Shown here piece after piece: positions 1-64,000 of a stretch of DNA of 64,000 nucleotides. The DNA comes from an uncultured Verrucomicrobiae bacterium. GTDB lineage: Bacteria > Verrucomicrobiota > Verrucomicrobiia > Chthoniobacterales > UBA10450. Below the pieces are notes generated by a model. The model was not told where the DNA came from, did not search any database, and saw nothing but the letters and a program-made list of their open reading frames with translations. Where the stretch lies: the NCBI GenBank assembly GCA_963834385.1, contig CAWIBO010000002.1:704001-768000 (forward strand). The letters run 5' to 3'. Position 1 is the first letter of the stretch, and each line of letters begins with the position of its first letter. The translations under genes were made by a program, and so were the position numbers.

Positions 1-1076
1 CCGGGTTTTCCTGCGAAAACTCCGCCGCGCCCGGGTTTTCCGCGCGCGCCTGCAGGAGGACGCGCGCATAACGGCGGCGGACCACCTCGGCCATGCTGGC
101 AAAGTCGTCCTGACCTTCCACCGACCGGATCCGGTAGCGCCGGTAATTGTTCTTGTCCGGAACACCGTTCCGGAAAGAGACCATCGAGGCCACGACATGC
201 GTGGTGGAAATATTGGAGATGTCGAAACATTCCATCACCACCGGCCGGTCCGGCAACTGGAGTGCATCGGCCAGGCCGCGCACGTCCGCCTCCGGATCGA
301 TCGTGCTCGGGAGGGAGTGGCGGGTGAAGCGTCGCATCGGTTTCGTCGTGCGCTTGAGATCCTCCAGCATGTTGCGCAGGTCGGCCGCCTTCTCGAAGTC
401 GAGCTTTTCCGCCGCCTTGCGCATCTCCTCCTCGAGCGACCCGATCATTTCGCGTGAGTGGCCTTCGAGGAAATCACACGCCTGATCGACCCGTTCGCGG
501 TACTGCTCCGCGGTCGTTTCTCCCAGGCGCATCGGGACCTGGTAGGTGGACGACTTCAGCTCCCGCGCGGTGGGTGAACCGCGGCCGAAGGTCAAAACCC
601 CAAAGCGTTTGCGCATGAAGGAAAGCGTCTGCCGCAGGGCCCCCGCGTGGGCGTAAGGGCCGAAGTAACGCGCCCTGTCGTCCTTTTTGAAACGGGCCAG
701 GCGGAAACGCGGGCCATTCCTCCTGCAGATCGACTTTCACCAGCAGGAAGCGTTTGTCGTCGCGGAAGGAAACGTTGTAGCGCGGGCGATATTCCTTGAT
801 CAACCGCCCCTCAAGCAAAAGCGATTCCGCTTCGCTCTGCACCGTGTGCGTCTCGAAATCCCAGACCGCCTCCAGCAGGGCCCGCGTCTTCAGGTCGGCC
901 TGGGCCATCCGCGAAGGCATGAAATAAGAGCCGACCCGCTTGCGGAGGTCCCGCGCCTTCCCCACGTAGATGACGCGATTGAATCGGTCACGCATGAGAT
1001 AAACACCGGGCTTGTGCGGAACCTCGTGCACCTTCCGGGCGAGATCCGGTTTTTCCTGGCGGGCGGGGACGGGCAT
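1..1076 (-). CDS. uvrC: Excinuclease ABC subunit C (runs off window start; one frameshift near 710)
   Basis: GIY-YIG start PHKPGVYLMRD..VIYVGKARDLRKRV; after a one-base shift it reads YFGPY..., LDFEKAADLR and MECFDISN...YRRYRI..QDDFASMAEVVRRRY. Confidence 0.93.
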
Positions 1077-1140
1077 ACGGGCGCGGGAAACGTCCGCACC
1101 CCGGCCGCCAAATGCAACCTCGCACCGGCCCGCGGCGCGC

Positions 1141-1349
1141 TCAGGCTGTCCGGCGCCGCGCGAGTGCCGAACTGATCATCATCAGCTCGGTCACGTTCTT
1201 GGGGGTTTGAAGTCCCACCAACCGCTTCATCCCCTCCAGCACCGGGACCGCCGGGCAGGCCGATTGTTGCATGAGATGAAAGCGTCCCTCGTAACGTGAA
1301 TGCGGACGACAATGCCGGCGATGCAAGCGACAGGAATGGACCAGCTCAT
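1141..1349 (-). pseudogene. Internally deleted remnant of a site-2 protease (M50)/CBS-domain gene
   Basis: ATG at 1349 gives MSWSIPVACIAGIVVRIHVT (like an M50 N-terminus), joined almost directly to a CBS-like tail HLMQQSACPAVPVLEGMKRLVGLQTPKNVTELMM. Confidence 0.5.
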
Positions 1350-1417
1350 ACTTGTATGACGATACGCAGCCCGGCCCGCCTCACGATTTCTTCACCCCCG
1401 TCGACGGCTGGGCGCCG

Positions 1418-2503
1418 ATGAGCACACTCTATGATGTCCTCGTCGTCGGGGGCGGTCCCGCCGGCAGCAGTTGCGCCGCGTTTTCCGCCGCGGCCGGCCT
1501 CCGCACCCTTCTCGTCGAACGGGAAAAATTTCCGCGCGAAAAGGTCTGCGGCGATTGCCTTAATCCGTCGGTCTGGCCGGTGCTGGACCGGCTCGATCTT
1601 TCCGCGCGCGTCCGCGCGCTCCCCCACGCCCGGCTCAGCACCGTCCGCTTTGTCCCGGTCCGTGGCGAACCGGCCGAGCTGCCGCTTCCGCCCGGGCCAA
1701 CCGGTGAAATCGCCGTGAAACGCAGTCTGCTCGACGCACTGCTTCTCGCCCGGGCCGGCGCCCTGGGGGCCGAACTCCTCACAGAAACGAGCGTCACGGC
1801 TGTGGCCCGATCGTCCGATCATTGGGAGATCGCAACGAACCAGGGAAAGTTCGCCGCCCGTCATCTGGTCGCGGCCGACGGACGAAACTCGACCGTGGCC
1901 CGGCTTTGCGGGCTGCTCCCGCGCATGACCCGGGAACGGCTCGGCTGGCAGACTCACGTTCCCCTTCCGCCCGCCTTCGGACAACGGGTGGTGCTGCAAC
2001 TGCTCCCCTGGGGTTACTCCGGTCAGGCGCCGGTGAACGAGCGTGAATTGAATCTCTGCCTCGTCGGACGTCCGCGCCATGCCGCCGCCCTCAAAGCCTG
2101 GGCGCACCGGGAATTTCATCTGGCGGACGATCACCCGTGGAGAACCATCACGCCGCTGAGCCGCGCCCCCATTTCCCCGGTGCACGAGGGGCTTTTTCTC
2201 GTGGGAGACGCAGCGCGCGTGGTGGAGCCCTTCACGGGCGAAGGAATTTTTTATGCCCTTCGTTCCGGCGAATTGGCAGCCACGGCCATCCGGCGGATGA
2301 AGGCCGGGGAGAAAAACGGGGCCGCGCAACAGTTCCTCGAAAGCCATCGCGCCATCTACCAGGGTCGCCTCTGGATCAATAAGCTGGCGCGTTTCTCCGT
2401 GCTCTATCCGCGCACCGCCTCGTTCTTTTTCAACGCGCGGCCGCTGCGGAACCGCCTGCTGCAATCGCTGCTGGCCCGTGTCACCGCCGCACCCGCCCGT
2501 TAG
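1418..2503 (+). CDS. FAD-dependent oxidoreductase (geranylgeranyl reductase-like)
   Basis: YDVLVVGGGPAG, FPREKVCG, AADG and LVGDAA..VEPFTGEGI motifs. Confidence 0.88.
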   Translation: MSTLYDVLVVGGGPAGSSCAAFSAAAGLRTLLVEREKFPREKVCGDCLNPSVWPVLDRLDLSARVRALPHARLSTVRFVPVRGEPAELPLPPGPTGEIAVKRSLLDALLLARAGALGAELLTETSVTAVARSSDHWEIATNQGKFAARHLVAADGRNSTVARLCGLLPRMTRERLGWQTHVPLPPAFGQRVVLQLLPWGYSGQAPVNERELNLCLVGRPRHAAALKAWAHREFHLADDHPWRTITPLSRAPISPVHEGLFLVGDAARVVEPFTGEGIFYALRSGELAATAIRRMKAGEKNGAAQQFLESHRAIYQGRLWINKLARFSVLYPRTASFFFNARPLRNRLLQSLLARVTAAPAR

Positions 2504-2538
2504 CGCGGCGGCGCGCCGCTAGATACCGGGGCTCCGCT

Positions 2539-3084
2539 TCAGCGCGGGCGAAAACGGGGGCCGCGGCCGGTCGATTCCTCGTAACCGACCCCGACGCTGA
2601 TGCTGAACTTCTCGTTGCCGACTTCGCCCAGGATATAGCCCGCCTTCACTTCCCGGTCGAACTTGCTGCCGATGGAACGACCGTAGAGAACACCGACCTC
2701 CCCCCGGGAGTAAACACGGTCGGTCTCGGTCAAAACCGCGCCGCTTTCCACCTCCCGATCGGTGACCGATTTGAAATCGCCCGCCTCCGGCACCGGGTCG
2801 ACCGCCGTGACTTCCGGCAGGGCGTAGGGCGCGGGCGCTGCCATCCAGGCCAGGGAAACTGGGAAAGAGAATGCGCGATTACTGGCGAGAGCCAGCGATG
2901 AAAGCCCGCCGTAAAGGTCGGCCACCGTGCGTCCGGGCTGGCTTACGGCGAGCAGGCTGGTTGAACCGCGAGCGTGGCCGAGAGAAAGGGTCGTTTCCTG
3001 CGCCGGAAGAGACGCGGCCAGGAGGAAGGACAAGGCCAGGCCGGTCAAAACAACCTTCGTCATAGCGGATAAATGCACAGCCAA
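2539..3084 (-). CDS. Hypothetical exported protein
   Basis: Signal-peptide-like N-terminus; fills the gap downstream of folD. Confidence 0.6.
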   Translation of the reverse strand: MAVHLSAMTKVVLTGLALSFLLAASLPAQETTLSLGHARGSTSLLAVSQPGRTVADLYGGLSSLALASNRAFSFPVSLAWMAAPAPYALPEVTAVDPVPEAGDFKSVTDREVESGAVLTETDRVYSRGEVGVLYGRSIGSKFDREVKAGYILGEVGNEKFSISVGVGYEESTGRGPRFRPR

Positions 3085-3115
3085 ACCGCCTGCGGCGCCA
3101 GCGAAATCTTCAGGC

Positions 3116-4000
3116 TCACTCCCCGGCGAAGGCGCGGCAGGCCTTGACCGTGTTGCTCATCAGCATGGCGATGGTCATCGGGCCGACCCCCCCGGGAACC
3201 GGCGTGATCGCCGACGCTTTTGCGCTCACTTCCTCGAAGGCGACATCTCCGACAAGGCGATGGCCTTTCGGCGCCGTCGCGTCGCTGACCCGGTTGATCC
3301 CGACATCGAGCACGACCGCTCCCTCGCGCACATGTTCGGCCCGGACAAAACCGGCCTGGCCAATGGCCGCGACGAGGATATCAGCGGAGGCGGTGATCTC
3401 GGGAAGATTTCGCGTGCGCGAGTGCGCCACGGTCACGGTGGCGTCGCCCCCCGGCCCTTTTTGCATGAGAAGAAGGGCGAGCGGTTTGCCGACGATCATG
3501 CTGCGTCCGAGCACAACGACGTGGGCGCCCGCGGTCTCCACGCCGCTCTCGAGGAGCAGGCGCTGGCAGCCGAGCGGGGTGCAGGGAACAAAGCCGGCCG
3601 GATCGCCCAGCGCCAGCCGGGCCACATTCGCGGGATGAAACCCATCCACGTCCTTGCGCGGATCGAGGGCGCGCACGATCGCAACCTCGTCAATATGCCG
3701 CGGCGGGGGCGACTGCACGAGGATGCCATGAATCTTGTCGTCGCGATTCAATTCCTCGATGCGCGCCAGCAGCGCGGCCTGGGTGGTCTCAGCCGGCAGC
3801 TCGAGCTTGACCGAGTGCAGCCCAAGCTCCCGGCACATCCTGTCCTTGGCTCGCACATAGGACCGCGAGGCCGGGTCGTCGCCCACCAGGACCACGGCCA
3901 GGCCGGGTTGATGCCCCCGCGCCGAGAGCCGGGCGACTTCCTGCCGCAGACCGGCGTAGACCTTCTCCGCGATTTCCCGGCCATCAATCAAACGCGCCAT
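3116..4000 (-). CDS. folD: Bifunctional methylene-THF dehydrogenase/cyclohydrolase
   Basis: [33 protein letters not shown]. Confidence 0.97.
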
Positions 4001-4047
4001 CTTGATCGCGAAGCTGACGCGGGAATACCACCGCGGTCAACGCCCAA

Positions 4048-4692
4048 TCAGCGGCGTTCGGTCAGGGCCAGGAGCGTGTTCTGCAGCCGCAGACGTTCCT
4101 GCTCGAATTGCTCGTCCGTCGCGCTCGGCCGGACGGCGTGCGGCTCGGCAAAAACCACCCGGACACGCGAGAACGGGCGCGGAATCATGAATCCGTCCCA
4201 CGAGCCCAGGCGCCAGCAGCTCGAGTATTCGATGCCGATCGGGATCACGGCCGCGCCCGACTTTTGCGCGAGGAGGATGATTCCCGGCCCCATCTCGTAG
4301 ACGGGACCGCGCGGACCGTCCGGGGTGAAAACGACGTCGCGCCCGGCGGCGAGGGTATCGGCCAGCTGCAACATGGCGGTGGCCCCCTTGCGCGAACTGG
4401 AGCCGCGGACCACGTCGAACCCGAAACGTTCCACCAGGTCGGCGATCAGGGCACCGTCCCGGCTCGGGCTGATCAGGGCCGCGCCCCGGCGCTGCGGCAC
4501 GAAGCGGCGAAGCACCAGCGGCGCCACCAGAAGGCGGTTATGCCAGAGAGCGCCAATGTAGGCGCGAGTCTGCGGCACATTCCGCACCCCGGCGCGATCA
4601 TCCAGCTCGACGCGAAGCGTGCGCGCAAGCCCCCGGATCAGCCAGTAGCCGAGGGCCACCAGCCAGCGGGCAGACCGGCCTTCGATCTTCAC
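4048..4692 (-). CDS. DUF374 / lysophospholipid acyltransferase family protein
   Basis: WHNRL, SPSRDG, VRGSSSR, TPDGPRGP motifs. Confidence 0.88.
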   Translation of the reverse strand: MKIEGRSARWLVALGYWLIRGLARTLRVELDDRAGVRNVPQTRAYIGALWHNRLLVAPLVLRRFVPQRRGAALISPSRDGALIADLVERFGFDVVRGSSSRKGATAMLQLADTLAAGRDVVFTPDGPRGPVYEMGPGIILLAQKSGAAVIPIGIEYSSCWRLGSWDGFMIPRPFSRVRVVFAEPHAVRPSATDEQFEQERLRLQNTLLALTERR

Positions 4693-5252
4693 GCGCCGGG
4701 CGAGGTTGAATTTTTCCAGCGAAAAGCACGGGGCGCGGGCAGCCCAAGCTGGTCGAGGATCCGCCAGACCACCGTGTCCACGACATCGTTGACGGACTGC
4801 GGCCGCGAATAGAAGGAAGGGATCGCGGGCAGAACCGTCGCCCCCGCCTCGAGCAGCGCCACGACGTTGCGCGCATGGATCAGGCTCCAGGGCGTTTCGC
4901 GCGCCACCACGATCAAGCGGCGCCGTTCCTTCAGGAAAACGTCGGCCGCCCGCAGCAGGGCCGTGTCCCCCGTGCCGGTGGCGATGCGGCCGAGCGTGGC
5001 CATGGAACAGGGAACAATGACCATGGCATCAAACCGGGAGGAACCGCTGACATAAGGGACATTGAGGTCACGCTCGGGATGTTCGTGAAATCCCGCGGGG
5101 ATGGCGAACCCGTCCACTTCCTCCGCCGCGACCTGGCGCGCGTGGGTGCTCATGATGACGTGCACCTCGTGCGCCGCCGGGTCGATCGCCTGGAGCAGCC
5201 GCTGAAAATAGATGGTGCCGCTGGCGCCGGTCGCGGCAAGGACGAGTTTCAT
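4689..5252 (-). CDS. ubiX: Flavin prenyltransferase UbiX
   Basis: ATGASG, SGS, VPCSMATL, RAADVFLKERR, RETP, PSFY. Confidence 0.95.
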   Translation of the reverse strand: MKLVLAATGASGTIYFQRLLQAIDPAAHEVHVIMSTHARQVAAEEVDGFAIPAGFHEHPERDLNVPYVSGSSRFDAMVIVPCSMATLGRIATGTGDTALLRAADVFLKERRRLIVVARETPWSLIHARNVVALLEAGATVLPAIPSFYSRPQSVNDVVDTVVWRILDQLGLPAPRAFRWKNSTSPGA

Positions 5253-5399
5253 CGCGCTTACAGAATCACAATAGCGGCGCCGAAACTAGCAGTTCCCCGC
5301 CTTTCTCGCCCCGGGACGACGGAGTCCTTCCCTGGTTCCCACCCGGCCACGGCGCCGGCGAAGGTTGAACGAAACGGCAATCGCGGCGACAGATCATTC

Positions 5400-5792
5400 A
5401 TGGTGAAAAAGCTCCTGCACACGCGCTACCGGGTGACCGACCTCGAGAAGACGGTCTCGTTTTACAAGGAGGTGCTCGGTCTCGAGGAAATTCGGCGCCA
5501 TACCTCGGGGCGCGGTTCCCAGCTTGTTTTTCTGCGCGCACCCGGCAGTGAGGAGGAAATCGAGCTCTGTAAATACGACGCCAGCGGGCCGGTCGTGGTC
5601 GGGCCTGACCTGACCCACCTCGCTTTCCTGGTCGAGGACATGGACGAATTCGCCCGGCACGCCGCGGCCAAGGGTTATCCTCTCTCCGACGGGCCCCACC
5701 CGAACGGAAAAGGGGGCGCGATTGCCTTCATCGACGCGCCGGAAGGCTACGAAGTGGAACTGATCCAGCGCGGCGAGAATTCCGCCGCTTGA
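5400..5792 (+). CDS. VOC family protein (lactoylglutathione lyase-like)
   Basis: LLHTRYRVTDLEKTVSFY, HLAF.VED, AFIDAPEGYEVELIQ. Confidence 0.88.
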   Translation: MVKKLLHTRYRVTDLEKTVSFYKEVLGLEEIRRHTSGRGSQLVFLRAPGSEEEIELCKYDASGPVVVGPDLTHLAFLVEDMDEFARHAAAKGYPLSDGPHPNGKGGAIAFIDAPEGYEVELIQRGENSAA

Positions 5793-5823
5793 TCTTCCGG
5801 GCTGAGCACAAATAGGTTTTATC

Positions 5824-6729
5824 GTGTTTTCCTTCCCCCGCCTTTTTCTTTTTTCGCTGCGCTGGCTTCTCGTCCTCGCGCTCGGCCTCGGCAGCGCCGA
5901 GGCCGCGACGAAGAAATCAAAGAAACCCACCGTCCGGCGGGCCGAGCCGGTCCTGACCGAGCCGACGCCGCCGCCCCGGCCTTCCGATCCTGGCCGCGCT
6001 CCCTCCACCCGCGCCGCGGCCGTCATCGTGGTCGACGCCACCACCGGCGAAGTGCTCTACGAGAAAAATGCCGACGAGCTGCGGCCGGCCGCGAGCACGC
6101 AAAAACTGCTCACCGGCCTGCTCGTGGCCGAGCGCGGTTACCTCGATGAACGCGTGGTGGTGCATCCGACCGACACCTACGCCGAGCCCTCGAAGCTCTA
6201 CATCAAGGCGGGCGACAGCTATCGCCGCCTTGAACTGCTGCGCGCGCTCCTGGTGAAAAGTTCCAACGATGTGGCCCGCTGCCTGGCGCGCGATCATTCC
6301 GGCAGCGTTGATCGCTTTGCCGCGGCCATGAACCGGCGCGCCCGCGAGCTGGGCGCCTTCAATTCGAATTTCGTCAACCCGAACGGGCTCCCCTCGCCGG
6401 GCCAATATTCCACCGCGCGCGATCTTGCCCGGATTGCGCGGGCGGCCTATGCCAACCCCACCATTCGCTCGATCGTGAAAATGCCCAAGATGGTTTTCCG
6501 TTTCGCCAACGGCCGCACCCGGGAACTGGAGAACACCAACAAGGTCCTGCGCCGGTTCGCCTACTGCAACGGGATGAAGACGGGTTACACCAACGCCGCC
6601 GGTTATTGTCTCATCTCCAGCGCCACCCGCCCGGGCGGCCGCGAAGTCATCGCGGTTGTCCTCGGCAACAGCAAAGCCAGCATTTGGAAGGATTCGGCCG
6701 CCCTGCTCGCCTGGGGTATCTGGTTGTAG
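5824..6729 (+). CDS. D-alanyl-D-alanine carboxypeptidase (peptidase S11)
   Basis: SxxK (ASTQK), SSN, NPNGL and KTG motifs. Confidence 0.92.
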   Translation: MFSFPRLFLFSLRWLLVLALGLGSAEAATKKSKKPTVRRAEPVLTEPTPPPRPSDPGRAPSTRAAAVIVVDATTGEVLYEKNADELRPAASTQKLLTGLLVAERGYLDERVVVHPTDTYAEPSKLYIKAGDSYRRLELLRALLVKSSNDVARCLARDHSGSVDRFAAAMNRRARELGAFNSNFVNPNGLPSPGQYSTARDLARIARAAYANPTIRSIVKMPKMVFRFANGRTRELENTNKVLRRFAYCNGMKTGYTNAAGYCLISSATRPGGREVIAVVLGNSKASIWKDSAALLAWGIWL

Positions 6730-6744
6730 TGCGGCCCGCCTCTC

Positions 6745-7923
6745 ATGAGTGATCTGTTCCAGGAGCAACTGCAGGCGCTCCGGAGCCGGTCGCTCTACCG
6801 GAACCTCCGCGAAATGGGCAGCGCGCAGGGCCCCGAGGTCGAGTTCGTCGGCCAGCGCCTCGCCAATTTTTCCTCGAACGATTACCTCGGGCTCGCCGGC
6901 GATGCCCGCCTGCGCGAAGCCGCCGTCGCCGCCATCGGCGAGTTCGGTGTCGGCGCCGGGGCCGCCCGCCTCGTCAGCGGCACCCAGTCGCCGCACGTTC
7001 GTCTCGAACAAACGCTGGCCCGCTGGAAAGGCACTGCCGCCGCCCTCACCTTCAACAGCGGCTACGCCGCGGCCCTTGGGACCATCCCGGCCCTCGTCAC
7101 CAAGAACGATGTCATCCTCCTCGACAAGCTCAGTCATGCCTGCCTGATCGATGGCGCCCGCCTTAGCGGCGCGACCCTGCGCGTTTTTCCGCACAACCAC
7201 CTCGGCAAACTGGAGAGCCACCTGGAATGGGCCAAACGCGAGCGGCCCGAGGCCCGGCTCCTTGTCATCACCGAGTCGGTCTTTTCGATGGATGGCGACC
7301 GCGCTCCGCTCTCACCGCTGATCGAACTGAAGAACCGGTTCGGCGCCATGCTCCTCCTCGACGAGGCCCACGCCGTCGGCGTGATCGGCCCGCATGGACG
7401 CGGCCTGGCCGCCCATGAGGGACTGGAAAAGGAGGTCGATGTGCAGATGGGCACGTTGAGCAAGGCGCTCGGGGTCGCCGGCGGTTACATCTGCGGGTCG
7501 CGCCCCCTGATCGAGTGGCTGATCAATCGCGCCCGCGCCTTTGTCTTCTCCACCGCACCGCCCCCGGCGCTGGCCGCCGCCGCCACCGCCGCGCTCGAGC
7601 TGGTCGGTTCGGAAACCGGCGACGAACTCCGGCGGAAACTCTGGCAGAACATCGCGCTCTATCGTTCGATCGTGCCCGGGCCGCCCGCCCGCGCCGCCGA
7701 TGAAGGCAGCGCGATCCATCCCTGGATCGTGGGCGACGAACAGGCGGCGCTCGACCTCGGGCGCAGCTTGCGCACGGAAGGTTTTCTCGTCCCGGCGATT
7801 CGCTACCCGACGGTGGCGCGGGGCATGGCCCGTTTACGCATCACCCTCACGGCGGCGCACGAGGAAAAGAAAATCCGCGCGTTAGCCGAGGCTATCGCGC
7901 GGACCTCTCCGGGAAGAAAGTAA
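6745..7923 (+). CDS. bioF: 8-amino-7-oxononanoate synthase
   Basis: NFSSNDYLGL, ESVFSMDGD, DEAHA, GTLSKA, AIRYPTV. Confidence 0.94.
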   Translation: MSDLFQEQLQALRSRSLYRNLREMGSAQGPEVEFVGQRLANFSSNDYLGLAGDARLREAAVAAIGEFGVGAGAARLVSGTQSPHVRLEQTLARWKGTAAALTFNSGYAAALGTIPALVTKNDVILLDKLSHACLIDGARLSGATLRVFPHNHLGKLESHLEWAKRERPEARLLVITESVFSMDGDRAPLSPLIELKNRFGAMLLLDEAHAVGVIGPHGRGLAAHEGLEKEVDVQMGTLSKALGVAGGYICGSRPLIEWLINRARAFVFSTAPPPALAAAATAALELVGSETGDELRRKLWQNIALYRSIVPGPPARAADEGSAIHPWIVGDEQAALDLGRSLRTEGFLVPAIRYPTVARGMARLRITLTAAHEEKKIRALAEAIARTSPGRK

Positions 7924-7924
7924 G

Positions 7925-8185
7925 TTACAGGCTGGAGGCAGCCGAGTTCCGCAGGAGCGGAGAAGGAACTACGCCGGGGTTGCGCACCGGGTCGTTCGGG
8001 CCTTCCGCGGGAATGTCCCCCTCGGGGCCTTCCGCCGGCGGCATCGGCTCGGTTTCGGAACCTTCGCGGGCTTCCACCTGCGCCAGCATGCGCTGTTCAA
8101 GGGTTCCTTCTTTCGCGGTGCGCGTGGTCGAGCAGGAGCTCAGGGCAACCGCGGTCAGCAGGCAAAGCATCAGTTTCGCAATCAT
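7925..8185 (-). CDS. Hypothetical lipoprotein
   Basis: Lipobox-like LSSC; GAGGAG Shine-Dalgarno upstream of the ATG. Confidence 0.7.
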   Translation of the reverse strand: MIAKLMLCLLTAVALSSCSTTRTAKEGTLEQRMLAQVEAREGSETEPMPPAEGPEGDIPAEGPNDPVRNPGVVPSPLLRNSAASSL

Positions 8186-8309
8186 CGTGTGTTGTATCTC
8201 CTCGAAATGGGTTATCCGACGGTCTTTATAATTACTATATTTTATTTCGGAGTGGCAAGTACGTTTTTTGCTAAATCAAAAATGCGACCCAAAACAGCGA
8301 AATTCGCCC

Positions 8310-9182
8310 TTATCCCGGGCCAAACCGCCCCAGGATCGGCCGAAGCCGCTCCACCGTCTCCGCCGGCCATAGTTTCCGGTCGGTCACCAGGGCACTGTCG
8401 AGGGCCCGGTGCTCCGGCCAGTCCGGCGTTTCCGGGATCTGCGGGATCACCTCCGTCAGGATCTTTTTGGCCGTCTCGGCATTGGCCATGAGGTGGCCGA
8501 TCACCGCCTGGGCGGAGACCGCCTCCTCCTCCACCTTCCAGCAGTCGTAGTCGGTAATCATGGCCATGGTCGCAAGGGCGATCTCCGCCTCGCGCGCCAG
8601 CTTGGCCTCGGGGAGGTTGGTCATGCCGATGACATCGAAGCCGTGCCGGCGATTAAGTTCCGATTCCGCCCGGGTGGAAAACGCGGGCCCATCCATGTTC
8701 ACGTAGGTTCCGCCGTTGTGGACCTTGATTTCCAGGGTGCGCGCCGATTCCGCCAGGAGGTTGCGCAGGCTCGGGCTGATCGGGTCGGCAAATCCGATGT
8801 GCGCGGCAATGCCCCGTCCGAAGAAAGTGTGGTCGGCGCGCTGGCTGGTCCGGTCGTAGAACTGCGACGGCAGGAGGACGTCGCGAGGCGCGTATTTTTC
8901 CTGGAGACTGCCTACGGCGGTGACGCAGATGATCCAGCGGACGTTGAGCGAGCGCAGCGCCCAGATGTTGGCCCGATGATTCAGCTCATGCGGGAGGATC
9001 CGGTGGCCGCGCCCGTGCCGGGGCAGGAAATAGACGGGGCGACCGGAGAGGGTGCCCCCCATGATCGCGTCGGAGGGGGCGCCAAAGGGCGTTTCCACCG
9101 TTTGCTCCGAGGGATCAACCACTCCCTCCATCTGGTAAAGCCCGCTCCCGCCGATTATCCCGATAGCCGGTGTCTTATCCAT
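8310..9182 (-). CDS. mtnP: S-methyl-5'-thioadenosine phosphorylase
   Basis: IGIIGGSGLY, LPRHGRGH, GPAFSTRAES, GMTNLPEAKLAREAE, TDYDCW. Confidence 0.95.
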   Translation of the reverse strand: MDKTPAIGIIGGSGLYQMEGVVDPSEQTVETPFGAPSDAIMGGTLSGRPVYFLPRHGRGHRILPHELNHRANIWALRSLNVRWIICVTAVGSLQEKYAPRDVLLPSQFYDRTSQRADHTFFGRGIAAHIGFADPISPSLRNLLAESARTLEIKVHNGGTYVNMDGPAFSTRAESELNRRHGFDVIGMTNLPEAKLAREAEIALATMAMITDYDCWKVEEEAVSAQAVIGHLMANAETAKKILTEVIPQIPETPDWPEHRALDSALVTDRKLWPAETVERLRPILGRFGPG

Positions 9183-9290
9183 GGCGTCGGCATTTAAGCG
9201 CAGAAAGGACGAACGGGAAGAAAATTAGCTTAAAGGGGTTGTGAGGGCGCGATGACACGGCCGTGAGCGCGTGTATGGTTTCCGCCGCCC

Positions 9291-10655
9291 ATGCCCCGAT
9301 TCTACATCAAGACCTACGGCTGCCAGATGAACGAGCGCGACTCGGAACAGGTCGCCCACTCGCTCCTCGAGCGGGGCTACGAGCGGGCCGCGACCGAGGC
9401 GGAGGCCGATGTCGTCCTCCTGAACACCTGCAGCGTGCGCGACATGGCGGACCAGAAGGCCATCGGGAAAATGGGCATGCTCGGCCAGATCGCGAAGCGG
9501 CGGCCGGAGGTTGTCTTTGGCTATCTGGGCTGCATGGCGCAGGCGCGCGGAAAGGAACTGCTTCAGGGGCTCAGCCATGTCGATCTCGTGGTCGGCACCC
9601 AGAAGTTTCACCGCGTGGCCGATTACGTGGAGGAGCTTCTCGAGCGCAAGCTCAGCCGGCAAAGCGACGACGATCCGCGCTACACCATTGTGGACACGGA
9701 GGAGGAGGCCGGGTCGCAGGGCACTATCCGGGAGCAGTCCGTGGCCGCCCGGCAGGCCACGGCCTTTGTCTCCATCATGCAGGGATGCAACATGCACTGC
9801 ACTTTTTGCATCGTTCCGCGCACACGCGGGAGCGAGCGCAGCCGCACGATCGACGAAATTGTGGCGGAAGTGCGCGGGCTGGCCGCCCAGGGCGTGCGCG
9901 AAGTCACCCTGCTCGGGCAGATCGTCAACCTCTACGGCCGGCACGAGTTTCCAAAGATCGGCGACCGCTCGCCCTTCGTGCAGCTGCTCGAGGCGGTCCA
10001 CACGGTCGAGGGAATCGAGCGGATCCGTTTCACCTCGCCCCACCCCATCGGCTTTCGCGACGATCTCGTCCGGGCCCTGGCCGAGCTGCCGAAACTGGCC
10101 GAGCACGTTCATCTTCCGCTCCAGTCCGGCTCGAACCGGATCCTGAAGGCGATGCATCGCACCTACACGGCCGAGAAATATCTCGCCCTGGTCGAGCGGC
10201 TCCGCGCGGCCCGCCCTGGGATTGCGCTGACCACCGACGTCATTGTCGGTTTTCCCGGGGAGACCGCAGCCGACTACCTGCTCACCCGCGAACTGGTGGA
10301 GCGGATCGGTTTCGACAACGCTTTCATCTTTCGTTATTCACCGCGGCGCGAAACCCCGGCCGCCCTGATGCCGGACCAGGTGGAGGAAAAGGTGAAGGAG
10401 GAACGCAACCGGGACCTGCTGGCCGTGGTGGACGCTTCCGCCCAGCGCAGCAACGCCTCTCTCGTGGGACAGGCGCCTGAGGTTCTCTGCGAGGGCCCGA
10501 GCCGGCACAATCGCGCCCGGCTCATGGGCCGGACCCGCACCAACAAGATTGCCATCTTCGAGGGTCCCGATGCGCTCGCGGGACGGCTTTTCCCGGTCCA
10601 GATCGAGGAGGCCAGCGGTTTCAGCTTGTATGGCCGTCCGCTCGTGCAACCCTGA
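9291..10655 (+). CDS. miaB: tRNA i6A37 methylthiotransferase
   Basis: TYGCQMNERDS, NTCSVR, radical-SAM GCNMHCTFC, C-terminal TRAM-like region. Confidence 0.96.
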   Translation: MPRFYIKTYGCQMNERDSEQVAHSLLERGYERAATEAEADVVLLNTCSVRDMADQKAIGKMGMLGQIAKRRPEVVFGYLGCMAQARGKELLQGLSHVDLVVGTQKFHRVADYVEELLERKLSRQSDDDPRYTIVDTEEEAGSQGTIREQSVAARQATAFVSIMQGCNMHCTFCIVPRTRGSERSRTIDEIVAEVRGLAAQGVREVTLLGQIVNLYGRHEFPKIGDRSPFVQLLEAVHTVEGIERIRFTSPHPIGFRDDLVRALAELPKLAEHVHLPLQSGSNRILKAMHRTYTAEKYLALVERLRAARPGIALTTDVIVGFPGETAADYLLTRELVERIGFDNAFIFRYSPRRETPAALMPDQVEEKVKEERNRDLLAVVDASAQRSNASLVGQAPEVLCEGPSRHNRARLMGRTRTNKIAIFEGPDALAGRLFPVQIEEASGFSLYGRPLVQP

Positions 10656-10663
10656 CCGGCCGC

Positions 10664-11215
10664 ATGATCTACGATCTCTCGCTGCAAACCGCCGGCTATC
10701 TTGCGGGCCTCTTTCTCCTCGTCCCGAGCCTCTTCTGCCTCGTCCAAAGCGAGGCCTCCCGGCGCTGGATGACCTCATTCCCGCGCTCGCGCACCACCGG
10801 CGCGATCCTGCTGACGCTCGGTGGGCTCTGGGCCTTCTGGCTTCTCTACACCATGCAGATGGGCGAGTTCTCCGGTTTTCGCCGCCCTCTTCTCTTTCTT
10901 CTGCCGGTCGCCTACGTGCTGGTGCTGCGGTTCGTCGACGAATTTTTGGCCGTGCGCGCCCTTGGCATCCTTTATCTGCTGGCGGCGGAACCGCTCCTCG
11001 AGGCGGCGTTTCTGCGCATTGAGCCGAGCCGGCTTTTCGTGACCGTCCTCGCCTACGTCATCATCACCAAAGGACTCTTCTACGTTATGATGCCGTATCT
11101 GATGCGGGACGGCCTCGCGTGGTCCACGCGGTCCGACGCCCGCTGGCGGCTCCTGCATAGCGGCGCCGCGGCCTATGGTCTGGTTTTGCTCGGGCTGGCC
11201 CTGACCATTTATTGA
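10664..11215 (+). CDS. Hypothetical membrane protein
   Basis: Several hydrophobic helices; operonic with miaB. Confidence 0.75.
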   Translation: MIYDLSLQTAGYLAGLFLLVPSLFCLVQSEASRRWMTSFPRSRTTGAILLTLGGLWAFWLLYTMQMGEFSGFRRPLLFLLPVAYVLVLRFVDEFLAVRALGILYLLAAEPLLEAAFLRIEPSRLFVTVLAYVIITKGLFYVMMPYLMRDGLAWSTRSDARWRLLHSGAAAYGLVLLGLALTIY

Positions 11216-12200
11216 GTGACGCCCGGGACGCGGATCGATCGCCTCCTCGTACTGCGCGGCGGCGCCATCGGCGATTTCATCCTGACGCTGCCGGCGTTGC
11301 GCCTGCTGCGTGATGCCTTTCCCGAGGCCACGCTGGAATTGGTGGCCCATCCCCGCGTGGCCTGCCTCGCCGTCGGCCGCTTTTACGCCCGGGCGGCACG
11401 GTCACTGGAGGAGGGCCGGCTGGCCACTTTCTTCGTGGCGGGAAGCGAGCTGGACCCGGCATGGGTGGGACATTTCCGCCGTTTCGACCTTGTCCTGAGT
11501 TATCTCCCGGATGCGGACGGGGTCTTCGCAGACAACCTCCGCCGGGCAGGCGTGAAGCAGTTGCTCACGGGCCAGGGACCTGGGGTGGCGGCAAAGGAAG
11601 GAAACGTTGGGGTCCCGGAACATGCCGCCGCACATTTGGCGGCACCGCTGCGCGCGCTCGGCCTGACCTTGCCAGACCCGGCAGCCCGTCTTTTCCCGGA
11701 CGAGGCCGACCGCGCGGCGGCACGGAGGATTGTGACCGGCGGCGGCGAATCGTTGGTCGCCCTGCATCCGGGCAGTGGCAGCCGCGGGAAAAACTGGCCG
11801 TTGTCTTGCTGGATCCAGCTGGCCGAACATCTGCTGAAATTTACCGCGGGGCGCCTGCTCCTGGTGGGGGGCGAAGCGGAGGAAAGCGAGATCGCGACCC
11901 TCTTGCGCGTCCCTTCCGGGTGATCGCGTCGTGTCCGCCTGCCACCAGCCGCTTCCGGTGCTGGCGGCGCTGCTGGAGAATGCGTTCTTTCTCGGGCACG
12001 ACAGCGGCATCTCGCATCTGGCAGCGGCGGCGGGCGCGCGCTGTCTTCTCCTGTTCGGGCCGACTGACCCGGCCATCTGGGCGCCGGCCAATCCCGGGGT
12101 GACCGTCCTGGCCGCGCCTGACGGAAAGATGGAAAGGCTCGGACTCGAGCGGGTGAAAGAGGCGGTCTACGAACTGATGCGCATCGGCATCAGGACGTAA
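11216..12200 (+). CDS. Glycosyltransferase family 9 (heptosyltransferase-like); frameshift near 11915
   Basis: GGAIGDFILTLP and LHPGSG..KNWP; second frame GHDSGISHLAAA..LFGPTDP..WAP. Confidence 0.88.
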
Positions 12201-13264
12201 AGGAACGGCGTCTGGATCTTGAGCACGCCCGGGCTCATCTCATCAATCAGGTCGAGGAAGACTTCGTCCTCGGTCAGGTTGCGCAGCGGCGCCATGAGAA
12301 ATTCGGGGTTAAAGGCGATGGAGAACTCGCGTCCTTTGTAGATCACCGGGAGCGATTCCTTGGCCTCGCCCACCTCGGGCGTATTGGCGGTGATGTCGAT
12401 GTTGTTCTTGCTGAAGTTGAGCTTGATCGAGTTCGACTTGTCGCTGGCCAGGAGGGAAACGCGGCGGAGCGAGTTCAGGAAGGTCTCGCGCTCGAGCGTG
12501 ACCCGTTCCTTGGCCTCGGAGGGGATGACCTGCTTGTAGTTCGGGTAATTGCCTTCGATCAGTTTGGAAACGAGCAGGGTGTTGTTGAGATCAAAGGCAA
12601 TCTGGCCGGACCCGACGCTGACCTTGACCTCGCCATCGTCGGCCAGAAGGCGCGACAGTTCGGTGACGGCCTTGGTCGGGACAATGATGTCGGCCTCGTG
12701 GCTGCGCGGGAACTCCAGCTCGATGTCGACCATGGCGAGCCGGCGGCCGTCCGTCGCCACGAGGGTGAGCTTGTTTTCCTTGAAGGAGAAAAGGACGCCG
12801 TTGAGGACGTAGCGGGTCTCGTCCGTGGAGATGGCGTAGGAGGTTTTGCGCAGGCCGTCGCGCAGCTCCTTTTGCCGGATGGTGACCACCTTGGCATCCT
12901 CGAACTTCGGCAGGGGCGGAAACTCCTCTTCCGGCAGGCCGAGGATCTTGAAGAAGCTCTGGCCGCTCCGGATGGAGGCGGCGTTCTTGCCGTCGACATC
13001 CACCTGGATCTCGCTCGAAGGGAGCTCGCGGATGATGGTGAACAACCGGCGCGCCGGCAGGGTGGTCGAGCCTTCCTTGTCCACCTGCGCCTCAAAGCTG
13101 CCACGGACGCCGACGTCGAGATCGGTCGTGGTCAGGTGAACGACGTTGCCGTTCGCCTGCAAAAGGACGTTGGAAAGAATCGGCAGCGTGGTCCGGGTGC
13201 TGACGACGTTCTGGACCTGCTGGAGGCCCTCGAGAAGTTTCTCTTTGGTAACGCTAAATTTCAT
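12167..13264 (-). CDS. dnaN: DNA polymerase III beta clamp
   Basis: TTLPILSNVL, ETRYVLNG, VATDGRRLA, SKLIEGNYPNY, YVLMPMR. Confidence 0.98.
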   Translation of the reverse strand: MKFSVTKEKLLEGLQQVQNVVSTRTTLPILSNVLLQANGNVVHLTTTDLDVGVRGSFEAQVDKEGSTTLPARRLFTIIRELPSSEIQVDVDGKNAASIRSGQSFFKILGLPEEEFPPLPKFEDAKVVTIRQKELRDGLRKTSYAISTDETRYVLNGVLFSFKENKLTLVATDGRRLAMVDIELEFPRSHEADIIVPTKAVTELSRLLADDGEVKVSVGSGQIAFDLNNTLLVSKLIEGNYPNYKQVIPSEAKERVTLERETFLNSLRRVSLLASDKSNSIKLNFSKNNIDITANTPEVGEAKESLPVIYKGREFSIAFNPEFLMAPLRNLTEDEVFLDLIDEMSPGVLKIQTPFLYVLMPMRISS

Positions 13265-13359
13265 GTCCGGCGGCGAAAGCGACTAAGATGTAAGGCTTCG
13301 CATTTTGTTCGGCAACCGTATTCTCGATCTTGTGTGCGCGGCCTGGCAACCCCCCACGG

Positions 13360-14715
13360 CTAGCGGGCCAGGGCGCTGTCGATGAACGAGATGGTCTGCC
13401 GGACGCTGTCCTCCTCGCTCATCCGGCGTTTCACCAGTTTGCAGGCATGGAGGACGGTGCCATGGTCGCGCCCCCCGAAAGCGTCACCAATCTCGTTGAG
13501 CGAGGCCTTGGTCAGCTCCCGGGCCAGATACATCGCGACCTGGCGGGGAAAGGCGATGTTGGCCGGGCGCCGCTTGCTCGTCATGTCGGCCAGGCGCACG
13601 TCGAAGTGCTCGGCCACGCGCCGCTGGATCTGCTCGATCGTGACGGCATGACGGGCCTCCTCCTGGAGGATGTCCTTGAGCAGGTGCTCGACCACTTCAT
13701 TGGTCAGTTCCTTCCCGCTGAGGGAGGCAAAGGAAGCCACGCGCATGAGCGCGCCCTCGAGCCGGCGGACGTTGGTCCGGATGCGGGTGGCCAGGAAATC
13801 GAAGATCTCGTCGCGCAACGTGATCTGCAGGGCGCGCGCTTTCTTGCGGAGAATGGCCAGGCGGGTCTCGATGTCGGGCGGCTGCAGCTCGGCCGTGAGG
13901 CCCCACTCGAAACGGGAAACGAGGCGGTGCTCGAGGTTGGCGATCTCGGAAGCAGGCCGGTCGCTCGAGAGAACGATCTGCTTATGGCCATCAAAGAGAG
14001 CGTTGAAAGTGTGGAAGAACTCCTCCTGCGAGCGCTCCTTCCCGCCGAGGAACTGGATATCATCGATCAGGAGCAGGTCGGCCTGGCGGTAGCGTTTCCG
14101 GAACTTCACCAGCGTGCTGTGCTGGATGGCGTCGATGAATTCGTTGATGAAAAGTTCGCTCGAGAGATACATCACCCGGGCGTTCTTCTTTTTCGAGAGG
14201 ACGAACTGGCCGATGGCCTGCATGAGGTGGGTCTTGCCCAGTCCCACGCCGCCGTAGATGAAAAGCGGGTTGTAGGTGCGGGAGGGCGACTGCGCCACCG
14301 CCAGGCTGGCCGCGTGCGCGATCTCGTTCGTCGGCCCGACGACAAAGGAATCAAAGGTGTTGCGCGGGTTCAATCCGGCCGGGAGCACCGCGGGTTTGCC
14401 CGGCGCCGGCGCAGGATCTTCCCTTTCCTCCACCACCACGGCTGAGGCCTGTTCGGTCCCGTCACTTCCCTTGACCGCGAACCTGACGTGCCGCGGCGCG
14501 CCAAAGGCGGTCACGATCGCCGACTGCAGAGCCTGCATGTGGTTACTCTCGATCCAGAACTGGTAAATGTTGTTCGGCACGCAAAACGTCAGGCTGTCAT
14601 CGGTCGCGCCCGTGATCTGCACCGCCGAAAACCAGCGCTTGTAAGTGTCGGGGCTGACCTGGGGTTTTAACGCCGTCGACAGGCGCTGCCATTGTTGTGC
14701 AAACTTCTCGTCCAT
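13360..14715 (-). CDS. dnaA: Chromosomal replication initiator DnaA
   Basis: YNPLFIYGGVGLGKTHLM, LLIDDIQF, QEEFFHTFN, RQVAMYL..IGDAFGGRDHGTV. Confidence 0.98.
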   Translation of the reverse strand: MDEKFAQQWQRLSTALKPQVSPDTYKRWFSAVQITGATDDSLTFCVPNNIYQFWIESNHMQALQSAIVTAFGAPRHVRFAVKGSDGTEQASAVVVEEREDPAPAPGKPAVLPAGLNPRNTFDSFVVGPTNEIAHAASLAVAQSPSRTYNPLFIYGGVGLGKTHLMQAIGQFVLSKKKNARVMYLSSELFINEFIDAIQHSTLVKFRKRYRQADLLLIDDIQFLGGKERSQEEFFHTFNALFDGHKQIVLSSDRPASEIANLEHRLVSRFEWGLTAELQPPDIETRLAILRKKARALQITLRDEIFDFLATRIRTNVRRLEGALMRVASFASLSGKELTNEVVEHLLKDILQEEARHAVTIEQIQRRVAEHFDVRLADMTSKRRPANIAFPRQVAMYLARELTKASLNEIGDAFGGRDHGTVLHACKLVKRRMSEEDSVRQTISFIDSALAR

Positions 14716-14988
14716 GTGGAGTTGTTAACAGCGCTAAATCGCCCCGCAGCCTCTCTCCCCAGAGGGAAAATGACGCCGTCCGGTCACCGGCTCGGGAAAA
14801 ATTCGGGGCGTGCTTTCCGGCGCGACCGCCGGCCGCTGACGGGAAAAAAACGGGATATACGAGGGAAAACAGGCGGCGCGCCCCGGGAAAGAGGAAAGGA
14901 ACGCGACAAAGCGTGGAGAGAGAAGGGCGGCGCAGGAAGGCAGGCAGTGTTCCATGGTTGGTGGGTCGCTCCTGCAGTGGCCCCTCGT

Positions 14989-15008
14989 CTATTCACATGT
15001 TATTCACA
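14989..15008 (+). promoter_or_regulatory. Tandem DnaA boxes upstream of dnaA (candidate oriC or autoregulatory sites)
   Basis: CTATTCACA (14989-14997) and TTATTCACA (15000-15008) match TTATNCACA. Confidence 0.6.
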
Positions 15009-15244
15009 TGCAGGAAGTTCACTGCCGCAGCGGCTTGGAGATTAAAAACCGACCCCATGGCCGACAAGAAAAAATCGGAAGTTTATTTTGTGAACGCGCC
15101 GAGAAAAATCTTGACGAAAAATCGACCCTGAAACTGTGCGTGAATCTCCCTCGACAGCGCTTCGAGACGGTTGACCGAAAAGGTGCGCGTGAGTCATTCT
15201 TGCCCATCCGTCCGACGCTTTGGCCGGCTGACTCGACCTTGTTC

Positions 15245-15664
15245 ATGACCGACCAAACCCGAAAAATGCGTGCCTTTGCCGGCCGCGCTTTCCTGATTCT
15301 GGCCGGCGCGGCGTTGCTCGGCTCGTGCACCACGATGGGAAAAAGAAGTGAAGCTCCGGGGCTCGTCCACGTGGTGCTGGTCTGGCTGAAGCATCCGGAA
15401 AAGGCCGGCGACCGCGCGGCCCTGGTCAACGCGTCGCGCGCTTTCCAGCGAATCCGGGGCGTGGAAGCGGTGCAGGTGGGAGGTTCCCTCCCGGTGCGGC
15501 GGCCCGGGGTTGAACAAAACTTCGATCTCGCTGTCATAATAACCTTCCGGAACCGCGACGCTCTCGAGCGTTACGAAACCGATCCCCGCCATCAAATGGC
15601 CGCGCAGCAAGTCCTTAAACCCCTCGCCCGGCGCTACACCGTCTTCAATGTCGTGCTCGAGTAA
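15245..15664 (+). CDS. Dabb family (stress-responsive A/B barrel) lipoprotein
   Basis: HVVLVWLK, FD.A.IITF...ALERYETDPRHQ; lipobox LGSC. Confidence 0.8.
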   Translation: MTDQTRKMRAFAGRAFLILAGAALLGSCTTMGKRSEAPGLVHVVLVWLKHPEKAGDRAALVNASRAFQRIRGVEAVQVGGSLPVRRPGVEQNFDLAVIITFRNRDALERYETDPRHQMAAQQVLKPLARRYTVFNVVLE

Positions 15665-16178
15665 ATTTTTCCTTCTCTGCCTGGCCCTGGCGGCCATGAC
15701 CGGTTCCGCGGTCGCGGCCGAGGACGTGGTCCCTCCATTTGGCTTCCAGTGGAACCAGGAATCGATCGCGGTCGAAAAGGTCCTCGGCAAGGTGAACGGG
15801 GCGCGCATCACCTCGCGTGAGCGCAAGCTGACCCGCGAGGTCTGGACGGTGGAAGGCCTGGTCCAGCCCGGCCTGAGCCAGTCGCTCTTCACTTTCCGTA
15901 ACGGGAAGCTGGCCGGGATCGAGCTGCATTACACCTATCCGCAATGGAGCGTGGAGAAGTATGCCGACCGCATGGGCCAGATCCGCCGTTACTTCGACGA
16001 CCGCTTTGGCACCGGCAAGCTGGTCTCGCGCGTCCGCGACACCGACACGGAAGTGGTCCAGACCCTGGTGGGTTACCAGTGGATTGCCGGTTCCACCATG
16101 CTCGAGCTTTTCTATTTTTCCGCGGTGCGCGACCGCAACGCCTTCCGCACCATCACGATCGACTACAAGCTTCTCTGA
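15648..16178 (+). CDS. Hypothetical exported protein
   Basis: Signal peptide, PPFGFQW; codon usage like neighbours. Confidence 0.72.
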   Translation: MSCSSKFFLLCLALAAMTGSAVAAEDVVPPFGFQWNQESIAVEKVLGKVNGARITSRERKLTREVWTVEGLVQPGLSQSLFTFRNGKLAGIELHYTYPQWSVEKYADRMGQIRRYFDDRFGTGKLVSRVRDTDTEVVQTLVGYQWIAGSTMLELFYFSAVRDRNAFRTITIDYKLL

Positions 16179-16187
16179 GGCCGGCCC

Positions 16188-16745
16188 TCAGGCCGCGGCC
16201 CATTCCTTGCGCAGCCGTTTCAGCCGCCCCTGCAGGGTGGCCTTGGCCGCCGAGTTCATCCGGTCGATGAAGAGGATGCCGTTGAGATGATCGATCTCGT
16301 GCTGCAAGGCCCGCGCCAGCAGCCCCCCAGCCTCGAGGCGCAGGGTGTTCCCCTCCAGGTCGCGCGCCGTCACCGTCACGGTCTCCGCGCGTTCGATCTC
16401 GGCGGTGACCTCGGGAAAGCTGAGGCAGCCTTCGGTGCCGAGCGCGGTGCCCGGGTGCAGTTCGAGCAAGGGATCGACCAGGACCAGCGGCATGGCCGCG
16501 GCCGGATCCACCTCGCGGCCGTCCACCTTGAGCGTGCTGGGACGGTCTTCCACCTGCGAAACATCGATCACGGTGAGCTGCAAGGCCTCGCCCACCTGTT
16601 GCGCGGCCAGGCCGACGCCGTGCGCCGCCTCCATGGTCTCGAGCATGTTGGCCGCCAGCGCGCGCACGGTCTCATTCACCGGCCCGACCGGCCGACCCTT
16701 GGCCCGCAGCACCGGATCGCCATATTTCCGGATCGGGAGCTTCAT
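16188..16745 (-). CDS. def: Peptide deformylase
   Basis: GVGLAAQQVG, EGCLS, QHEIDHLNG. Confidence 0.97.
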   Translation of the reverse strand: MKLPIRKYGDPVLRAKGRPVGPVNETVRALAANMLETMEAAHGVGLAAQQVGEALQLTVIDVSQVEDRPSTLKVDGREVDPAAAMPLVLVDPLLELHPGTALGTEGCLSFPEVTAEIERAETVTVTARDLEGNTLRLEAGGLLARALQHEIDHLNGILFIDRMNSAAKATLQGRLKRLRKEWAAA

Positions 16746-17149
16746 TTGTCGGCCTGGGTGAAGGCCGGCAGGTTGCGCACGCCGGCCAGTTTCAGCGCGT
16801 CCATCACCTTGATGATGGTGCCGAAGGAAGCCTTCTTGTCGGCCTGCAGGGCCAGGAGGGCGCGCCGTTTCTCGGGCAGGCCGCGGATGATCGCCTCCAG
16901 GTTCTCCACCGCCACGACCTCCCCATCGACCTTGACCTCGTCGTTGGCATCGACGCTGACGAGGGCGTGCTCAAGCTCGGCCGGCTGGCTCGTGGCGGTC
17001 TTCGACTCGGGCAGATTGATCTGCACCTCCGGCTGGTCCTTCTTGAAGGTGGTCGAGACCACGAAAAAGATGAGCAGGATGGTCAGGATATCGACGAGCG
17101 AGACGATGATGATCGACGGGGCCCGGCGTTTACGGACGGCAAACTTCAT
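16742..17149 (-). CDS. exbD: Biopolymer transporter ExbD
   Basis: SLVDILTILLIFFVV, LQADK...VMDAL. Confidence 0.92.
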   Translation of the reverse strand: MKFAVRKRRAPSIIIVSLVDILTILLIFFVVSTTFKKDQPEVQINLPESKTATSQPAELEHALVSVDANDEVKVDGEVVAVENLEAIIRGLPEKRRALLALQADKKASFGTIIKVMDALKLAGVRNLPAFTQADK

Positions 17150-17161
17150 CGTGCGGAAACG

Positions 17162-17848
17162 CTAGGCCACCGGCGCGCGAGCGACGGGCGCCGAGGGACG
17201 GAGCGACCCGGAATCGCTCACCCTGCCGTAGTAACATTTGCTGATCAGGTCGACCACGAGGGTCTCCATCTCGACCGACATGACCTCGATTTTCTTGGAG
17301 AAATAACTGAAGGCGACCAGGGTGGGCACGGCGATGGAGAGGCCAAAGACCGTGGCGTTGAGCGCCTCGGCGATGCCGAGGGCGATGGCCTGGGTGTTGG
17401 CCGAGCCGGTGCTGATGCCCAGGGCGGAAAAAACGCGGACCAGGCCGGAAACCGCGCCGATAAGGCCAAGGAGCGGCGCGATGCCGGTAATAATCTCGAG
17501 CGACATGAGCCCACGCTCGAGCACCACCATCTCGTGGCGAGCGCGGGTTTCCACCGCCTCCACCGTTTCCGCGCGGGGCGCCCGCAACTGGCGCAGGGCC
17601 ACCCGCACGATGCGGGCCAGGGCCGAGTCGTCATGCTGCACGATTTTCCAAAGCCGCTCCGCACTGCCGCCGGCGGTGAGACGCTCGATCTCGCTTTCAA
17701 TCACCAGCGGCAGGACTTTTTTCCGGCGCAACGCCATCCCCCGCAGGATGATGGTGGTGACGGCGATGATCGAGCAGGCCAGGAGCGGCCACATGAAAAG
17801 GCCGCCCTGGACAAAAAATACGTAGGCTTTCTGGATGGAGTCAGGCAT
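17162..17848 (-). CDS. exbB: MotA/TolQ/ExbB proton channel protein
   Basis: GGLFMWPL, APLLGLIGAV.G, GIAEAL.AT.FGL.IA.P. Confidence 0.92.
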   Translation of the reverse strand: MPDSIQKAYVFFVQGGLFMWPLLACSIIAVTTIILRGMALRRKKVLPLVIESEIERLTAGGSAERLWKIVQHDDSALARIVRVALRQLRAPRAETVEAVETRARHEMVVLERGLMSLEIITGIAPLLGLIGAVSGLVRVFSALGISTGSANTQAIALGIAEALNATVFGLSIAVPTLVAFSYFSKKIEVMSVEMETLVVDLISKCYYGRVSDSGSLRPSAPVARAPVA

Positions 17849-17862
17849 GCGCGCGAGAAAGG

Positions 17863-18933
17863 TTACCGATTCGCGTAAGTCGTAAAGGAGATATCGATGG
17901 GAAGACGCCCGTTGGGAAGGGTGTTAATCAACTCGGGCGGGATGTCCGGGATGGCCGCCTGCTGAAAGGCCTCCAGGCAAATGTTGGCGAAGGCTTCGTT
18001 GGAATCATTCGAGATGACCCGAAGATTCCGGATCTGCCCGTCGGCATCCACTTCGCCCTCCACCACGGCGGTGCCAATGCTGACCAGGTCGATCCGGTCG
18101 TTCATGGCCTTATACCAGCGTTTTCCAATCGCATCGACCACGGTCTTCTTGTAGCGGCCGAGAGGCGTTTCTGCCGCGTCCACCGTGGCGGCGCCGCGGC
18201 GGCCGACCTGCCCGGAAATGCGCGTTTTCTCCTTCATTTCACGATAGGCCGACCGGGGCGAGGCCGGGCGGGGACGCAGGGTGGGCGGCACCGCTTCCAG
18301 GTTGGGAATGATGGGCGTCGGTAACGCTTCAGGTGGCGTTTCCGCCGGCGGAGGCGTGGCCGTCAGCATCGCCAGTTGTTCCACCATCGGCGTCGGGGTC
18401 ACCGCCGGCGTGGGCGTGGGGGTCACCGGGGGTGGCGTGGCCGTGGCTTCCGGCGTGGGAGCAGGCGTCGCGACGGGTGGCGGCGTAGGCGGAGGGGTCG
18501 CGCTCGGGCCCGGGGGCGGCTGGGCCTGACGGGGTTCCGCCCCGGCCAGCTCAAGCGCCTGCCGCTGGGTTTCCGTCTCGAGCGCGGGCTGTTCCCGGCC
18601 ATCCTGCGTCGGCAGCGGCGCGTCGCCGCGATCCGGCAGCTCGCTAGCGGCGAGGCTGTTCGCGTTCGCTTCGAAAAGAGCTTCGCGCGGCGCTTCCTCG
18701 GAGCGCTTGGACTCGTCGATGTCCTTGAATGGAGTGCTCGCGGGCGCGGCCGCCAGTTCCGGTGCCGCAGGACTGGTGTCGATGATGGTCAGTTCCACCG
18801 GCTCATCCAGCACCTCCGGCAGCGGCGCGGTCAGGTTGGAGAAGGCCGCGAGCGAGACGGCCACGAGCAGGTGGACGCCGACGGAGGCAAGCACCGCCCA
18901 AACCACCTTCCGGGTATCGCTCGTTGTTCGCAT
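17863..18933 (-). CDS. TonB/TolA-like energy transducer
   Basis: N-terminal TM with S..VH, long Pro/Thr linker, TonB-C-like domain; operon with exbBD. Confidence 0.8.
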   Translation of the reverse strand: MRTTSDTRKVVWAVLASVGVHLLVAVSLAAFSNLTAPLPEVLDEPVELTIIDTSPAAPELAAAPASTPFKDIDESKRSEEAPREALFEANANSLAASELPDRGDAPLPTQDGREQPALETETQRQALELAGAEPRQAQPPPGPSATPPPTPPPVATPAPTPEATATPPPVTPTPTPAVTPTPMVEQLAMLTATPPPAETPPEALPTPIIPNLEAVPPTLRPRPASPRSAYREMKEKTRISGQVGRRGAATVDAAETPLGRYKKTVVDAIGKRWYKAMNDRIDLVSIGTAVVEGEVDADGQIRNLRVISNDSNEAFANICLEAFQQAAIPDIPPELINTLPNGRLPIDISFTTYANR

Positions 18934-19043
18934 GGTGAGGAGAAACGCTGCCGGCGCAGGAACGGCGTGGCGGCGCTATCTGCTTGAGCAATTTCTGCGC
19001 GAGTTCAGCGGCGGAAGATAGGCCAGCGGTTCTCCGGTGACAA

Positions 19044-19926
19044 CTAGGCCGCCGGGGCCGGTGGCCGCCGCGACCGGGCCGGCCGCACCGCGGCGCGGGC
19101 CCCAAGCCGGGCATAATGAAAAAGATACTGCTGCGCATACCCGCCGTACGGCCCGAAGTAACTGGCGCTGAAATCGCGCAGCTCACCCGGCTTGAACTTG
19201 CGGCGGCGCGGGAAATAGCGGCTGCGCAGGACGCGCTCGATCCAGACGTCGATGGGAAAGGCGCGCAACCGTTCGTAGGCGAAAAGCTGCACGCAGTTGG
19301 CCACTTTCGGTCCGACGCCGGGCAGTTCCCGCAGGCGGTTGTGCAGTTCCTCGTCGGGCAGCGCCCGCCAGGCCGCGAGATTGGCCCGCCCTTCCACCAC
19401 CAGCCGCGCGGTGGCGAGCAGGTTGCCCGCGCGATACCCGAGCCCGCAGCCGCGCAGGTCCGCCTCGCTGCAGCGGGCGACCGCGTCGGCCGAGGGAAAA
19501 ACAAACAGGTCGAGCCGGTCCAGCGGCCGGCGCACCCCGAAGCGCTGGCGCAGGGCCGCCGTCATCTGCCGGATGTGCGCCACCTGTTTCACGGAGGAAC
19601 AGATGAAGCTGGCGAGGCATTCCCAGACGGGCTGGCGAATGATGCGCAGACCGCGGCAGAATTTGCGCGCCGCTGCCATGGTATCGTCCGCCGGAAACGT
19701 GCGGCAGATTTTGTCCAGGGAATGATCGAGCGCAAAATAGCGGGACACGGCGACCGCGCTGCCGGCCGACATGACCAGGTCGGTCGCCCCGCTGCTCCAC
19801 ATAGACCGGGCGGTCGCCGATGCACCCGGCGAAGCCGCCGCCGGCGGCCTGCCAGTGGAAGACCTGGCCGGACCCCACGGTGAGGGCGAGATCGAAATTC
19901 GGCACGGCCATTTCCTCCAGCTTCAT
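19044..19926 (-). CDS. 8-oxoguanine DNA glycosylase (OGG1-like); frameshift near 19780
   Basis: FDLALTVGSGQVFHW, WECLASFICSS, GLGYRA, HhH LPGVGPKVANC, AFPIDVW, GYAQQYLF. Confidence 0.88.
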
Positions 19927-20017
19927 CAGGGTAATTCCAATATGAAGGAGGGTCCGCCGCGGCGCGCTTGAAAAATGCGTGTTTCCCGCGATTCATCCAT
20001 GGCTTAATACCGCGCAG

Positions 20018-21685
20018 ATGGATACGCGACTCCTGATCGACGGCTTTGTTCTGCTCCTTTATTTCTTCGGAATCGTCGCCATCGGCCTCTACGCCGGGCG
20101 GCGCAACCGCGATCTCCAGGACTTCTCGCTCGGAGCCCGCTCCATCCCCTGGTGGGCGGTGCTCGCCTCGATCATCGCGGCCGAGACCAGCGCCGCCACT
20201 TTTCTCGGCACCCCGGCCGAGGGCTTCAAGACCCGCGCCTATTTCTACGGCCAGCTGGTCATCGGCACCATCCTCGCCCGCGTCATCATCGCCTACACCT
20301 TCATCAAGCCCTACTACGATTACCGCGTCCAGAGCGTCTACGAGTTCCTCACCGTCCGCTTCGGCACCGCGACCAAGAACATGGCCAGCGGCATTTTCCT
20401 TTTCACCCGCGTCCTCGGCATCGGGGTCCGCCTTTATCTCGGCGGCGCCATCATGGTCGTGGTCTGGCGTTACCTTTTCCCCGAGCTGCCGGTCAACCTC
20501 AACACCTACGTCTGGGGCATTATCTTCGTCACCGTCATCACCACGATTTATACCGCGGTCGGCGGGATCAAGGCCGTGGTCTGGACCGATCTGATCCAGG
20601 CCATCCTCATGTTCAGCTCGGTCATTTTCGCCATCATTCTCCTGCTGAAAAACATCCCGGGCGGCTTCGAGACGGTGAAGGAAAACCTCGGCGGGCTCGA
20701 CCAGATCAAGTTCGTCCAGACCGGCTGGGACGCGAGCCTGGCCTTCGGCCCGGCCCTGAAAGCGATGCTGGAGGAACCTTACACCCTCTTCGCGGCCTTT
20801 ATCGCCTCCACCCTCCTGACCATGGCCACGCACGGGACCGACCAGGACATGGTGCAGCGGATGCTGACCGCGCCCGATCATCACAAGTCGCGCCTTTCCC
20901 TCATTCTCAGCGGCATCATGGACGTGCCGATCGTGGTCGCCTTTCTCAGCGTCGGCATTCTGCTTTCCGTTTATTACGGCGTGGTCCCGGGGAAAACGCT
21001 GCCGGCGGCCGACAACGAAATCTTTGGGCACTACATCGTGCACGAGATGCCGGTGGTCTTCCGGGGTCTGATCATCGCGGGCGTCTTTGCCACCATGATG
21101 GGATCGACCTCGGCCGCCTTGAACGCGCTCGCGACCAGTTTCACGAAGGATTTTTATCTCCCGTATTTCAACCGGAACGCGACTGACCGGCAGGCCATTC
21201 GCGCCGCCCGGATTTCCACGGCCGTCTTCGGCGTCCTGATGATCATCGTGGCCACGATGGCGGCCAATGCCGTCCTGCAGGACGCGAAGCTGACCATCAT
21301 TCCGATTGCCATCGGGATTCTCGGCTACACCTACGGCGCCCTCCTGGCGGTGTTCCTGCTCGGGATGCTGACCAAGCGGCGCGGGCGCGACGGGATGAAC
21401 GTCATCGCCATGGCCATCGGCATCACCTCGGTGCTCATTCTTTGCCGTGTCTCCATTCCCGCGCTCGACCTGCTCGCGTTGTTCCGCGGCGATGTCGTCC
21501 CGGTGCACTGGCAGTTCGGTTATTTCATGCCGGGCTGGTGGCCGAGAATTTCCTGGCCCTGGTTCGTCCTGGTCGGCTGCAGCGTGACCTTCACCCTGAG
21601 CGTCCTTTTCCCCACCCCGAAGGCGCAGATCGAAGCGGCCGAGGCCCACGTGCGCAACGAGCCGCCCCCGGGTCCGCCGGTCTAG
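20018..21685 (+). CDS. Sodium:solute symporter
   Basis: SIIAAETSAATFLG.P, YTAVGGIKAVVWTD, GTDQDMVQR. Confidence 0.92.
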   Translation: MDTRLLIDGFVLLLYFFGIVAIGLYAGRRNRDLQDFSLGARSIPWWAVLASIIAAETSAATFLGTPAEGFKTRAYFYGQLVIGTILARVIIAYTFIKPYYDYRVQSVYEFLTVRFGTATKNMASGIFLFTRVLGIGVRLYLGGAIMVVVWRYLFPELPVNLNTYVWGIIFVTVITTIYTAVGGIKAVVWTDLIQAILMFSSVIFAIILLLKNIPGGFETVKENLGGLDQIKFVQTGWDASLAFGPALKAMLEEPYTLFAAFIASTLLTMATHGTDQDMVQRMLTAPDHHKSRLSLILSGIMDVPIVVAFLSVGILLSVYYGVVPGKTLPAADNEIFGHYIVHEMPVVFRGLIIAGVFATMMGSTSAALNALATSFTKDFYLPYFNRNATDRQAIRAARISTAVFGVLMIIVATMAANAVLQDAKLTIIPIAIGILGYTYGALLAVFLLGMLTKRRGRDGMNVIAMAIGITSVLILCRVSIPALDLLALFRGDVVPVHWQFGYFMPGWWPRISWPWFVLVGCSVTFTLSVLFPTPKAQIEAAEAHVRNEPPPGPPV

Positions 21686-23454
21686 CTTTTCTCGTGCAGC
21701 TTCAGGCCGAGGTCGCGCAATTGCCGCGGGTCAACGGTGGCGGGCGATTGCGTCATCAATTCCTGCCCGCGATTGTTCTTCGGGAAGGCCATCACGTCGC
21801 GGATTGATTCCTCGCCGCAGATCAGCATGACGAGGCGGTCCAGCCCGAGGGCAATCCCGCCGTGCGGCGGTGTCCCCAGGCGAAAGGCGCGCAGGAGATG
21901 GCCAAACTGGGTTTGCTGTTCCTCCGGGCTGATCCCGAGAACGTCGAACATCTCCGCCTGCAGCCCGGGCTCGTGAATCCGGATGCTGCCGCCGCCAATT
22001 TCCACCCCGTTCAGGACCACGTCGTAGGCCTCGGCCCGCACTTCCCCGAACCGCTTCTCCGCCAGCAGCGGCAGATCCTCCGCAGCCGGGCGGGTAAAGG
22101 GATGATGGACCGCGTTCCATTTCCCCGACCCCGCGTCCTGCTGGAGGAGGGGAAATTCGGTCACCCAGAGAAAATCGAGCTGATCGGAACCGGCCGTGAG
22201 CTTCTGGTACTCGGCCACGCGCAGCCGGAGCCGGCCAAGGACCTCGCAGGCCACCTCCCACTTGTCGGCGGCAAAGAGGATAAGGTCGCCTTCGGCCACT
22301 TCGAGTTTTGCCTGCAGGGTGGCCCGCTCTTCCGCCGAGAAAAATTTCACGATCGGCGATTTCCATTCGCCCTGCTCGACCTTGATAAAGGCGAGACCTT
22401 TCGCCCCGAAAGCTTTCGCCATCGCGGTCAGGTCATCCGTCTGGCCAATGGTCAAACTGGCAAAATCTTTCGCGTTGATCGCCTTGACCACCCCGCCGCT
22501 CTCAATCGCGCCCCGGAAGACCTTGAAGGCGCTCTCCCGGAAGTCCTCTGTCAGGTCAACCAGTTGCATCCCAAAACGGCGGTCGGGTTTGTCGCTGCCC
22601 CAGGTGCCGACCGCCTCGCGGTAGGTCACGCGCGGGAACGGCGTCGGAATCTCGAGGCCGCGGGCGGCCCGGAAAACCGACGCCAGCATCCCCTCGGTCA
22701 GCGCGTAGATGTCGTCCGGGCGGACAAAGGAGGACTCGATGTCGATCTGGGTGAACTCAGGCTGCCGGTCGGCCCGCAGGTCCTCGTCGCGAAAGCACTT
22801 TGCGATTTGGAAATATTTTTCCACGCCGGCCACCATGAGCAGCTGTTTATACTGCTGCGGCGCCTGCGGCAGGGCGTAAAACCGGCCGGGCGCGAGCCGG
22901 CTCGGAACCAGGAAGTCTCGCGCGCCTTCGGGGGTGCTCTTGGAAAGGATCGGGGTCTCGATCTCCACGAACCCCTGGGTGTCGAGATAATCGCGTGCCG
23001 CCTTGGTCACCCGATGCCGGGTGCGGAGATTGCCGGCCAGGCGCGGACGGCGCAGGTCGAAAAAGCGCCAGGTCAGTTCGAGATCCTCGTTGCTCAACTC
23101 GGCGTCGAGCTGAAAGGGCAGATGCTCGGCCCGGTTCAGGACTGTCAGTGCCCGGGCCACCACCTCGATTTCACCCGTGGCCAGTTTCGAATTTTCCGTC
23201 CCGGCCAGGCGAGGCGCGATGCGGCCCGTCACCTGGATCACGTCTTCACTGCGCAACTGGTGCGATTGCGCCGCCACCTCGGCATTCTCCTCGGGGCGAA
23301 AAACCACCTGCGTCAGCCCCTCGCGATCGCGCAGGTCGATGAAGATGACGCCGCCGTGGTCCCGGGTGGCGTCCACCCACCCGGCGAGGGTGGCTTCTCC
23401 GCCGACGTCTTCACGGCGCAGCTGGTTGCAATGATGGGTCCGGTATTTTTCCAT
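21682..23454 (-). CDS. aspS: Aspartate--tRNA ligase
   Basis: YRTHHC, RDHGGVIFIDLRD, STPEGARDFLVPSR, FRDEDLRADRQPEFTQID, PPHGGIALGLDR. Confidence 0.98.
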   Translation of the reverse strand: MEKYRTHHCNQLRREDVGGEATLAGWVDATRDHGGVIFIDLRDREGLTQVVFRPEENAEVAAQSHQLRSEDVIQVTGRIAPRLAGTENSKLATGEIEVVARALTVLNRAEHLPFQLDAELSNEDLELTWRFFDLRRPRLAGNLRTRHRVTKAARDYLDTQGFVEIETPILSKSTPEGARDFLVPSRLAPGRFYALPQAPQQYKQLLMVAGVEKYFQIAKCFRDEDLRADRQPEFTQIDIESSFVRPDDIYALTEGMLASVFRAARGLEIPTPFPRVTYREAVGTWGSDKPDRRFGMQLVDLTEDFRESAFKVFRGAIESGGVVKAINAKDFASLTIGQTDDLTAMAKAFGAKGLAFIKVEQGEWKSPIVKFFSAEERATLQAKLEVAEGDLILFAADKWEVACEVLGRLRLRVAEYQKLTAGSDQLDFLWVTEFPLLQQDAGSGKWNAVHHPFTRPAAEDLPLLAEKRFGEVRAEAYDVVLNGVEIGGGSIRIHEPGLQAEMFDVLGISPEEQQTQFGHLLRAFRLGTPPHGGIALGLDRLVMLICGEESIRDVMAFPKNNRGQELMTQSPATVDPRQLRDLGLKLHEKS

Positions 23455-23471
23455 GGCGAAAAAGGCCCGGT

Positions 23472-24737
23472 TCAATCCCGCGCCCGGGGGGACACACTGG
23501 AGGATTGCGTGAGGTGCGCAAGCAGCTCTTCCTGCGCGACGAGTTCCTGCGCGCCCGTGCCGAGGGTCTTGACCCCGACCTGCGGCCATTCGTCGCCATA
23601 AATCAACGCGAGGCGGGCGCCGGCCTGTTCGGCCAGTTGGAACTGCTTCCCGACTTTGGTCGCGCCCAGCGCATAATCCGCCCGGAAACCGGCATCACGC
23701 AGATCCTGCAACTGCCGGAGCGCATCGGCGCGCCGCTCTTCCTTTGCCACCACGAGGAAAAGGTCGGTCCCGCCTCCCTGGGCCAGCGCCCGCTTCATCT
23801 GCTCGCACGGACCCGTGGTGTTCTCGATCAGGTCCCCCAGGACGACGTCTCCGATGGCAAAACCGAGCGCCGGCAGGTTCACCGCGCCGTCGCTCAGCTG
23901 GTGGATGAGGTTGTCATAGCGCCCACCCCCGGCGATGGCCCGCAGTTTGCCCGCCCGGTCAAAGACCTCGAACACCACCCCCGTATAATAGGCCAGGCCC
24001 CGCACGATCCCGAGATCGATGGCCACGTAATCAGCCAGCCCGCGCGCGGCCAGGTCCGCCCGCAACTGCTCCAGGCCGGGATGGGCCGGTGGATTCTCGA
24101 TCACGGCGAAAACCTTCTCCGCGAGGGGTTGCCCCAGCCGCTCGGCCGTTTTTGCCCGCGGTTCCCGTTCACTTTTGTCGATGATCTGGAGCACCTCCGG
24201 CCACCGCTCCTCGGGAACGGCCTGCTCGCGCAGAAAATCGGTCCAGAACGCGCGGTCGCTCACGCGCACCACAAACTCATTGGCGCTGAACCCAAAGGCG
24301 CGCACGACGTCGACCGCCAGGGCGATCATCTCGGCGTCCGCGGCCGGGCCCGGCTCGCCGATGAGGTCGCAGTTGAGCTGGAAATGCTCGCGCAACCGTC
24401 CGCGCTGCTGTTTTTCGTATCGAAAACACTGGGCGATGGCGAACCACTTGAGCGGTTTCTTGAACTGGCGGTCATTCGCGGCCACCACGCGCGCCAGCGT
24501 CGGCGTCAGCTCCGGCCGCATCGCCACCTCCCGTTCCCCCTTGTCGGTGAAATTAAAAAGCTGGTGGACGATCTCCGGCCCGCTCTTTTTTTGGTAAAGC
24601 GCCGTCGGCTCCAGAATCGGGCCGTCCCACTCGACAAAGCCGTAGCCCGCCGCAGTCCGGCGCCATTGGTCAAAGAGGTAGTTCCGCCGGGCACAGTCAG
24701 CCGGCAGGAAATCGCGAAATCCGGGCAGCGTCTGCAT
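23472..24737 (-). CDS. hisS: Histidine--tRNA ligase
   Basis: GFRDFLP, RPELTP, FRYEKQQRGRLREH, VRGLAYYTG, GGGRYD. Confidence 0.97.
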   Translation of the reverse strand: MQTLPGFRDFLPADCARRNYLFDQWRRTAAGYGFVEWDGPILEPTALYQKKSGPEIVHQLFNFTDKGEREVAMRPELTPTLARVVAANDRQFKKPLKWFAIAQCFRYEKQQRGRLREHFQLNCDLIGEPGPAADAEMIALAVDVVRAFGFSANEFVVRVSDRAFWTDFLREQAVPEERWPEVLQIIDKSEREPRAKTAERLGQPLAEKVFAVIENPPAHPGLEQLRADLAARGLADYVAIDLGIVRGLAYYTGVVFEVFDRAGKLRAIAGGGRYDNLIHQLSDGAVNLPALGFAIGDVVLGDLIENTTGPCEQMKRALAQGGGTDLFLVVAKEERRADALRQLQDLRDAGFRADYALGATKVGKQFQLAEQAGARLALIYGDEWPQVGVKTLGTGAQELVAQEELLAHLTQSSSVSPRARD

Positions 24738-24876
24738 CAGGAACGATGGGGAACCGGCAGGCAGCCGCGGGCGCGTTCTCCTGCGAATTGAGGATGCCGT
24801 TGAATAATCCGCCCCTGCGGAGAGTCCGAGAGATTCACGGCGGAAAGCATCCGTTTAACTACAACAAAGGACAAAT

Positions 24877-25347
24877 ATGAAACACATGACATTAGCAAAA
24901 ACCCTCGGAGCCGGTGCCGCCTGCGCGCTGGCCCTGACCGGCCTGAACGCGCAAACGAGCACGACCACCACGGTCGGCACCGGTGGCGTCTCGACCAGCG
25001 TCTCGACCACCACGAGCGCCGGTTCCTTCGTGAATGTGGCCCCGAGCGGCGACTACTTCACCTTCAGCGCCACCGCCGGCGCGGAGCCGAACCGTTACTA
25101 TTACTCCAAGGAAACGACCGTGGTCGACCCGAGCGGCCGGACTGTGGCCTGGAACGAGATCCGCCCGGAAATGCCGGCCAAGGTCTATTACGTGCAGGAA
25201 GGCGACCGCATGATCGTGCGCAAGGTCGTCCTGGAACGCCCCGTGACCGTGGAAAAGACGACCACGACCACGACGGAAGCGGCCCCGGTCGTGCCGGTGG
25301 TGGAGGAGAAGAAGACCACCACGACCACGACGGTTACCAAGCCGTAG
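24877..25347 (+). CDS. Hypothetical Thr-rich secreted protein
   Basis: Signal peptide, poly-Thr tracts, AAAGGA SD, downstream terminator. Confidence 0.8.
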   Translation: MKHMTLAKTLGAGAACALALTGLNAQTSTTTTVGTGGVSTSVSTTTSAGSFVNVAPSGDYFTFSATAGAEPNRYYYSKETTVVDPSGRTVAWNEIRPEMPAKVYYVQEGDRMIVRKVVLERPVTVEKTTTTTTEAAPVVPVVEEKKTTTTTTVTKP

Positions 25348-25380
25348 TCTGAGTTTGGCGCCGGCTGAGGCCGGCGAGGG

Positions 25381-25426
25381 AAAAGAAGGCGCCCGCGGAA
25401 CGAGTTTCCGCGGGCGCTTTTCGTTT
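25381..25426. terminator. Intrinsic terminator, probably bidirectional
   Basis: 12-bp stem GCGCCCGCGGAA/TTCCGCGGGCGC with A and T flanks, between convergent genes. Confidence 0.8.
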
Positions 25427-26396
25427 AATCCGCGTAGCCGCGCGGGAAACGCTCGTGCCAGCGCCAGGCGCTTTCGATGATGGTCCCGATCTCCTGGAAC
25501 TGCGGCGACCATCCCAGCTCGCTCTTGATGCGGGCGGAGGAGGCAATCAGCCGGGGCGGATCGCCCGGCCGGCGCGGTTGCTCCGTTACCGGGATCTCGC
25601 GCCCCGTCACCTTCCGGCAGGCCTCGATCACTTCGCGGACGCTGGTGCCGCCGCCCGTGCCGAGATTGTAAAATTCACTCCGGGGCGATTGCAGGGCGAG
25701 AAGATGCGCCCGGGAGAGATCGAGAATGTGGATGTAATCCCGGATGCAGGTGCCATCCGGCGTCTCGTAATCGGTCCCGTAGATTTCCACCCGTTCCTTC
25801 TGGCCGAGCGCGACCTTGAGCACATTGGGGATCAGGTGGGTCTCAACCCGGTGATCCTCCCCGAACCTGTCCGTCGCGCCCGCGGCGTTGAAATAACGCA
25901 GGGCCACGAAACGCAGCTCGTGGATCTGGTCGTACCAACGCAGGACACGCTCGAAGGCCAGCTTGGATTCGCCATAGGGATTGATCGGGCGCTGCGGCAG
26001 CGATTCATCGATCGGGACCCGCTCGGGCGGGCCAAAGGTCGCGCAGGTGGAGGAGAAGACGAGCCGCCGCACCCCCGTGGCGACCATGCCGTCGAGCAGG
26101 TTGATCCCGTTGGTGACGTTGTTTCGGAAATACTTCGAGGGGTTCGTCATCGATTCGCCCACCAGCGCGCTGGCGGCGAAATGCATCACGGCTTCCGGCT
26201 CGGTCCGGGCCAGGATCGCCTCGAGCCCGTCGCGATCGCCCAGGTCGCCCTCGATAAACTCGGCCCGCGGGTCAATCGCCCCGCGATGACCCTCGGAAAG
26301 GTTGTCAAAGACGACAACCTCGTTCCCTTCATCGAGGAGCAGTTGCGTGCAGACGCTCCCAATGTATCCCGCGCCGCCGGCCACAAAGACTTTCAT
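25425..26396 (-). CDS. galE: UDP-glucose 4-epimerase
   Basis: GGAGYIGS, VGESM, FSSTCA, PYGESK, LRYFNAAG, DGTCIRDYIH. Confidence 0.97.
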   Translation of the reverse strand: MKVFVAGGAGYIGSVCTQLLLDEGNEVVVFDNLSEGHRGAIDPRAEFIEGDLGDRDGLEAILARTEPEAVMHFAASALVGESMTNPSKYFRNNVTNGINLLDGMVATGVRRLVFSSTCATFGPPERVPIDESLPQRPINPYGESKLAFERVLRWYDQIHELRFVALRYFNAAGATDRFGEDHRVETHLIPNVLKVALGQKERVEIYGTDYETPDGTCIRDYIHILDLSRAHLLALQSPRSEFYNLGTGGGTSVREVIEACRKVTGREIPVTEQPRRPGDPPRLIASSARIKSELGWSPQFQEIGTIIESAWRWHERFPRGYAD

Positions 26397-26428
26397 CCGG
26401 CGAGATTTCGGCGCTGCGCGCCGCGATG

Positions 26429-26959
26429 TCAAAGAGTGGCGTTGGTCGCGCGGGGTCCCCGGCGCTGTTTTTCCTGCAGAGCGACGACCATGCGCCGGAC
26501 CTTGGCGTGCCGGCGCCGCGGGGTCAGCACCTTGAGACTTTCGGTCTCCGAGCCCCATTCCAGGATCTCGATATCAACGTGGCGAACACCCCAGCGCCGC
26601 ATCCCCACCTTCGACGTCTTGTAGAGATCAATCGTGTTCGTTCCCACAAGGGCGCCGCCGTAGTCGTCGATCTGGTAAATCTCGTTCGTTTGCAGAACCC
26701 GAAACTTCGTTCCCAGCGGATAGCGGGACCAGTCCGACGCGGCGCTGATGACGCGACTGCCGGAAAGCCGGCGGCCAAGGGCATTGCGCGGCCCGCCCCC
26801 GCCCCGCTCGGAGTGGGTGTAGGCGGTTGTCCGCACCTTGGTCACCCGGTGGGTGGATTGCTTCTGCGCCACCGGGGGCGATACCTGCGTGGCACAACTG
26901 GAGAAAACGACGATTGCGCCCAGACAGAGCGCAAGTCGCAGGGGGGTCGACTTTTGCAC
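26429..26959 (-). CDS. 3D-domain lipoprotein (start codon uncertain)
   Basis: VRTTAY, AASDWSRYPLGT, DDYGGA..TNTIDLY, WGVRHV. Confidence 0.82.
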   Translation of the reverse strand: MQKSTPLRLALCLGAIVVFSSCATQVSPPVAQKQSTHRVTKVRTTAYTHSERGGGGPRNALGRRLSGSRVISAASDWSRYPLGTKFRVLQTNEIYQIDDYGGALVGTNTIDLYKTSKVGMRRWGVRHVDIEILEWGSETESLKVLTPRRRHAKVRRMVVALQEKQRRGPRATNATL

Positions 26960-27023
26960 GATGGCGGTCAAGTAGCGGTTGAACCCGGGAGGCGCAAGCC
27001 ATAATTTCCGGCCCCGCCGCGAC

Positions 27024-27674
27024 ATGACCCCCGTATTTCCCGCCGCCCAGACCCGTGTTGCGCCCGAGGTCCTGCTGGACGGCCGACTGGCGCTTTTCCA
27101 TGAAAAAGAGCGTTGGCTGGCGGTGGCCGACCTACATTACGGGTTTGAACTGAGTCAGCGGGCAGCCGGCTGGCTCACCCCGGTCTGGGGCATGGCCTCG
27201 GTGGAGACCCAGCTCGATTCTCTCCTGGAAACATTTGTCCCGGAACGGCTTATCATTGTCGGCGACCTGGTGCACGATCGCACCGCTCTCCCGGACGTCT
27301 GCCGTCTGCTCGAGCATTTGCGGCAGAAAACCGAGGTGATCGTCGTGGCCGGCAATCACGACCGCCACCTGGGCGGCGCGGTTCCGCTGGTCTCGCACTA
27401 CGAAACACCCGGGTTCCATTTTCACCATGGGCATTGCGCGGCCGCGGCCAACGGCCGGACGCGCATCATCGGGCATCATCACCCGGCCGCCAGCCTGAGC
27501 GACGGGGCGGGGCTGCGCTTGAAGTTGCCGGCGTTTGTCCAGGAAGGCGATTGCTGGATCCTGCCCGCCTTTTCGCCCTGGGCGGCCGGGGCGGCCTGGA
27601 AACAGACGGAGGAAAGCCGCGTCTGGCTCTGCTCGCCCCGCCGGATCCTGGAAGTATCGAGAAAAGCCGCCTAG
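27024..27674 (+). CDS. Metallophosphoesterase (PdeM-like)
   Basis: ADLHYG, GDLVH, GNHD, HGH, GHHHP, LPAF. Confidence 0.88.
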
Positions 27675-28129
27675 GCGGCCGCGGTCGAGCCCAGCTCCTC
27701 GGTGCATTCCGGGCAGCGTTTCGCCTTGATCGGAATCGACTTGGTGCAGGCCGGACAATCCTTCACCACCGCCGGTGCGTTCGGCTTCGGTTTCTTCATC
27801 CGGTTAATGCCGCGTACCAGGAGAAAAATGGCGAAGGCCACGATGATGAAATTGATCACGAGGGTGAGGAAGTTCCCGTAGTTCCAGGTGATGGCCCCGA
27901 GCTTTTCCGCCTCTGCCGGGGTGGAAAACGAACCGCCCCCGGGGGCGTCCTTCAAGACAATGAACATGTTGGAGAAATCGAGTCCGCCCGTGAGCAGGCC
28001 AATCACCGGCGTGATGAGATCTTTGACGAGCGAGGAAACAATGCCGCCGAAGGCGGCGCCAATGATGACACCAACCGCCAGATCAAGGGCGTTGCCCTTG
28101 ATGGCGAATTCCTTGAATTCTTTCCACAT
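27671..28129 (-). CDS. mscL: Large-conductance mechanosensitive channel with C-terminal zinc ribbon
   Basis: [34 protein letters not shown]; tail CPAC...CPEC. Confidence 0.95.
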
Positions 28130-28143
28130 AACAAATCAGTGAC

Positions 28144-31100
28144 TCAATCCGTCACGATATTCACAAGCTTTTTCGGGACGACCACGACCTTGCGGGCGGT
28201 TTTGCCCTTGCCCTCAACCCATTCGCGCACCTTGGGGTTGGCCAGCGCGGCCTGCCGGTAATCTTCCTCCCCGACGGCCAGCGGCAGCCGGATGCGGTCA
28301 CGCAGCTTGCCATTCACCTGCAGGATGACCTCGACCTCATCCTCGACCAGGCAGGCGGGATCAAACTCCGGCCAGCGCTGATCGGTGATGGCGCCCGCAT
28401 CGCCGAAGCGTTCGGCCAGTCGTTCCCAAAGGTCGGAGGTGAGATGCGGAGCGAAGGGATTCAGAAGAACCAGGAGCGTGCGCAGGGAGCCAACCGGCCG
28501 CTTCTCGGCGCCCGTAAAGGCGTTTACGAACTGCATCATCTGCGCAATGGCGGTGTTAAAGGAAAGGGTCTCGATATCCTCCGTCACCTTTTTGATCGTG
28601 GCGTGCACCACCCGGCGCTGCGCCGGCTCCGGTGAACCTTCGTCCAAAGCGTCGGAAAGCACCCAGTCACCGGCCTGGTTCTCCTCCATGAAAAGCCGCC
28701 AGACCCGGGCAAGGAAGCGCGAGACGCCTTCCACCCCCTTCATGCTCCAGGGCTTCATCTGTTCGAGCGGCCCCATGAACATCTCGTAGCAGCGAAAGGC
28801 ATCGGCGCCGTGTTCGCGCACGACATCATCGGGATCGACCACGTTGCCCCAGCGCTTCGACATCTTGCGATTGTCCTCGCCCAGGATCATGCCCTGGTTG
28901 ACCAGCCGCTGGAACGGTTCCGCCTTCGAGAGATGGCCGAGATCGTAGAGCACCTTGTGCCAGAACCGGGCATAGAGCAGGTGCAAAACCGCGTGCTCCG
29001 TCCCGCCAATGTAAAGATCCACTCCGGCCGCCCCCTCGCCCCCCATCCAGTAGCGTTCGGCTTCGACGCCCACGAATCGGTCCTCGTTTCGCGGATCGCA
29101 AAAGCGCAGGTAATACCAGCACGATCCCGCCCATTGCGGCATGGTGTTGGTTTCCCGGGTCGCCTTCTCGGAATGGCGGATCCAGTCACGGGCTCGCGCC
29201 AGCGGCGGTTCGCCCGAGCCGGTGGGCTTGAAATCGTCTAGGGGCGGCGGCGAGAGCGGCAGATCGTCCGCCGGAAGGGCGCGGTGCCTCCCCTCTTCCC
29301 AGATGATCGGGAACGGTTCGCCCCAGTAACGCTGCCGGGAAAAAAGCCAGTCGCGCAGCTTGTAACGGACGTCGCGCCGCCCCCGGCCCTGCTCTTCCAG
29401 CCACCCGATGATCTTTTGTTGCGCCTCCGCCGTCGGCAGCCCGTCGATCAGCGGCGAATTGATCGCGACCCCGTCGCCGCTAAATACGGAGCCCGGGTTT
29501 TCAACGGAGCCCGGGTTTTCAACCCGGTCTTCACGGCTTGAAAAGCCGTGCTCCTAAAGTCGCGCTCCCAAACCGGTACGTCCTTGCCGGACAATCCGGC
29601 TTTCTCCGGGTTCATCGCGATGTACCTGCTTGAGAAAATCGTAATGTTCCTGCGACCGCACCAGCCGATCAAAATATTCCTCCTGCCAAAGCGATCCGCT
29701 TTGACCGATCCTCTTATTGATCTCCAGGGCCGAATGCCGCTTCCAGCTGTGAACCACGGCCGGAAGCGTCTCGTTTTCATGCAGGCGAACCAGCACATGC
29801 ACGTGATTGGGCATCACGCAGAACGCATGCAATTCGTAACGCTGGCCCTCAAAAAACCGTAACGCCTCGACAACGATCTGCGCACATTCCGGGCGGGCCA
29901 GCACGCAGCTGCCTGCGCCCGCGTCCAGCCACTCATCCAGCCGCGCGCCAAAACGCTCGTAGAACTCGTTCTCCTGTTCGGCCGTCCATGGCTCCGGGTG
30001 GCTTGCCAGCCAGCGTTCACGATCCTCCCGCAGCTCCGCGAGCTTCGGTTGCGGCAGGCTGTCGGCCAGACGCCAGGTGAGGAAGTAGAGGCTTTGGGCC
30101 TGCTGCCAATGCGGAAGGTTTCGTCGATGGATCTCGATCTCTTCGCGTGGATCGAGGAACCCCCTTTCGGAGCCCGGGTTTTCAACCCGGTCCTCGTCTT
30201 CACGGCTTGAAAAGCCGTGCTCCTTAGAAACCCCGTGCTCCGCAACGACCCGACGAATCGGAAGATCGAATTGACACGCGAATTCGAAATCCCGCTCGTC
30301 GTGCGCGGGCACGGCCATAATGGCCCCGGTGCCGTAACCCATCAAAACGTAATCCGCGATCCAGATCGGAATCTTCTCCTGGTTCACCGGGTTGATCGCG
30401 CAGGCCCCGAGGAAAACCCCGCTCTTTTCCTTCGCCAGATCGGTCCGCTCGAGATCGGATTTCGCGGCCACCTCAGCCCGATACCGGGCGACATCGCCCC
30501 GGCATTCCGCGGAGGTCAGTTGTTCCACCAGGGGATGTTCCGGCGCGAGCACCAGATACGTGGCCCCGTAGATCGTGTCGGGACGGGTGGTGAAAACCTC
30601 GATGAACTGATCAGGGTCCAGGGTGCGGGCTTCAGACCTTTCCCCTGAACCCTGGACACTGAACCCGGAAAACCTGATGACTGCGCCTTCACTCCGGCCA
30701 ATCCAGTTCTGCTGCAGCAACTTGATCCCGGCCGGCCAATCGAGCGGCTCCAGCTCCTCCGCGAGGCGATCCCCATAGGCGGTGATCCGCAGCATCCATT
30801 GCCGCATCGGCCGGCGCACCACCGGAAATCCACCCACCTCGCTTTTGCCGTCGATCACCTCCTCGTTGGCGAGGACGGTCCCGAGCTCCGGGCACCAGTT
30901 CACCGGCACATCCGCGACATAGGCGAGGCGCACCCCGTCCGGATCATCCCCGTCGTAAGTGTCGATTGGCTCGGCCTTGCGCGTGGCCGGGTTGAACCAG
31001 GAATGATAAAGCTGGAGAAAAATCCATTGCGTCCAACGATAAAAATCCGGCTCCGCCGTGCTGACCTCGCGGCTCCAGTCGTAGGAGAATCCCAGCCGCT

Positions 31101-31467
31101 TCAACTGGCCCTTGAACTTCGCAATGTTGGCCCGGGTGGTGATGGCCGGATGCTGCCCGGTCTTGATGGCATACTGCTCGGCCGGCAGGCCAAAGGCGTC
31201 CCAGCCCATCGGATGCAGGACGTTGAAACCGCGCATGCGTTTGTAGCGCGCCACGATGTCGGTCGCGGTGTAGCCTTCCGGATGCCCGACGTGAAGACCG
31301 GCGCCACTCGGATAAGGAAACATGTCGAGCACGTAATACTTCGGCCGGGTCGCGTCGAAACCCGGCTCCCCGGGATTGAGGGCGCGGAACGTTCCCTCCG
31401 CCTCCCAGCGCGCCTGCCAGCGCGCATCGATTTCGTCGAAAGGATAAGGTTTGCGGCGTTCGCTCAT
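28144..31467 (-). CDS. leuS: Leucine--tRNA ligase carrying an internal RAYT/REP insert (apparent in-frame TAG at 29554-29556 between two compensating indels)
   Basis: [50 protein letters not shown]; after the insert [34 protein letters not shown]. Confidence 0.95.
29488..29554. repeat. REP cluster downstream of RAYT: partial REP plus inverted REP pair
   Basis: GGAGCCCGGGTTTTCAAC + GGAGCCCGGGTTTTCAACCCGG + CACGGCTTGAAAAGCCGTGCTCC. Confidence 0.9.
30169..30241. repeat. REP cluster upstream of RAYT: inverted REP pair plus partial REP
   Basis: GGAGCCCGGGTTTTCAACCCGG (30169-30190), CACGGCTTGAAAAGCCGTGCTCC (30201-30223), AAACCCCGTGCTCC (30228-30241). Confidence 0.9.
30611..30669. repeat. Heptamer-built imperfect hairpin inside the leuS coding sequence
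   Basis: TCAGGGT-CCAGGGT-GCGGGCT-TCAG ... CTGAACC-CTGGACA-CTGAACC-CGGA; arms match 19/25. Confidence 0.7.
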
Positions 31468-31541
31468 GCGCGAACAATCAGGAACGCAGGATGGCTCGGA
31501 AGGAAAATGAAATTTTTCGTTCTTTTCCGCGGGGTCAGCCG

Positions 31542-32126
31542 ATGACGCTGACCCTGGCCACGGGCAATCCGCACAAGACCCGCGAGTTGAGGGCGCTCCT
31601 GGGGGACGCGGTGGAGTTACGCGATCTTTCGGCTGTGCCGGGTTTTTCCATGCCCGAGGAGACCGGGGCGACCCTGGAGGAAAACGCGATTCTCAAGGCC
31701 CTGGCCCTGGCCCGAGACCAGCCCGGGCTTGTTCTGGCCGACGACTCCGGCCTGGAAGTTGACGCGTTGGGAGGGGCGCCCGGCGTTTTCTCCGCACGCT
31801 ACGCCGGTGCCACCGCCACCGACGCGGACAATGTCGCCCGGTTGCTCGCCGCCCTGGAGGGAGAAGAAGATCGTTCCGCCCGTTTTCGGTGCGTTCTTGC
31901 AGTAGCCGAAGAAGGGCACCTTCTCGTGACGCTGGACGGCCTCCTCGAAGGGGCCATCGCCACCGGGCGGCGCGGTGAGAGCGGCTTCGGCTACGATCCG
32001 GTCTTTGTTCCGGCCGGGGAAACCCGGTCCCTGGCGGAGTTCTCCGCCACGGAGAAAAACCGGATCAGCCACCGGGCAAAGGCCGCGGAAAAACTGCGCG
32101 CCTGGCTGGAGAGAAGCCGCCGGTAA
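31542..32126 (+). CDS. rdgB: Non-canonical purine NTP pyrophosphatase (RdgB/HAM1)
   Basis: [51 protein letters not shown]. Confidence 0.96.
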
Positions 32127-32150
32127 GCCGTCTGCGGTCCGGCGCGGCGA

Positions 32151-32579
32151 CTATTGGGCGACCGGGGGCGGCGCCTTGATCTGGTAACCGATCTTGGTGA
32201 TGCCGGCGGAGCGCACGCGATCGAGCAGCGTGATGACATCGCCGTGCAAAGCCTGCTGATCGGCGCTGATCGAGACCTTGGCCGCTTCCCCGAGGTTCTG
32301 GCGGAATTGGAAAAGCGTCGGCAGAACCTGCTCGTCCAGCACGGGCTGATTGTCGATGTAGGTCTGGTTTCCCGGTGTCACCCGCAAGGTCAAATAGTCC
32401 TTCACCGGCGGCTGCTGCACCGCCTGCCCCGGCGCGGGAATATTAACCCGGATGCCCTTCATATGCGTCTGGCTAAGGCTGACCATCATGAAGCTCGCAA
32501 GGAGGAAGAACATGATGTCGATCAACGGAATGATCTCGATGCGCGCCTTCTTGTGCGGGATGGGTGACTTCATTCTCAT
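32151..32579 (-). CDS. exbD: Biopolymer transporter ExbD (second system)
   Basis: ARIEIIPLIDIMFFLLASFMM. Confidence 0.92.
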   Translation of the reverse strand: MRMKSPIPHKKARIEIIPLIDIMFFLLASFMMVSLSQTHMKGIRVNIPAPGQAVQQPPVKDYLTLRVTPGNQTYIDNQPVLDEQVLPTLFQFRQNLGEAAKVSISADQQALHGDVITLLDRVRSAGITKIGYQIKAPPPVAQ

Positions 32580-32592
32580 GGCATGATCCCCT

Positions 32593-33232
32593 TTAGAATT
32601 GCGCGCCGGACATGGTGAAGGTGATTGGCGTCCTGACCTTGGTCACCGTGTTGGGCTTGAAGCGCCAACGCTTGAAAGGCGGAGGTGGCGGCGTTATCCA
32701 GGACCGAGCTGCCGGTGCTCTGCGCCATGACCGCGCTCGTGACCGCGCCGGTCGACGGATTCACCGTCATCAGGCAGACGCCGCTGCCGGTGATACGGTT
32801 CTTGCGCGCGGCGTAGGGATACTCCGGACGCGGCGAAGAGATGGCCGAAACCCTGGCGGTGGACATCGAGACCGGACCCGTGGGGCCGGGTGGACGCGGC
32901 CGTGAAATCGGTGGGGGTGGCTTGTTGGAAGGTGTCCGCGGCTTCGGCGGAGGGGTGGCCTCTTCCTCGACAAACTCAGGCTGCTCCGCGGTGGGGGGCG
33001 GTGGCGGCGGCGGCTCGGGCTCATCCGGCGGCGGCTCGGGCTCGGGCGGCTGATCCTGCTGCTCAAAAGTGACTTCCGCGACGGCCTCTGGAATGTCGGT
33101 CAGGTCGGTGATCTCTTCATCCGGCCGGATGCCGGCGACGACGACCGCCATGAAATGGAGCAGGACGGCGGCGCCAAATGCGGCCCCGACATGCCATTTC
33201 GGCATCGGCTTGTAGAGTTGTGGCTTGGCCAT
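32593..33232 (-). CDS. tonB: Energy transducer TonB; frameshift near 32670
   Basis: TM with H, Pro-rich linker, PRPEYPYAARKNRITG, LDNAA; shifted tail RWRFKP..VRTPITF. Confidence 0.88.
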
Positions 33233-33236
33233 GGTG

Positions 33237-33677
33237 CTACTGCGAGGTGGTTCCCGGGAGCGGCGCGGAGACGTCGCTCTTGATTTCAAAGGCGATCTTG
33301 GTGAAACCGGAGGCGCGAATCAGGTCGAGCAGGCGCGTAACGTTGCCATGCAGCGCTTCGCGGTCGCCCCGGACGAAAACCTTGGCTTCCGGAGTTTGCG
33401 CGTAGATCTGGGCCAGCTTTGGCGTCACCGCTTCATAAGGGATCGGCTCCTTGTCGAAATAGAAGTAGCCGTCGCGATCAACCGAGAGACTGACGTAATC
33501 CTTCTTGTTCTGGACTTCACCGGAACGGCCGAGGGGCAGATCAACCTTGATGCCCTTCATGTGCACCTGGCTGAGGCTGACCATCATGAAGCTCGCGAGC
33601 AGGAAGAACATGATGTCGATCAGCGGGATGATCTCGATGCGCGCCTTCTTGTGCGGCAACGGTGAGCTGACGTTCAT
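33237..33677 (-). CDS. exbD: Biopolymer transporter ExbD
   Basis: ARIEIIPLIDIMFFLLASFMM, VFVRGD. Confidence 0.92.
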   Translation of the reverse strand: MNVSSPLPHKKARIEIIPLIDIMFFLLASFMMVSLSQVHMKGIKVDLPLGRSGEVQNKKDYVSLSVDRDGYFYFDKEPIPYEAVTPKLAQIYAQTPEAKVFVRGDREALHGNVTRLLDLIRASGFTKIAFEIKSDVSAPLPGTTSQ

Positions 33678-33704
33678 GCCTTTGGTTCCCTTTTTTTCTG
33701 CGGC

Positions 33705-34793
33705 TTATCTCGACTGCATTTCCACTTCCCGCTTCGCCTTCGCGTTCGCCTCGAGCATCACCTCGAGGTTGGTCGCCGCGGTCTGCAGCTCGAACTCCAG
33801 GTTAGACACACGGGAGGTGAAAAAGTTAAACGGAATCAACGCAAAGATGGCGATGCCGAGACCGGCCGCCGTCGCGATAAGCGCTTCCGCAATACCGCCG
33901 GTGACCGCAGTCACCGCCAGTTCGTCGTCGCCAAGGAAGGCGAACGAACGCATCAGACCGGTGATGGTGCCGAGCAGACCAAGCAGCGGGGCCAGGGTCA
34001 CAAGCGTGTCCATCACGACCAGGAACCGGCCGGCCCGCTTGATCTCAATGCCCGCCGCCACCTGCAGGGCGCCCTGGAGCGAGGCATGCTGGTGGTTCAA
34101 CCCGTTCCAGATCATGCGCAGGACGGGATCGCGCGATCCGCGGGAAAGACGCGAAGCCTCCGCGACGTCGCCCGTTTCAATGGCGGTAAACACTTTCTCA
34201 ATGCGCTTGGGATCGCGGCGCGTCCAGCGCATCAGCCACCAACCGATGCGTTCCAGCACCACCGCGATCGCCGTGATCGAGGTGATCAGGATCGGCCACA
34301 TGATCCAGCCGCCTTCCTCGAATTTCTCGAGCAGATTGTTCGCGCTGAAGAAACCGTGTTCCTCCTTCTTCACCGGCTCCGCCGCCGGGGAAGCTGCCGC
34401 GGTCGCCGCCGGTGCCGCCGGGGTCATCATGCCGGGCTGCTGCACCGCTCCAGGAGCACCGGGAGCCCCAGGCATTCCGGGCGCGCCGGGCGCGGCCCCG
34501 GGCATGGCCGGATCGCCGCCCGGCGGGACGCCAGGACCGCCGGGAGCGGTCATGCCGGGCTGCGCAGGCGGAATCGGCTGCTGACCGGGCTGGGCCGGCT
34601 GAATGGGCTGCTGGCCGGGCTGAAGCGGCTGTTGCGTGGTCGCCGGGGCCGTCGCGGGATCAGTCGGCGCGGCCGGAGAGGTCGCTACGCCCGCCGGCGA
34701 AGTGGCCGCAGCAGGTGAAGTCGTCGGTGCTTGCGCGAACGCGCTCAGCGCGACGGCGGTAGAGATAAGGCAGGCGGTTAGCGTTTTTTTCAT
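33705..34793 (-). CDS. exbB: MotA/TolQ/ExbB protein with long low-complexity N-terminal extension
   Basis: GGWIMWP, APLLGLLGTITG, GGIAEALIATAAGL. Confidence 0.92.
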   Translation of the reverse strand: MKKTLTACLISTAVALSAFAQAPTTSPAAATSPAGVATSPAAPTDPATAPATTQQPLQPGQQPIQPAQPGQQPIPPAQPGMTAPGGPGVPPGGDPAMPGAAPGAPGMPGAPGAPGAVQQPGMMTPAAPAATAAASPAAEPVKKEEHGFFSANNLLEKFEEGGWIMWPILITSITAIAVVLERIGWWLMRWTRRDPKRIEKVFTAIETGDVAEASRLSRGSRDPVLRMIWNGLNHQHASLQGALQVAAGIEIKRAGRFLVVMDTLVTLAPLLGLLGTITGLMRSFAFLGDDELAVTAVTGGIAEALIATAAGLGIAIFALIPFNFFTSRVSNLEFELQTAATNLEVMLEANAKAKREVEMQSR

Positions 34794-35053
34794 AAATCAG
34801 ATGAGGATGTTATCCGGCTCCAGTTCAGTAGTAGGGAATATTCTATTCAGACGAAGCTTGTTACAGTCGAGTAAAACTTTTCACCTTTTTACGCGAGACT
34901 CCAATCAAAAGTTCGCAACAGGGAATCGAATCAACACCCGTAACGGGATGTAACGCAAATGCTTCTAATTGCGTGATCGCCCTATTTTTGCGCGGAATTC
35001 GCCGCGGCTGTTGACAAAAAACATCCGAACGGATAAACGCGCGCCCCCTGCTT

Positions 35054-35818
35054 TCAGGCCCGGGCGTTGACCACGTTGCGCAGGGGCGGCCAGTCGCCCA
35101 CCCGCGCCTCCAGGATGTCACCCTTCCCGATCGGTCCCACCCCCGAAGGTGTCCCGGTGAGGATCAGGTCGCCCGGGAGCAACGTGAGCGCTTCGCTGGC
35201 AAAAGCGACAATCTCCGCCACGGAATAAATCATCTGGCTGGTGCGCGCCTCCTGTTTCACCTCACCATTCTGGCGCAGGGAAATGGGCAGGTCGGAAACA
35301 TCGACCTCGGTGTAAACAAACGGTCCCACCGGGGTGTAGGTGTCGAACGATTTGCAGCGGCCAAACTGTTTCTCACTCTTCTGCAGGTCGCGGTCGCTGA
35401 TGTCCTCGGCCACGGTATAGCCGAACACGTGCTCCAGCGCCCGGTCCCGGGCGAGGTCGCGTCCCTGTTTCCCGATCACCACCGCCAGTTCCACCTCGAA
35501 ATCGGTCTGGTGCCCGGGAAAGGCGATCTCGATCGTGCCTTCGTGCGGCAGGAGGGAGGTCGGCGCCTTGAACCAGACCAGCGGGGTGCCCAGCGGGGTC
35601 CGCTTCATTTCCGCGATGTGATCGGCGTAGTTGAGGCCGACCGCGATCACCTTGGAAGGCGCCACCGGCACGCCGGGCCGCACCTGCGCCCGCGGCACCT
35701 CCCGCCCGCTGCGTTCCTGCGAAAGCCAGAACGGTTCGCGCAAGAGGTGCACCGTCTCCCCGCACACCTCGCCATACTCCGTTTTCCCGTCCACCACGAA
35801 ACTGCCAAAGATGCGCAT
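35054..35818 (-). CDS. Fumarylacetoacetate hydrolase family protein
   Basis: GLNYADH, FEVELAVVIG, DISDRDLQ, KSFDTYTPVGP, LPGDLILTGTPSGVG. Confidence 0.94.
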   Translation of the reverse strand: MRIFGSFVVDGKTEYGEVCGETVHLLREPFWLSQERSGREVPRAQVRPGVPVAPSKVIAVGLNYADHIAEMKRTPLGTPLVWFKAPTSLLPHEGTIEIAFPGHQTDFEVELAVVIGKQGRDLARDRALEHVFGYTVAEDISDRDLQKSEKQFGRCKSFDTYTPVGPFVYTEVDVSDLPISLRQNGEVKQEARTSQMIYSVAEIVAFASEALTLLPGDLILTGTPSGVGPIGKGDILEARVGDWPPLRNVVNARA

Positions 35819-35875
35819 GGTCTGGGGACGAGAGCCCCCGCCGCGGCCAGCGTCAAGGCCGGAGCGGTCCCGGCT

Positions 35876-36640
35876 CTATTTCTCCACGATGCCGACGACA
35901 TCGCGCACCATCTTATATCCGCTGATGGAGAACGGTTCGCCCTCCGCGCTCGTGCTCCAGAAGGCGCTGGAGGAACCGCCATCCAGGTTCAGGGCGCGTT
36001 CCACCGCGAATTCCCGGCCATCCAGGGCCGCCAGGATTTCCGCCAGCTCCGCCAGGGTGACGCCCGAGCAATAGCCGAGCGCCACGCCGCGTTTGTTGTT
36101 CGTGGCGATGAAGGTGCGCCGCGCGCGGCGGGTCTTCTCCAGCCCGGCCACCGGCCGCCCCCGCTCGACCAGAAAAGGACCGCTCTGGCGCGCCTCGATC
36201 CACTTCGGCCGAGCCGGCGCTTTCCCCAGGCGCAGCAATTCCACTTTCCCGGGCGAGACCGCGATGACCCCGCTCAGGAGCCGCGCCTTCCGCCACGGCG
36301 CCACGGTCCGGCCGCGGCTGCGCAGCATCCCGATCAGTCCATGATCAGGGTCGAAGTAGCCGCCGTTTGTCCCGGCCACGCAGTTGTTTCTCTGCAACAC
36401 CTCCGCCACGGAGGAACGCGGCTCGGCCGGTTGATCAAGGAACCGCAAGGTGGCCTTCCCCGCATCGAAAAGAGCCAACTGGAGCCGGGCGCTCCGGCCG
36501 TCGGATCCCTCCGCCATTTCGAGCGACACGCGCTCCACCACCGCCGAGCTCGTGGGATGCTGACGCGAAGCGGTCACCTCCCAGGCGCCGGCCGCGCGAA
36601 GAAGGAGAAGAAAAAGAACAAAGCCGGTCGAGGCGCGCAT
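35876..36640 (-). CDS. Phosphodiester glycosidase (NAGPA-like) family protein
   Basis: NGGYF, QSGPFLV, ARRT, ALNLDGGSS. Confidence 0.87.
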   Translation of the reverse strand: MRASTGFVLFLLLLRAAGAWEVTASRQHPTSSAVVERVSLEMAEGSDGRSARLQLALFDAGKATLRFLDQPAEPRSSVAEVLQRNNCVAGTNGGYFDPDHGLIGMLRSRGRTVAPWRKARLLSGVIAVSPGKVELLRLGKAPARPKWIEARQSGPFLVERGRPVAGLEKTRRARRTFIATNNKRGVALGYCSGVTLAELAEILAALDGREFAVERALNLDGGSSSAFWSTSAEGEPFSISGYKMVRDVVGIVEK

Positions 36641-36715
36641 CCCGCCAATTAAGCAGCACGGCCGCATGCCTGCCGGGAAAAAACCTGCGGCCGCCCGGTT
36701 CGCCCGAACGCCGAC

Positions 36716-37645
36716 CTACTTCACGCCACCGGCAAACACAGTCTGAAAATACGGACTCTTTTTTTCGCGCGAAACAATGGTGACCTCGATCTCGCGGAAC
36801 CCGGCCTCCTCCAGCCAGCGATGCAACTGCACTTCGCTGAAGCCGAGCCAGTGGTCGGCATAAAGCTCGCGCGCCCGGGCGAACTGGTGCGCCAGGAGAT
36901 CAAGAATGATGACGCGCCCGCCCCGGCGCAGGATGCGATGGGCCGCGGCCAGGGCCCGCTCCGGCTTGACCGCATGGTGCAACGCCTGGCTGAAAACAGC
37001 CAGGTCGATCGAGCTTTTGGCAATCGGCGGTTCCTCGATGTCGCCCAGGCGATACTCGAGATTCCGGAAACCGTGTTCCCGGGCCAGGGCGGCGCCGAAC
37101 TCAACCATCTTCGGCGAATTATCGATCGCGATCACCTTCCGCGCGGTCGGGGCCAGAAGCTGCGAGAGGGTCCCTTCCCCCGCCCCGAGATCGGCCACGG
37201 TCAGCGGCGGCAAAAGATGAAACAGGGTATGGGCCAGCGCCTCCCAGGAACGCCCGGGCACATAGGAACGGCCAAACCGGCCCGCCAACTGGTCGAAATA
37301 GGCGCGCGCTTTGTCCTGTCTTTTGCGCAGGGCCAGCTTCAGCGCGGTCCGGTCATCCGCCGTTTCCGGAACTTCCGGCGCCAGGGACCGGAGAAGGTCA
37401 TGCACCCGGGCGCGGCTGCCGTTCCCCGTCGCGCTCAAACCATAATAGACGTTCTTGCCCGCGCGCCGATCGGCCACAACGCGGGCGCGTTTCAACTGGG
37501 CGAGATGACTGGAGATGCGCGACTGGCCCATGCGCATGATCTCCTGGAGCTCGGCCACGGAGAGTTCCTCCTGCTCGAGGAGAAGGAGGAGTCGCAACCG
37601 GATGGGATCGGCCAGGAGGCGGAGGAGATCGAGCGTTGACGACAT
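36716..37645 (-). CDS. ArsR-HTH plus SAM-methyltransferase-fold regulator (SahR-like)
   Basis: LADPIRLRLL..ELSVAEL..QSRISSHL; ADLGAGEG; divergent from metK-ahcY. Confidence 0.88.
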   Translation of the reverse strand: MSSTLDLLRLLADPIRLRLLLLLEQEELSVAELQEIMRMGQSRISSHLAQLKRARVVADRRAGKNVYYGLSATGNGSRARVHDLLRSLAPEVPETADDRTALKLALRKRQDKARAYFDQLAGRFGRSYVPGRSWEALAHTLFHLLPPLTVADLGAGEGTLSQLLAPTARKVIAIDNSPKMVEFGAALAREHGFRNLEYRLGDIEEPPIAKSSIDLAVFSQALHHAVKPERALAAAHRILRRGGRVIILDLLAHQFARARELYADHWLGFSEVQLHRWLEEAGFREIEVTIVSREKKSPYFQTVFAGGVK

Positions 37646-37659
37646 CGGGGTTGCAGACG

Positions 37660-37690
37660 ATACATCTACGTATCATGATTGGTCAATATG
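37660..37690. promoter_or_regulatory. Putative SahR-type operator(s)
   Basis: Imperfect 20-bp palindrome GTATCATGATTGGTCAATAT (37670-37689), overlapping ACATCTACGTATCATGATTG. Confidence 0.5.
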
Positions 37691-37698
37691 TCCGAAAA

Positions 37699-37761
37699 GG
37701 TGCCAGGGTTCAGACCCGCTGCACCCTCTTGTCTGAATCCTGAACCCCGAACCCCGAACCC
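37699..37761. repeat. Heptamer-built hairpin in the metK leader
   Basis: GGTGCCAGGGTTCAGA ... TCTGAATCCTGAACCCCGAACCCCGAACC. Confidence 0.7.
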
Positions 37762-37769
37762 GCTTTTCT

Positions 37770-38976
37770 ATGTCCCGTCGTTTTATTTTTTCCTCTGAGT
37801 CCGTCGGCGAAGGTCATCCCGACAAGGTTTGCGACACCATCTCCGACGCCATCCTCGACGCCTGCCTCGCCCAGGATAAGACCGCGCGCGTCGCCTGCGA
37901 GACCTTCGCCAAGAGCCACACCGTCATCGTCGGCGGTGAAATCACCATCCCCAATCTGCCGCAGGGCAAAGCGCTCGAGATCGATCATTCCGATCGACAG
38001 CATCGTGCGCGATGCCGTGCGCGAGATCGGTTACGTGAATGACGACGACGTTTTTCACGCCGACAAGATCGACATCCAGAACATCATCACGAACCAGAGC
38101 GCCGACATCGTCGCAGGGCGTCGATGCAGACCGCCGCGGAAGGCAAGGGACACGCCGAGCAGGGCGCCGGCGACCAGGGTTTGATGTTTGGCTTTGCCTG
38201 CGACGAGACGCCCGAGCTGATGCCGGCGCCGATCATGTTTGCGCATCGCCTCGGCCGCGAGTTGACCCGCATCCGCAAGAGCGGCAAGGTGCGCCTGGCT
38301 GCGGCCCGATGCGAAGTCGCAGGTCTCCGTCGTTTACGAAGAACAACAAGCCGGTCGGCATCTCGAATGTGGTCATTTCCACCCAGCACGCGGCCGACGT
38401 GAAGCACCCGGAGATCAAAGAATTCTGCATCGAAGAAGTCATTCGCAAGGTGCTCCCGCGGCTCGATGATCGAATGGCACGACTGAGTTTCTCATCAATC
38501 CGACCGGGCGGTTCGTCGTCGGCGGACCGCAGGGCGACACCGGCCTGACCGGGCGCAAGATCATCGTCGATAGTTACGGCGGCATGGGCCGTCACGGCGG
38601 CGGCGCGTTCTCCGGGAAGGACCCGAGCAAGGTCGACCGCAGCGCCGCCTACATGGGTCGCTGGGTGGCGAAGAACGTCGTCGCGGCCGGGCTCGCGCGG
38701 CGTTGCGAAGTCCAGTTCGCCTACGCCATCGGCCATCCGCAGCCGGTCAGCGTGCACATCAACACCTTCCTCACGAACACCGTCGACGAAGAGATCATCG
38801 AGAAAGCCGTCAAGAAAGTCTTCTCCTTCAAGCCGGCCGACATCGTCGAGCAGCTCGACCTGCTCCGCCCGATTTACCTCAAGACCACCAACTACGGCCA
38901 CTTCGGCAAGGACGATCCCGAGATCACCTGGGAACGCACCGATAAGGCTGAGGAGCTGAAAGCCGCGGCGCGCTAG
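37770..38976 (+). CDS. metK: S-adenosylmethionine synthetase (several frameshifts)
   Basis: [48 protein letters not shown] spread across shifting frames. Confidence 0.95.
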
Positions 38977-39404
38977 CTTTAAGTCTTAAGCTTTAGGTTT
39001 TAAGAATGGCTTATCAATCTTTCGAAGACTTGGAAGTCTGGCAACGCGGTTGCCGGCTCTCCGTTGAGGTCTTCCGAGCGTTTGGTGCCTGCAAGGAGTT
39101 TACCCTGCGCGATCAAATCCAACGGGCGGGACTCTCGATTCCGTCGAACATTGCCGAAGGCTCTGAACGCGGCAGCACGAAGGATTTCGCGCATTTTCTA
39201 AATATTTCCAAAGGCTCGTGCGGGGAGCTGCGCACGCAGCTCTACATTGCGCGCAAGCTCGGCCTGATCACGAAATCCGCTTTCGACGCACTCGTCAAAG
39301 AATCACGGGAACTCTCCGCGATGCTCGAGGGACTGCGTCGCGCGCTGCTTAAGCGCGCCACAAGCACGCGCCCACTTAAAACTTAACACCTAATACTTAA
39401 AGCT

Positions 39405-39405
<1 letters not shown>
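38974..39405. repeat. 31-bp inverted repeat pair (38974-39004 and 39375-39405) enclosing the four-helix-bundle gene
   Basis: TAGCTTTAAGTCTTAAGCTTTAGGTTTTAAG versus CTTAAAACTTAACACCTAATACTTAAAGCTA; 26/31 complementary, 7-nt period. Confidence 0.88.
39006..39386 (+). CDS. Four helix bundle protein (23S rRNA IVP / TIGR02436-like)
   Basis: SFEDLEVWQ, LRDQIQRAGLSIPSNIAEG, FLNISKGSCGELRTQL. Confidence 0.95.
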   Translation: MAYQSFEDLEVWQRGCRLSVEVFRAFGACKEFTLRDQIQRAGLSIPSNIAEGSERGSTKDFAHFLNISKGSCGELRTQLYIARKLGLITKSAFDALVKESRELSAMLEGLRRALLKRATSTRPLKT

Positions 39406-40855
<1,450 letters not shown>

Positions 40856-40865
40856 TGAGTGATTC

Positions 40866-40902
40866 AAAAATAACGCCGCCGGAGCAATCCGGCGGCGTTT
40901 TT
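40866..40902 (+). terminator. Intrinsic terminator after ahcY
   Basis: AACGCCGCCGGA-GCAA-TCCGGCGGCGTT followed by a T run. Confidence 0.88.
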
Positions 40903-41037
40903 GTTGGTCCGTCCGCAGATTGCACAGATTTTCGCAGATTTCTGACGAAGCATCCGCTGTGTACGTGTGGAGCCGGGGCTCCACCGCTATTTCCTTGAGA
41001 GCCCGACAAGAATCCACGCGATTAGTGCAAGGATTTG

Positions 41038-41277
41038 CTAGAAGCGACTCACGATTGCGCTCTTCTCCACGCCCTTGGCCGCAGCAACTGCCCGAACGAT
41101 TCCATTCAAAGTTCCAACGCGAAGCGCAGTGTGTTCTGGGATCGAAATCCGATGCTGCCGCGGTTCACTGGTTTCAAGAATCACGTGGCTCCCCTCTTGA
41201 TTAACACGCCGGTAATCAAAGTGCTTGCACAGCACTTTGATCAGATCCGCTCCGCTAAGATCGCGCGGCAGCTTCAT
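41038..41277 (-). CDS. HicA-family toxin
   Basis: [32 protein letters not shown]. Confidence 0.88.
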   Translation of the reverse strand: MKLPRDLSGADLIKVLCKHFDYRRVNQEGSHVILETSEPRQHRISIPEHTALRVGTLNGIVRAVAAAKGVEKSAIVSRF

Positions 41278-41480
41278 GCCACCGCCACCACTTCATCTCG
41301 CACCAGGTGCAGACGAATGGCGGAAGGTTTCGGCTGATCGAAGAAATACGCGGCCACCGCTTCCCTGACGTTTGCCCGAAGCTGATCCCAGGAATCGCCC
41401 TGCGTAAAAATGTCATGCGAAAGGCACTCTCCCACAAATCCGCCGTCGGACTCCTGAGTGACGCTGAAGACGATTTCCAT
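41274..41480 (-). CDS. HicB-like antitoxin (short, partial RNase H fold)
   Basis: [34 protein letters not shown]; overlaps the hicA start. Confidence 0.8.
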
Positions 41481-41528
41481 AGAGAAAAGGATGACAGGTG
41501 AAAGCCCGCGAAACAAGACCGTCTTCAG

Positions 41529-41760
41529 GCCGAAGAAACTCGACGAAGAAGTCGCCCGCCTGCACCTCGAAAAAATCGGCGTGAAACTGACCAGGCTCAG
41601 CCCGAAACAAGCCGAATACCTCGGCGTGCCTGTGGAAGGCCCCTACAAGCCCGAGCACTACCGCTACTAGCCCCTAGCTGAGTGATTCAAAAATAACGCC
41701 GCCGGAGCAATCCGGCGGCGTTTTTTGTCTGTCCACAGATTACGCAGATTTACGCAGATT
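41529..41760 (+). repeat. Second, diverged copy of the ahcY 3' end, terminator and CAGATT repeats (direct repeat of 40705-40940)
   Basis: Encodes [46 protein letters not shown]; identical terminator stem. Confidence 0.95.
41689..41726 (+). terminator. Intrinsic terminator (duplicate)
   Basis: Same stem-loop as 40872-40899 plus TTTTTT. Confidence 0.88.
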
Positions 41761-41858
41761 CTTTGATGGGGAAAAGGACGTCCGGCCCAAGGCCTGTGTT
41801 CTGGGCGGATTGGCGGCGTGCTCGCCAAACGAAGTTCTCCGGGGCATAAAGGGCACCG

Positions 41859-42740
41859 ATGAAAAAGACACTTTGTCTTGCGCTCGTTCTCGTTTCGCTT
41901 GCCTCAGCGCTCGCGCAATCGGACTACGTCGAGGCCATCGAGAAATGGCGCAACGATCGGGAAATCAATCTCAGGAAGGAGACCGGCTGGCTCTCGTTGG
42001 CGGGATTGTTTTGGCTGAAGGAGGGCGTGAACACCGTGGGCGCCGGCAAGCAGTTCGACGTGCAGCTGACGGATAATTTCAAGCAGGGCAGGTTTGGAGA
42101 AATCGAGTTCCGGAACGGGGTCGCGACCTTGAAGGTGGCGGGCGGCGTCGCGGCCACGTCCGATGGCAAACCGGTTTCGACGATCGATCTCGTTTCCGAC
42201 GAGAAAGGGAAGCCGACGGAGATTCGCGTCGGGAGCCAGATGTTCTATTTGATCCGGCGCGAGGATCGTTTCGGCATCCGGCTGAAGGACAGCCAGAGCA
42301 AGGCGCGCTTGGCGTTCAAGGGCTTGAACTGGTTTCCGGTGGACGAGAGCTACCGCGTTTCGGCGCAGCTCGACGCCTACCCGGAGCCCAAGGATGTGAT
42401 GGTTCCAAACGTGCTCGGCGGACACTTCAAGATGAAAAGCCCGGGCCGCCTGCGCTTCACCCTGCAAGGGAAGGAATACTCATTGCAGCCCGTCCTGAAC
42501 GACGACGGCTCGCTCTTCCTCATCTTCCGCGACGCCACCAACGAGAGCGAAACCTACGGCGCGGGCCGATTCCTCGATGCCGACAAGTTGGTCAACGGCC
42601 AGACCACGCTGGACTTCAATAAAGCGGAGAACCCACCGTGCGCCTTCAGTCCCTACGCCACCTGCCCGCTCCCGCCGGAAGGAAACGATCTCTCCGTCGC
42701 CATCAAGGCCGGCGAAAAGCGCTACGGGCACGAGGAGTGA
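41859..42740 (+). CDS. DUF1684 domain protein
   Basis: GWLSLAGLFWL, LIFRDATN..TYGAGRFL, LDFNKAENPPCAFSPYATCPLPP..N.L..AIKAGEK. Confidence 0.9.
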   Translation: MKKTLCLALVLVSLASALAQSDYVEAIEKWRNDREINLRKETGWLSLAGLFWLKEGVNTVGAGKQFDVQLTDNFKQGRFGEIEFRNGVATLKVAGGVAATSDGKPVSTIDLVSDEKGKPTEIRVGSQMFYLIRREDRFGIRLKDSQSKARLAFKGLNWFPVDESYRVSAQLDAYPEPKDVMVPNVLGGHFKMKSPGRLRFTLQGKEYSLQPVLNDDGSLFLIFRDATNESETYGAGRFLDADKLVNGQTTLDFNKAENPPCAFSPYATCPLPPEGNDLSVAIKAGEKRYGHEE

Positions 42741-42926
42741 AAATCGGAAGTCAGAAATCAGACGGCCAGAAGCAGAGGTGATCGCCCGGCGAAAATGGAC
42801 CGGCCTTTACGCGAGCGACCTCGAGCAGGTAAACGCGAGCGGCGCGATCTGGCGAAGCAGACGAACCGGCCGCGCGTGACGCGACGCGTTGTGCGGGCGT
42901 TGAAATCCGGGGAGAGGCGGAGGTTG

Positions 42927-43006
42927 GCCACGGATTGACACTGATGAAACACGGATCCGACACCCAGGATTTCCTTTATCTGTGTTGATCTGTGTTGATC
43001 TGTGGC
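42927..43006. repeat. Decamer-built inverted-repeat hairpin (MITE-like)
   Basis: GCCACGGATTGACACTGATGAAACACGGAT ... ATCTGTGTTGATCTGTGTTGATCTGTGGC. Confidence 0.8.
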
Positions 43007-43074
43007 TCAGAAATCCCGGTTGAACCCCCCGGGGGTTGATTCATCTGCGGTTGGTGTGTTAAGATGTCTTACAC

Positions 43075-43272
43075 ATGAGAGAGACGGTTACGATCAGTCT
43101 TCCGAAAGAGTTGAGGCGCGGGCTCGAAAAGATGGCGAAAGCGGAAGGGGTAACGAGCAGCGAATACGTGCGCCGCGCGATTAAGGCCGATATTTTTCGC
43201 CGGGCGCTGCGGGCGGCGCGCAGAGGAAGTCGCAATCGCCATCTCCTCATCTCTCGGCATGGCGCGCCTTAG
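43075..43272 (+). pseudogene. CopG/ribbon-helix-helix protein, probably a truncated antitoxin
   Basis: TVTISLPKEL..LEKMAKAEGVTSSEYVRRAI; palindrome TGTGTTAAGATGTCTTACACA just upstream; no toxin follows. Confidence 0.65.
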
Positions 43273-43658
43273 CGATTCGTTTTTGAGTTGGAGGCGGAGA
43301 TGATTCGGACGCCGCGGTAGTTTGGCGGGCGGGGGATGGTGACGGTCGCCCGGATCGGGGTGAGCGCCTGGGTGCTCATTCCTTCCGGCGGTTGCGCCAC
43401 AAAACGAAACTCGTAAACGCCGTTTGCCCGCGGACGCGGGCCGCGCAGCTCCGGGTCGCTCCAGCCGCCGGTGCGGGTCCGGCCGCGCGCGGTGATCTGG
43501 AGACGGGGCGGCGAGGTGCGAAGCTCGCGCACCTGCACGTCGGTGACCCGATAGATCAGCTTGTGCCGGTTCTCGGTCCGCGGCGGACGCGGCGCCATGG
43601 CCGAGAAAAAGAGGGCGCCCAGCAGGAGAACAACGAGGGGGAAAAGTTTATGCCTCAT
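43269..43658 (-). CDS. Hypothetical secreted protein
   Basis: Signal peptide; TGGWSDPEL..GVYEFRFVAQPP..TQAL. Confidence 0.72.
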   Translation of the reverse strand: MRHKLFPLVVLLLGALFFSAMAPRPPRTENRHKLIYRVTDVQVRELRTSPPRLQITARGRTRTGGWSDPELRGPRPRANGVYEFRFVAQPPEGMSTQALTPIRATVTIPRPPNYRGVRIISASNSKTNR

Positions 43659-43744
43659 ACAAAGGGTTCGCGTCTCGCCGGCTCCCCGGTTTGCCGCAAG
43701 GCTCCATTTGCGCCCGGGCCCATCCTCATGTGTGATGCGGTCGC

Positions 43745-45043
43745 GTGAAAAATCGCCCGGCCGTCGCCTTCATCCTCGTCACCGTCATGCTCGACATGCT
43801 GGCGCTGGGAATCATCGTGCCGGTGCTCCCCAAGCTGGTCCTCAATTTCCTCGGAGGCGACGCCTCCGACGCCGCCAAATGGATCGGCATTTTCGGCACC
43901 ATCTTCGCCCTGATGCAGTTCGTTTTCTCGCCGGTGCTCGGCGTTCTCTCCGACCGCTTCGGCCGGCGACCGGTCATCATTCTTTCCAATGTCGGCCTCG
44001 GTCTCGATTACTTCGTCATGGCGCTCGCCCCCACCCTCGGCTGGCTGCTCCTCGGACGCGCCCTGGCCGGCGTTTGCGCCGCCAGCGTCAGCACCGCCAT
44101 GGCTTACATCAGCGATGTGGTCGCGCCGGAAAAACGGGCAGGCGCTTTCGGCATGATCGGCGCCGCTTTCGGGGTCGGCTTCATCATCGGCCCGGCCGCG
44201 GGCGGCTTCCTCGGACAGTGGGATCCGCGGCTCCCGTTCTGGGTTGCGGGCGTGCTCTCCCTGCTCAACGCCGTTTACGGCTATCTCGTCGTCCCGGAGT
44301 CGCTCGCGCGCGAGAAACGCCGGCCGTTCACCCTGCGCCGGGCCAACCCGGTCGGCGCCCTGGTCCTGCTCCGCTCGCACCCCGAGCTTTTCCAGATCAC
44401 CATCATCCAGTTCCTCGGTTTTCTGGCCCACGAAGTCTTCGAAATCTGGGCGCTCTACGCCATCTACCGTTATGCCTGGAGCACCGGCATGGTCGGCACC
44501 TCGCTCGCCCTCGTCGGGGTCATGTCAGTGATCATCTCCGGGTTCCTCGTCCGGATCATTGTCGCGCGGATCGGCGAACGGCGAACGCTTTACGCCGGCC
44601 AGTTCTTCGGCGCGATTGGCATGATGGTGGCGGGGCTCGCCCGCCAGGGTGGCGTTTTCATGGCCTCGGTCCCGGTCATCTCCATCTGGGGAATGTCCGG
44701 CCCGGCCGCACAGGGAATGATGACCCACCGCGTGAGCGAGAGCGAACAGGGCGAATTGCAGGGCGCCATCAGCAGCCTTCGCTCGGTCGCCGTCCTCCTT
44801 GGCCCCGGTCTTTTTGCCTTCACCTTCGCCTTTTTCATCAATCCCGAGTCGGCCTGGCATTTCCCCGGGGCGCCCTGGTTCCTCGCGGCCGCTCTTCTTT
44901 TCACGGCCATGTTTCTTTCCACGCGCATCGAGCGCCGGCCGGTCCCCGCCCGCCCCACCGCCGCCCCCACCGATACGGTCCCGCCGCACGGCATCACCTC
45001 CGGCGGCATCGCCCCCGATCCCCCCGCGGAACCGAGGGACTAA
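43745..45043 (+). CDS. TCR/Tet family MFS transporter
   Basis: [45 protein letters not shown]. Confidence 0.94.
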
Positions 45044-45054
45044 CTCCGCTTGTC

Positions 45055-46022
45055 CTATTGTTGGCCGTCGCGGAACAGCAGCCGCTGCCAGTGTCGCCAC
45101 CGCAGCCGCGCCATTTCCCGGCGGCGACGCCGGCGAAAAGCGCGCGGGAATTGCTCGCCACTTCCGCCAGTTGTCCGCAAAGGCCGCGCGATCGCCCACG
45201 AACCGCGCGCACTGGGCCGAGACGGTTTCATAAACCCCCTCGTAAAAATCGGCCTGGGCATCCTTACTTCCCCCCTCGAGCGACGCCACCAGCGCCGCGA
45301 TCTGTTTCAGGCCGTCGGCCACGTTGCCGCCGGAACGGATCAGCGATGAGCTGTGGCTGGCCGCGTGTTCACGATAAGCCGCCAGCACGGCCTGCGTGTA
45401 GCGGCACCGCCCTGTCCGGGCCAGTCGCCACCAATAGTTCCAGTCGGCCACGTGCCCAAAGGAACAATCAAAATTGGCCCGCCAGATCGAATACCGAGCG
45501 GTGCAAAAGAACCGCCCCGGGATACACCGGGTTGCGTCGCCACATCATCGGATCGTAGCGGAGCCGGCCCTGGCTTTCCGGCCCGAGCGCCGGGGACTCG
45601 CCGAGGATCCGGTTTTCCGCCGTGACAATCTGGACGCGCCCAAACACCGCCAGCGCCTCCGGATCTTCCGCCAGCGCGCTTTCGAATCCGGCATAAGCGC
45701 CGGGGAGCATGTAATCGTCCCCGTGCAAAATCTGGATCCAGGGCCGCCCGGCCAGGGCGAGGCAGGCGTTGAAGTTCGCGCACTGCCCCATGTTCCGTTC
45801 GTGCCGATGAAAACGCACCGCCGGCGCGAACTCGCGAACCACCGCCGCCGGGTCATCCTCGGTGGAAGCGTCGTCGACCACCACGATCTCCGCCTGGTCA
45901 AGCGTGCCGGGCGGCTGCCGGCGGAGCGATTCCAGGGTGTCCCGGAGATAGCGCGCGCAATGAAAGGTCGGGATCATGAGGGAAAGATTGCTTCCCCCCG
46001 GCCCAAGACCCGCGCGCTTCAT
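45055..46022 (-). CDS. Glycosyltransferase family 2 (frameshift near 45470, probably another near 45160)
   Basis: IPTF..YL..TLES, EIVVVDDASTED, NFN, ILHGDD; shifted frame ADWNYW.R..AAYREH. Confidence 0.8.
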
Positions 46023-46047
46023 GACGGCGCCGAAAAAAGCGGCCCGG

Positions 46048-46788
46048 TCAGATGACCGGCGGCGGGTTGCGCAGTTTCACCGGCTCGGATTTCTTCCGGA
46101 GCTTGAGGTTCAGCATTTCCACGAAGACAGCGAAGCCCATGGAGAAATAGGTGTAGCCCTTCGGGATATGGAAGCCGAGACCTTCGGCGATGAGGTTGAC
46201 GCCGATGAGCAGAAGGAAGCTGAGCGCCAGCATCTTGATCGTGGGATGACGCTCGACAAAGCTGCTCACGCTCTCGGCGAAGATCATCATGGCCGCCACG
46301 GCAATGACCACCGCGATGATCATGACCGTGACCTGCTCGACCATGCCGACCGCGGTGATGACGGAATCGAGCGAGAAAACGATGTCGAGCAGGATGATCT
46401 GGATGAGGACCGACTGGAACGAGGGAGCGATCCGGGACTTGGTGTCGTCGCCGGGCCCCTCCAGTTTGTTGTGAATCTCGTGCGTGCTCTTGGCGATAAG
46501 GAAAAGGCCGCCGAGGACGAGGATGATGGCGCGCCCGGTGACTTCAAAGGCGAGCACGGTGAAGAGCGGCCGGGTCAGGCCCATGATCCACGAAAGCGAG
46601 AGGAGCAGCAGGATGCGCATGATCATGGCCAGGAAAAGCCCGATCTGGCGCGCCTTCTTCTGCTGGGAGAGGGGCAGGCGCCCGGAAAGAATGGAAAGGA
46701 AAATGACGTTGTCGATGCCGAGGACGATCTCGAGCATCGTCAGCGTAAGCAGGCCAATCCAGGCCTGCGGATCGGATAACCATTCCAT
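46048..46788 (-). CDS. TerC family membrane protein
   Basis: LEIVLGIDN, GGLFLIAK, DIVFSLDSVITAVG, IPKGY.YF. Confidence 0.94.
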   Translation of the reverse strand: MEWLSDPQAWIGLLTLTMLEIVLGIDNVIFLSILSGRLPLSQQKKARQIGLFLAMIMRILLLLSLSWIMGLTRPLFTVLAFEVTGRAIILVLGGLFLIAKSTHEIHNKLEGPGDDTKSRIAPSFQSVLIQIILLDIVFSLDSVITAVGMVEQVTVMIIAVVIAVAAMMIFAESVSSFVERHPTIKMLALSFLLLIGVNLIAEGLGFHIPKGYTYFSMGFAVFVEMLNLKLRKKSEPVKLRNPPPVI

Positions 46789-46916
46789 GGCGGCGCGCAG
46801 TTTCCGCCATCTTCCGGAAAATTGCGACTGGCCAGTGCAAAAAAATCACGCGGCGGCGGCGGCGCGAAGAGCGCTTGTCAGCCGCGAAGGGGCCGTCGAA
46901 AGTAGCCCCTCGCCGC

Positions 46917-47981
46917 ATGCCACGCCTGCCGAAGCAAAATTATCCCGACATCGAACGCATTATTGAGTTCGACTTTGTCCGGGCGACCGAGGCCGCCGCG
47001 CTCAATTCCCTGCGCTGGCTCGGGCGCGGCGACAAGGAGGCGGCCGACGCCGCCGCCTGCGACGCCATCCGCGGGATGTTCGACCTCATGAACATTTGCG
47101 GCGAAGTGGTCATCGGCGAAGGGATCAAGGACGACGCCCCTGGCATCTTCAAAGGGGAACAGCTCGGCACCTGGCTGCCCGGGTCGCCCCCGTTCCACAT
47201 CGCGCTCGACCCGATCGACGGCACGACCAACATTTCCAAGGGCGCCCCCAACTCCATCAGTTGTATCGCCGCGGCCAGCCCCGCCGCCGATGTCGAGGTC
47301 GCCCTGCGCGACATTCCCGCCTTTTACATGCGCAAGCTCGCCTACGGGCCGCGCGTGACCAGCTACATGCAAAAACGGGGCGATTCGCTTCACCTCGAGG
47401 CGCCCGTGGCCGAGACGCTCGCCATCGTCGCGCGCGCGCTCGACAAACGGGTGCAGGATCTCGCCGTCATGATGCTCGACCGGCCCCGGCACCAGGACAT
47501 CGTCGAGGATATCCGGCGCGCCGGCGCCTCCCTGCGCATGATCAGCGACGGCGACATTGCCGCGGCCATGGCCCCGGCCCTGCCCGAGAGCGGGATCGAC
47601 CTTTACATGGGCATCGGGGGCTCACCCGAAGCCGTCCTCGCCGCCGCGGGGGTCAAATGTCTCGGCGGCGAAATGCAGTGCCGGATGTGGCCGCGTGACG
47701 ACAAGGAGCGCCAGCAACTGGTCGCGGAAGGGCTCGAGAAGGATCTCGAGCGCATCTACACCGCCGACGACCTCGCCGTGGGCAAAAACATCGTCTTTTG
47801 CGCCACCGGCATCAGTGACAGCGCACTCCTGCGCGGCGTGCGCGCCCAGGGGCAGACCGCCATCACTTATTCCGTCCTGATGCGGGCCAAGAGCAAGACC
47901 GTGCGGTTCATCCGCGCGACGCACGATCTGCAGACGAAAACGATCCGGCTCCGCTCCGACAGCCGCGAGCACCGGATCTAG
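46917..47981 (+). CDS. glpX: Class II fructose-1,6-bisphosphatase
   Basis: TEAAAL, GRGDKEAAD, VIGEG, DPIDGT, DRPRH, ISDGD, GGSPE, ATGI. Confidence 0.95.
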   Translation: MPRLPKQNYPDIERIIEFDFVRATEAAALNSLRWLGRGDKEAADAAACDAIRGMFDLMNICGEVVIGEGIKDDAPGIFKGEQLGTWLPGSPPFHIALDPIDGTTNISKGAPNSISCIAAASPAADVEVALRDIPAFYMRKLAYGPRVTSYMQKRGDSLHLEAPVAETLAIVARALDKRVQDLAVMMLDRPRHQDIVEDIRRAGASLRMISDGDIAAAMAPALPESGIDLYMGIGGSPEAVLAAAGVKCLGGEMQCRMWPRDDKERQQLVAEGLEKDLERIYTADDLAVGKNIVFCATGISDSALLRGVRAQGQTAITYSVLMRAKSKTVRFIRATHDLQTKTIRLRSDSREHRI

Positions 47982-48068
47982 ATCGGCCGCGGCTGACCCG
48001 GGGCCGAGGCCCGGTCGAGAAATCTCTCGCTCGACAGCGGAATTGCGCTCTGTTCAAATCATCAAACT

Positions 48069-48512
48069 ATGCCGCTTATGAGACAAACACTGAAAACCGA
48101 ATTGTCGCCCGATAACGGCGCTGTCATTGACACGAAATGGAAGGTCGGACCGCTTTCCTACCACGCTTCTGCCGTCGAAATCGAATCGAACGACGTGCTC
48201 CGCGAAGTGCCGCCGATGCCGGAAGTGATCATTTATGACCATATCGGGTTCAAAGGCGCCACGGCCCGGACCAACCTCTCCTTTCTCTACCTGGGCGACT
48301 TCTGGAACGACCGCATCTCCTCGCTCATCATCGTCAGCGGTATCTGGCGTTTTTACCGGGACGACTATTACAAGGGCGATTGCTGGGAACTCGGGCCCGG
48401 CTTTTACGAATCCTTCTTCAAGGAAAAGGGACCGGACGACGTCATCAGCTCGTTCAAGGCGGTGGCCCTGACCTGGGGTCGCGCCGGCCAGGCACCCGCC
48501 TCGGAGGCCTAG
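48069..48512 (+). CDS. Beta/gamma-crystallin domain protein
   Basis: IYDHIGFKG, WNDRISS..VSG.W.FY.D..YKG, LGPG.Y, DDVISS. Confidence 0.82.
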   Translation: MPLMRQTLKTELSPDNGAVIDTKWKVGPLSYHASAVEIESNDVLREVPPMPEVIIYDHIGFKGATARTNLSFLYLGDFWNDRISSLIIVSGIWRFYRDDYYKGDCWELGPGFYESFFKEKGPDDVISSFKAVALTWGRAGQAPASEA

Positions 48513-48521
48513 GAGAGACCA

Positions 48522-48887
48522 ATGCCACGGATGGAGCGGAGAACAGGCCGAGCCGCGGCCGCGTTCCCGTCCGGGCGGGGGAAGATCCTCCTCGTCCTGC
48601 TCTGCGCCGCGGTCCTCGCCCTGACGGCCGCCTGCGATAAGCCGGCTGACCGCCTGCAGGGACGCTGGCGCACCACCGGGGAGGGCGCCACGCTCGTTTA
48701 CGAATTCGGGCCAAAGGGGCGCGTCATCGTGGGAACCGATCCCGGCCAGTACTCCTTCGGCGACAACGACCGGCTCAAGGTGCAAACGCGGTTCGCCACC
48801 TATGTCTACCGGTACAGTGTCGAGGGCGACCGTCTCACCCTGCAGGATACCTCGGGTGCCACCCGGGTCCTGGAGCGGGCGCCCTGA
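48522..48887 (+). CDS. Hypothetical lipoprotein
   Basis: Lipobox-like TAAC; LQGRW..YSVEGDRLTL. Confidence 0.7.
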   Translation: MPRMERRTGRAAAAFPSGRGKILLVLLCAAVLALTAACDKPADRLQGRWRTTGEGATLVYEFGPKGRVIVGTDPGQYSFGDNDRLKVQTRFATYVYRYSVEGDRLTLQDTSGATRVLERAP

Positions 48888-48934
48888 GGCGCCGAAAAGG
48901 TGCGGAGCCCCGCCCTTTCGTTTAAGGTCCCTGC

Positions 48935-50008
48935 ATGGTGGCACTGAGGGACGACGCCCTGGCCGAAAAGGTCCTTGCCGGCGCGCGCATTGACGGCGCC
49001 GAGGCGCTGGCGCTTTACCAGCGACCGCTCGCGGAAATCGGCGCCCTGGCCGACGCCCGCCGTCGCCTCGCCAAGGGCGATGACGCGGTCGTGACCTACA
49101 TCATCGATCGCAACATCAACTACACCAACGTTTGCAATGTTTACTGCAAGTTCTGCGCGTTTTACCGGACGCAGAAGGATGCCGATCATTACGTCCTCAG
49201 CTTCGAGGAGATCGACCAAAAACTGGCGGAACTTTCCGCCGCCGGCGGCGTGCAGATCCTGATGCAGGGCGGGCACCATCCCGATCTCCCCTTCTCCTGG
49301 TACATCGATCTGCTCCAGCACATCCGGCGGAATTTTCCCGGGATCAATATCCATGGGTTTAGCCCGCCCGAGTTTCAGCATTTCGCCGGGGTTTTTCAGA
49401 TGCCGTTGCGGGAGGTGATCGCGCGATTCCAGGAAGCGGGGCTTGGTTCCATCCCCGGCGGCGGGGGCGAGATTTTGGTGGACCGGGTGCGCCAGCGCAT
49501 TGCCCCGCTCAAGTGCGGGACTGACCAATGGCTCGAGGTCATGCAGGTGGCGCACGAACTGGGATTGAAATCGAGCGCCACCATGATGTTTGGTCACGTC
49601 GAAACGGTGGAGGACCGCATCGAACATCTGCAGCGCCTGCGCGACCAGCAGGATCGCAGCGGCGGTTTCACCGCTTTCATTTGCTGGACCTTTCAGCCGG
49701 AGAACACCGTTCTCCGGGTGGCCCAGAAGACCGGCTCGGCCGAGTATCTCCGAATGCAGGCGCTCGCCCGCATTTTTCTGGATAACATCGAGAACATCCA
49801 GAGCTCATGGGTCACGCAGGGCCCGGAACTCGGGCAGGTCGCGCTCAAGTTCGGCGCCAACGACTTCGGTTCCGTCATGATGGAGGAGAACGTGGTCAGC
49901 AGTGCTGGGACCTCGTTTCGCCTGCGGGCCGACCAGATTGAGGCCCTCATCCGGGAGGCCGGGTATGCCCCGCACCGGCGCAATAATTGGTATCAACTCT
50001 TGAATTAG
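48935..50008 (+). CDS. mqnC: Cyclic dehypoxanthine futalosine synthase
   Basis: TYIIDRNINYTNVCNVYCKFCAF, LMQGGHHP, PGGGGEIL, NIQSSWVTQG, GANDFGSVMMEENVV. Confidence 0.92.
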   Translation: MVALRDDALAEKVLAGARIDGAEALALYQRPLAEIGALADARRRLAKGDDAVVTYIIDRNINYTNVCNVYCKFCAFYRTQKDADHYVLSFEEIDQKLAELSAAGGVQILMQGGHHPDLPFSWYIDLLQHIRRNFPGINIHGFSPPEFQHFAGVFQMPLREVIARFQEAGLGSIPGGGGEILVDRVRQRIAPLKCGTDQWLEVMQVAHELGLKSSATMMFGHVETVEDRIEHLQRLRDQQDRSGGFTAFICWTFQPENTVLRVAQKTGSAEYLRMQALARIFLDNIENIQSSWVTQGPELGQVALKFGANDFGSVMMEENVVSSAGTSFRLRADQIEALIREAGYAPHRRNNWYQLLN

Positions 50009-50129
50009 GGCCGGGAATGGGGTTTCCTCCCGCCGCACCGCTTGAAATAGCTCCTTGACGACGCACCCTCCCTTCCTCATCTAATACGCCTTGCTGTGGC
50101 CATTTCGTCGGGCCGCGCCCATTTTTTGT

Positions 50130-52436
50130 ATGAATAACAGTCTCCATCGCCGTCTCGTCGTCTCCACCCTGGCCCTGCTCGCACTCCTGGCGCCGGACGG
50201 CACACCGCTCCAGGCCCAGTCCGGCCCGCCGGTCACCTCGATCGAGGTGCAGTATGCCGGGCCGCAGACCCTGAGCCGGGGCCGCATTCTTTCCCAGATG
50301 CGCACCAAGGTGGGCGAACCCTATTCGCAGACGGTGGTTGAACAGGATATCCGCACTCTTTACGCCAGCGGTCAGGTGCAGAACGTCCGCATCTTCGGCC
50401 AGCAGGATGGCGCCGGCATCAAGGTCCTCGTGGTCGTGCAAAGCCGGTCGGTCATCAACGAAATCGAGATCGCCGGCGCCGAGGACGTCAAGCCGAGCAA
50501 GATCCGGCGCGCCATGAAAGCGGTGAAAACCGGCGCCCCGCTCAAGGAGGATGCCCTCGAGGAGGGTCGCCAGGCCATTATCGATCTCTATCGCCGCATC
50601 GGTTACAACGACGCCACCGTCAGTTACGAGCTTCAGACCGACCAGACCAAGGGCACCACCCGGGCCGTCTACACCATCGACGAGGGGGGCAAAGGCGTGG
50701 TCAGCCGCATCCATTTCGAGGGGAACGACAACTTCAGCGACTTTTCGCTCCGGCGAAAGATGAAGACCAAGAGCAAGACGCTCATCTCCTTCCTCGACAA
50801 ATCCGGCCGGCTCGACCAGACCCAGCTCCAGACGGATCTCGATGCCGTGCGCGAGTTCTACCAGGAAAACGGCTACATCGACGTCGAGATCAAGGATGTC
50901 CGCCGCGAGAAACGCAACGGCAAGATGACCCTCGTGGTCGTGGTGAACGAAGGCATCCAGTACAAGGTCGGCCAGGTCCGTTTCACCGGCTACAAGGTGA
51001 GCGATGACAAACGGCTCCGCGCGGTGCTGAAAATGAAGGAAGGCGATACCTACTCGCCCAAGGGCCTGCGCGAGGATGGCAAACGGCTCGCCGAAGGCTA
51101 CGGCATGGGCGGTTATGTCGATCTCGAGATCGTCCCCCAGTCGGTCGCTTCCGCCCCCGGCCAGATCGATGTCACCTATAACATCCAGGAAGGCGAACGC
51201 GCCTTTGTCGATCGCATCAACATCGTCGGCAACACCCGGACCAAGGACAAGGTCATCCGCCGTGAAATCCTCATCACCCCCGGCGATGTCTATAACACCG
51301 TCCGGGTCGACGTCAGCCAGAAGCGCCTCGAGAACCTTGGCTATTTCTCCAAGGTCGACATGTTCCCGGCCGAGACCGGGGTGCCCGGACGCCGCGAACT
51401 GACCGTGCAGGTGGAGGAAAAACGGACCGGCTCGCTCAACTTCGGCGCCGGCTTCAGCACGATCGACAGCATTGTCGGTTTCGTCGAGCTGTCGCAGGGC
51501 AACTTCGACGTCATGAACTGGCCCAATTTCACCGGCGCGGGCCAGAAGTTCCGCATGCGCATCCAGGCCGGCACGGAACGGCGTGATTTCATTGTCTCCC
51601 TGACGGAGCCCTATTTCCTCGACCAGCGCCTTTCGCTCGGGGGCGAAGCCTTCTTCCGTGAAGCCACCTTCCTCAGCTCCGTCTACGATCAGCGGACCTA
51701 TGGCGGTTCCCTCACCGCGCGCAAGAGTCTCTCCACCTTCACGGCGCTCAGCACCACTTACAGCATCGAGAATCTCGAGATCTACAATGTCAGCGTGACC
51801 GCGACCGACCTGATCCAGCGGGAAAAGGGCTCCCGCGTGAAGAGCAACATCGCGAGCACCTTCATCTTCGACACTCGTGATAATCCGTTCCTGACCCACC
51901 GCGGCCAGCGCATCACCGTCACGCCTTTCATCGCCGGCGGTTTCCTCGGCGGCGATACCCAGATCCTGGGCGGAAACATCGAGGCCTCACAATACTTCAG
52001 CCTCCCCTTTGATCTTATCTTCCTCATCAACGCCGAGGTCGCCACGGTCGATACCTGGGGCGACGGCGACCGCGTGCCGATCTTCGACCGCCTTTTCCTT
52101 GGCGGCTCCAACAACCTCCGCGGCTTTGAATTCCGCGACGTCGGTCCGAAGGACCGCAAGGGTGAACCGCTGGGCGGCAAGACCCTGGCCCGCACCACGG
52201 TGGAGTTGACCGCCCCGGTCATTAACAAGATCCGCGCCGCCGTCTTTTACGATGCCGGCTTCGTCAACGTCAACGCCCTCGACTTCAACCCGGACGACTA
52301 TGCCTCCGACGTCGGCATCGGTCTCCGGCTTGACCTCCCCATCGGGCCAATCCGGATCGACTACGGCATTCCCCTCGAGGCGGCCGGGAACGACACCTCC
52401 GGTAAATTTAACTTCAACGTCGGCTACCAATTTTGA
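50130..52436 (+). CDS. bamA: Outer membrane protein assembly factor BamA
   Basis: POTRA repeats, GNTRTKDKVIRRE, LRGF, terminal FNFNVGYQF. Confidence 0.95.
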   Translation: MNNSLHRRLVVSTLALLALLAPDGTPLQAQSGPPVTSIEVQYAGPQTLSRGRILSQMRTKVGEPYSQTVVEQDIRTLYASGQVQNVRIFGQQDGAGIKVLVVVQSRSVINEIEIAGAEDVKPSKIRRAMKAVKTGAPLKEDALEEGRQAIIDLYRRIGYNDATVSYELQTDQTKGTTRAVYTIDEGGKGVVSRIHFEGNDNFSDFSLRRKMKTKSKTLISFLDKSGRLDQTQLQTDLDAVREFYQENGYIDVEIKDVRREKRNGKMTLVVVVNEGIQYKVGQVRFTGYKVSDDKRLRAVLKMKEGDTYSPKGLREDGKRLAEGYGMGGYVDLEIVPQSVASAPGQIDVTYNIQEGERAFVDRINIVGNTRTKDKVIRREILITPGDVYNTVRVDVSQKRLENLGYFSKVDMFPAETGVPGRRELTVQVEEKRTGSLNFGAGFSTIDSIVGFVELSQGNFDVMNWPNFTGAGQKFRMRIQAGTERRDFIVSLTEPYFLDQRLSLGGEAFFREATFLSSVYDQRTYGGSLTARKSLSTFTALSTTYSIENLEIYNVSVTATDLIQREKGSRVKSNIASTFIFDTRDNPFLTHRGQRITVTPFIAGGFLGGDTQILGGNIEASQYFSLPFDLIFLINAEVATVDTWGDGDRVPIFDRLFLGGSNNLRGFEFRDVGPKDRKGEPLGGKTLARTTVELTAPVINKIRAAVFYDAGFVNVNALDFNPDDYASDVGIGLRLDLPIGPIRIDYGIPLEAAGNDTSGKFNFNVGYQF

Positions 52437-52491
52437 ACGAACCCCGGGGGTTGCGGTCTAATCGCTCTCCGACTACCTGTTTACCCTGTTT

Positions 52492-53124
52492 ATGAAAAAG
52501 CTCCTCTCCGTTATTGTCATCGCCCTGATTGCCCTGCCCTTTACCCTGCAGGCGCAGGCCCCGCTTAAAGTCGGGACGGTCGATATGAACCGCGCCTTCA
52601 AGGAATACACCAAGACCAAGGACGCCGAGACCAAGATCAACGAAGCCAAGAATTCCGCGAAAAAGGAGTACGATGAGCGCGCCGAGTCCTACAAAAAGGC
52701 TCTCGACGAGATCAACAAGCTGAACCAGCAGCTCGAGGCCCCGGCCCTCAGCGCCGACGCCAAGTCGCAGAAGGCCAAGGAGCGCGATGAGAAAATCGGC
52801 AGCATCAAGAACATGGAACGCGAGATCAACGAGTTCCGTCAGACCCGCGAGCGCCAGCTCCAGGAGCAGGCCCTCCGCATGCGCGAGGGCATCGTCAAGG
52901 AAATCACCGATGTCGTCATGGAGAAGGTCAAGGCCGGCAATCTCGACCTCGTCTTCGACAAGTCCGGCATGAGCCTCAATGGCGTCCCGCTCGTCATGTA
53001 TGCCCGCGATAACTACGATTTCACCAACGACGTCATCGCCGTCCTGAATAAGCCGGGCCGCGCGCCCGCCCCCGCCGCTGCGGCCCCCGCCCAGGCCGCG
53101 CCCGCCGCGACGCCGAAAAAGTAA
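52492..53124 (+). CDS. skp: OmpH/Skp periplasmic chaperone
   Basis: KVGTVDM, coiled coil, DLVFDKS..DFTNDVI; follows bamA. Confidence 0.92.
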   Translation: MKKLLSVIVIALIALPFTLQAQAPLKVGTVDMNRAFKEYTKTKDAETKINEAKNSAKKEYDERAESYKKALDEINKLNQQLEAPALSADAKSQKAKERDEKIGSIKNMEREINEFRQTRERQLQEQALRMREGIVKEITDVVMEKVKAGNLDLVFDKSGMSLNGVPLVMYARDNYDFTNDVIAVLNKPGRAPAPAAAAPAQAAPAATPKK

Positions 53125-53247
53125 CGAAACCTCTTCAAAAAAGGAGCACACGCGTTCCGCGTGTGCTCTTTTTTTTCCATGGGCAGGAAGCACAAACTCT
53201 TGAGGGAACACGCCGCCGGCACCGGGCAGCCCCGCGTCCACCCGGCC

Positions 53248-54036
53248 ATGCCCTGGCTCCTGCTTCTGCTCTTCGCCGCCGCCCCGGCTTTCGCCGCGGC
53301 CGACTGGGAGAACCGCGTTACCGCAAAAAAAGGTCCATTCCCCGCCCCGCCGTCCCTCTCCGCCCAGTATCGTTTCGGCTGGAGCGGCCTGACCGCCGCC
53401 ACGGCGGACCTGCAACTCCGGCGGACGGGGACAGACCGCCTCCAGCTCTCCGCGAAGGGCGGCACCGTCGGGCTCGCCCGCGCCCTTTGGCGCATGGACG
53501 CCACCTACGAGGCGGCAGTGGAACGCGACGCCCTCGCCCCGCTCACGATTCGCCAGGTGGAGAACCTCCGCGGCAAACGGCTCCTGACCGATCTTTCCTT
53601 TAATCGCGCCGGCGTGGTCAGCGCCCGGGTCGAAACCGTCAATGGAAAGGATTCCGCGAAAACGCGCACCTTCAGCTTCCCGGGAGCGCACGATCTCTTT
53701 TCCTCCCTGCTTTTCGTCCGCAGCCAGACCCTGGCCCCGGGCAGCACCACCCGCGTTGTGGTTTACCCCGCCACCTCCGCCTATCTCGCCACGGTCACAG
53801 TCGTCGGGCGCGAGCGTCTCCGCGTCCGGGCCGGCAGTTTCGACGCCATCAAGGTCGACCTCCAGCTCCAGAAGATAAACAAGAAGCGCGCCCTGGAGCC
53901 GCACAAAAAATTCAAACGCGCCACCGCCTGGATCTCGGACGATGCCAACCGCATGCTCCTGCGGGTGGAGGGCCAGATCTTCGTCGGCACCGTTTTCGCC
54001 GAGCTGCAGTCGTTCCAGACCAACCCCAAACGCTAG
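53248..54036 (+). CDS. DUF3108-like exported protein
   Basis: YRFGWSG..A, DLFS.LLFVR, GRE.L.V.AG.FDA, WISDD..R. Confidence 0.78.
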   Translation: MPWLLLLLFAAAPAFAAADWENRVTAKKGPFPAPPSLSAQYRFGWSGLTAATADLQLRRTGTDRLQLSAKGGTVGLARALWRMDATYEAAVERDALAPLTIRQVENLRGKRLLTDLSFNRAGVVSARVETVNGKDSAKTRTFSFPGAHDLFSSLLFVRSQTLAPGSTTRVVVYPATSAYLATVTVVGRERLRVRAGSFDAIKVDLQLQKINKKRALEPHKKFKRATAWISDDANRMLLRVEGQIFVGTVFAELQSFQTNPKR

Positions 54037-54046
54037 CTCCGGCTTT

Positions 54047-54784
54047 TTACCGGATCCATTCGCCGCGCAGGATCACCGGCGGACGGCGCGCCGGATAAAC
54101 CCGACGCGGCCCGCGGTAGTTCCCGCGCTGGTTCGGCAGCAACTGCAACGCCGCGAGCGTGTCCATGTCGATCCGGCCGGTCACCGCCAGCCCGGTCTCC
54201 GCCTGGAACGCCCGCAGGGCAAATTCGGTGTCCGGCCCAAAAACGCCGTCCACTCCGCTGCGGTAAAGCCGTTTCCGCATGAGCTGGAATTGCACGTCGG
54301 CCACCACCTGTTGCTGGAGCGGGGGCGGCGCCAGGTCGTAAGGCGTGTCCTGGAAAATCGCGCCGCCGCGCAGAGTCCGCCCGGGAGGCGGCCCGGCGAA
54401 ATCCTCCTCCTCCTGCTCAGGGAGCGGCCGAACCTGCCCGCGGGAGGGACCAACATCATTCCGGGGCGGCTCCGTGTCCTCCTCTTCCCCGGCCTCTTCT
54501 TCCTCCACCGGCCCGGAGGTGCCCGGCCCCGGCGACGGGGTGGCCCGCGCCGTCTTCAGCAATCGTTTTGTTTCCTCGTTCAATTCCCCGGTCACCTCGA
54601 GGCCGTTCCGAATCTGGAAGCGGCGCAGGGCAGCGCTCGTATCGGCATTCTTTTCCCCCGTCGCCTCCCCGTAGTAGAAGCCCTGCTCCTTCAGGCTCCT
54701 TTGCGCCGCCGCGAGGTCGGCGTCGGCCCACGCGCGCACGGCCAGGATGGAAAAAATGAACAGCGCCAGGGTGAACGTTTTCAT
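54047..54784 (-). CDS. Peptidoglycan-binding domain protein (two PG_binding_1 repeats)
   Basis: Q..LK..GFY.G...ALRRFQ..NGL.VTG; second VDGVFGPDT..ALRAFQ. Confidence 0.87.
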   Translation of the reverse strand: MKTFTLALFIFSILAVRAWADADLAAAQRSLKEQGFYYGEATGEKNADTSAALRRFQIRNGLEVTGELNEETKRLLKTARATPSPGPGTSGPVEEEEAGEEEDTEPPRNDVGPSRGQVRPLPEQEEEDFAGPPPGRTLRGGAIFQDTPYDLAPPPLQQQVVADVQFQLMRKRLYRSGVDGVFGPDTEFALRAFQAETGLAVTGRIDMDTLAALQLLPNQRGNYRGPRRVYPARRPPVILRGEWIR

Positions 54785-54817
54785 GGGATGTCCGGTTTGG
54801 ACGCCTTCATCACGTCC

Positions 54818-55624
54818 TTATTCAGGAAGGCGCGACATCGCCGCCATGGTGGCGCCGCCCTTGGGCAGGGCCTCCCGGTAACGCAGGATTCCCTCCGTGA
54901 TCGCAGCCGCCATTTGTTCCCGGTATTTTTCATCCTGCAATTGCTGCACCTCGGTTTTGTTGCTGATAAAGCCCCCTTCCACCAGCACCGCCGGATGGTG
55001 CACATTGCGGATCACATAAAACTGCTCGGTCTTGACGCCGCGATCGACCGCCTGTGTCCCGCGCACCAGCGCTTGCTGCACGAAAGCGGCCAGGCTCTGG
55101 CTCTGCGGGTTGCCCGACTCCAGCGACGCGGGCTGAAGAAACGGCAGCCAGCTCGCAAACAACGGCTGCTCCACGGCCTGGCGTTCCGCATAAAAGGTCT
55201 CAATCCCGGTCGCGGCCGGGCGCTTCCCGCCCTCGTTAAAGTGGATGCTGACAAAGATCGCCCGCTTTTCGCGGTTGGCCACGTGGGCCCGGGCGGCCAG
55301 GGAAATGAACGCGTCTTTCTCCCGCGTCTGCACCACGCGCACACCGTGATCACGCAAACGGCGGCCCACCCGTTGCGCCACGTCGAGGGTCAGTTCCTTT
55401 TCCATGACCTCCTCGATTTTCGCGCCGGTATCCTCGCCGCCGTGGCCGGCATCCAGGACCACGGTGCCGAACGGCTCGAGGGTGGTGGCCCGCGCGGCAG
55501 ATGCCGGCGAGGCCCAGCGATTCCGCTCCCACTCCAGCCAGACAAGCGAAAGAAGCATCAGCCCCAGCCCCGCCCACGGCGCCAGGGTATTCCACTGCCG
55601 GCGAAATGAACGTTCTGCAGCCAT
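54818..55624 (-). CDS. N-acetylmuramoyl-L-alanine amidase (Amidase_3)
   Basis: VVLDAGHGG, EK.LTL, FVSIHFN, PAVLVEGGFISN. Confidence 0.93.
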   Translation of the reverse strand: MAAERSFRRQWNTLAPWAGLGLMLLSLVWLEWERNRWASPASAARATTLEPFGTVVLDAGHGGEDTGAKIEEVMEKELTLDVAQRVGRRLRDHGVRVVQTREKDAFISLAARAHVANREKRAIFVSIHFNEGGKRPAATGIETFYAERQAVEQPLFASWLPFLQPASLESGNPQSQSLAAFVQQALVRGTQAVDRGVKTEQFYVIRNVHHPAVLVEGGFISNKTEVQQLQDEKYREQMAAAITEGILRYREALPKGGATMAAMSRLPE

Positions 55625-55636
55625 GACGGAAAAAAC

Positions 55637-56410
55637 CTACTCCGCCCGCGATCTTATCTCGCCTGGCTCCAGCGTTCGATAACAAATCGCCGCGGCCGCG
55701 TCTCTCTCCAGCACCGCCGCCTCGATCGCGATCCGTTTCCCTTCCTTCTGCCGAAAGGCCTTGATCTCCTCCGCGGTCGGCATCTCCCCGTCCGCTTCCA
55801 GCGGCATGCGGCCCACCGCGCAGGCCGTCCCGGCCAGTTCCAGTGCGGTCGCGAGGGTTCTTCGGCTGTTCCCCGTTTTGCCGGCCAGCCACTCGGCCAT
55901 CTTTTCCGCGGCCGCGGCGGTTCCCGCCAGCACGGCGTGATCCCGCGCCCCCCGGCTGGTCGACACCCCTGCCGGCGTGATCGAGCCGTCGTATTCCAGG
56001 GTGAGAAAGAGATCGTCGCCGGCCTCGCGCCCCAGCTCCGCAAAAAGCAGGCGGGCCAGGAAAGGCGCGCCGTAAATTTGCTCAAAGGCCGCCTTCAAAA
56101 CCGGGCTCAGTGAATAATACGCCAGCCGGCGCAACGACACGTCCGCCGCCGAGCGGGTGAACCCTTCGGTGCTGGCCAGCTCAATTGCCGTCAGCCGGAG
56201 CCGCTCCACATCGCCGGGGTGCCCGATCGCCCCCAGCGCAATCCGGTCATAAACCTCGAAAATTTTCTGCTGCGCGCCGCCCGCGGTAAAAAACAGGATG
56301 CCGCCGTCATAGCCCAGCGCGACGAGCGGATTGCCGCCGGCCAGTTGCGTCTCGATATACTCGCGCCGGTTCGCGACCGCCTCCACCCACCGGTACGGTT
56401 CTTCGATCAT
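55637..56410 (-). CDS. prcA: 20S proteasome alpha subunit
   Basis: KIFEVYDRIALGAIG, LTLEYDG, IEAAVLER; follows the beta subunit. Confidence 0.85.
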   Translation of the reverse strand: MIEEPYRWVEAVANRREYIETQLAGGNPLVALGYDGGILFFTAGGAQQKIFEVYDRIALGAIGHPGDVERLRLTAIELASTEGFTRSAADVSLRRLAYYSLSPVLKAAFEQIYGAPFLARLLFAELGREAGDDLFLTLEYDGSITPAGVSTSRGARDHAVLAGTAAAAEKMAEWLAGKTGNSRRTLATALELAGTACAVGRMPLEADGEMPTAEEIKAFRQKEGKRIAIEAAVLERDAAAAICYRTLEPGEIRSRAE

Positions 56411-57216
56411 GCCACGCTCCGCCGGTAGAGTTTGCTGATCTTCGCGTCGGACAGTCCGGTGATGCCTTCCTGCGAGACGATCTTGATCACCGGAAAGATT
56501 TTCCCGCTGCGATCGACCCCGCCGGTGGCGGTGTCTGATTCCGCCGCGGTATCCAGCGCCCGCAATGCGAGGGTGACGGCTTCCTCCTCGTTCAGTTTCC
56601 GCAGCGGTTTCCGGCCCCAGTTGTTTTCGAAATGCAGGATGCCGCGGACGGCGGGCGAGCCGGAGCCGGTCGCGGCATACTCCGTCACCTCGAACTGCGC
56701 CCCCATGGCATCGTAAAAATAAAGCCGCGCCGCGGGGTCGGACTTGGCGTCGTAAGTGGCGAAGATGGGGGCGACCACGCCGATCCCCTGGAGGACGAAT
56801 CCGAAATTGTCCCGGAGAAGCTTGGACAGCGCGCGCACCTTGCCGTCCACGCTCATTTCCTGGAGCTGAGTTCGCCGGAAAAACTGCAGGGAATGCTCGA
56901 GGACCCGCGCCATCTCCCAGGCCGTGGCCGGAACGCCGGCGATGGCCATGAGCGAATGACGATCGATCTCCAGCACCTTGTCCGCCCGGTCGTAGACCAC
57001 GGTGTTGCCGGCGGTGGCACGGCGGTCGCCCGCGACCAGCACGCCGCCGGCGAACTTGAAGGCGAGAATGGTGGTGGCCTGCGTTTGCGCGGCGGCCATT
57101 TCCGCCGCTGGTCCGTTCGGCCCCGGCCCGGTGGCGGCGGCCGGCAGCAGGCCCTGCCGACGCAGGAGACCGGCAAAATCGGAAGGCTCGGAGCCGGCCC
57201 GGAAAGGGATTTCCAT
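56407..57216 (-). CDS. prcB: 20S proteasome beta subunit with propeptide
   Basis: TQA|TTILAFKF..GVLVAGDRRAT.GN, ATGSGS, AA..D.ATGG. Confidence 0.9.
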   Translation of the reverse strand: MEIPFRAGSEPSDFAGLLRRQGLLPAAATGPGPNGPAAEMAAAQTQATTILAFKFAGGVLVAGDRRATAGNTVVYDRADKVLEIDRHSLMAIAGVPATAWEMARVLEHSLQFFRRTQLQEMSVDGKVRALSKLLRDNFGFVLQGIGVVAPIFATYDAKSDPAARLYFYDAMGAQFEVTEYAATGSGSPAVRGILHFENNWGRKPLRKLNEEEAVTLALRALDTAAESDTATGGVDRSGKIFPVIKIVSQEGITGLSDAKISKLYRRSVA

Positions 57217-57387
57217 CTACTGGCCCGTCCGCTGGCGATACCGCTTTGACTGGTTCGGATCGACCTTGCGCATCTTTTTCAGCAAATCCTTCGTGTCGGG
57301 CCGCGAGACCTCGGGCGACTTGGGTCCGCCCTCGTCGCCCGGTTTCGGGCCCCAGGGCACCACCGGCTTTTGCGTGCGCTCAGGCAT
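57217..57387 (-). CDS. ubact: Ubiquitin-like protein UBact (56 aa)
   Basis: ..PDTKDLLKKMRKVDPNQSKRYRQRTGQ*, directly upstream of prcB. Confidence 0.9.
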   Translation of the reverse strand: MPERTQKPVVPWGPKPGDEGGPKSPEVSRPDTKDLLKKMRKVDPNQSKRYRQRTGQ

Positions 57388-57483
57388 GGAAAAAAGGTTC
57401 GGGCGAAATTGCGGAAACGCAACCCGGCAGGGAGGCACGCCCGCATGCTTGCCTGCGCGGGCCGGGAATGCCAACATCCCGCC

Positions 57484-57949
57484 ATGAAACAGATCGGGGC
57501 GGTATTGGCGGCGGGAACCTTGACCTTTTTACTGGCCGCGGGAGGAGGAGCCCAGACACCGGCGACGGACTCCGAGGCGGCGAAGTTGGAGGCGCTCTCG
57601 CGGCGGGTGGACGAACTGCACCTGAAGATCGACGCGCTTTCGCAGCAACTCCTCAAGATGGAGCAGCAGCTTTCCAAACCGGGGGTGATGATCGGGGAGG
57701 ATATCTCCGCCGCCACCCCCGCCGCGGCGGCGACGGCGACGACCGCGGCCACGCCGACGCCCGGGCGGAACCGCCCACACGGTGGCGCGCGGCGAGACCC
57801 TCACTTCGATTGCCCGCACCTACAAGGTGGGCGTGGAAGATCTGCAGCGTCACAACCAGATCGAGGATGGCCGCAAACTGCAGGCCGGCCAGACCATCCA
57901 GATTCCGGGGCCGGCCACGGGCAGCCCGTCCCCTTCCCCGGCCGAGTAA
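57484..57949 (+). CDS. LysM-domain protein; frameshift near 57765
   Basis: Signal and coiled coil; shifted frame HTVARGETLTSIARTYKVGVEDLQRHN.I....LQAGQTIQIP. Confidence 0.82.
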
Positions 57950-58500
57950 TGGAGGCGCCGCAGGCCAGGCAATGGTTTCTGCGCAAGCACGAGGATGGCG
58001 GCATCTTCGGGCCGCTGACGTTTGCGCAACTCGAGCACTGGGCCTCCGCCGCCCAGATCGCGCCGCACGACCTGCTTTCCGCCGATCAGGAAGCCTGGAT
58101 CAAGGCCCCCATGCTGCCCGAGCTGCAGATGGACTGGCTCGTGGAGATCACGAGCGACCAGTACTATGGCCCGACCACCCTGGGCGCGATCGAGCATTTC
58201 CTTCGCCTCGGTGAGATCAACGGCGAAACCTGGATCATCAACTCCTGCGACGGCGCCCGCCAACAGATCAACGAATTGCCCGCGCTCTTCCGCAAGGAAC
58301 GGCGCGCTCCCGGCGAGAACGCCGGGGAGACAGACACCGGCCCGGAGGCGACCAGCATGTCGATCGATCTGCACGAGCGCATCAGCAGCCTCGAGCAGAC
58401 GCTGCGGGAAGAACGGCGCGCCCTTGTCCAGGTGGAGGAGCGTTACCGCGATCTCCTCGAGCGCTACGAGGAACTTCTCGCCCAGACCACCGGCCGCTAG
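57949..58500 (+). CDS. Hypothetical protein with two GYF_2-like repeats and a coiled coil
   Basis: WFL...IFGP and WLV...YYGP repeats. Confidence 0.7.
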   Translation: MEAPQARQWFLRKHEDGGIFGPLTFAQLEHWASAAQIAPHDLLSADQEAWIKAPMLPELQMDWLVEITSDQYYGPTTLGAIEHFLRLGEINGETWIINSCDGARQQINELPALFRKERRAPGENAGETDTGPEATSMSIDLHERISSLEQTLREERRALVQVEERYRDLLERYEELLAQTTGR

Positions 58501-60251
58501 TCGCGCAGAAACACCGTTCCTTCTTCCGGCGCCGCCTCCAGCAGGCTCTGTTCGCAGAGCCGGGCATAACGCCCTTCCAGCGCGAGCAGCTCCTCGTGCG
58601 TGCCCCGTTCCACGATCTCGCCCCGTTCCAGGAGCAGGATCTGGTCGGCCTTCACGATCGTGGAAAGCCGGTGCGCAATCACAATCGAGGTCCGGTGAAA
58701 CATCAGGTGCTCGAGCGCTTCCTGAATCAGGCGCTCGGTCGCGGTGTCCACGCTGGCGGTGGCCTCATCCAAAATCAGGATCGGCGGATCCTTCAGCAAA
58801 GCGCGCGCAATCGAGAGCCGCTGCTTTTCCCCCACGCTCAACTTGACCCCGCGTTCGCCCACCCGGCTGCTCAAGCCTTCGGGAAGACGCTCAATAAAGG
58901 CCCGGGCATTGGCCGCATCGATGGCTTCCCAGAGCTCCCCGTCCGACGCGCCCGGGCGCCCCATGAGGAGGTTCTCGCGGATGGTGCCGTTGAAGAGGAA
59001 ACTTTCCTGCGTGACCACGCCAATGGCCTCCCGGAGCTGGCGCTTGCCGTACTCGCGCAAAGGCCGGCCATCCACCAGGATCTCGCCCCCGTCGAACTCG
59101 TAAAACCGCGTCAGCAGATTGACCAGGGTCGATTTGCCCGCCCCGGTCGTTCCCACCAGCGCGATGGTCTCCCCGGGACGCGCTTTCAGGCTGATTCCGG
59201 AAAGGGCGGCCAGCCCTTCGCCGTAGGAAAAGTTGACCTCACGAAATTCGATCTCACCGCGGGTCGGCTTGACGGCGGAATCGTGCTCCAGGCCGGGCTC
59301 AACCACCGCGTCGAGGATATCGAAGACCCGTTCACCGGCGGCACGTCCGGCCTGCAGCAGTTGGTTCAATTGATGCAATTTCCCGATCGGCTCGTAGAGA
59401 AAGCCGGTCAGCATCAGGAACGCCACCAGGTCGCCCAGTTGCATGGTCCCGGCGAGGACCATGCGCGCGCCCACCGCCACCACCGCGAGAATGCCGAGCG
59501 AGCCGAAAAGGTACATCGACGGGTGATAGACGGCCCAGACGCGCATGACCGTGAGAGTGGCCCGCCGGAGCTGGTCGCTCACGGCGTTGAACCGCAGATG
59601 CTCGGCCGATTCCCGCACGAAACTCTTGATCTGGCGCACGCCGGCAAGGTTGTCGTGCAGGAGCGAGTTCATGGCCGAGGCGGCCTTGCGCTGCGCCCGG
59701 TAGCGCCGGTGCGCCGTCAGGGTGTAAAGCATCGTCCCGGCCACCAGCAGCGGGAGCGGCGAAAGGCCGATCAAGGCCAGTTGCGCGGAGACATAAAACA
59801 TCACGGAGAGGACGATCACCACCTGGAGCAGGGCGACCAGCCCCTGCTCCACGCCATCGATCAGGACGCGTTCCACCGCGGCCACGTCCTCGATCACGCG
59901 CGTCATGACATCGCCGGTGGCCCGGTTGTCGAACCAGCGCAACGGCAACTGCTGGATGTGCGAGTAAAGATCGCTGCGCAGATCGAAGATGACCCGCTGT
60001 TCAAAGGTGTTGTTCAGGATGATCCGGATCGCGTTCAGCCCGTGTTGCAGGACAAACGCTCCCGCCGCCAGCCAGATCAGGGGCATGAGCCGGTCCGGCC
60101 GGTTTTGATGCAGCACCTCGTCCACCACCAGCTTCGTTACCGCCGGAAAGACGATCACCATCATGGTGCTGGCAATGGCACAGGCCAGCGTCCCCAGCGC
60201 AATCGCCGGGTAACGCTTCAGATAGGCGAATACTCTCCAGACTGTTTTCAT
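58497..60251 (-). CDS. ABC transporter ATP-binding/permease protein
   Basis: TM domain, GTTGAGKS, LSVGEKQR, ILILDEATASVD, IAHRLST. Confidence 0.95.
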   Translation of the reverse strand: MKTVWRVFAYLKRYPAIALGTLACAIASTMMVIVFPAVTKLVVDEVLHQNRPDRLMPLIWLAAGAFVLQHGLNAIRIILNNTFEQRVIFDLRSDLYSHIQQLPLRWFDNRATGDVMTRVIEDVAAVERVLIDGVEQGLVALLQVVIVLSVMFYVSAQLALIGLSPLPLLVAGTMLYTLTAHRRYRAQRKAASAMNSLLHDNLAGVRQIKSFVRESAEHLRFNAVSDQLRRATLTVMRVWAVYHPSMYLFGSLGILAVVAVGARMVLAGTMQLGDLVAFLMLTGFLYEPIGKLHQLNQLLQAGRAAGERVFDILDAVVEPGLEHDSAVKPTRGEIEFREVNFSYGEGLAALSGISLKARPGETIALVGTTGAGKSTLVNLLTRFYEFDGGEILVDGRPLREYGKRQLREAIGVVTQESFLFNGTIRENLLMGRPGASDGELWEAIDAANARAFIERLPEGLSSRVGERGVKLSVGEKQRLSIARALLKDPPILILDEATASVDTATERLIQEALEHLMFHRTSIVIAHRLSTIVKADQILLLERGEIVERGTHEELLALEGRYARLCEQSLLEAAPEEGTVFLRD

Positions 60252-60307
60252 TTTTCTGCCGGCCAGCGGGCCGGCATTACTATACGCCAATTTACGCCCG
60301 CCGGACG

Positions 60308-60646
60308 TTACCGCCCGCCCGCCCGCGGTGCCCGCGCCATTTTCACGGCCGGCTTGAAGCCGGGCGGCTTGGTCCTGATCCAGGCGATGAACCGTGCCAG
60401 CCCGGGATGCGACCGCAAGCGCTCCACCGTTTCATAGCCGCGCTCCAGTTCCTTCTCCGTCAGGAAATGGTGAATCTGCGAATGACACGGACGGCAAAGA
60501 CCAACCACCTGCCGAACCGTCGCCCGGTCAAAGAGGCGCTTGTTTCTTTTGTTGTGGTGCCGGGCCCGGGGCACCAGGTGATGCCGTGTCAGGAGTCTCC
60601 CGCGCTCGCAAAGGGCGCACGGCCCCAAGCCTTCAAATTTGGCCAC
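60308..60646 (-). CDS. Small HNH-like protein
   Basis: CALC..LTRHHLVP..LCRPCH.QIH. Confidence 0.78.
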   Translation of the reverse strand: MAKFEGLGPCALCERGRLLTRHHLVPRARHHNKRNKRLFDRATVRQVVGLCRPCHSQIHHFLTEKELERGYETVERLRSHPGLARFIAWIRTKPPGFKPAVKMARAPRAGGR

Positions 60647-60676
60647 GATTCCCGACAGGACCGCCGGCTGGCGGCA

Positions 60677-61596
60677 TCACGCCTGACCTCCACCCGCCCC
60701 GGCCCGACCCGGGAAAGTGAGTTCGGCGATGCCTGATTTATCCAGCTCGCCCAGGCCTTCCCGCACCAGGCGATCGGTCCTGCTCCCTCGTGGCGCGGGC
60801 CAGCGGCAGAGTCAGGCCGGCCTCCTCCGCCAGGGCGAGGGCAATCCCGCTGTCCTTGGCCGCGTGCGCCGCCGAGAAAAAACAGGCGTGATCGCGTTTC
60901 TGCATATCCTCGCCGTCGGTCTCGAGCACGCGGGACGCGGCCCCGGTCTGCGCAAAAACCTCGCGCAGCATGTTGAGATCGAGGCCAAGGGCGGTGCCCA
61001 GACCGAGCCCCTCGGCGAGCCCGGCCGTGTTGATGTTCATCACCATGTTCACCAGGGCCTTGACCCGGGCGGCGTCTCCCGCCTTCCCGATGTATCGGAT
61101 GGTCGAGCCGAGGTCGCGCAGGAGCGGCTCGGCCCGGTCGAACACTTCGCGCCGGCCGCCGCACATCAGGTAAAGCGATCCCTCGCGCGCCTGCGTGATG
61201 CTCGAGGCCATGCACGCCTCCAGCGCGGACGCCCCGTGCTCCTCCACCAGCTTCTCCATCTCTTCATGGACCCGCGGTGAAACGGTTGCGCAGTTGATGA
61301 ACAACCGGCCGCGCGCATTGAGGAGAAGGTTCCCGGCGGGGTCGGAAAAAATGCCGCGCATCGCCCGGTCATCCGTCACCACCGTGATGATGACGTCCGC
61401 CGCCGCCGTGACCTCGGGGAGAGTCGGGCTGGCGGACGCGCCGATCTCCTGCGCCAGGTCCGTAGCCGCCTTCCGGTTTACATCATAAACGGCGGTAACG
61501 TGCCGGCCGCGCTCCCGCAACCTGCGCGCCATGTTCGCGCCCATCCGTCCCACCCCCACCACCGCCGATGTTCATGCCGGTCCCGTCTTCCTTCAT
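60677..61596 (-). CDS. NAD(P)-dependent oxidoreductase (3-hydroxyisobutyrate/6PGD family); frameshifts near both ends
   Basis: GVGRMGANMARRL, VKALVN, AAKDS; shifted tail GLGELDKSGIAEL. Confidence 0.85.
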
Positions 61597-62433
61597 TCTT
61601 CCTTCTCTTTTTGCGCTGCAAAAAACGGGTTGTTCGCCTTCTCGTGCGCCACGGTCGTGAGCGGCCCGTGCCCCGGGCAGATGATCGTCTCGCCCGGCAG
61701 AGTCATGATCTTTTCAAGGTTGGTTTCCAGCGCGTCCCGGTAGGAAACCGCGCCGCCCCCCATGGAGCCGGCGAAGACAGCATCGCCCACCACGGCCAAC
61801 GGTTGTTTTCCCAGGCCGCGGATAAAATAGGTCATGCCGCCGCGGGAATGTCCCCAGGTCAGCAAAGATTGAATGCGCAACGGCCCGACTTCAAACTCGC
61901 GCCCTTCCTCGATCCCCTCCGCCCCCGGCACCATTTCGCGCGACGAAATATGGACCGGTGCACCGGTCGCGTCCCGCAGCCGTCCGAGGTCGGCCACGTG
62001 GTCCCGGTGCGCGTGCGTCAGAAGAATCAGGCGGACCTCGAGGTTCTGGGCCTTGATTGTCGCCAGCATCTCGGTGCAGTCCGCCCCGGTATCGAAAGCC
62101 ACGGCCGCCCGCGTCTTCGGATCCCAGACCAGGAACGCGTTCACCGTCATGTCGTCAAAAGGCGTGTTGAACATGGCGAACCCGTCCGGCGGCCGGACCG
62201 GCGGCGGCGCGTAGTTTCCCTCCGCCAGGGCCACCAGGGCCCGCCCGGCCAGGTTCAGCACCGGCGCGATGCGCCAAAGCATCATTTCGTCGAGCTCTCC
62301 CCCGCCGGATCTTCCGGACCTGGTCTGATTTCACCCGCGCTTTCTCCGCCAGTTGACCGTCGGAAATGCCCAGCCCGCGCTGCGCCTTCCCAATCACGTC
62401 CACCGCGCCGTCTTCCACCGGGATTGTTTTCAT
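61593..62433 (-). CDS. MBL-fold metallo-hydrolase with N-terminal HTH-like domain; frameshift near 62298
   Basis: DTG, LTHAHRDH, GHS.GG, GDAVFAGS, PGHG; N-terminal IGKAQRGLGISDGQLAEKA. Confidence 0.85.
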
Positions 62434-63086
62434 GTCAGTGCCGCCTCCTTTGTCGTGCGCAAGGCGTGGATTCGCCCTGTCGCCAAGGCCGACATGCTGC
62501 CGGCCATTTCCGCCACCGTAAACGTCTTTCCCGTTTCCTCTTCCAGCGAGGTCATGACCACGTCACTGATCCCGCAGGGCACGATCTGGGCAAAGGCCGA
62601 GAGATCGCCGCCCACGTTCAGGGCAAACCCGTGCATCGTGATCCAGTGCCGCACCCCCACGCCGATGGAGGCGATCTTGCGCCGCCCGACCCACACGCCG
62701 GTCAGGCCCTCGCGCACCCCGGCCGCGACCCCCTGCCCGCGCAGCGCCTCGCACAGCAATTCCTCCAGCCAGCGCAGATAACGATGCAGATCCTGACCGC
62801 ACCGCCGGAGATCGATGATCGGATAACCGACAAGCTGCCCGGGCCCATGATAGGTCGCCTGCCCGCCGCGGTTCACCGGAAAAAGCGGATGCGGCAAATG
62901 AGCCGCGCCAAGCAGGCTGGAACGGTCCGGGGTGCGTCCAATCGTGTAAACCGGATCATGCTCGAGCAGCAACAGCTCGTCCGGGCGGCCCGGCTCCGCC
63001 CGTTTTGCCGCCACCAGTTCTTCCTGCAGAGCCAGCGCCTCGGCGTAGGCCACGCGCCCGAGCCATCGCGTTTCCAGACCGCTCAT
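62430..63086 (-). CDS. lipB: Lipoyl(octanoyl) transferase
   Basis: LEHDPVYTIG, RGGQATYHGPGQLVGYP, KIASIG, HGFALN, IVPCG. Confidence 0.96.
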   Translation of the reverse strand: MSGLETRWLGRVAYAEALALQEELVAAKRAEPGRPDELLLLEHDPVYTIGRTPDRSSLLGAAHLPHPLFPVNRGGQATYHGPGQLVGYPIIDLRRCGQDLHRYLRWLEELLCEALRGQGVAAGVREGLTGVWVGRRKIASIGVGVRHWITMHGFALNVGGDLSAFAQIVPCGISDVVMTSLEEETGKTFTVAEMAGSMSALATGRIHALRTTKEAALT

Positions 63087-63586
63087 ATCTGCGCTCCCGC
63101 CGGCATTCCCGCCCGCACCGCTTCCTGCGCCCGCAAATGGGCCAGCCCGATCGCGAGCGCGTCCGCCGCATCCGCGCTCGGCGTTTCCGTCAGGCCAAGC
63201 AGCGCGCGCACCATGAAAGCCACCTGCGCCTTGCCCGCGCCGCCCCGGCCGACCGCACTCTGTTTCACCCGCGTCGGCGCATACTCGAATACCGGCAGCC
63301 CGCGTTCCGCCGCCGCCAGCATGGCCGCGCCCCGCGCCGCCCCCAGCAGAATGGCCGTGCGATGGCTTTGCACATAAATCACCGCCTCCATCGCGCAGCA
63401 GTCCGGCTCGAATTCCTGGATCAACTCCGCCAGGCGATCGCGGATCGCCACCAAACAGGAGGAGGATTTCAACTTCGCGTGGTTCTGGATCGTGCCAAAG
63501 TGCAGCGCCCGCGGGGAGGTCCCGTTCCCGTCGACGATCGCCACCCCGGTGCTCCGCAGGGAGGCGTCAATGGCCAGCACGCGCAT
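63083..63586 (-). CDS. ruvC: Holliday junction resolvase RuvC
   Basis: RVLAID, ME, LGAARG, EYAPTRVKQ, GKAQVAFMV, DAADALAI. Confidence 0.94.
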   Translation of the reverse strand: MRVLAIDASLRSTGVAIVDGNGTSPRALHFGTIQNHAKLKSSSCLVAIRDRLAELIQEFEPDCCAMEAVIYVQSHRTAILLGAARGAAMLAAAERGLPVFEYAPTRVKQSAVGRGGAGKAQVAFMVRALLGLTETPSADAADALAIGLAHLRAQEAVRAGMPAGAQI

Positions 63587-63688
63587 GCCCCAGCTTAGGT
63601 TCCGTCTCCGCCCCGGCAAGCCCCGGCTGGGGCCGCACCCCTCAGGAAATTGCAGCGGTTCACGTCCGCCACTAAAGATACTTCTCCC

Positions 63689-64000
63689 ATGCCCCGCGAA
63701 TACACCCTGCACCGACCCCAGGCCGACCGCGGGATCAGGATCGATTACGCCGCCGAGTTGAACGAGCAGCAACACGCCGCCGTGACCGCGCCCCCCGGCC
63801 CGCAGCTCGTCATCGCCGGCGCCGGCTCGGGCAAGACCCGCACCCTCACCTATCGCGTCGCTTATCTCCTCGAGAACGGCGTCGACCCGCGCAACATCCT
63901 CCTCCTCACCTTCACCAACAAGGCCGCGCGCCAGATGCTCGACCGCGTGGCCGCCCTGCTCCCCCTCGACGCCAGCGGCATCTGGGGCGGCACCTTCCAT
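63689..64000 (+). CDS. UvrD/PcrA-family helicase (5' part, runs off window end)
   Basis: [41 protein letters not shown]. Confidence 0.92.

Follow-up and report, generated by a model that had tools for sequence, protein, structure and literature searches.

The leuS locus of an uncultured Verrucomicrobiae bacterium (assembly GCA_963834385.1, contig CAWIBO010000002.1) raises the question of how a transposase domain can reside within the reading frame of an essential tRNA synthetase. In the window, by which we mean the whole stretch of 64,000 nucleotides that was analysed, leuS occupies 31467..28144 on the minus strand and contains an insert of ~754 bases (29488-30241), made up of a REP doublet, a RAYT (HUH/Y1 transposase) domain and another REP doublet. 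A sequence-only reading had interpreted it as a non-splicing, in-frame 'domain parasite'. Following the gene from its 5′ end, we have identified these features:

30242..31467, minus strand: leuS 5′ part, LeuRS residues 1 to ~409, with the first half of the catalytic core and most of the CP1 editing domain (Pfam tRNA-synt_1, tRNA-synt_1_2 at 253-415; alignment to 1H3N, the LeuRS of T. thermophilus, ends at residue 366)
30169..30241, minus strand: upstream flank, a REP doublet with arms at 30169-30189 and 30203-30223 and a partial third REP copy at 30227-30241 (repeat analysis; on the coding strand, a fold of -23.6 kcal/mol with z -5.19; pLDDT <50 for residues 413-433)
29626..30159, minus strand: N-terminal 178 residues of the RAYT domain, in the LeuRS frame (LPHW, LADSLP, MPNHVH ... 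DFLKQ)
29625..29626: CC dinucleotide with one surplus base relative to every homologue, shifting the frame between DFLKQ and YIAMNP
29557..29624, minus strand: C-terminal helix of the RAYT with the catalytic tyrosine, in a frame other than that of LeuRS
29554-29556, minus strand: in-frame TAG, the sole internal stop of the LeuRS frame
29488..29554, minus strand: downstream flank, a REP doublet with arms at 29506-29526 and 29534-29554 and half a REP duplicated in tandem at 29488-29505 (18 nt), translatable in the LeuRS frame (repeat analysis; fold of -22.7 kcal/mol, z -5.19; pLDDT <50 for residues 622-655)
28144..29487, minus strand: leuS 3′ part, with the rest of the editing domain, the second half of the catalytic core, the anticodon-binding and C-terminal domains and the stop TGA (Pfam domains; alignment resumes at 1H3N residue 377)

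The inserted domain matches Pfam Y1_Tnp (PF01797) with 38.8 bits in the window (cut-off 23, E 1.2e-9) and with 43 bits in the genome search. Its HUH motif sits in the LeuRS frame, and both HUH histidines are invariant in a 104-sequence LeuRS-RAYT alignment, the first row of which is the window's own read-through product. The RAYT profile matches ISDra2 TnpA (4e-7) and the E. coli TnpA-REP 4ER8 (7.5e-6). With the predicted model of the window's 178 RAYT residues (pLDDT 85.6) as query, Foldseek retrieved 4ER8 first (E 3.5e-6), followed by 2XM3, 2F4F, 2EC2 and 2VJV, with 26 matches at E<=0.001. The tyrosine of YIxxNP is aligned to Tyr132 of ISDra2 TnpA (2XM3), the position also given in the title of the Y132F entry, and we take Tyr132 to be the catalytic residue. 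In the assembled DNA this motif is encoded one base off the frame of the rest of the domain; it is in frame in 109/111 homologues under a strict pattern. No second copy or close paralogue of the window's RAYT was found in the genome search. An origin as a recent copy from elsewhere in the genome was rejected for lack of such a paralogue, the copy in alaS being 48% identical over 84 residues.

RAYT (TnpA-REP) genes flanked by REPs or REPINs are reportedly known as REPtrons. The element in leuS shares with the REPtron of E. coli (YafM, PDB 4ER8, the best solved structural match of the window's RAYT) the HUH and tyrosine Y1 domain with NHVH, WQ and YIxxNP, the hairpin REP doublets on either side, similar REPs elsewhere in the genome and the occurrence of each RAYT type as one copy per genome. 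The doublets described in the sequence-only reading are indeed present at both ends, with 21-nt arms that are 86% complementary and 7 and 13 nt apart. Both ends have a 29-nt identical direct repeat in common, and the doublets form strong hairpins when folded (z -4.2 to -5.5; 0/200 shuffles as good). Unlike in REPtrons, the RAYT is not free-standing, having neither start, stop nor intergenic location and being read as a part of LeuRS; the two flanking doublets stand in direct, not inverted, orientation; and a two-helix insertion of ~45 residues follows the first strand. A further difference is the very small REP population: the cognate REP has 7 matches with <=3 mismatches at 4 places elsewhere in the genome (~0.05 expected by our own arithmetic), a rarity that counts against the interpretation favoured below. 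RAYT classes are treated in the available part of Quentin et al. 2018 (PMC6006769).

The insertion in leuS is real, as independent short-read contigs cross both junctions. The four runs listed for this stretch are all DNA contigs, none RNA, of one soil-metagenome study, with small word shares (0.06-0.11); among them, the contigs X4 record 27, X1 record 7 and X2 record 14 bridge the junctions with 2-5 differences. Repeats such as those at the two ends can lead an assembler astray, and a RAYT locus from elsewhere might have been wrongly joined into leuS; we consider this hardly credible, given these bridging contigs, the same architecture and site in 103/103 other LeuRS proteins with both anchor motifs, and the lack of a second copy of this RAYT in the genome. 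A joint from 29364 to 30290 in run X4 (skipping 925 bases; one contig; shorter side of 20 letters) was considered as an empty-site allele and rejected, as it probably derives from the leuS of a relative.

The reading frame required closer attention. As claimed from the sequence, the LeuRS frame is open from the N-terminal half through the REP-encoded linker into the Y1/HUH domain, and in the window the N- and C-terminal halves of LeuRS are encoded in a common frame. No in-frame ATG, GTG or TTG occurs from codon 386 to codon 522, so that the RAYT lacks an own start in front of its N-terminal motifs. It has no own stop either: the LeuRS frame runs into it and, in homologues, out again into LeuRS. 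The further claim of a preserved reading frame fails for the assembled sequence, where the TAG at 29554-29556 terminates the called ORF (29554..31467, 637 aa). Moreover, the catalytic-tyrosine motif does not lie in the LeuRS frame, motifs of two frames having been joined in that reading. Taken literally, the assembled gene is broken in both LeuRS and RAYT, with the catalytic tyrosine out of frame. The next canonical in-frame start past the TAG is 29142, and a product from there would miss the RDWxxSRQRYWG core.

Most likely, TAG and frameshift stem from a pair of one-base assembly errors that compensate each other, and the real gene is one open frame, because the assembly is indel-noisy, a short-read contig holds an extra base at the TAG, and an intact homologue has the same segments in one frame. 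Frame changes relative to relatives occur in 5 of ~24 genes of this genome, with 6 shifts in ~35 kb; alaS has 2 frameshifts. The contig from run X4 (depth 2, one contig) has an extra 'C' behind 29555, inside the TAG, which joins the frame of the tyrosine motif to that of LeuRS; the same contig differs elsewhere in 3 other letters and in a 6-base overlap of its two pieces. This contig may stem from the same sample as the assembly. Its alignment ends at 29625/29626, and the base there is not directly covered by any read. In homologues, exactly 10 residues separate the (D/S)(E/Q)xH position from YI, and dropping one base brings the window to this spacing. P0123, the nearest intact homologue, carries the same segments, with their order unchanged, in a single frame. 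Two errors 70 nt apart would be unlikely unless errors cluster at hairpins. In other few-contig assemblies, 4/8 frame breaks of RAYT-bearing valS and carB genes fall in REP linkers or at the RAYT end. Long-read assemblies tend to break RAYT-bearing genes at hairpin linkers, a caution for annotation. A recoding of TAG as a sense codon was set aside, as the frame evidence accounts for the stop and there is no other hint of recoding.

Alternatively, both lesions would be real and leuS/RAYT a decaying pseudogene or split gene, either with another LeuRS gene in the unassembled tenth of the genome or as a non-viable or minority variant that was assembled. The sequence as given does have a TAG and a frameshift, the genome is 89.6% complete, and four other large genes (valS, carB, purL and mqnA, ~11 kb) are free of frameshifts. 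Nevertheless, we regard this alternative as quite improbable. Only one leuS was found in the genome, the other matches being IleRS-, ValRS- or MetRS-like, and each of 40 relatives has one open leuS frame of typical length (851-1086 aa in the complete cases) and, at E<=1e-50, no other match the size of leuS. All LeuRS domains are present (catalytic core, CP1 editing, anticodon-binding), and the halves are 68-78% identical to those of relatives, with no stops besides the one TAG. One shift exactly offsets the other, an independent contig has the base that is missing at the TAG, the assembly is demonstrably indel-noisy, and a C-terminal fragment would be without a canonical start before 29142.

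With one open frame as the preferred interpretation, the fate of the insert in the LeuRS protein can be considered. The insertion site maps between 1H3N residues 366 and 377, inside the editing domain, and comparison of homologues places the junctions in a variable loop, not in a conserved motif. The full-length LeuRS-RAYT model has a mean pLDDT of 81.8, with means of ~68-91 (mostly 73-91) for the RAYT blocks and values <50 for the REP-encoded linkers, which are predicted to be disordered. With its position within an essential gene, the insert recalls inteins and IStrons, and it might be removed before the enzyme matures, as an intron/IStron from the RNA or in an intein-like manner from the protein. 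We hold such removal to be very improbable. The absence of intein motifs claimed in the sequence-only reading was borne out: among five Pfam families at E<=0.01 there was no Hint, intein or LAGLIDADG/homing-endonuclease family. The insert is without a Hint splicing domain, and its junction residues vary among homologues. Rfam, searched at E<=1 over 28000-31600, gave no intron or ribozyme and four chance-level hairpin matches far below gathering scores. Finally, 111 LeuRS proteins and hundreds of other hosts keep the cassette open and in frame, which an intron would not need.

Like inteins with homing endonucleases, the insert would be a selfish element in frame in essential genes, expressed from host signals, found repeatedly at one site of homologous genes, patchily distributed, and with filled and empty alleles. 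It differs in that it presumably stays in the mature protein, occupies a variable loop instead of a catalytic motif, and encodes a single-stranded DNA transposase instead of a double-stranded DNA homing endonuclease. With the IS200/IS605 family and IStrons it shares a Y1 transposase of the same fold, and with IS608 and ISDra2 also similar subterminal hairpins on the same strand at both ends. IS200/IS605 elements, however, have their own expression signals and disrupt genes, and IStrons escape via RNA splicing, whereas the insert is without ribozyme or tnpB.

Short palindromes within proteins offer another comparison. Rickettsia palindromic elements (RPEs) are said to lie in frame in protein genes. 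Intragenic REPs in frame in protein genes are described in the accessible part of Di Nocera et al. 2013 (PMC3733652). Such palindromes are translated into additional peptide where loops of housekeeping proteins, tRNA synthetases among them, tolerate it, and the REP-encoded linkers of the window, likewise predicted to be disordered, are of the same kind. Those elements measure 20-150 bp and encode no enzyme, whereas the window has a whole transposase between the repeats.

Among 120 proteins listed, 111 were public LeuRS proteins with a RAYT domain; the remainder comprised 8 HsdR-RAYT fusions and the ORF of the window itself. The 103 LeuRS fusions that have both anchor motifs all carry the RAYT between AHDxRD and RDWxxSRQR, i.e., at the same editing-domain site. 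The HUH motif is kept in 110/111 and Y..NP in 109/111 of the LeuRS-RAYT proteins. Three carriers are cultured Verrucomicrobiota (Haloferula sargassicola, Luteolibacter pohnpeiensis and Roseibacillus persicicus). In-frame RAYTs were also found in ValRS, CarB, PurL, MqnA and AlaRS, and further in MetH, IspG, XseA, Dtd, dGTPase and restriction-modification enzymes. Among the best 150 RAYT matches in 355 genomes of the family, 114 fall within open frames of 436-1430 aa; 42 sampled frames comprised 15 ValRS, 17 CarB, 5 PurL, 2 MqnA and 3 without another domain. Long proteins matching the RAYT at E<=1e-10 numbered 2042. We found no published description of a RAYT cassette as an in-frame domain, though the supplementary lists of PMC6006769 and PMC3733652 might include some. 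Nesting of RAYT cassettes in host reading frames is widespread and, it appears, undescribed.

At the LeuRS site itself the distribution is patchy, with leuS free of the insert in 40/40 relatives. A phylum-wide search with the LeuRS-RAYT junction gave one further spanning match (G735), a result from which no phylum-wide frequency follows, since more distant LeuRS-RAYT genes split into separate pieces. The same genus holds this filled leuS and an empty one (G032), the two LeuRS being 96% identical (932/971) and differing by 657 nt, or 219 codons. The difference is the replacement of a 39-nt linker and not a clean insertion, which fits recombination as well as transposition. That the essential host would guarantee retention of the insert, as supposed at the outset, is thus too strong a claim, given the 40 relatives without it and the coexistence of filled and empty alleles in one genus; many hosts are also non-essential, e.g., restriction-modification enzymes, XseA and Dtd.

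In the phylogenetic tree, the window's RAYT is sister to that of P0123 (SH-aLRT 97), within a clade of 16 LeuRS-resident RAYTs (97). A first tree, which had put the window's copy on a long branch beside free-standing copies, was superseded after LeuRS-resident RAYTs were added. RAYTs group by host gene (28 label changes, as opposed to a mean of 72 after shuffling). Copies from MqnA are nested among those from CarB, and copies from PurL and dGTPase among those from ValRS; this nesting of host labels implies jumps between host genes. At least three separate RAYT lineages occupy the same LeuRS loop in the tree. By the Nei-Gojobori method, omega is 0.06-0.10 for the RAYT and 0.03-0.15 for the host parts, values that point to purifying selection on the RAYT domains. 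For the REP linkers omega is 0.10-1.26, exceeding 0.2 in 14 of the 17 estimable values. In the five closest pairs, dS of the REP linkers is 0.26-1.27 (<=0.78 in 8 of 10 values) as opposed to 0.87-2.21 in host parts, and this low linker dS indicates a constraint on the REP flanks at the DNA level.

These data also bear on whether the RAYT is a domesticated, vertically inherited accessory domain serving the host, for instance in REP or single-stranded DNA processing with guaranteed expression. Strong purifying selection on the domain, catalytic motifs kept in ~110/111 LeuRS fusions and the grouping of RAYTs by host gene would all agree with such a role. In the available text of PMC6006769, free-standing RAYTs are handled as potential HuH endonucleases and not as shown transposases, and Bertels et al. 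2017 (10.1101/119735), to judge from its title and the accessible portion, regard RAYTs as domesticated and typically single-copy, suggesting that self-copying has ceased. We nonetheless find domestication unlikely here. The hosts are functionally unrelated (tRNA synthetases, CarB, PurL, MqnA, restriction-modification enzymes, XseA, Dtd), the distribution is patchy down to filled and empty alleles within a genus and 0/40 relatives with the insert in leuS, hosts are switched in the RAYT tree, the hairpin ends are conserved at the nucleotide level, and one LeuRS loop is held by at least three separate RAYT lineages.

Our favoured interpretation, which we consider probable, is a selfish REP-RAYT-REP cassette translated as an internal LeuRS domain without splicing, the TAG and frameshift being assembly errors. 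The 'in-frame domain parasite' of the sequence-only reading is thereby partly upheld by comparison (111 LeuRS, other hosts, no intein, intron or second leuS), although the copy in the window is not open as assembled. A complete cassette, without promoter, start or stop of its own, occupies a CP1 surface loop in frame in the only detected leuS. The product would most likely be a LeuRS of ~1,100 residues, with the RAYT as a separately folded internal domain connected to LeuRS by two disordered, REP-hairpin-encoded linkers, and no splicing step would be involved. The cassette belongs to a clade resident at this LeuRS site across Verrucomicrobiota, itself part of a larger group of in-frame RAYT cassettes. 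As a selfish element it would borrow the transcription and translation of the host gene, be maintained through selection acting on transposase and DNA hairpins alike, and occasionally be lost, replaced or transferred to a new host gene. The window's copy may encode an active transposase and be mobile. More generally, we lean slightly towards a lineage of HUH transposons that has no promoter, start or stop of its own and lives solely as an in-frame domain of host proteins, in a niche like that of inteins but without splicing, keeping its hairpin ends functional, jumping between hosts (CarB to MqnA, ValRS to PurL) and re-occupying the LeuRS loop. If such a lineage exists, thousands of 'over-long' proteins with housekeeping roles in Verrucomicrobiota, Planctomycetota and some Proteobacteria would be chimeras of an enzyme and an active transposase.

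RAYTs are usually treated as single-copy, free-standing and possibly domesticated genes, and in-frame REPs as passive hitch-hikers. If the favoured interpretation is true, a RAYT cassette expressed only within essential enzymes would represent a third intragenic persistence strategy, next to inteins and self-splicing introns, and would account for many synthetases and biosynthetic enzymes whose excess length in public annotation has had no explanation; in the available part of one large survey (PMC6006769), such long proteins were dropped as fusions or annotation errors. The cassettes would offer natural tolerated insertion sites in LeuRS, ValRS, CarB and PurL, and the function of RAYTs would become directly testable in cultured carriers.

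The leucyl-tRNA synthetase gene of the window carries a cassette in which a RAYT (HUH/Y1 transposase) domain lies between REP doublets:

31467..28144, minus strand: leuS, encoding LeuRS (translation and Pfam).
29488..30241, minus strand: REP doublet, RAYT domain and REP doublet, within leuS.

On translation, the LeuRS frame runs from its start codon through a REP-encoded stretch into the tyrosine-transposase domain, and Pfam recognises the LeuRS catalytic, editing and anticodon-binding domains together with Y1_Tnp (38.8 bits, cut-off 23). Past ...DFLKQ this frame encodes unrelated residues and then a TAG at 29554-29556, its sole internal stop, and the catalytic-tyrosine motif is encoded in another frame; the preserved reading frame claimed by the sequence-only reading is thus not found in the window as assembled. 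Downstream of the TAG, the LeuRS frame of the N-terminal half goes on to the normal LeuRS end, just as that reading had described; the first canonical start beyond the stop is at 29142. It had also seen no evident start for the RAYT and no intein. Indeed, no in-frame ATG, GTG or TTG occurs between codons 386 and 522 of leuS, leaving the transposase without its own start codon; Pfam found no intein in leuS, and Rfam no intron or ribozyme at the locus.

Each REP doublet comprises two 21-nt arms, 86% complementary and 7 or 13 nt apart. The upstream and downstream doublets are direct repeats of one another (29 nt identical), with an additional partial REP copy in the upstream flank and an 18-nt half-REP duplication in the downstream one. 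Folded as single strands, both form strong hairpins (-18.8 to -23.6 kcal/mol; z from -4.2 to -5.5), equalled by none of 200 shuffles. Elsewhere in the genome (assembly GCA_963834385.1) leuS-type REPs are scarce: seven matches with at most 3 mismatches, at four places. Two tandem units of ~147 nt, each with a leuS-type REP doublet (GGAGGCCGGGTTT..AACCCGG), lie at C2:856340-856620, beyond the window (window coordinate about 152,400), apparently not in any long open frame. In two unrelated LeuRS-resident cassettes, the REP units open with (A)AGGAG immediately ahead of the hairpin, namely in the window (30221-30228 and 29552-29559; …TAAGGAGCACGG…) and in leuS of genome G735 (locus L084; …TCAAGGAGCGTGGG…). 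This motif resembles a ribosome-binding site, and may be a GGAG 'foot' replacing the GTAG known from other REPs.

Modelling the 178 in-frame RAYT residues of the window itself (pLDDT 85.6) gave E. coli TnpA-REP with REP hairpin bound as the top solved match (4ER8, E 3.5e-6); the ISDra2, IS200 and IS608 transposases came next, and the sequence profile matches the same set. In the profile alignment the Y of YIxxNP falls on Tyr132 of ISDra2 TnpA, which we take to be the catalytic tyrosine, and a Y132F mutant entry is among the structure matches. When the whole read-through product, i.e., the conceptual LeuRS-RAYT translation, was modelled with 104 aligned sequences (mean pLDDT 81.8, pTM 0.71), the RAYT was predicted to fold as a unit, its 10-residue blocks averaging about 68-91 and mostly 73-91. 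The REP-encoded linkers, at residues 413-433 and 622-655, are below 50 pLDDT; the second includes the out-of-frame stretch.

When residues 400-700 of the read-through product served as query against a protein collection, 458 of 4919 candidates matched at E<=1e-20. The 120 matches listed comprise 111 proteins with LeuRS and RAYT (median 1072 aa), eight HsdR-RAYT fusions and the window's own 637-aa ORF. Three named isolates are among them, Haloferula sargassicola, Luteolibacter pohnpeiensis and Roseibacillus persicicus, the last with its gene on a 5.5-Mb contig; some entries are annotated by JGI as 'leucyl-tRNA synthetase/REP element-mobilizing transposase RayT'. In all 103 listed LeuRS-RAYT proteins having both anchor motifs, AHDxRD precedes the RAYT and RDWxxSRQR follows it. 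On T. thermophilus LeuRS (1H3N) the site falls after residue 366 and before residue 377, within the span of the isolated editing-domain structure 4K47, so the insert occupies a CP1 editing-domain loop, where relatives carry a variable linker of 9-15 residues. As an arrangement, a complete cassette with a REP doublet at either end is open in the host frame, in a tolerant loop; the window copy is interrupted by the TAG as assembled. The catalytic motifs are conserved: HUH is found in 110 and Y..NP in 109 of the 111 listed proteins, with Tyr kept in both Y..NP misses, and across the window product and 103 LeuRS-RAYT proteins (the 104-sequence alignment) neither HUH histidine varies, with at least 90% of sequences retaining Tyr, Asn and Pro of YIxxNP. 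In the 1289-aa protein P0123 a further domain of ~180 residues (precomputed Pfam PF18812) is inserted immediately ahead of ...DLYVGGTEHA, so that one synthetase has two unrelated inserts.

The TAG and frameshift of the window could be real defects, but we consider it likely that they are two compensating assembly errors. Homologues read ...FDRLVRDEKHFANCVKYIRRNP..., and the window takes on exactly this spacing with a single base removed from the CC at 29625/29626. P0123, the nearest intact homologue (soil metagenome), encodes in one frame and in the same order the RAYT core, YIAANP...SGVPVW, the REP-encoded EAGFS...VKNP and the LeuRS continuation. The public sequence support came from four soil-metagenome contig sets of one study, with small word shares with the window. 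The C-terminal-side leuS/REP junction is bridged by contig records 27 of X4 (29358-29508, 2 differences) and 7 of X1, and the N-terminal-side RAYT/REP/leuS junction by record 14 of X2 (30075-30326, 2 differences); with independent contigs across both junctions, the insertion itself is real, as the sequence-only reading had held. Record 28 of X4 (29491-29625) has one additional base behind 29555, within the TAG, which shifts the tyrosine motif into register with LeuRS. This evidence for an error at the TAG is supportive, not decisive: it is one contig, of depth 2, which has other small differences and may derive from the same sample as the assembly. The alignment of this contig ends at 29625, as an indel there would cause, without demonstrating one.

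The assembly is indel-noisy. Compared with relatives' ORFs, five of ~24 genes (~35 kb) have frame changes, six shifts in total or roughly one per 6 kb, and alaS has two uncompensated frameshifts as assembled. The valS, carB, purL and mqnA genes of the same genome have no frameshift, which counts against the error reading. A second intact leuS was looked for, and only one leuS was found in the assembly (2.9 Mb, 5 contigs, 89.6% complete), which speaks for the error reading; the completeness estimate is probably lowered by indel noise too. REP hairpins may be error-prone in assembly: in RAYT-bearing valS and carB of the family's few-contig assemblies (L060, L065, L066, L070), four of eight frame breaks fall in REP linkers or the RAYT end, marking either long-read indel hot spots at hairpins or truly unstable sites.

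RAYTs also reside in other host genes. Beyond the window, alaS of the same genome (C3:123600-127000; L002, L036) holds a second, different RAYT in frame (…LFEREAARLSG / RAYT / VISGEFAFRLYD…), flanked by 60-nt inverted repeats (90% complementary), with a further in-frame copy of its REP type upstream. A RAYT profile matched 270 of 355 family genomes at E<=1e-15, a tally that takes in unpublished genomes. Among the best 150 matches (one, G216, unpublished), stop-free frames of 436-1430 aa account for 114 and frames below 400 aa for 36. Pfam assigned 42 sampled long frames to ValRS (15), CarB (17), PurL (5), MqnA (2) or no other domain (3); in these the CarB site is the oligomerisation domain, and PurL has RAYTs at two different sites. 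A search for longer RAYT proteins (2042 at E<=1e-10 among 2847 candidates) added AlaRS, MetH, IspG, DUF1156, dGTPase, Eco57I-type methylases, TsaC, XseA, Dtd, DinG and PglZ. Two RAYT domains occupy different sites in single proteins of AlaRS (P0023, Planctomycetota), DUF1156 (P0053, P0082, P0090), MetH (P0054) and IspG (P0070, P0081); in RAYT trees, first and second domains of the IspG and DUF1156 proteins form separate clades. By source names, carriers are Chthoniobacterales (Verrucomicrobiota) for the family, and also Planctomycetota and a few Proteobacteria. The search for Y1_Tnp in housekeeping proteins that the sequence-only reading proposed thus yields LeuRS, ValRS, CarB, PurL, MqnA, AlaRS and more. 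Its in-frame, non-splicing 'domain parasite' gains support from these hosts and the listed LeuRS-RAYT proteins; expression as a fusion is predicted.

In a tree of 102 RAYT domains, those of the window and P0123 are sisters (SH-aLRT 97) and belong to a 16-member clade of LeuRS-resident RAYTs (97). RAYTs from the same kind of host gene tend to group together (28 label changes vs a shuffled mean of 72, equalled in none of 200 shuffles). MqnA RAYTs are nested in CarB RAYTs (96-98), and PurL and dGTPase RAYTs in ValRS RAYTs, implying moves between host genes. LeuRS-resident RAYTs occupy at least three separate positions, one such clade being sister to the family's free-standing RAYTs. The comparison with empty sites, also suggested beforehand, found leuS uninterrupted in 40 of 40 relatives (24 from its own family and 16 from its order), or 37 of 37 without the unpublished G002, G007 and G014. 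Their loci (L012, L015, L022) are also rows in the frame-change, linker and LeuRS-identity comparisons; no conclusion rests solely on unpublished genomes. In its host parts P0123 is no closer to the window LeuRS (73% and 69% identity) than relatives are (67-78%); the two RAYTs are 60% identical. Gain or loss is seen among close relatives: within another genus, leuS is filled in G735 and empty in G032, with LeuRS 96% identical (932/971). Between the same anchors the alleles measure 756 and 99 nt, a difference of 657 nt or 219 codons; because the 39-nt linker of G032 is absent from the filled allele, this is a replacement, not a clean insertion.

Selection was estimated for nine pairs of ValRS-RAYT genes (Nei-Gojobori). 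Omega was 0.06-0.10 in the RAYT domain where dS was unsaturated and 0.03-0.15 in host parts; REP-encoded linkers gave 0.10-1.26, exceeding 0.2 in 14 of 17 estimable values. In the five closest pairs linker dS was 0.26-1.27 (<=0.78 in 8 of 10 values) vs 0.87-2.21 in host parts. The linkers are thus constrained weakly as protein, yet constrained as DNA, as would be expected of functional hairpins.

In-frame intragenic REPs and RPEs have been described (PMC3733652), and so have frame-keeping REPs within tnpA-REP genes. A full-text search of the literature, covering main article texts, turned up no account of RAYTs nested in host reading frames. We propose that the cassette would be transcribed and translated together with leuS, and that the RAYT would fold as an appendage of the LeuRS editing domain and target single-stranded forms of its own hairpins and of related REPs, in the way of IS200/IS605 and TnpA-REP. 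The transposase would be expressed, and the host alive, only when the insertion is in frame, sense and stop-free in a tolerated loop of an expressed gene, a need that would account for the architecture seen. Spread to the same LeuRS loop may reflect either targeted transposition or recombination of flanking leuS. The window locus adds a new, LeuRS-hosted example of an apparently unpublished REP-RAYT variant.

Follow-up and report, generated by a model that had tools for sequence, protein, structure and literature searches.

The repeats that first drew attention to positions 29488..30241 of the window, the 64,000-nt stretch of DNA that we analysed, are real, but they prove to be the two ends of a transposase gene, and the unit appears to have been inserted in frame as a whole. 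We consider it quite probable that this 754-nt stretch is a REPtron, a RAYT bracketed by its own REP doublets, lying in frame in the only leuS gene of the genome. In-frame REPs are already known for a verrucomicrobium; a RAYT together with its REPs nested in a host gene is the new part. The features of the locus are given below in the orientation of leuS, where "motif" stands for the degenerate REP motif of the original prediction.

30242-31467, minus strand: 5' part of leuS, LeuRS residues 1-408, start codon ATG 31465-31467, ending PIRRVV plus A; matches Pfam tRNA-synt_1 and PF13603 positions 1-147/185
30224-30241, minus strand: outer partial REP b', foot and half hairpin, read EHGVSK; 18-nt tandem copy of the start of REP b, 14/18 identical to 30206-30223, motif with 2 mismatches
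30201-30223, minus strand: REP b of the leuS-5'-side doublet, found by motif and folding
30169-30191, plus strand: REP a of the leuS-5'-side doublet, foot pointing to the RAYT
29627-30168, minus strand: RAYT main reading frame, in the leuS frame, best matches PF01797 and NF047646
30106-30120, minus strand: LPHW motif of the RAYT, from translation
29788-29814, minus strand: HUH motif MPNHVHVLV of the RAYT, from translation
29557-29626, minus strand: RAYT tail, readable only one base out of frame
29592-29624, minus strand: tyrosine motif of 11 residues, YI..NP type, present and one base out of frame as assembled
29554-29556, minus strand: in-frame TAG of the assembly, overlapping the GGAG foot by one base
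29532-29554, minus strand: REP b of the leuS-3'-side doublet, foot pointing to the RAYT
29506-29528, plus strand: REP a of the leuS-3'-side doublet, found by motif and folding
29488-29505, plus strand: outer partial REP a', 18-nt tandem copy of REP a nt 1-18, 18/18 identical, read VENPGS
28144-29487, minus strand: 3' part of leuS, 447 residues and stop; first in-frame ATG/GTG/TTG at 29142

REP a reads GGAGCCCGGGTTTTCAACCCGG in both of its plus-strand copies and has a GGAG foot, a stem of 7-8 bp and a 3-nt loop, while the inverted REP b reads CACGGCTTGAAAAGCCGTGCTCC in both minus-strand copies and combines the same foot and loop length with an 8-bp stem. As the original prediction had it, the same pair stands at both ends of 29488..30241, giving two identical doublets; the REP b units with their flank agree at 29/29 nt, and the spacer between REP a and REP b is 6 nt longer in the leuS-5'-side doublet than in the leuS-3'-side doublet. 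The motif has 6 matches in the window against 0.06 expected, a number that none of 100 shuffles reaches. In DNA folding each REP unit and each doublet forms a hairpin with z of -3.3 to -5.9, equalled by at most 1 of 200 shuffles. Both the anatomy and the folding agree with the earlier description of these repeats as REP/REPIN-type hairpins with a tetranucleotide foot, in frame in leuS.

The 612 nt between the doublets, on the strand and in the frame of leuS, code for a Y1 HUH transposase. The match to Pfam Y1_Tnp (PF01797) reaches 39.7 bits, above the cut-off of 23, and the best family is NCBIfam REP_Tyr_transpos (NF047646) with 61.9 bits, under its cut-off of 80, relatives scoring 75-80. A homologue is matched by PDB 4ER8 at E 5.6e-4, and the catalytic tyrosine motif YI..NP near the C-terminus is tabulated for RAYT/TnpA-REP in PMC6006769. 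Because a RAYT with HUH and LPHW motifs lies between the doublets, we regard the feature as a REPtron inserted whole into leuS. The RAYT begins 3 residues past the foot of REP a, at the N-terminus position of free-standing relatives, and has neither an ATG, GTG or TTG nor a ribosome site of its own; the protein carries an N-terminal extension of ~85 residues. It is present in a single copy in this genome, other tblastn matches being partial stretches of at most 52% identity. Its branch is long (0.56-0.77), and a long branch with an NF047646 score below the cut-off (61.9 vs 80) is also what a decaying copy would show.

The host gene is likewise a single copy in this 2.9-Mb, 5-contig genome of a soil bacterium, the other tblastn matches being class-I paralogues with 25-31% identity. 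In nine related genomes both leuS flanks are present 26-103 nt apart with no insert, and in aligned LeuRS of other genera the site holds a linker of 8-12 residues in 6/6 cases. The LeuRS alignment left out two rows with broken frames in the retrieved sequence (L005 and L009) and one that is valS (L007); two of its rows, L002 and L008, derive from genomes that are not published, G007 and G014, and the linker claim stands on the other four by themselves. The insertion site falls within the CP1 editing domain, at PF13603 position 147/185 and at about residues 360-380 of T. thermophilus LeuRS, a position that is taken from a gapped alignment stretch and lies inside the constructs of isolated editing domains. 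The leucine-specific-domain or split LeuRS site was ruled out by mapping onto solved LeuRS chains and PF13603. The junctions of the insert read VVA-EHG and PGS-VFS.

As assembled, leuS is broken, with an in-frame TAG after the RAYT and the tyrosine motif out of frame. The peptides of 24 and 22 residues that had been predicted are indeed what the leuS frame spells, but the TAG of the assembly stands directly before the second of them. Alignment with six other leuS RAYTs places a surplus base at 29625-29626 (plus-strand CC), right after the Q codon of FLKQ. A second, opposite indel is needed for the return to the leuS frame, so that the two compensate and downstream leuS regains its frame. Probably the TAG and the frameshift each stem from a one-base error of the assembly, and the apparent break of an essential leuS is best read as an assembly artefact; that the cell has one continuous leuS::RAYT frame, with both indels introduced by assembly, we hold to be probable. 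A 151-nt contig from run X3, at depth 2, covers 29491-29625 and shows one additional base behind 29555; with it the TAG disappears and the tail frame runs on into that of leuS. As this contig differs from the window at three other places, it may come from another strain, and we take it as a hint rather than proof. No read spans the indel site at 29625-29626, and most of the RAYT, 29632-30058, has no cover. Four soil-metagenome runs of one study contain 5-13% of the words, with no RNA run among the matches listed. Relatives on metagenome contigs were sought to settle the indels, and the 70 loci obtained, the best of them 55% identical, were of no use for this purpose. Frame changes are also seen in metK of the same window (37737-38973, about five) and in alaS of this genome (two, with perfectly conserved peptide segments in each frame), whereas valS, purL and carB have no frame breaks, which indicates that assembly errors are patchy and not general.

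If the assembly were right, the RAYT tail would be frameshifted and leuS cut by the TAG, and LeuRS would be a pseudogene, a two-piece enzyme or an enzyme dependent on readthrough. This reading takes the sequence as assembled, would account for indels that compensate each other, and goes with the long branch of the RAYT. We think it quite unlikely, since leuS is a single copy, TAG is the commonest normal stop (14/35 Pfam-supported ORFs of the window), and the C-terminal half has no start until 29142, use of which would drop conserved motifs. The only start near an AGGAG is a GTG in another frame. The extra base in the read contig and the broken frames of metK and alaS also point away from a correct assembly. 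Two special cases were rejected: TAG recoding, by the same count of 14/35 ORFs that end in TAG, and re-initiation past the TAG, by the lack of an in-frame start before 29142.

The same arrangement occurs in other genes and other genomes. RAYTs that have kept their catalytic motifs lie in frame in valS, carB, purL, clpB, alaS and leuS across Verrucomicrobiota and beyond. Six other leuS genes, in Verrucomicrobiales, Akkermansiaceae and Haloferula records, carry a RAYT in one continuous frame with the tyrosine motif in frame, and all seven leuS RAYTs occupy the same linker site. In two of the other leuS::RAYT elements the REPs are single and inverted, their feet point outward and end copies are absent, and the GGAG foot recurs in the leuS::RAYT of one Akkermansiaceae record. 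A family protein search gave a match at E <=1e-10 in 125/201 genomes. Among the full-length RAYT matches listed, 82 of 104 lie in open frames of at least 500 aa, and for 60 of those the frame is at least 1000 aa. For 50 of the 104 loci the host was assigned by eye from conserved motifs rather than by profile: carB in 18, valS in 10, purL in 4, clpB in 3, a tsaC/sua5-like gene in 3, and one each for a rarA-like gene, leuS (the present case) and an unknown gene, with 9 RAYTs free-standing. Across all prokaryotes, at one genome per species, the frame stays open for at least 100 codons to each side of the RAYT at 44 of the 80 best loci. Pfam identifies the hosts of the 48 longest frames as carB (10), restriction-modification enzymes (8), leuS (6), valS (5), priA, DinG-like helicases and radical-SAM proteins (2 each), and xseA, an mqnA-like gene and adenosine deaminase (1 each), with 10 other or unnamed. 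The records with embedded RAYTs span Verrucomicrobiota, Kiritimatiellota, Lentisphaerota, Bacteroidota, Chlorobiota, Pseudomonadota and others. An alignment of 25 RAYT copies shows no variation at the HUH histidines and next to none at the YI..NP tyrosine. In all five valS::RAYT genomes valS is a single copy, and in four of them it forms one continuous open frame with the RAYT.

A tree built from 109 RAYTs can explain the host-gene labels with 25 changes, compared with 63 once the labels are shuffled. The carB copies form one well-supported clade, with one carB row outside and one mqnA-hosted row inside, and the valS and purL copies share another clade, with one valS row outside. The row nearest to the leuS RAYT of this genome is a Verrucomicrobiales leuS copy, and the leuS embedding could still go back to a single origin. 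A structure model of a related leuS::RAYT, made from a 26-row alignment, is poor overall (mean pLDDT 63, pTM 0.31) and was therefore used only for the RAYT part and the linkers, not for domain placement. In this model the RAYT part is confident, its 10-residue blocks having pLDDT of 73-94 over residues 431-600, and the linkers on both sides fall below 50.

Y1 transposases of the IS200/IS605 family excise precisely, and the ends of the insert make a 40-nt inverted repeat that is 83% complementary. The insert might be removed before LeuRS becomes active: the RAYT might cut it precisely out of the DNA in some of the cells, the transcript might be processed where the ends pair, or the protein might splice as an intein does. 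We regard all of this as highly improbable. An insert that is removed could do without an open frame, yet the frame stays open in 6/6 other leuS::RAYT genes and in 82/104 of the family matches listed, which makes removal at the level of DNA, RNA or protein unlikely. The signature of an intein is a Hint domain together with splice-junction residues, Cys, Ser or Thr at the start and His-Asn followed by Cys, Ser or Thr at the end. The insert has no intein-type Pfam match at E <=0.01, and its junction residues are not Cys/Ser with His-Asn. No same-strain read of an empty site was seen in the matching runs; one read joint from 29364 to 30290 (side 20, one contig) probably stems from another organism's uninterrupted leuS. 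The likeness to inteins with homing endonucleases lies elsewhere: in both cases conserved essential genes harbour a selfish DNA enzyme in frame, distant lineages have it at the same site, and particular lineages keep to particular host genes. Unlike them, the leuS insert has neither a Hint domain nor splice-junction residues, and nothing suggests that it exits from the protein.

Closer relatives of the element are the REPtrons, described in PMC2817692 and PMC3116915 and represented by E. coli TnpA-REP (4ER8), which share with it a single-copy Y1 HUH transposase with an HUH motif and footed hairpins, and also a YI..NP motif, which in the leuS RAYT is one base out of frame as assembled; the leuS-flanking doublets look like REPINs. 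Known REPtrons are free-standing and intergenic, whereas the leuS REPtron lies in frame inside an essential gene and has no start or stop of its own. It also differs in having a GGAG rather than a GTAG foot, an N-terminal extension, and a score under the NCBIfam RAYT cut-off. An autonomous IS200/IS605 element would be recognised by several near-identical copies with their own start and stop; the leuS RAYT is one copy with no in-frame start. Palindromic repeats that are read in frame, adding 20-30 residues in loops of housekeeping proteins, were reported by Di Nocera et al. 2013 (PMC3733652), who in their survey found intragenic GTAG repeats to be most numerous in O. terrae, a verrucomicrobium, and who cite the Rickettsia palindromic elements. 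Those intragenic REPs and Rickettsia palindromic elements are repeats alone, whereas the leuS case has a complete transposase gene between the repeats. In subclass 2.4 of TnpA-REP, as set out by Quentin et al. 2018 (PMC6006769), REPs are inserted in frame inside tnpA-REP, so that REP and RAYT coding share one reading frame as they do here. There the REP lies inside the transposase gene, while in leuS the transposase and its REPs lie inside a host gene. Full-text searches of the literature, with passages of PMC3733652, PMC6006769, PMC8266576 and PMC5581495, yielded no account of a RAYT that lies in frame within a host gene. Embedded RAYT genes are easily called fusions, pseudogenes or errors in annotation, and at least one large RAYT survey dropped over-long proteins; PMC6006769 states that proteins longer than expected were set aside as fusions or errors.

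A genome-wide search found no copy of the exact REPs outside leuS. A scan by structure for the wider REP type (GGAG, a stem ending in TT and a 3-nt loop) finds 13 well-formed units, spread over 6 loci; 4 of these loci are intergenic.

leuS: intragenic
DUF255/YyaL-like gene: one doublet, intragenic
just beyond a gene end: a tandem duplication comprising two doublets
three other loci, all intergenic: a doublet at each of two, a single unit at the third

Intergenic units of this type lie at C2:856377-856586, C5:597604-597654 and C3:6426-6448. As a class, GGAG-foot hairpins are not enriched (420 per 32195 sites, like controls) in a scan that covered 8 feet, and only specific families are. The doublet in the DUF255/YyaL-like gene adds 11-12 residues, is absent in 6/7 relatives, and is read in a different frame from leuS. 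Intragenic insertion of the REP/RPE type is recognised by a repeat unit in frame where homologues lack the insert, with the same type also between genes, and this is the pattern found here. The alaS gene of this genome holds a RAYT and an in-frame REPIN of another family, in which the RAYT subfamily differs and the REPs have GTAG feet.

These loci bear on the possibility that the REP family lends itself to insertion into coding sequence and moves into proteins in the form of solo REPINs, with the end copies recording the insertion. The GGAG-foot doublet in the DUF255/YyaL-like protein, the REPIN in alaS and the intragenic REPs described in PMC3733652 favour such a view, and the general idea of REPs read through inside proteins does hold in this genome, although that article had already made it public. 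For this particular family, the one other intragenic copy, the related doublet in the DUF255/YyaL-like protein, is read in another frame, and four of the six loci are intergenic. The original prediction had also suggested that solo REPINs may appear as 14-residue peptides in other proteins, and had proposed to scan the proteome for these and for STAFQAV. A six-frame translation of the whole genome has all three peptides at leuS only, and the specific prediction thus fails here. Nor does a stop-free host frame call for special adaptation, for 4/6 frames are open across the leuS-3'-side doublet and 3/6 across the leuS-5'-side doublet, which makes an open frame nothing unusual. The outer partial copies at the extreme ends exist as predicted, each 18 nt long and identical at 18/18 and 14/18 positions, and it had been suggested that they may record the mechanism of insertion. 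They are tandem repeats, and two other leuS::RAYT elements lack them. Each of the three length differences among the repeat copies, namely 18, 18 and 6 nt, is divisible by three, as slippage would leave them if the reading frame let only such changes survive; a trace of insertion fits equally well. We therefore consider a REP family adapted to coding insertion an unlikely explanation. A family-wide habit of RAYT embedding is in our view more interesting than the properties of these REPs.

For the REPtron held in frame in leuS we propose the following. The RAYT would be transcribed and translated together with leuS as an internal domain of LeuRS, each REP doublet being read as a flexible linker of ~20 residues. 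The RAYT has no start codon and, inside the cell, most likely lacks a stop as well. The site is a variable loop of the CP1 editing domain. Members of this RAYT clade commonly lie in frame in housekeeping genes. A nonsense or frameshift mutation in the RAYT would then also destroy the essential LeuRS, and selection for a working host gene would keep the frame open. RAYTs are transposases that occur as single copies and are inherited vertically, and for their long persistence a clade in frame in essential genes offers a mechanism, testable in cultured Verrucomicrobia, by which purifying selection on the host would guard the transposase frame. We put forward tentatively, as a real possibility, that this clade of RAYTs survives by residing in essential enzymes as functional domains, expressed along with a housekeeping gene, where the usual inactivating mutations could not remove them without loss of the cell, and that they service live REPIN populations in trans. 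If so, the host-gene-specific lineages (leuS, valS/purL and carB) would be due either to vertical descent from very old insertions or to homing, as in inteins, to a site that is preferred, and the same two explanations would apply to the filling of the same leuS site in Chthoniobacterales-like and Verrucomicrobiales genomes. Given the long branch of the leuS RAYT and the presence of only 13 REP units, it is doubtful that the RAYT domain cuts REPs in this particular genome. The REP that flanks one of the valS::RAYT genes has 87 copies in its own genome, 19 of them identical, compared with 0 for the control.

REP doublets of the GGAG-foot type found at the ends of the RAYT (REP-associated tyrosine transposase) insert in leuS also occur elsewhere in the genome containing the window (G000), including at the following positions.

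Contig C5, 174873-174919 (1174-1220 of locus L191): GGAG-foot doublet in a DUF255/YyaL-like gene
Contig C2, 856377-856586 (878-1087 of locus L192): tandem duplication of about 147 nt with a leuS-type REP doublet

The first doublet lies in frame within a DUF255/YyaL-like thioredoxin-domain protein, to which it adds 11-12 residues that are missing from six of seven relatives; in the seventh, the same loop is occupied by a different insert. The duplicated unit on C2 consists of a gene's last codons together with the doublet. Across the whole of G000 there is also a much bigger GGAG-foot REP family, GGAGGGAC..GCTTCCGC..GTCC, with 69 units that are frequently arranged as inverted pairs spaced by 2-3 nt, and a separate abundant repeat containing GGTAGGGCGAGACTCCGTCGAGCC is present in ∼45-60 copies.

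RAYTs were likewise found in frame inside other host genes, both in G000 and in other genomes and records.

Contig C3 of G000, 123400-127200 (L195): alaS
L204, L205, L221: clpB-like genes
L220: rarA/mgsA-like gene
L216-L218: tsaC/sua5-like genes
L055, L067, L079 (Rhodocyclaceae, Chlorobium and Verrucomicrobiota records): type I restriction R-subunit genes

The alaS RAYT, which matches NF047646 at 80.4 bits, belongs to a different subfamily from the leuS RAYT and has inverted GTAG-foot REPs on both sides. A REPIN (inverted REP pair) of this same REP family forms a second, separate in-frame insert in the N-terminal part of alaS, and the host parts of the gene contain two frameshifts. RAYTs of the leuS-RAYT clade are held by the clpB-, rarA/mgsA- and tsaC/sua5-like genes, all from genomes of the same family, with these hosts named by eye from motifs and not by profile. 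The RAYTs in the restriction genes are closely related and form one well-supported clade, and their records span three different phyla, which suggests lateral transfer of the R-subunit gene along with its insert. At a RAYT-bearing valS (L012, contig C4 of genome G129) the frame is broken soon after the RAYT, leaving one open frame of 713 aa and another of 447 aa; this reflects either a further assembly indel or a genuine break.

Two further features lie within the window.

37737-38973, plus strand: metK (S-adenosylmethionine synthetase), with frame switches
12170-14724, minus strand: dnaN and dnaA

Reading through metK requires ∼5 frame switches, with conserved peptide segments appearing in every frame used, a pattern suggesting that the assembly carries clustered indel errors of one base each. 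The dnaN and dnaA genes lie ∼15 kb from the leuS insert, placing the leuS locus close to a probable replication origin; leuS, dnaA and dnaN share the same strand.
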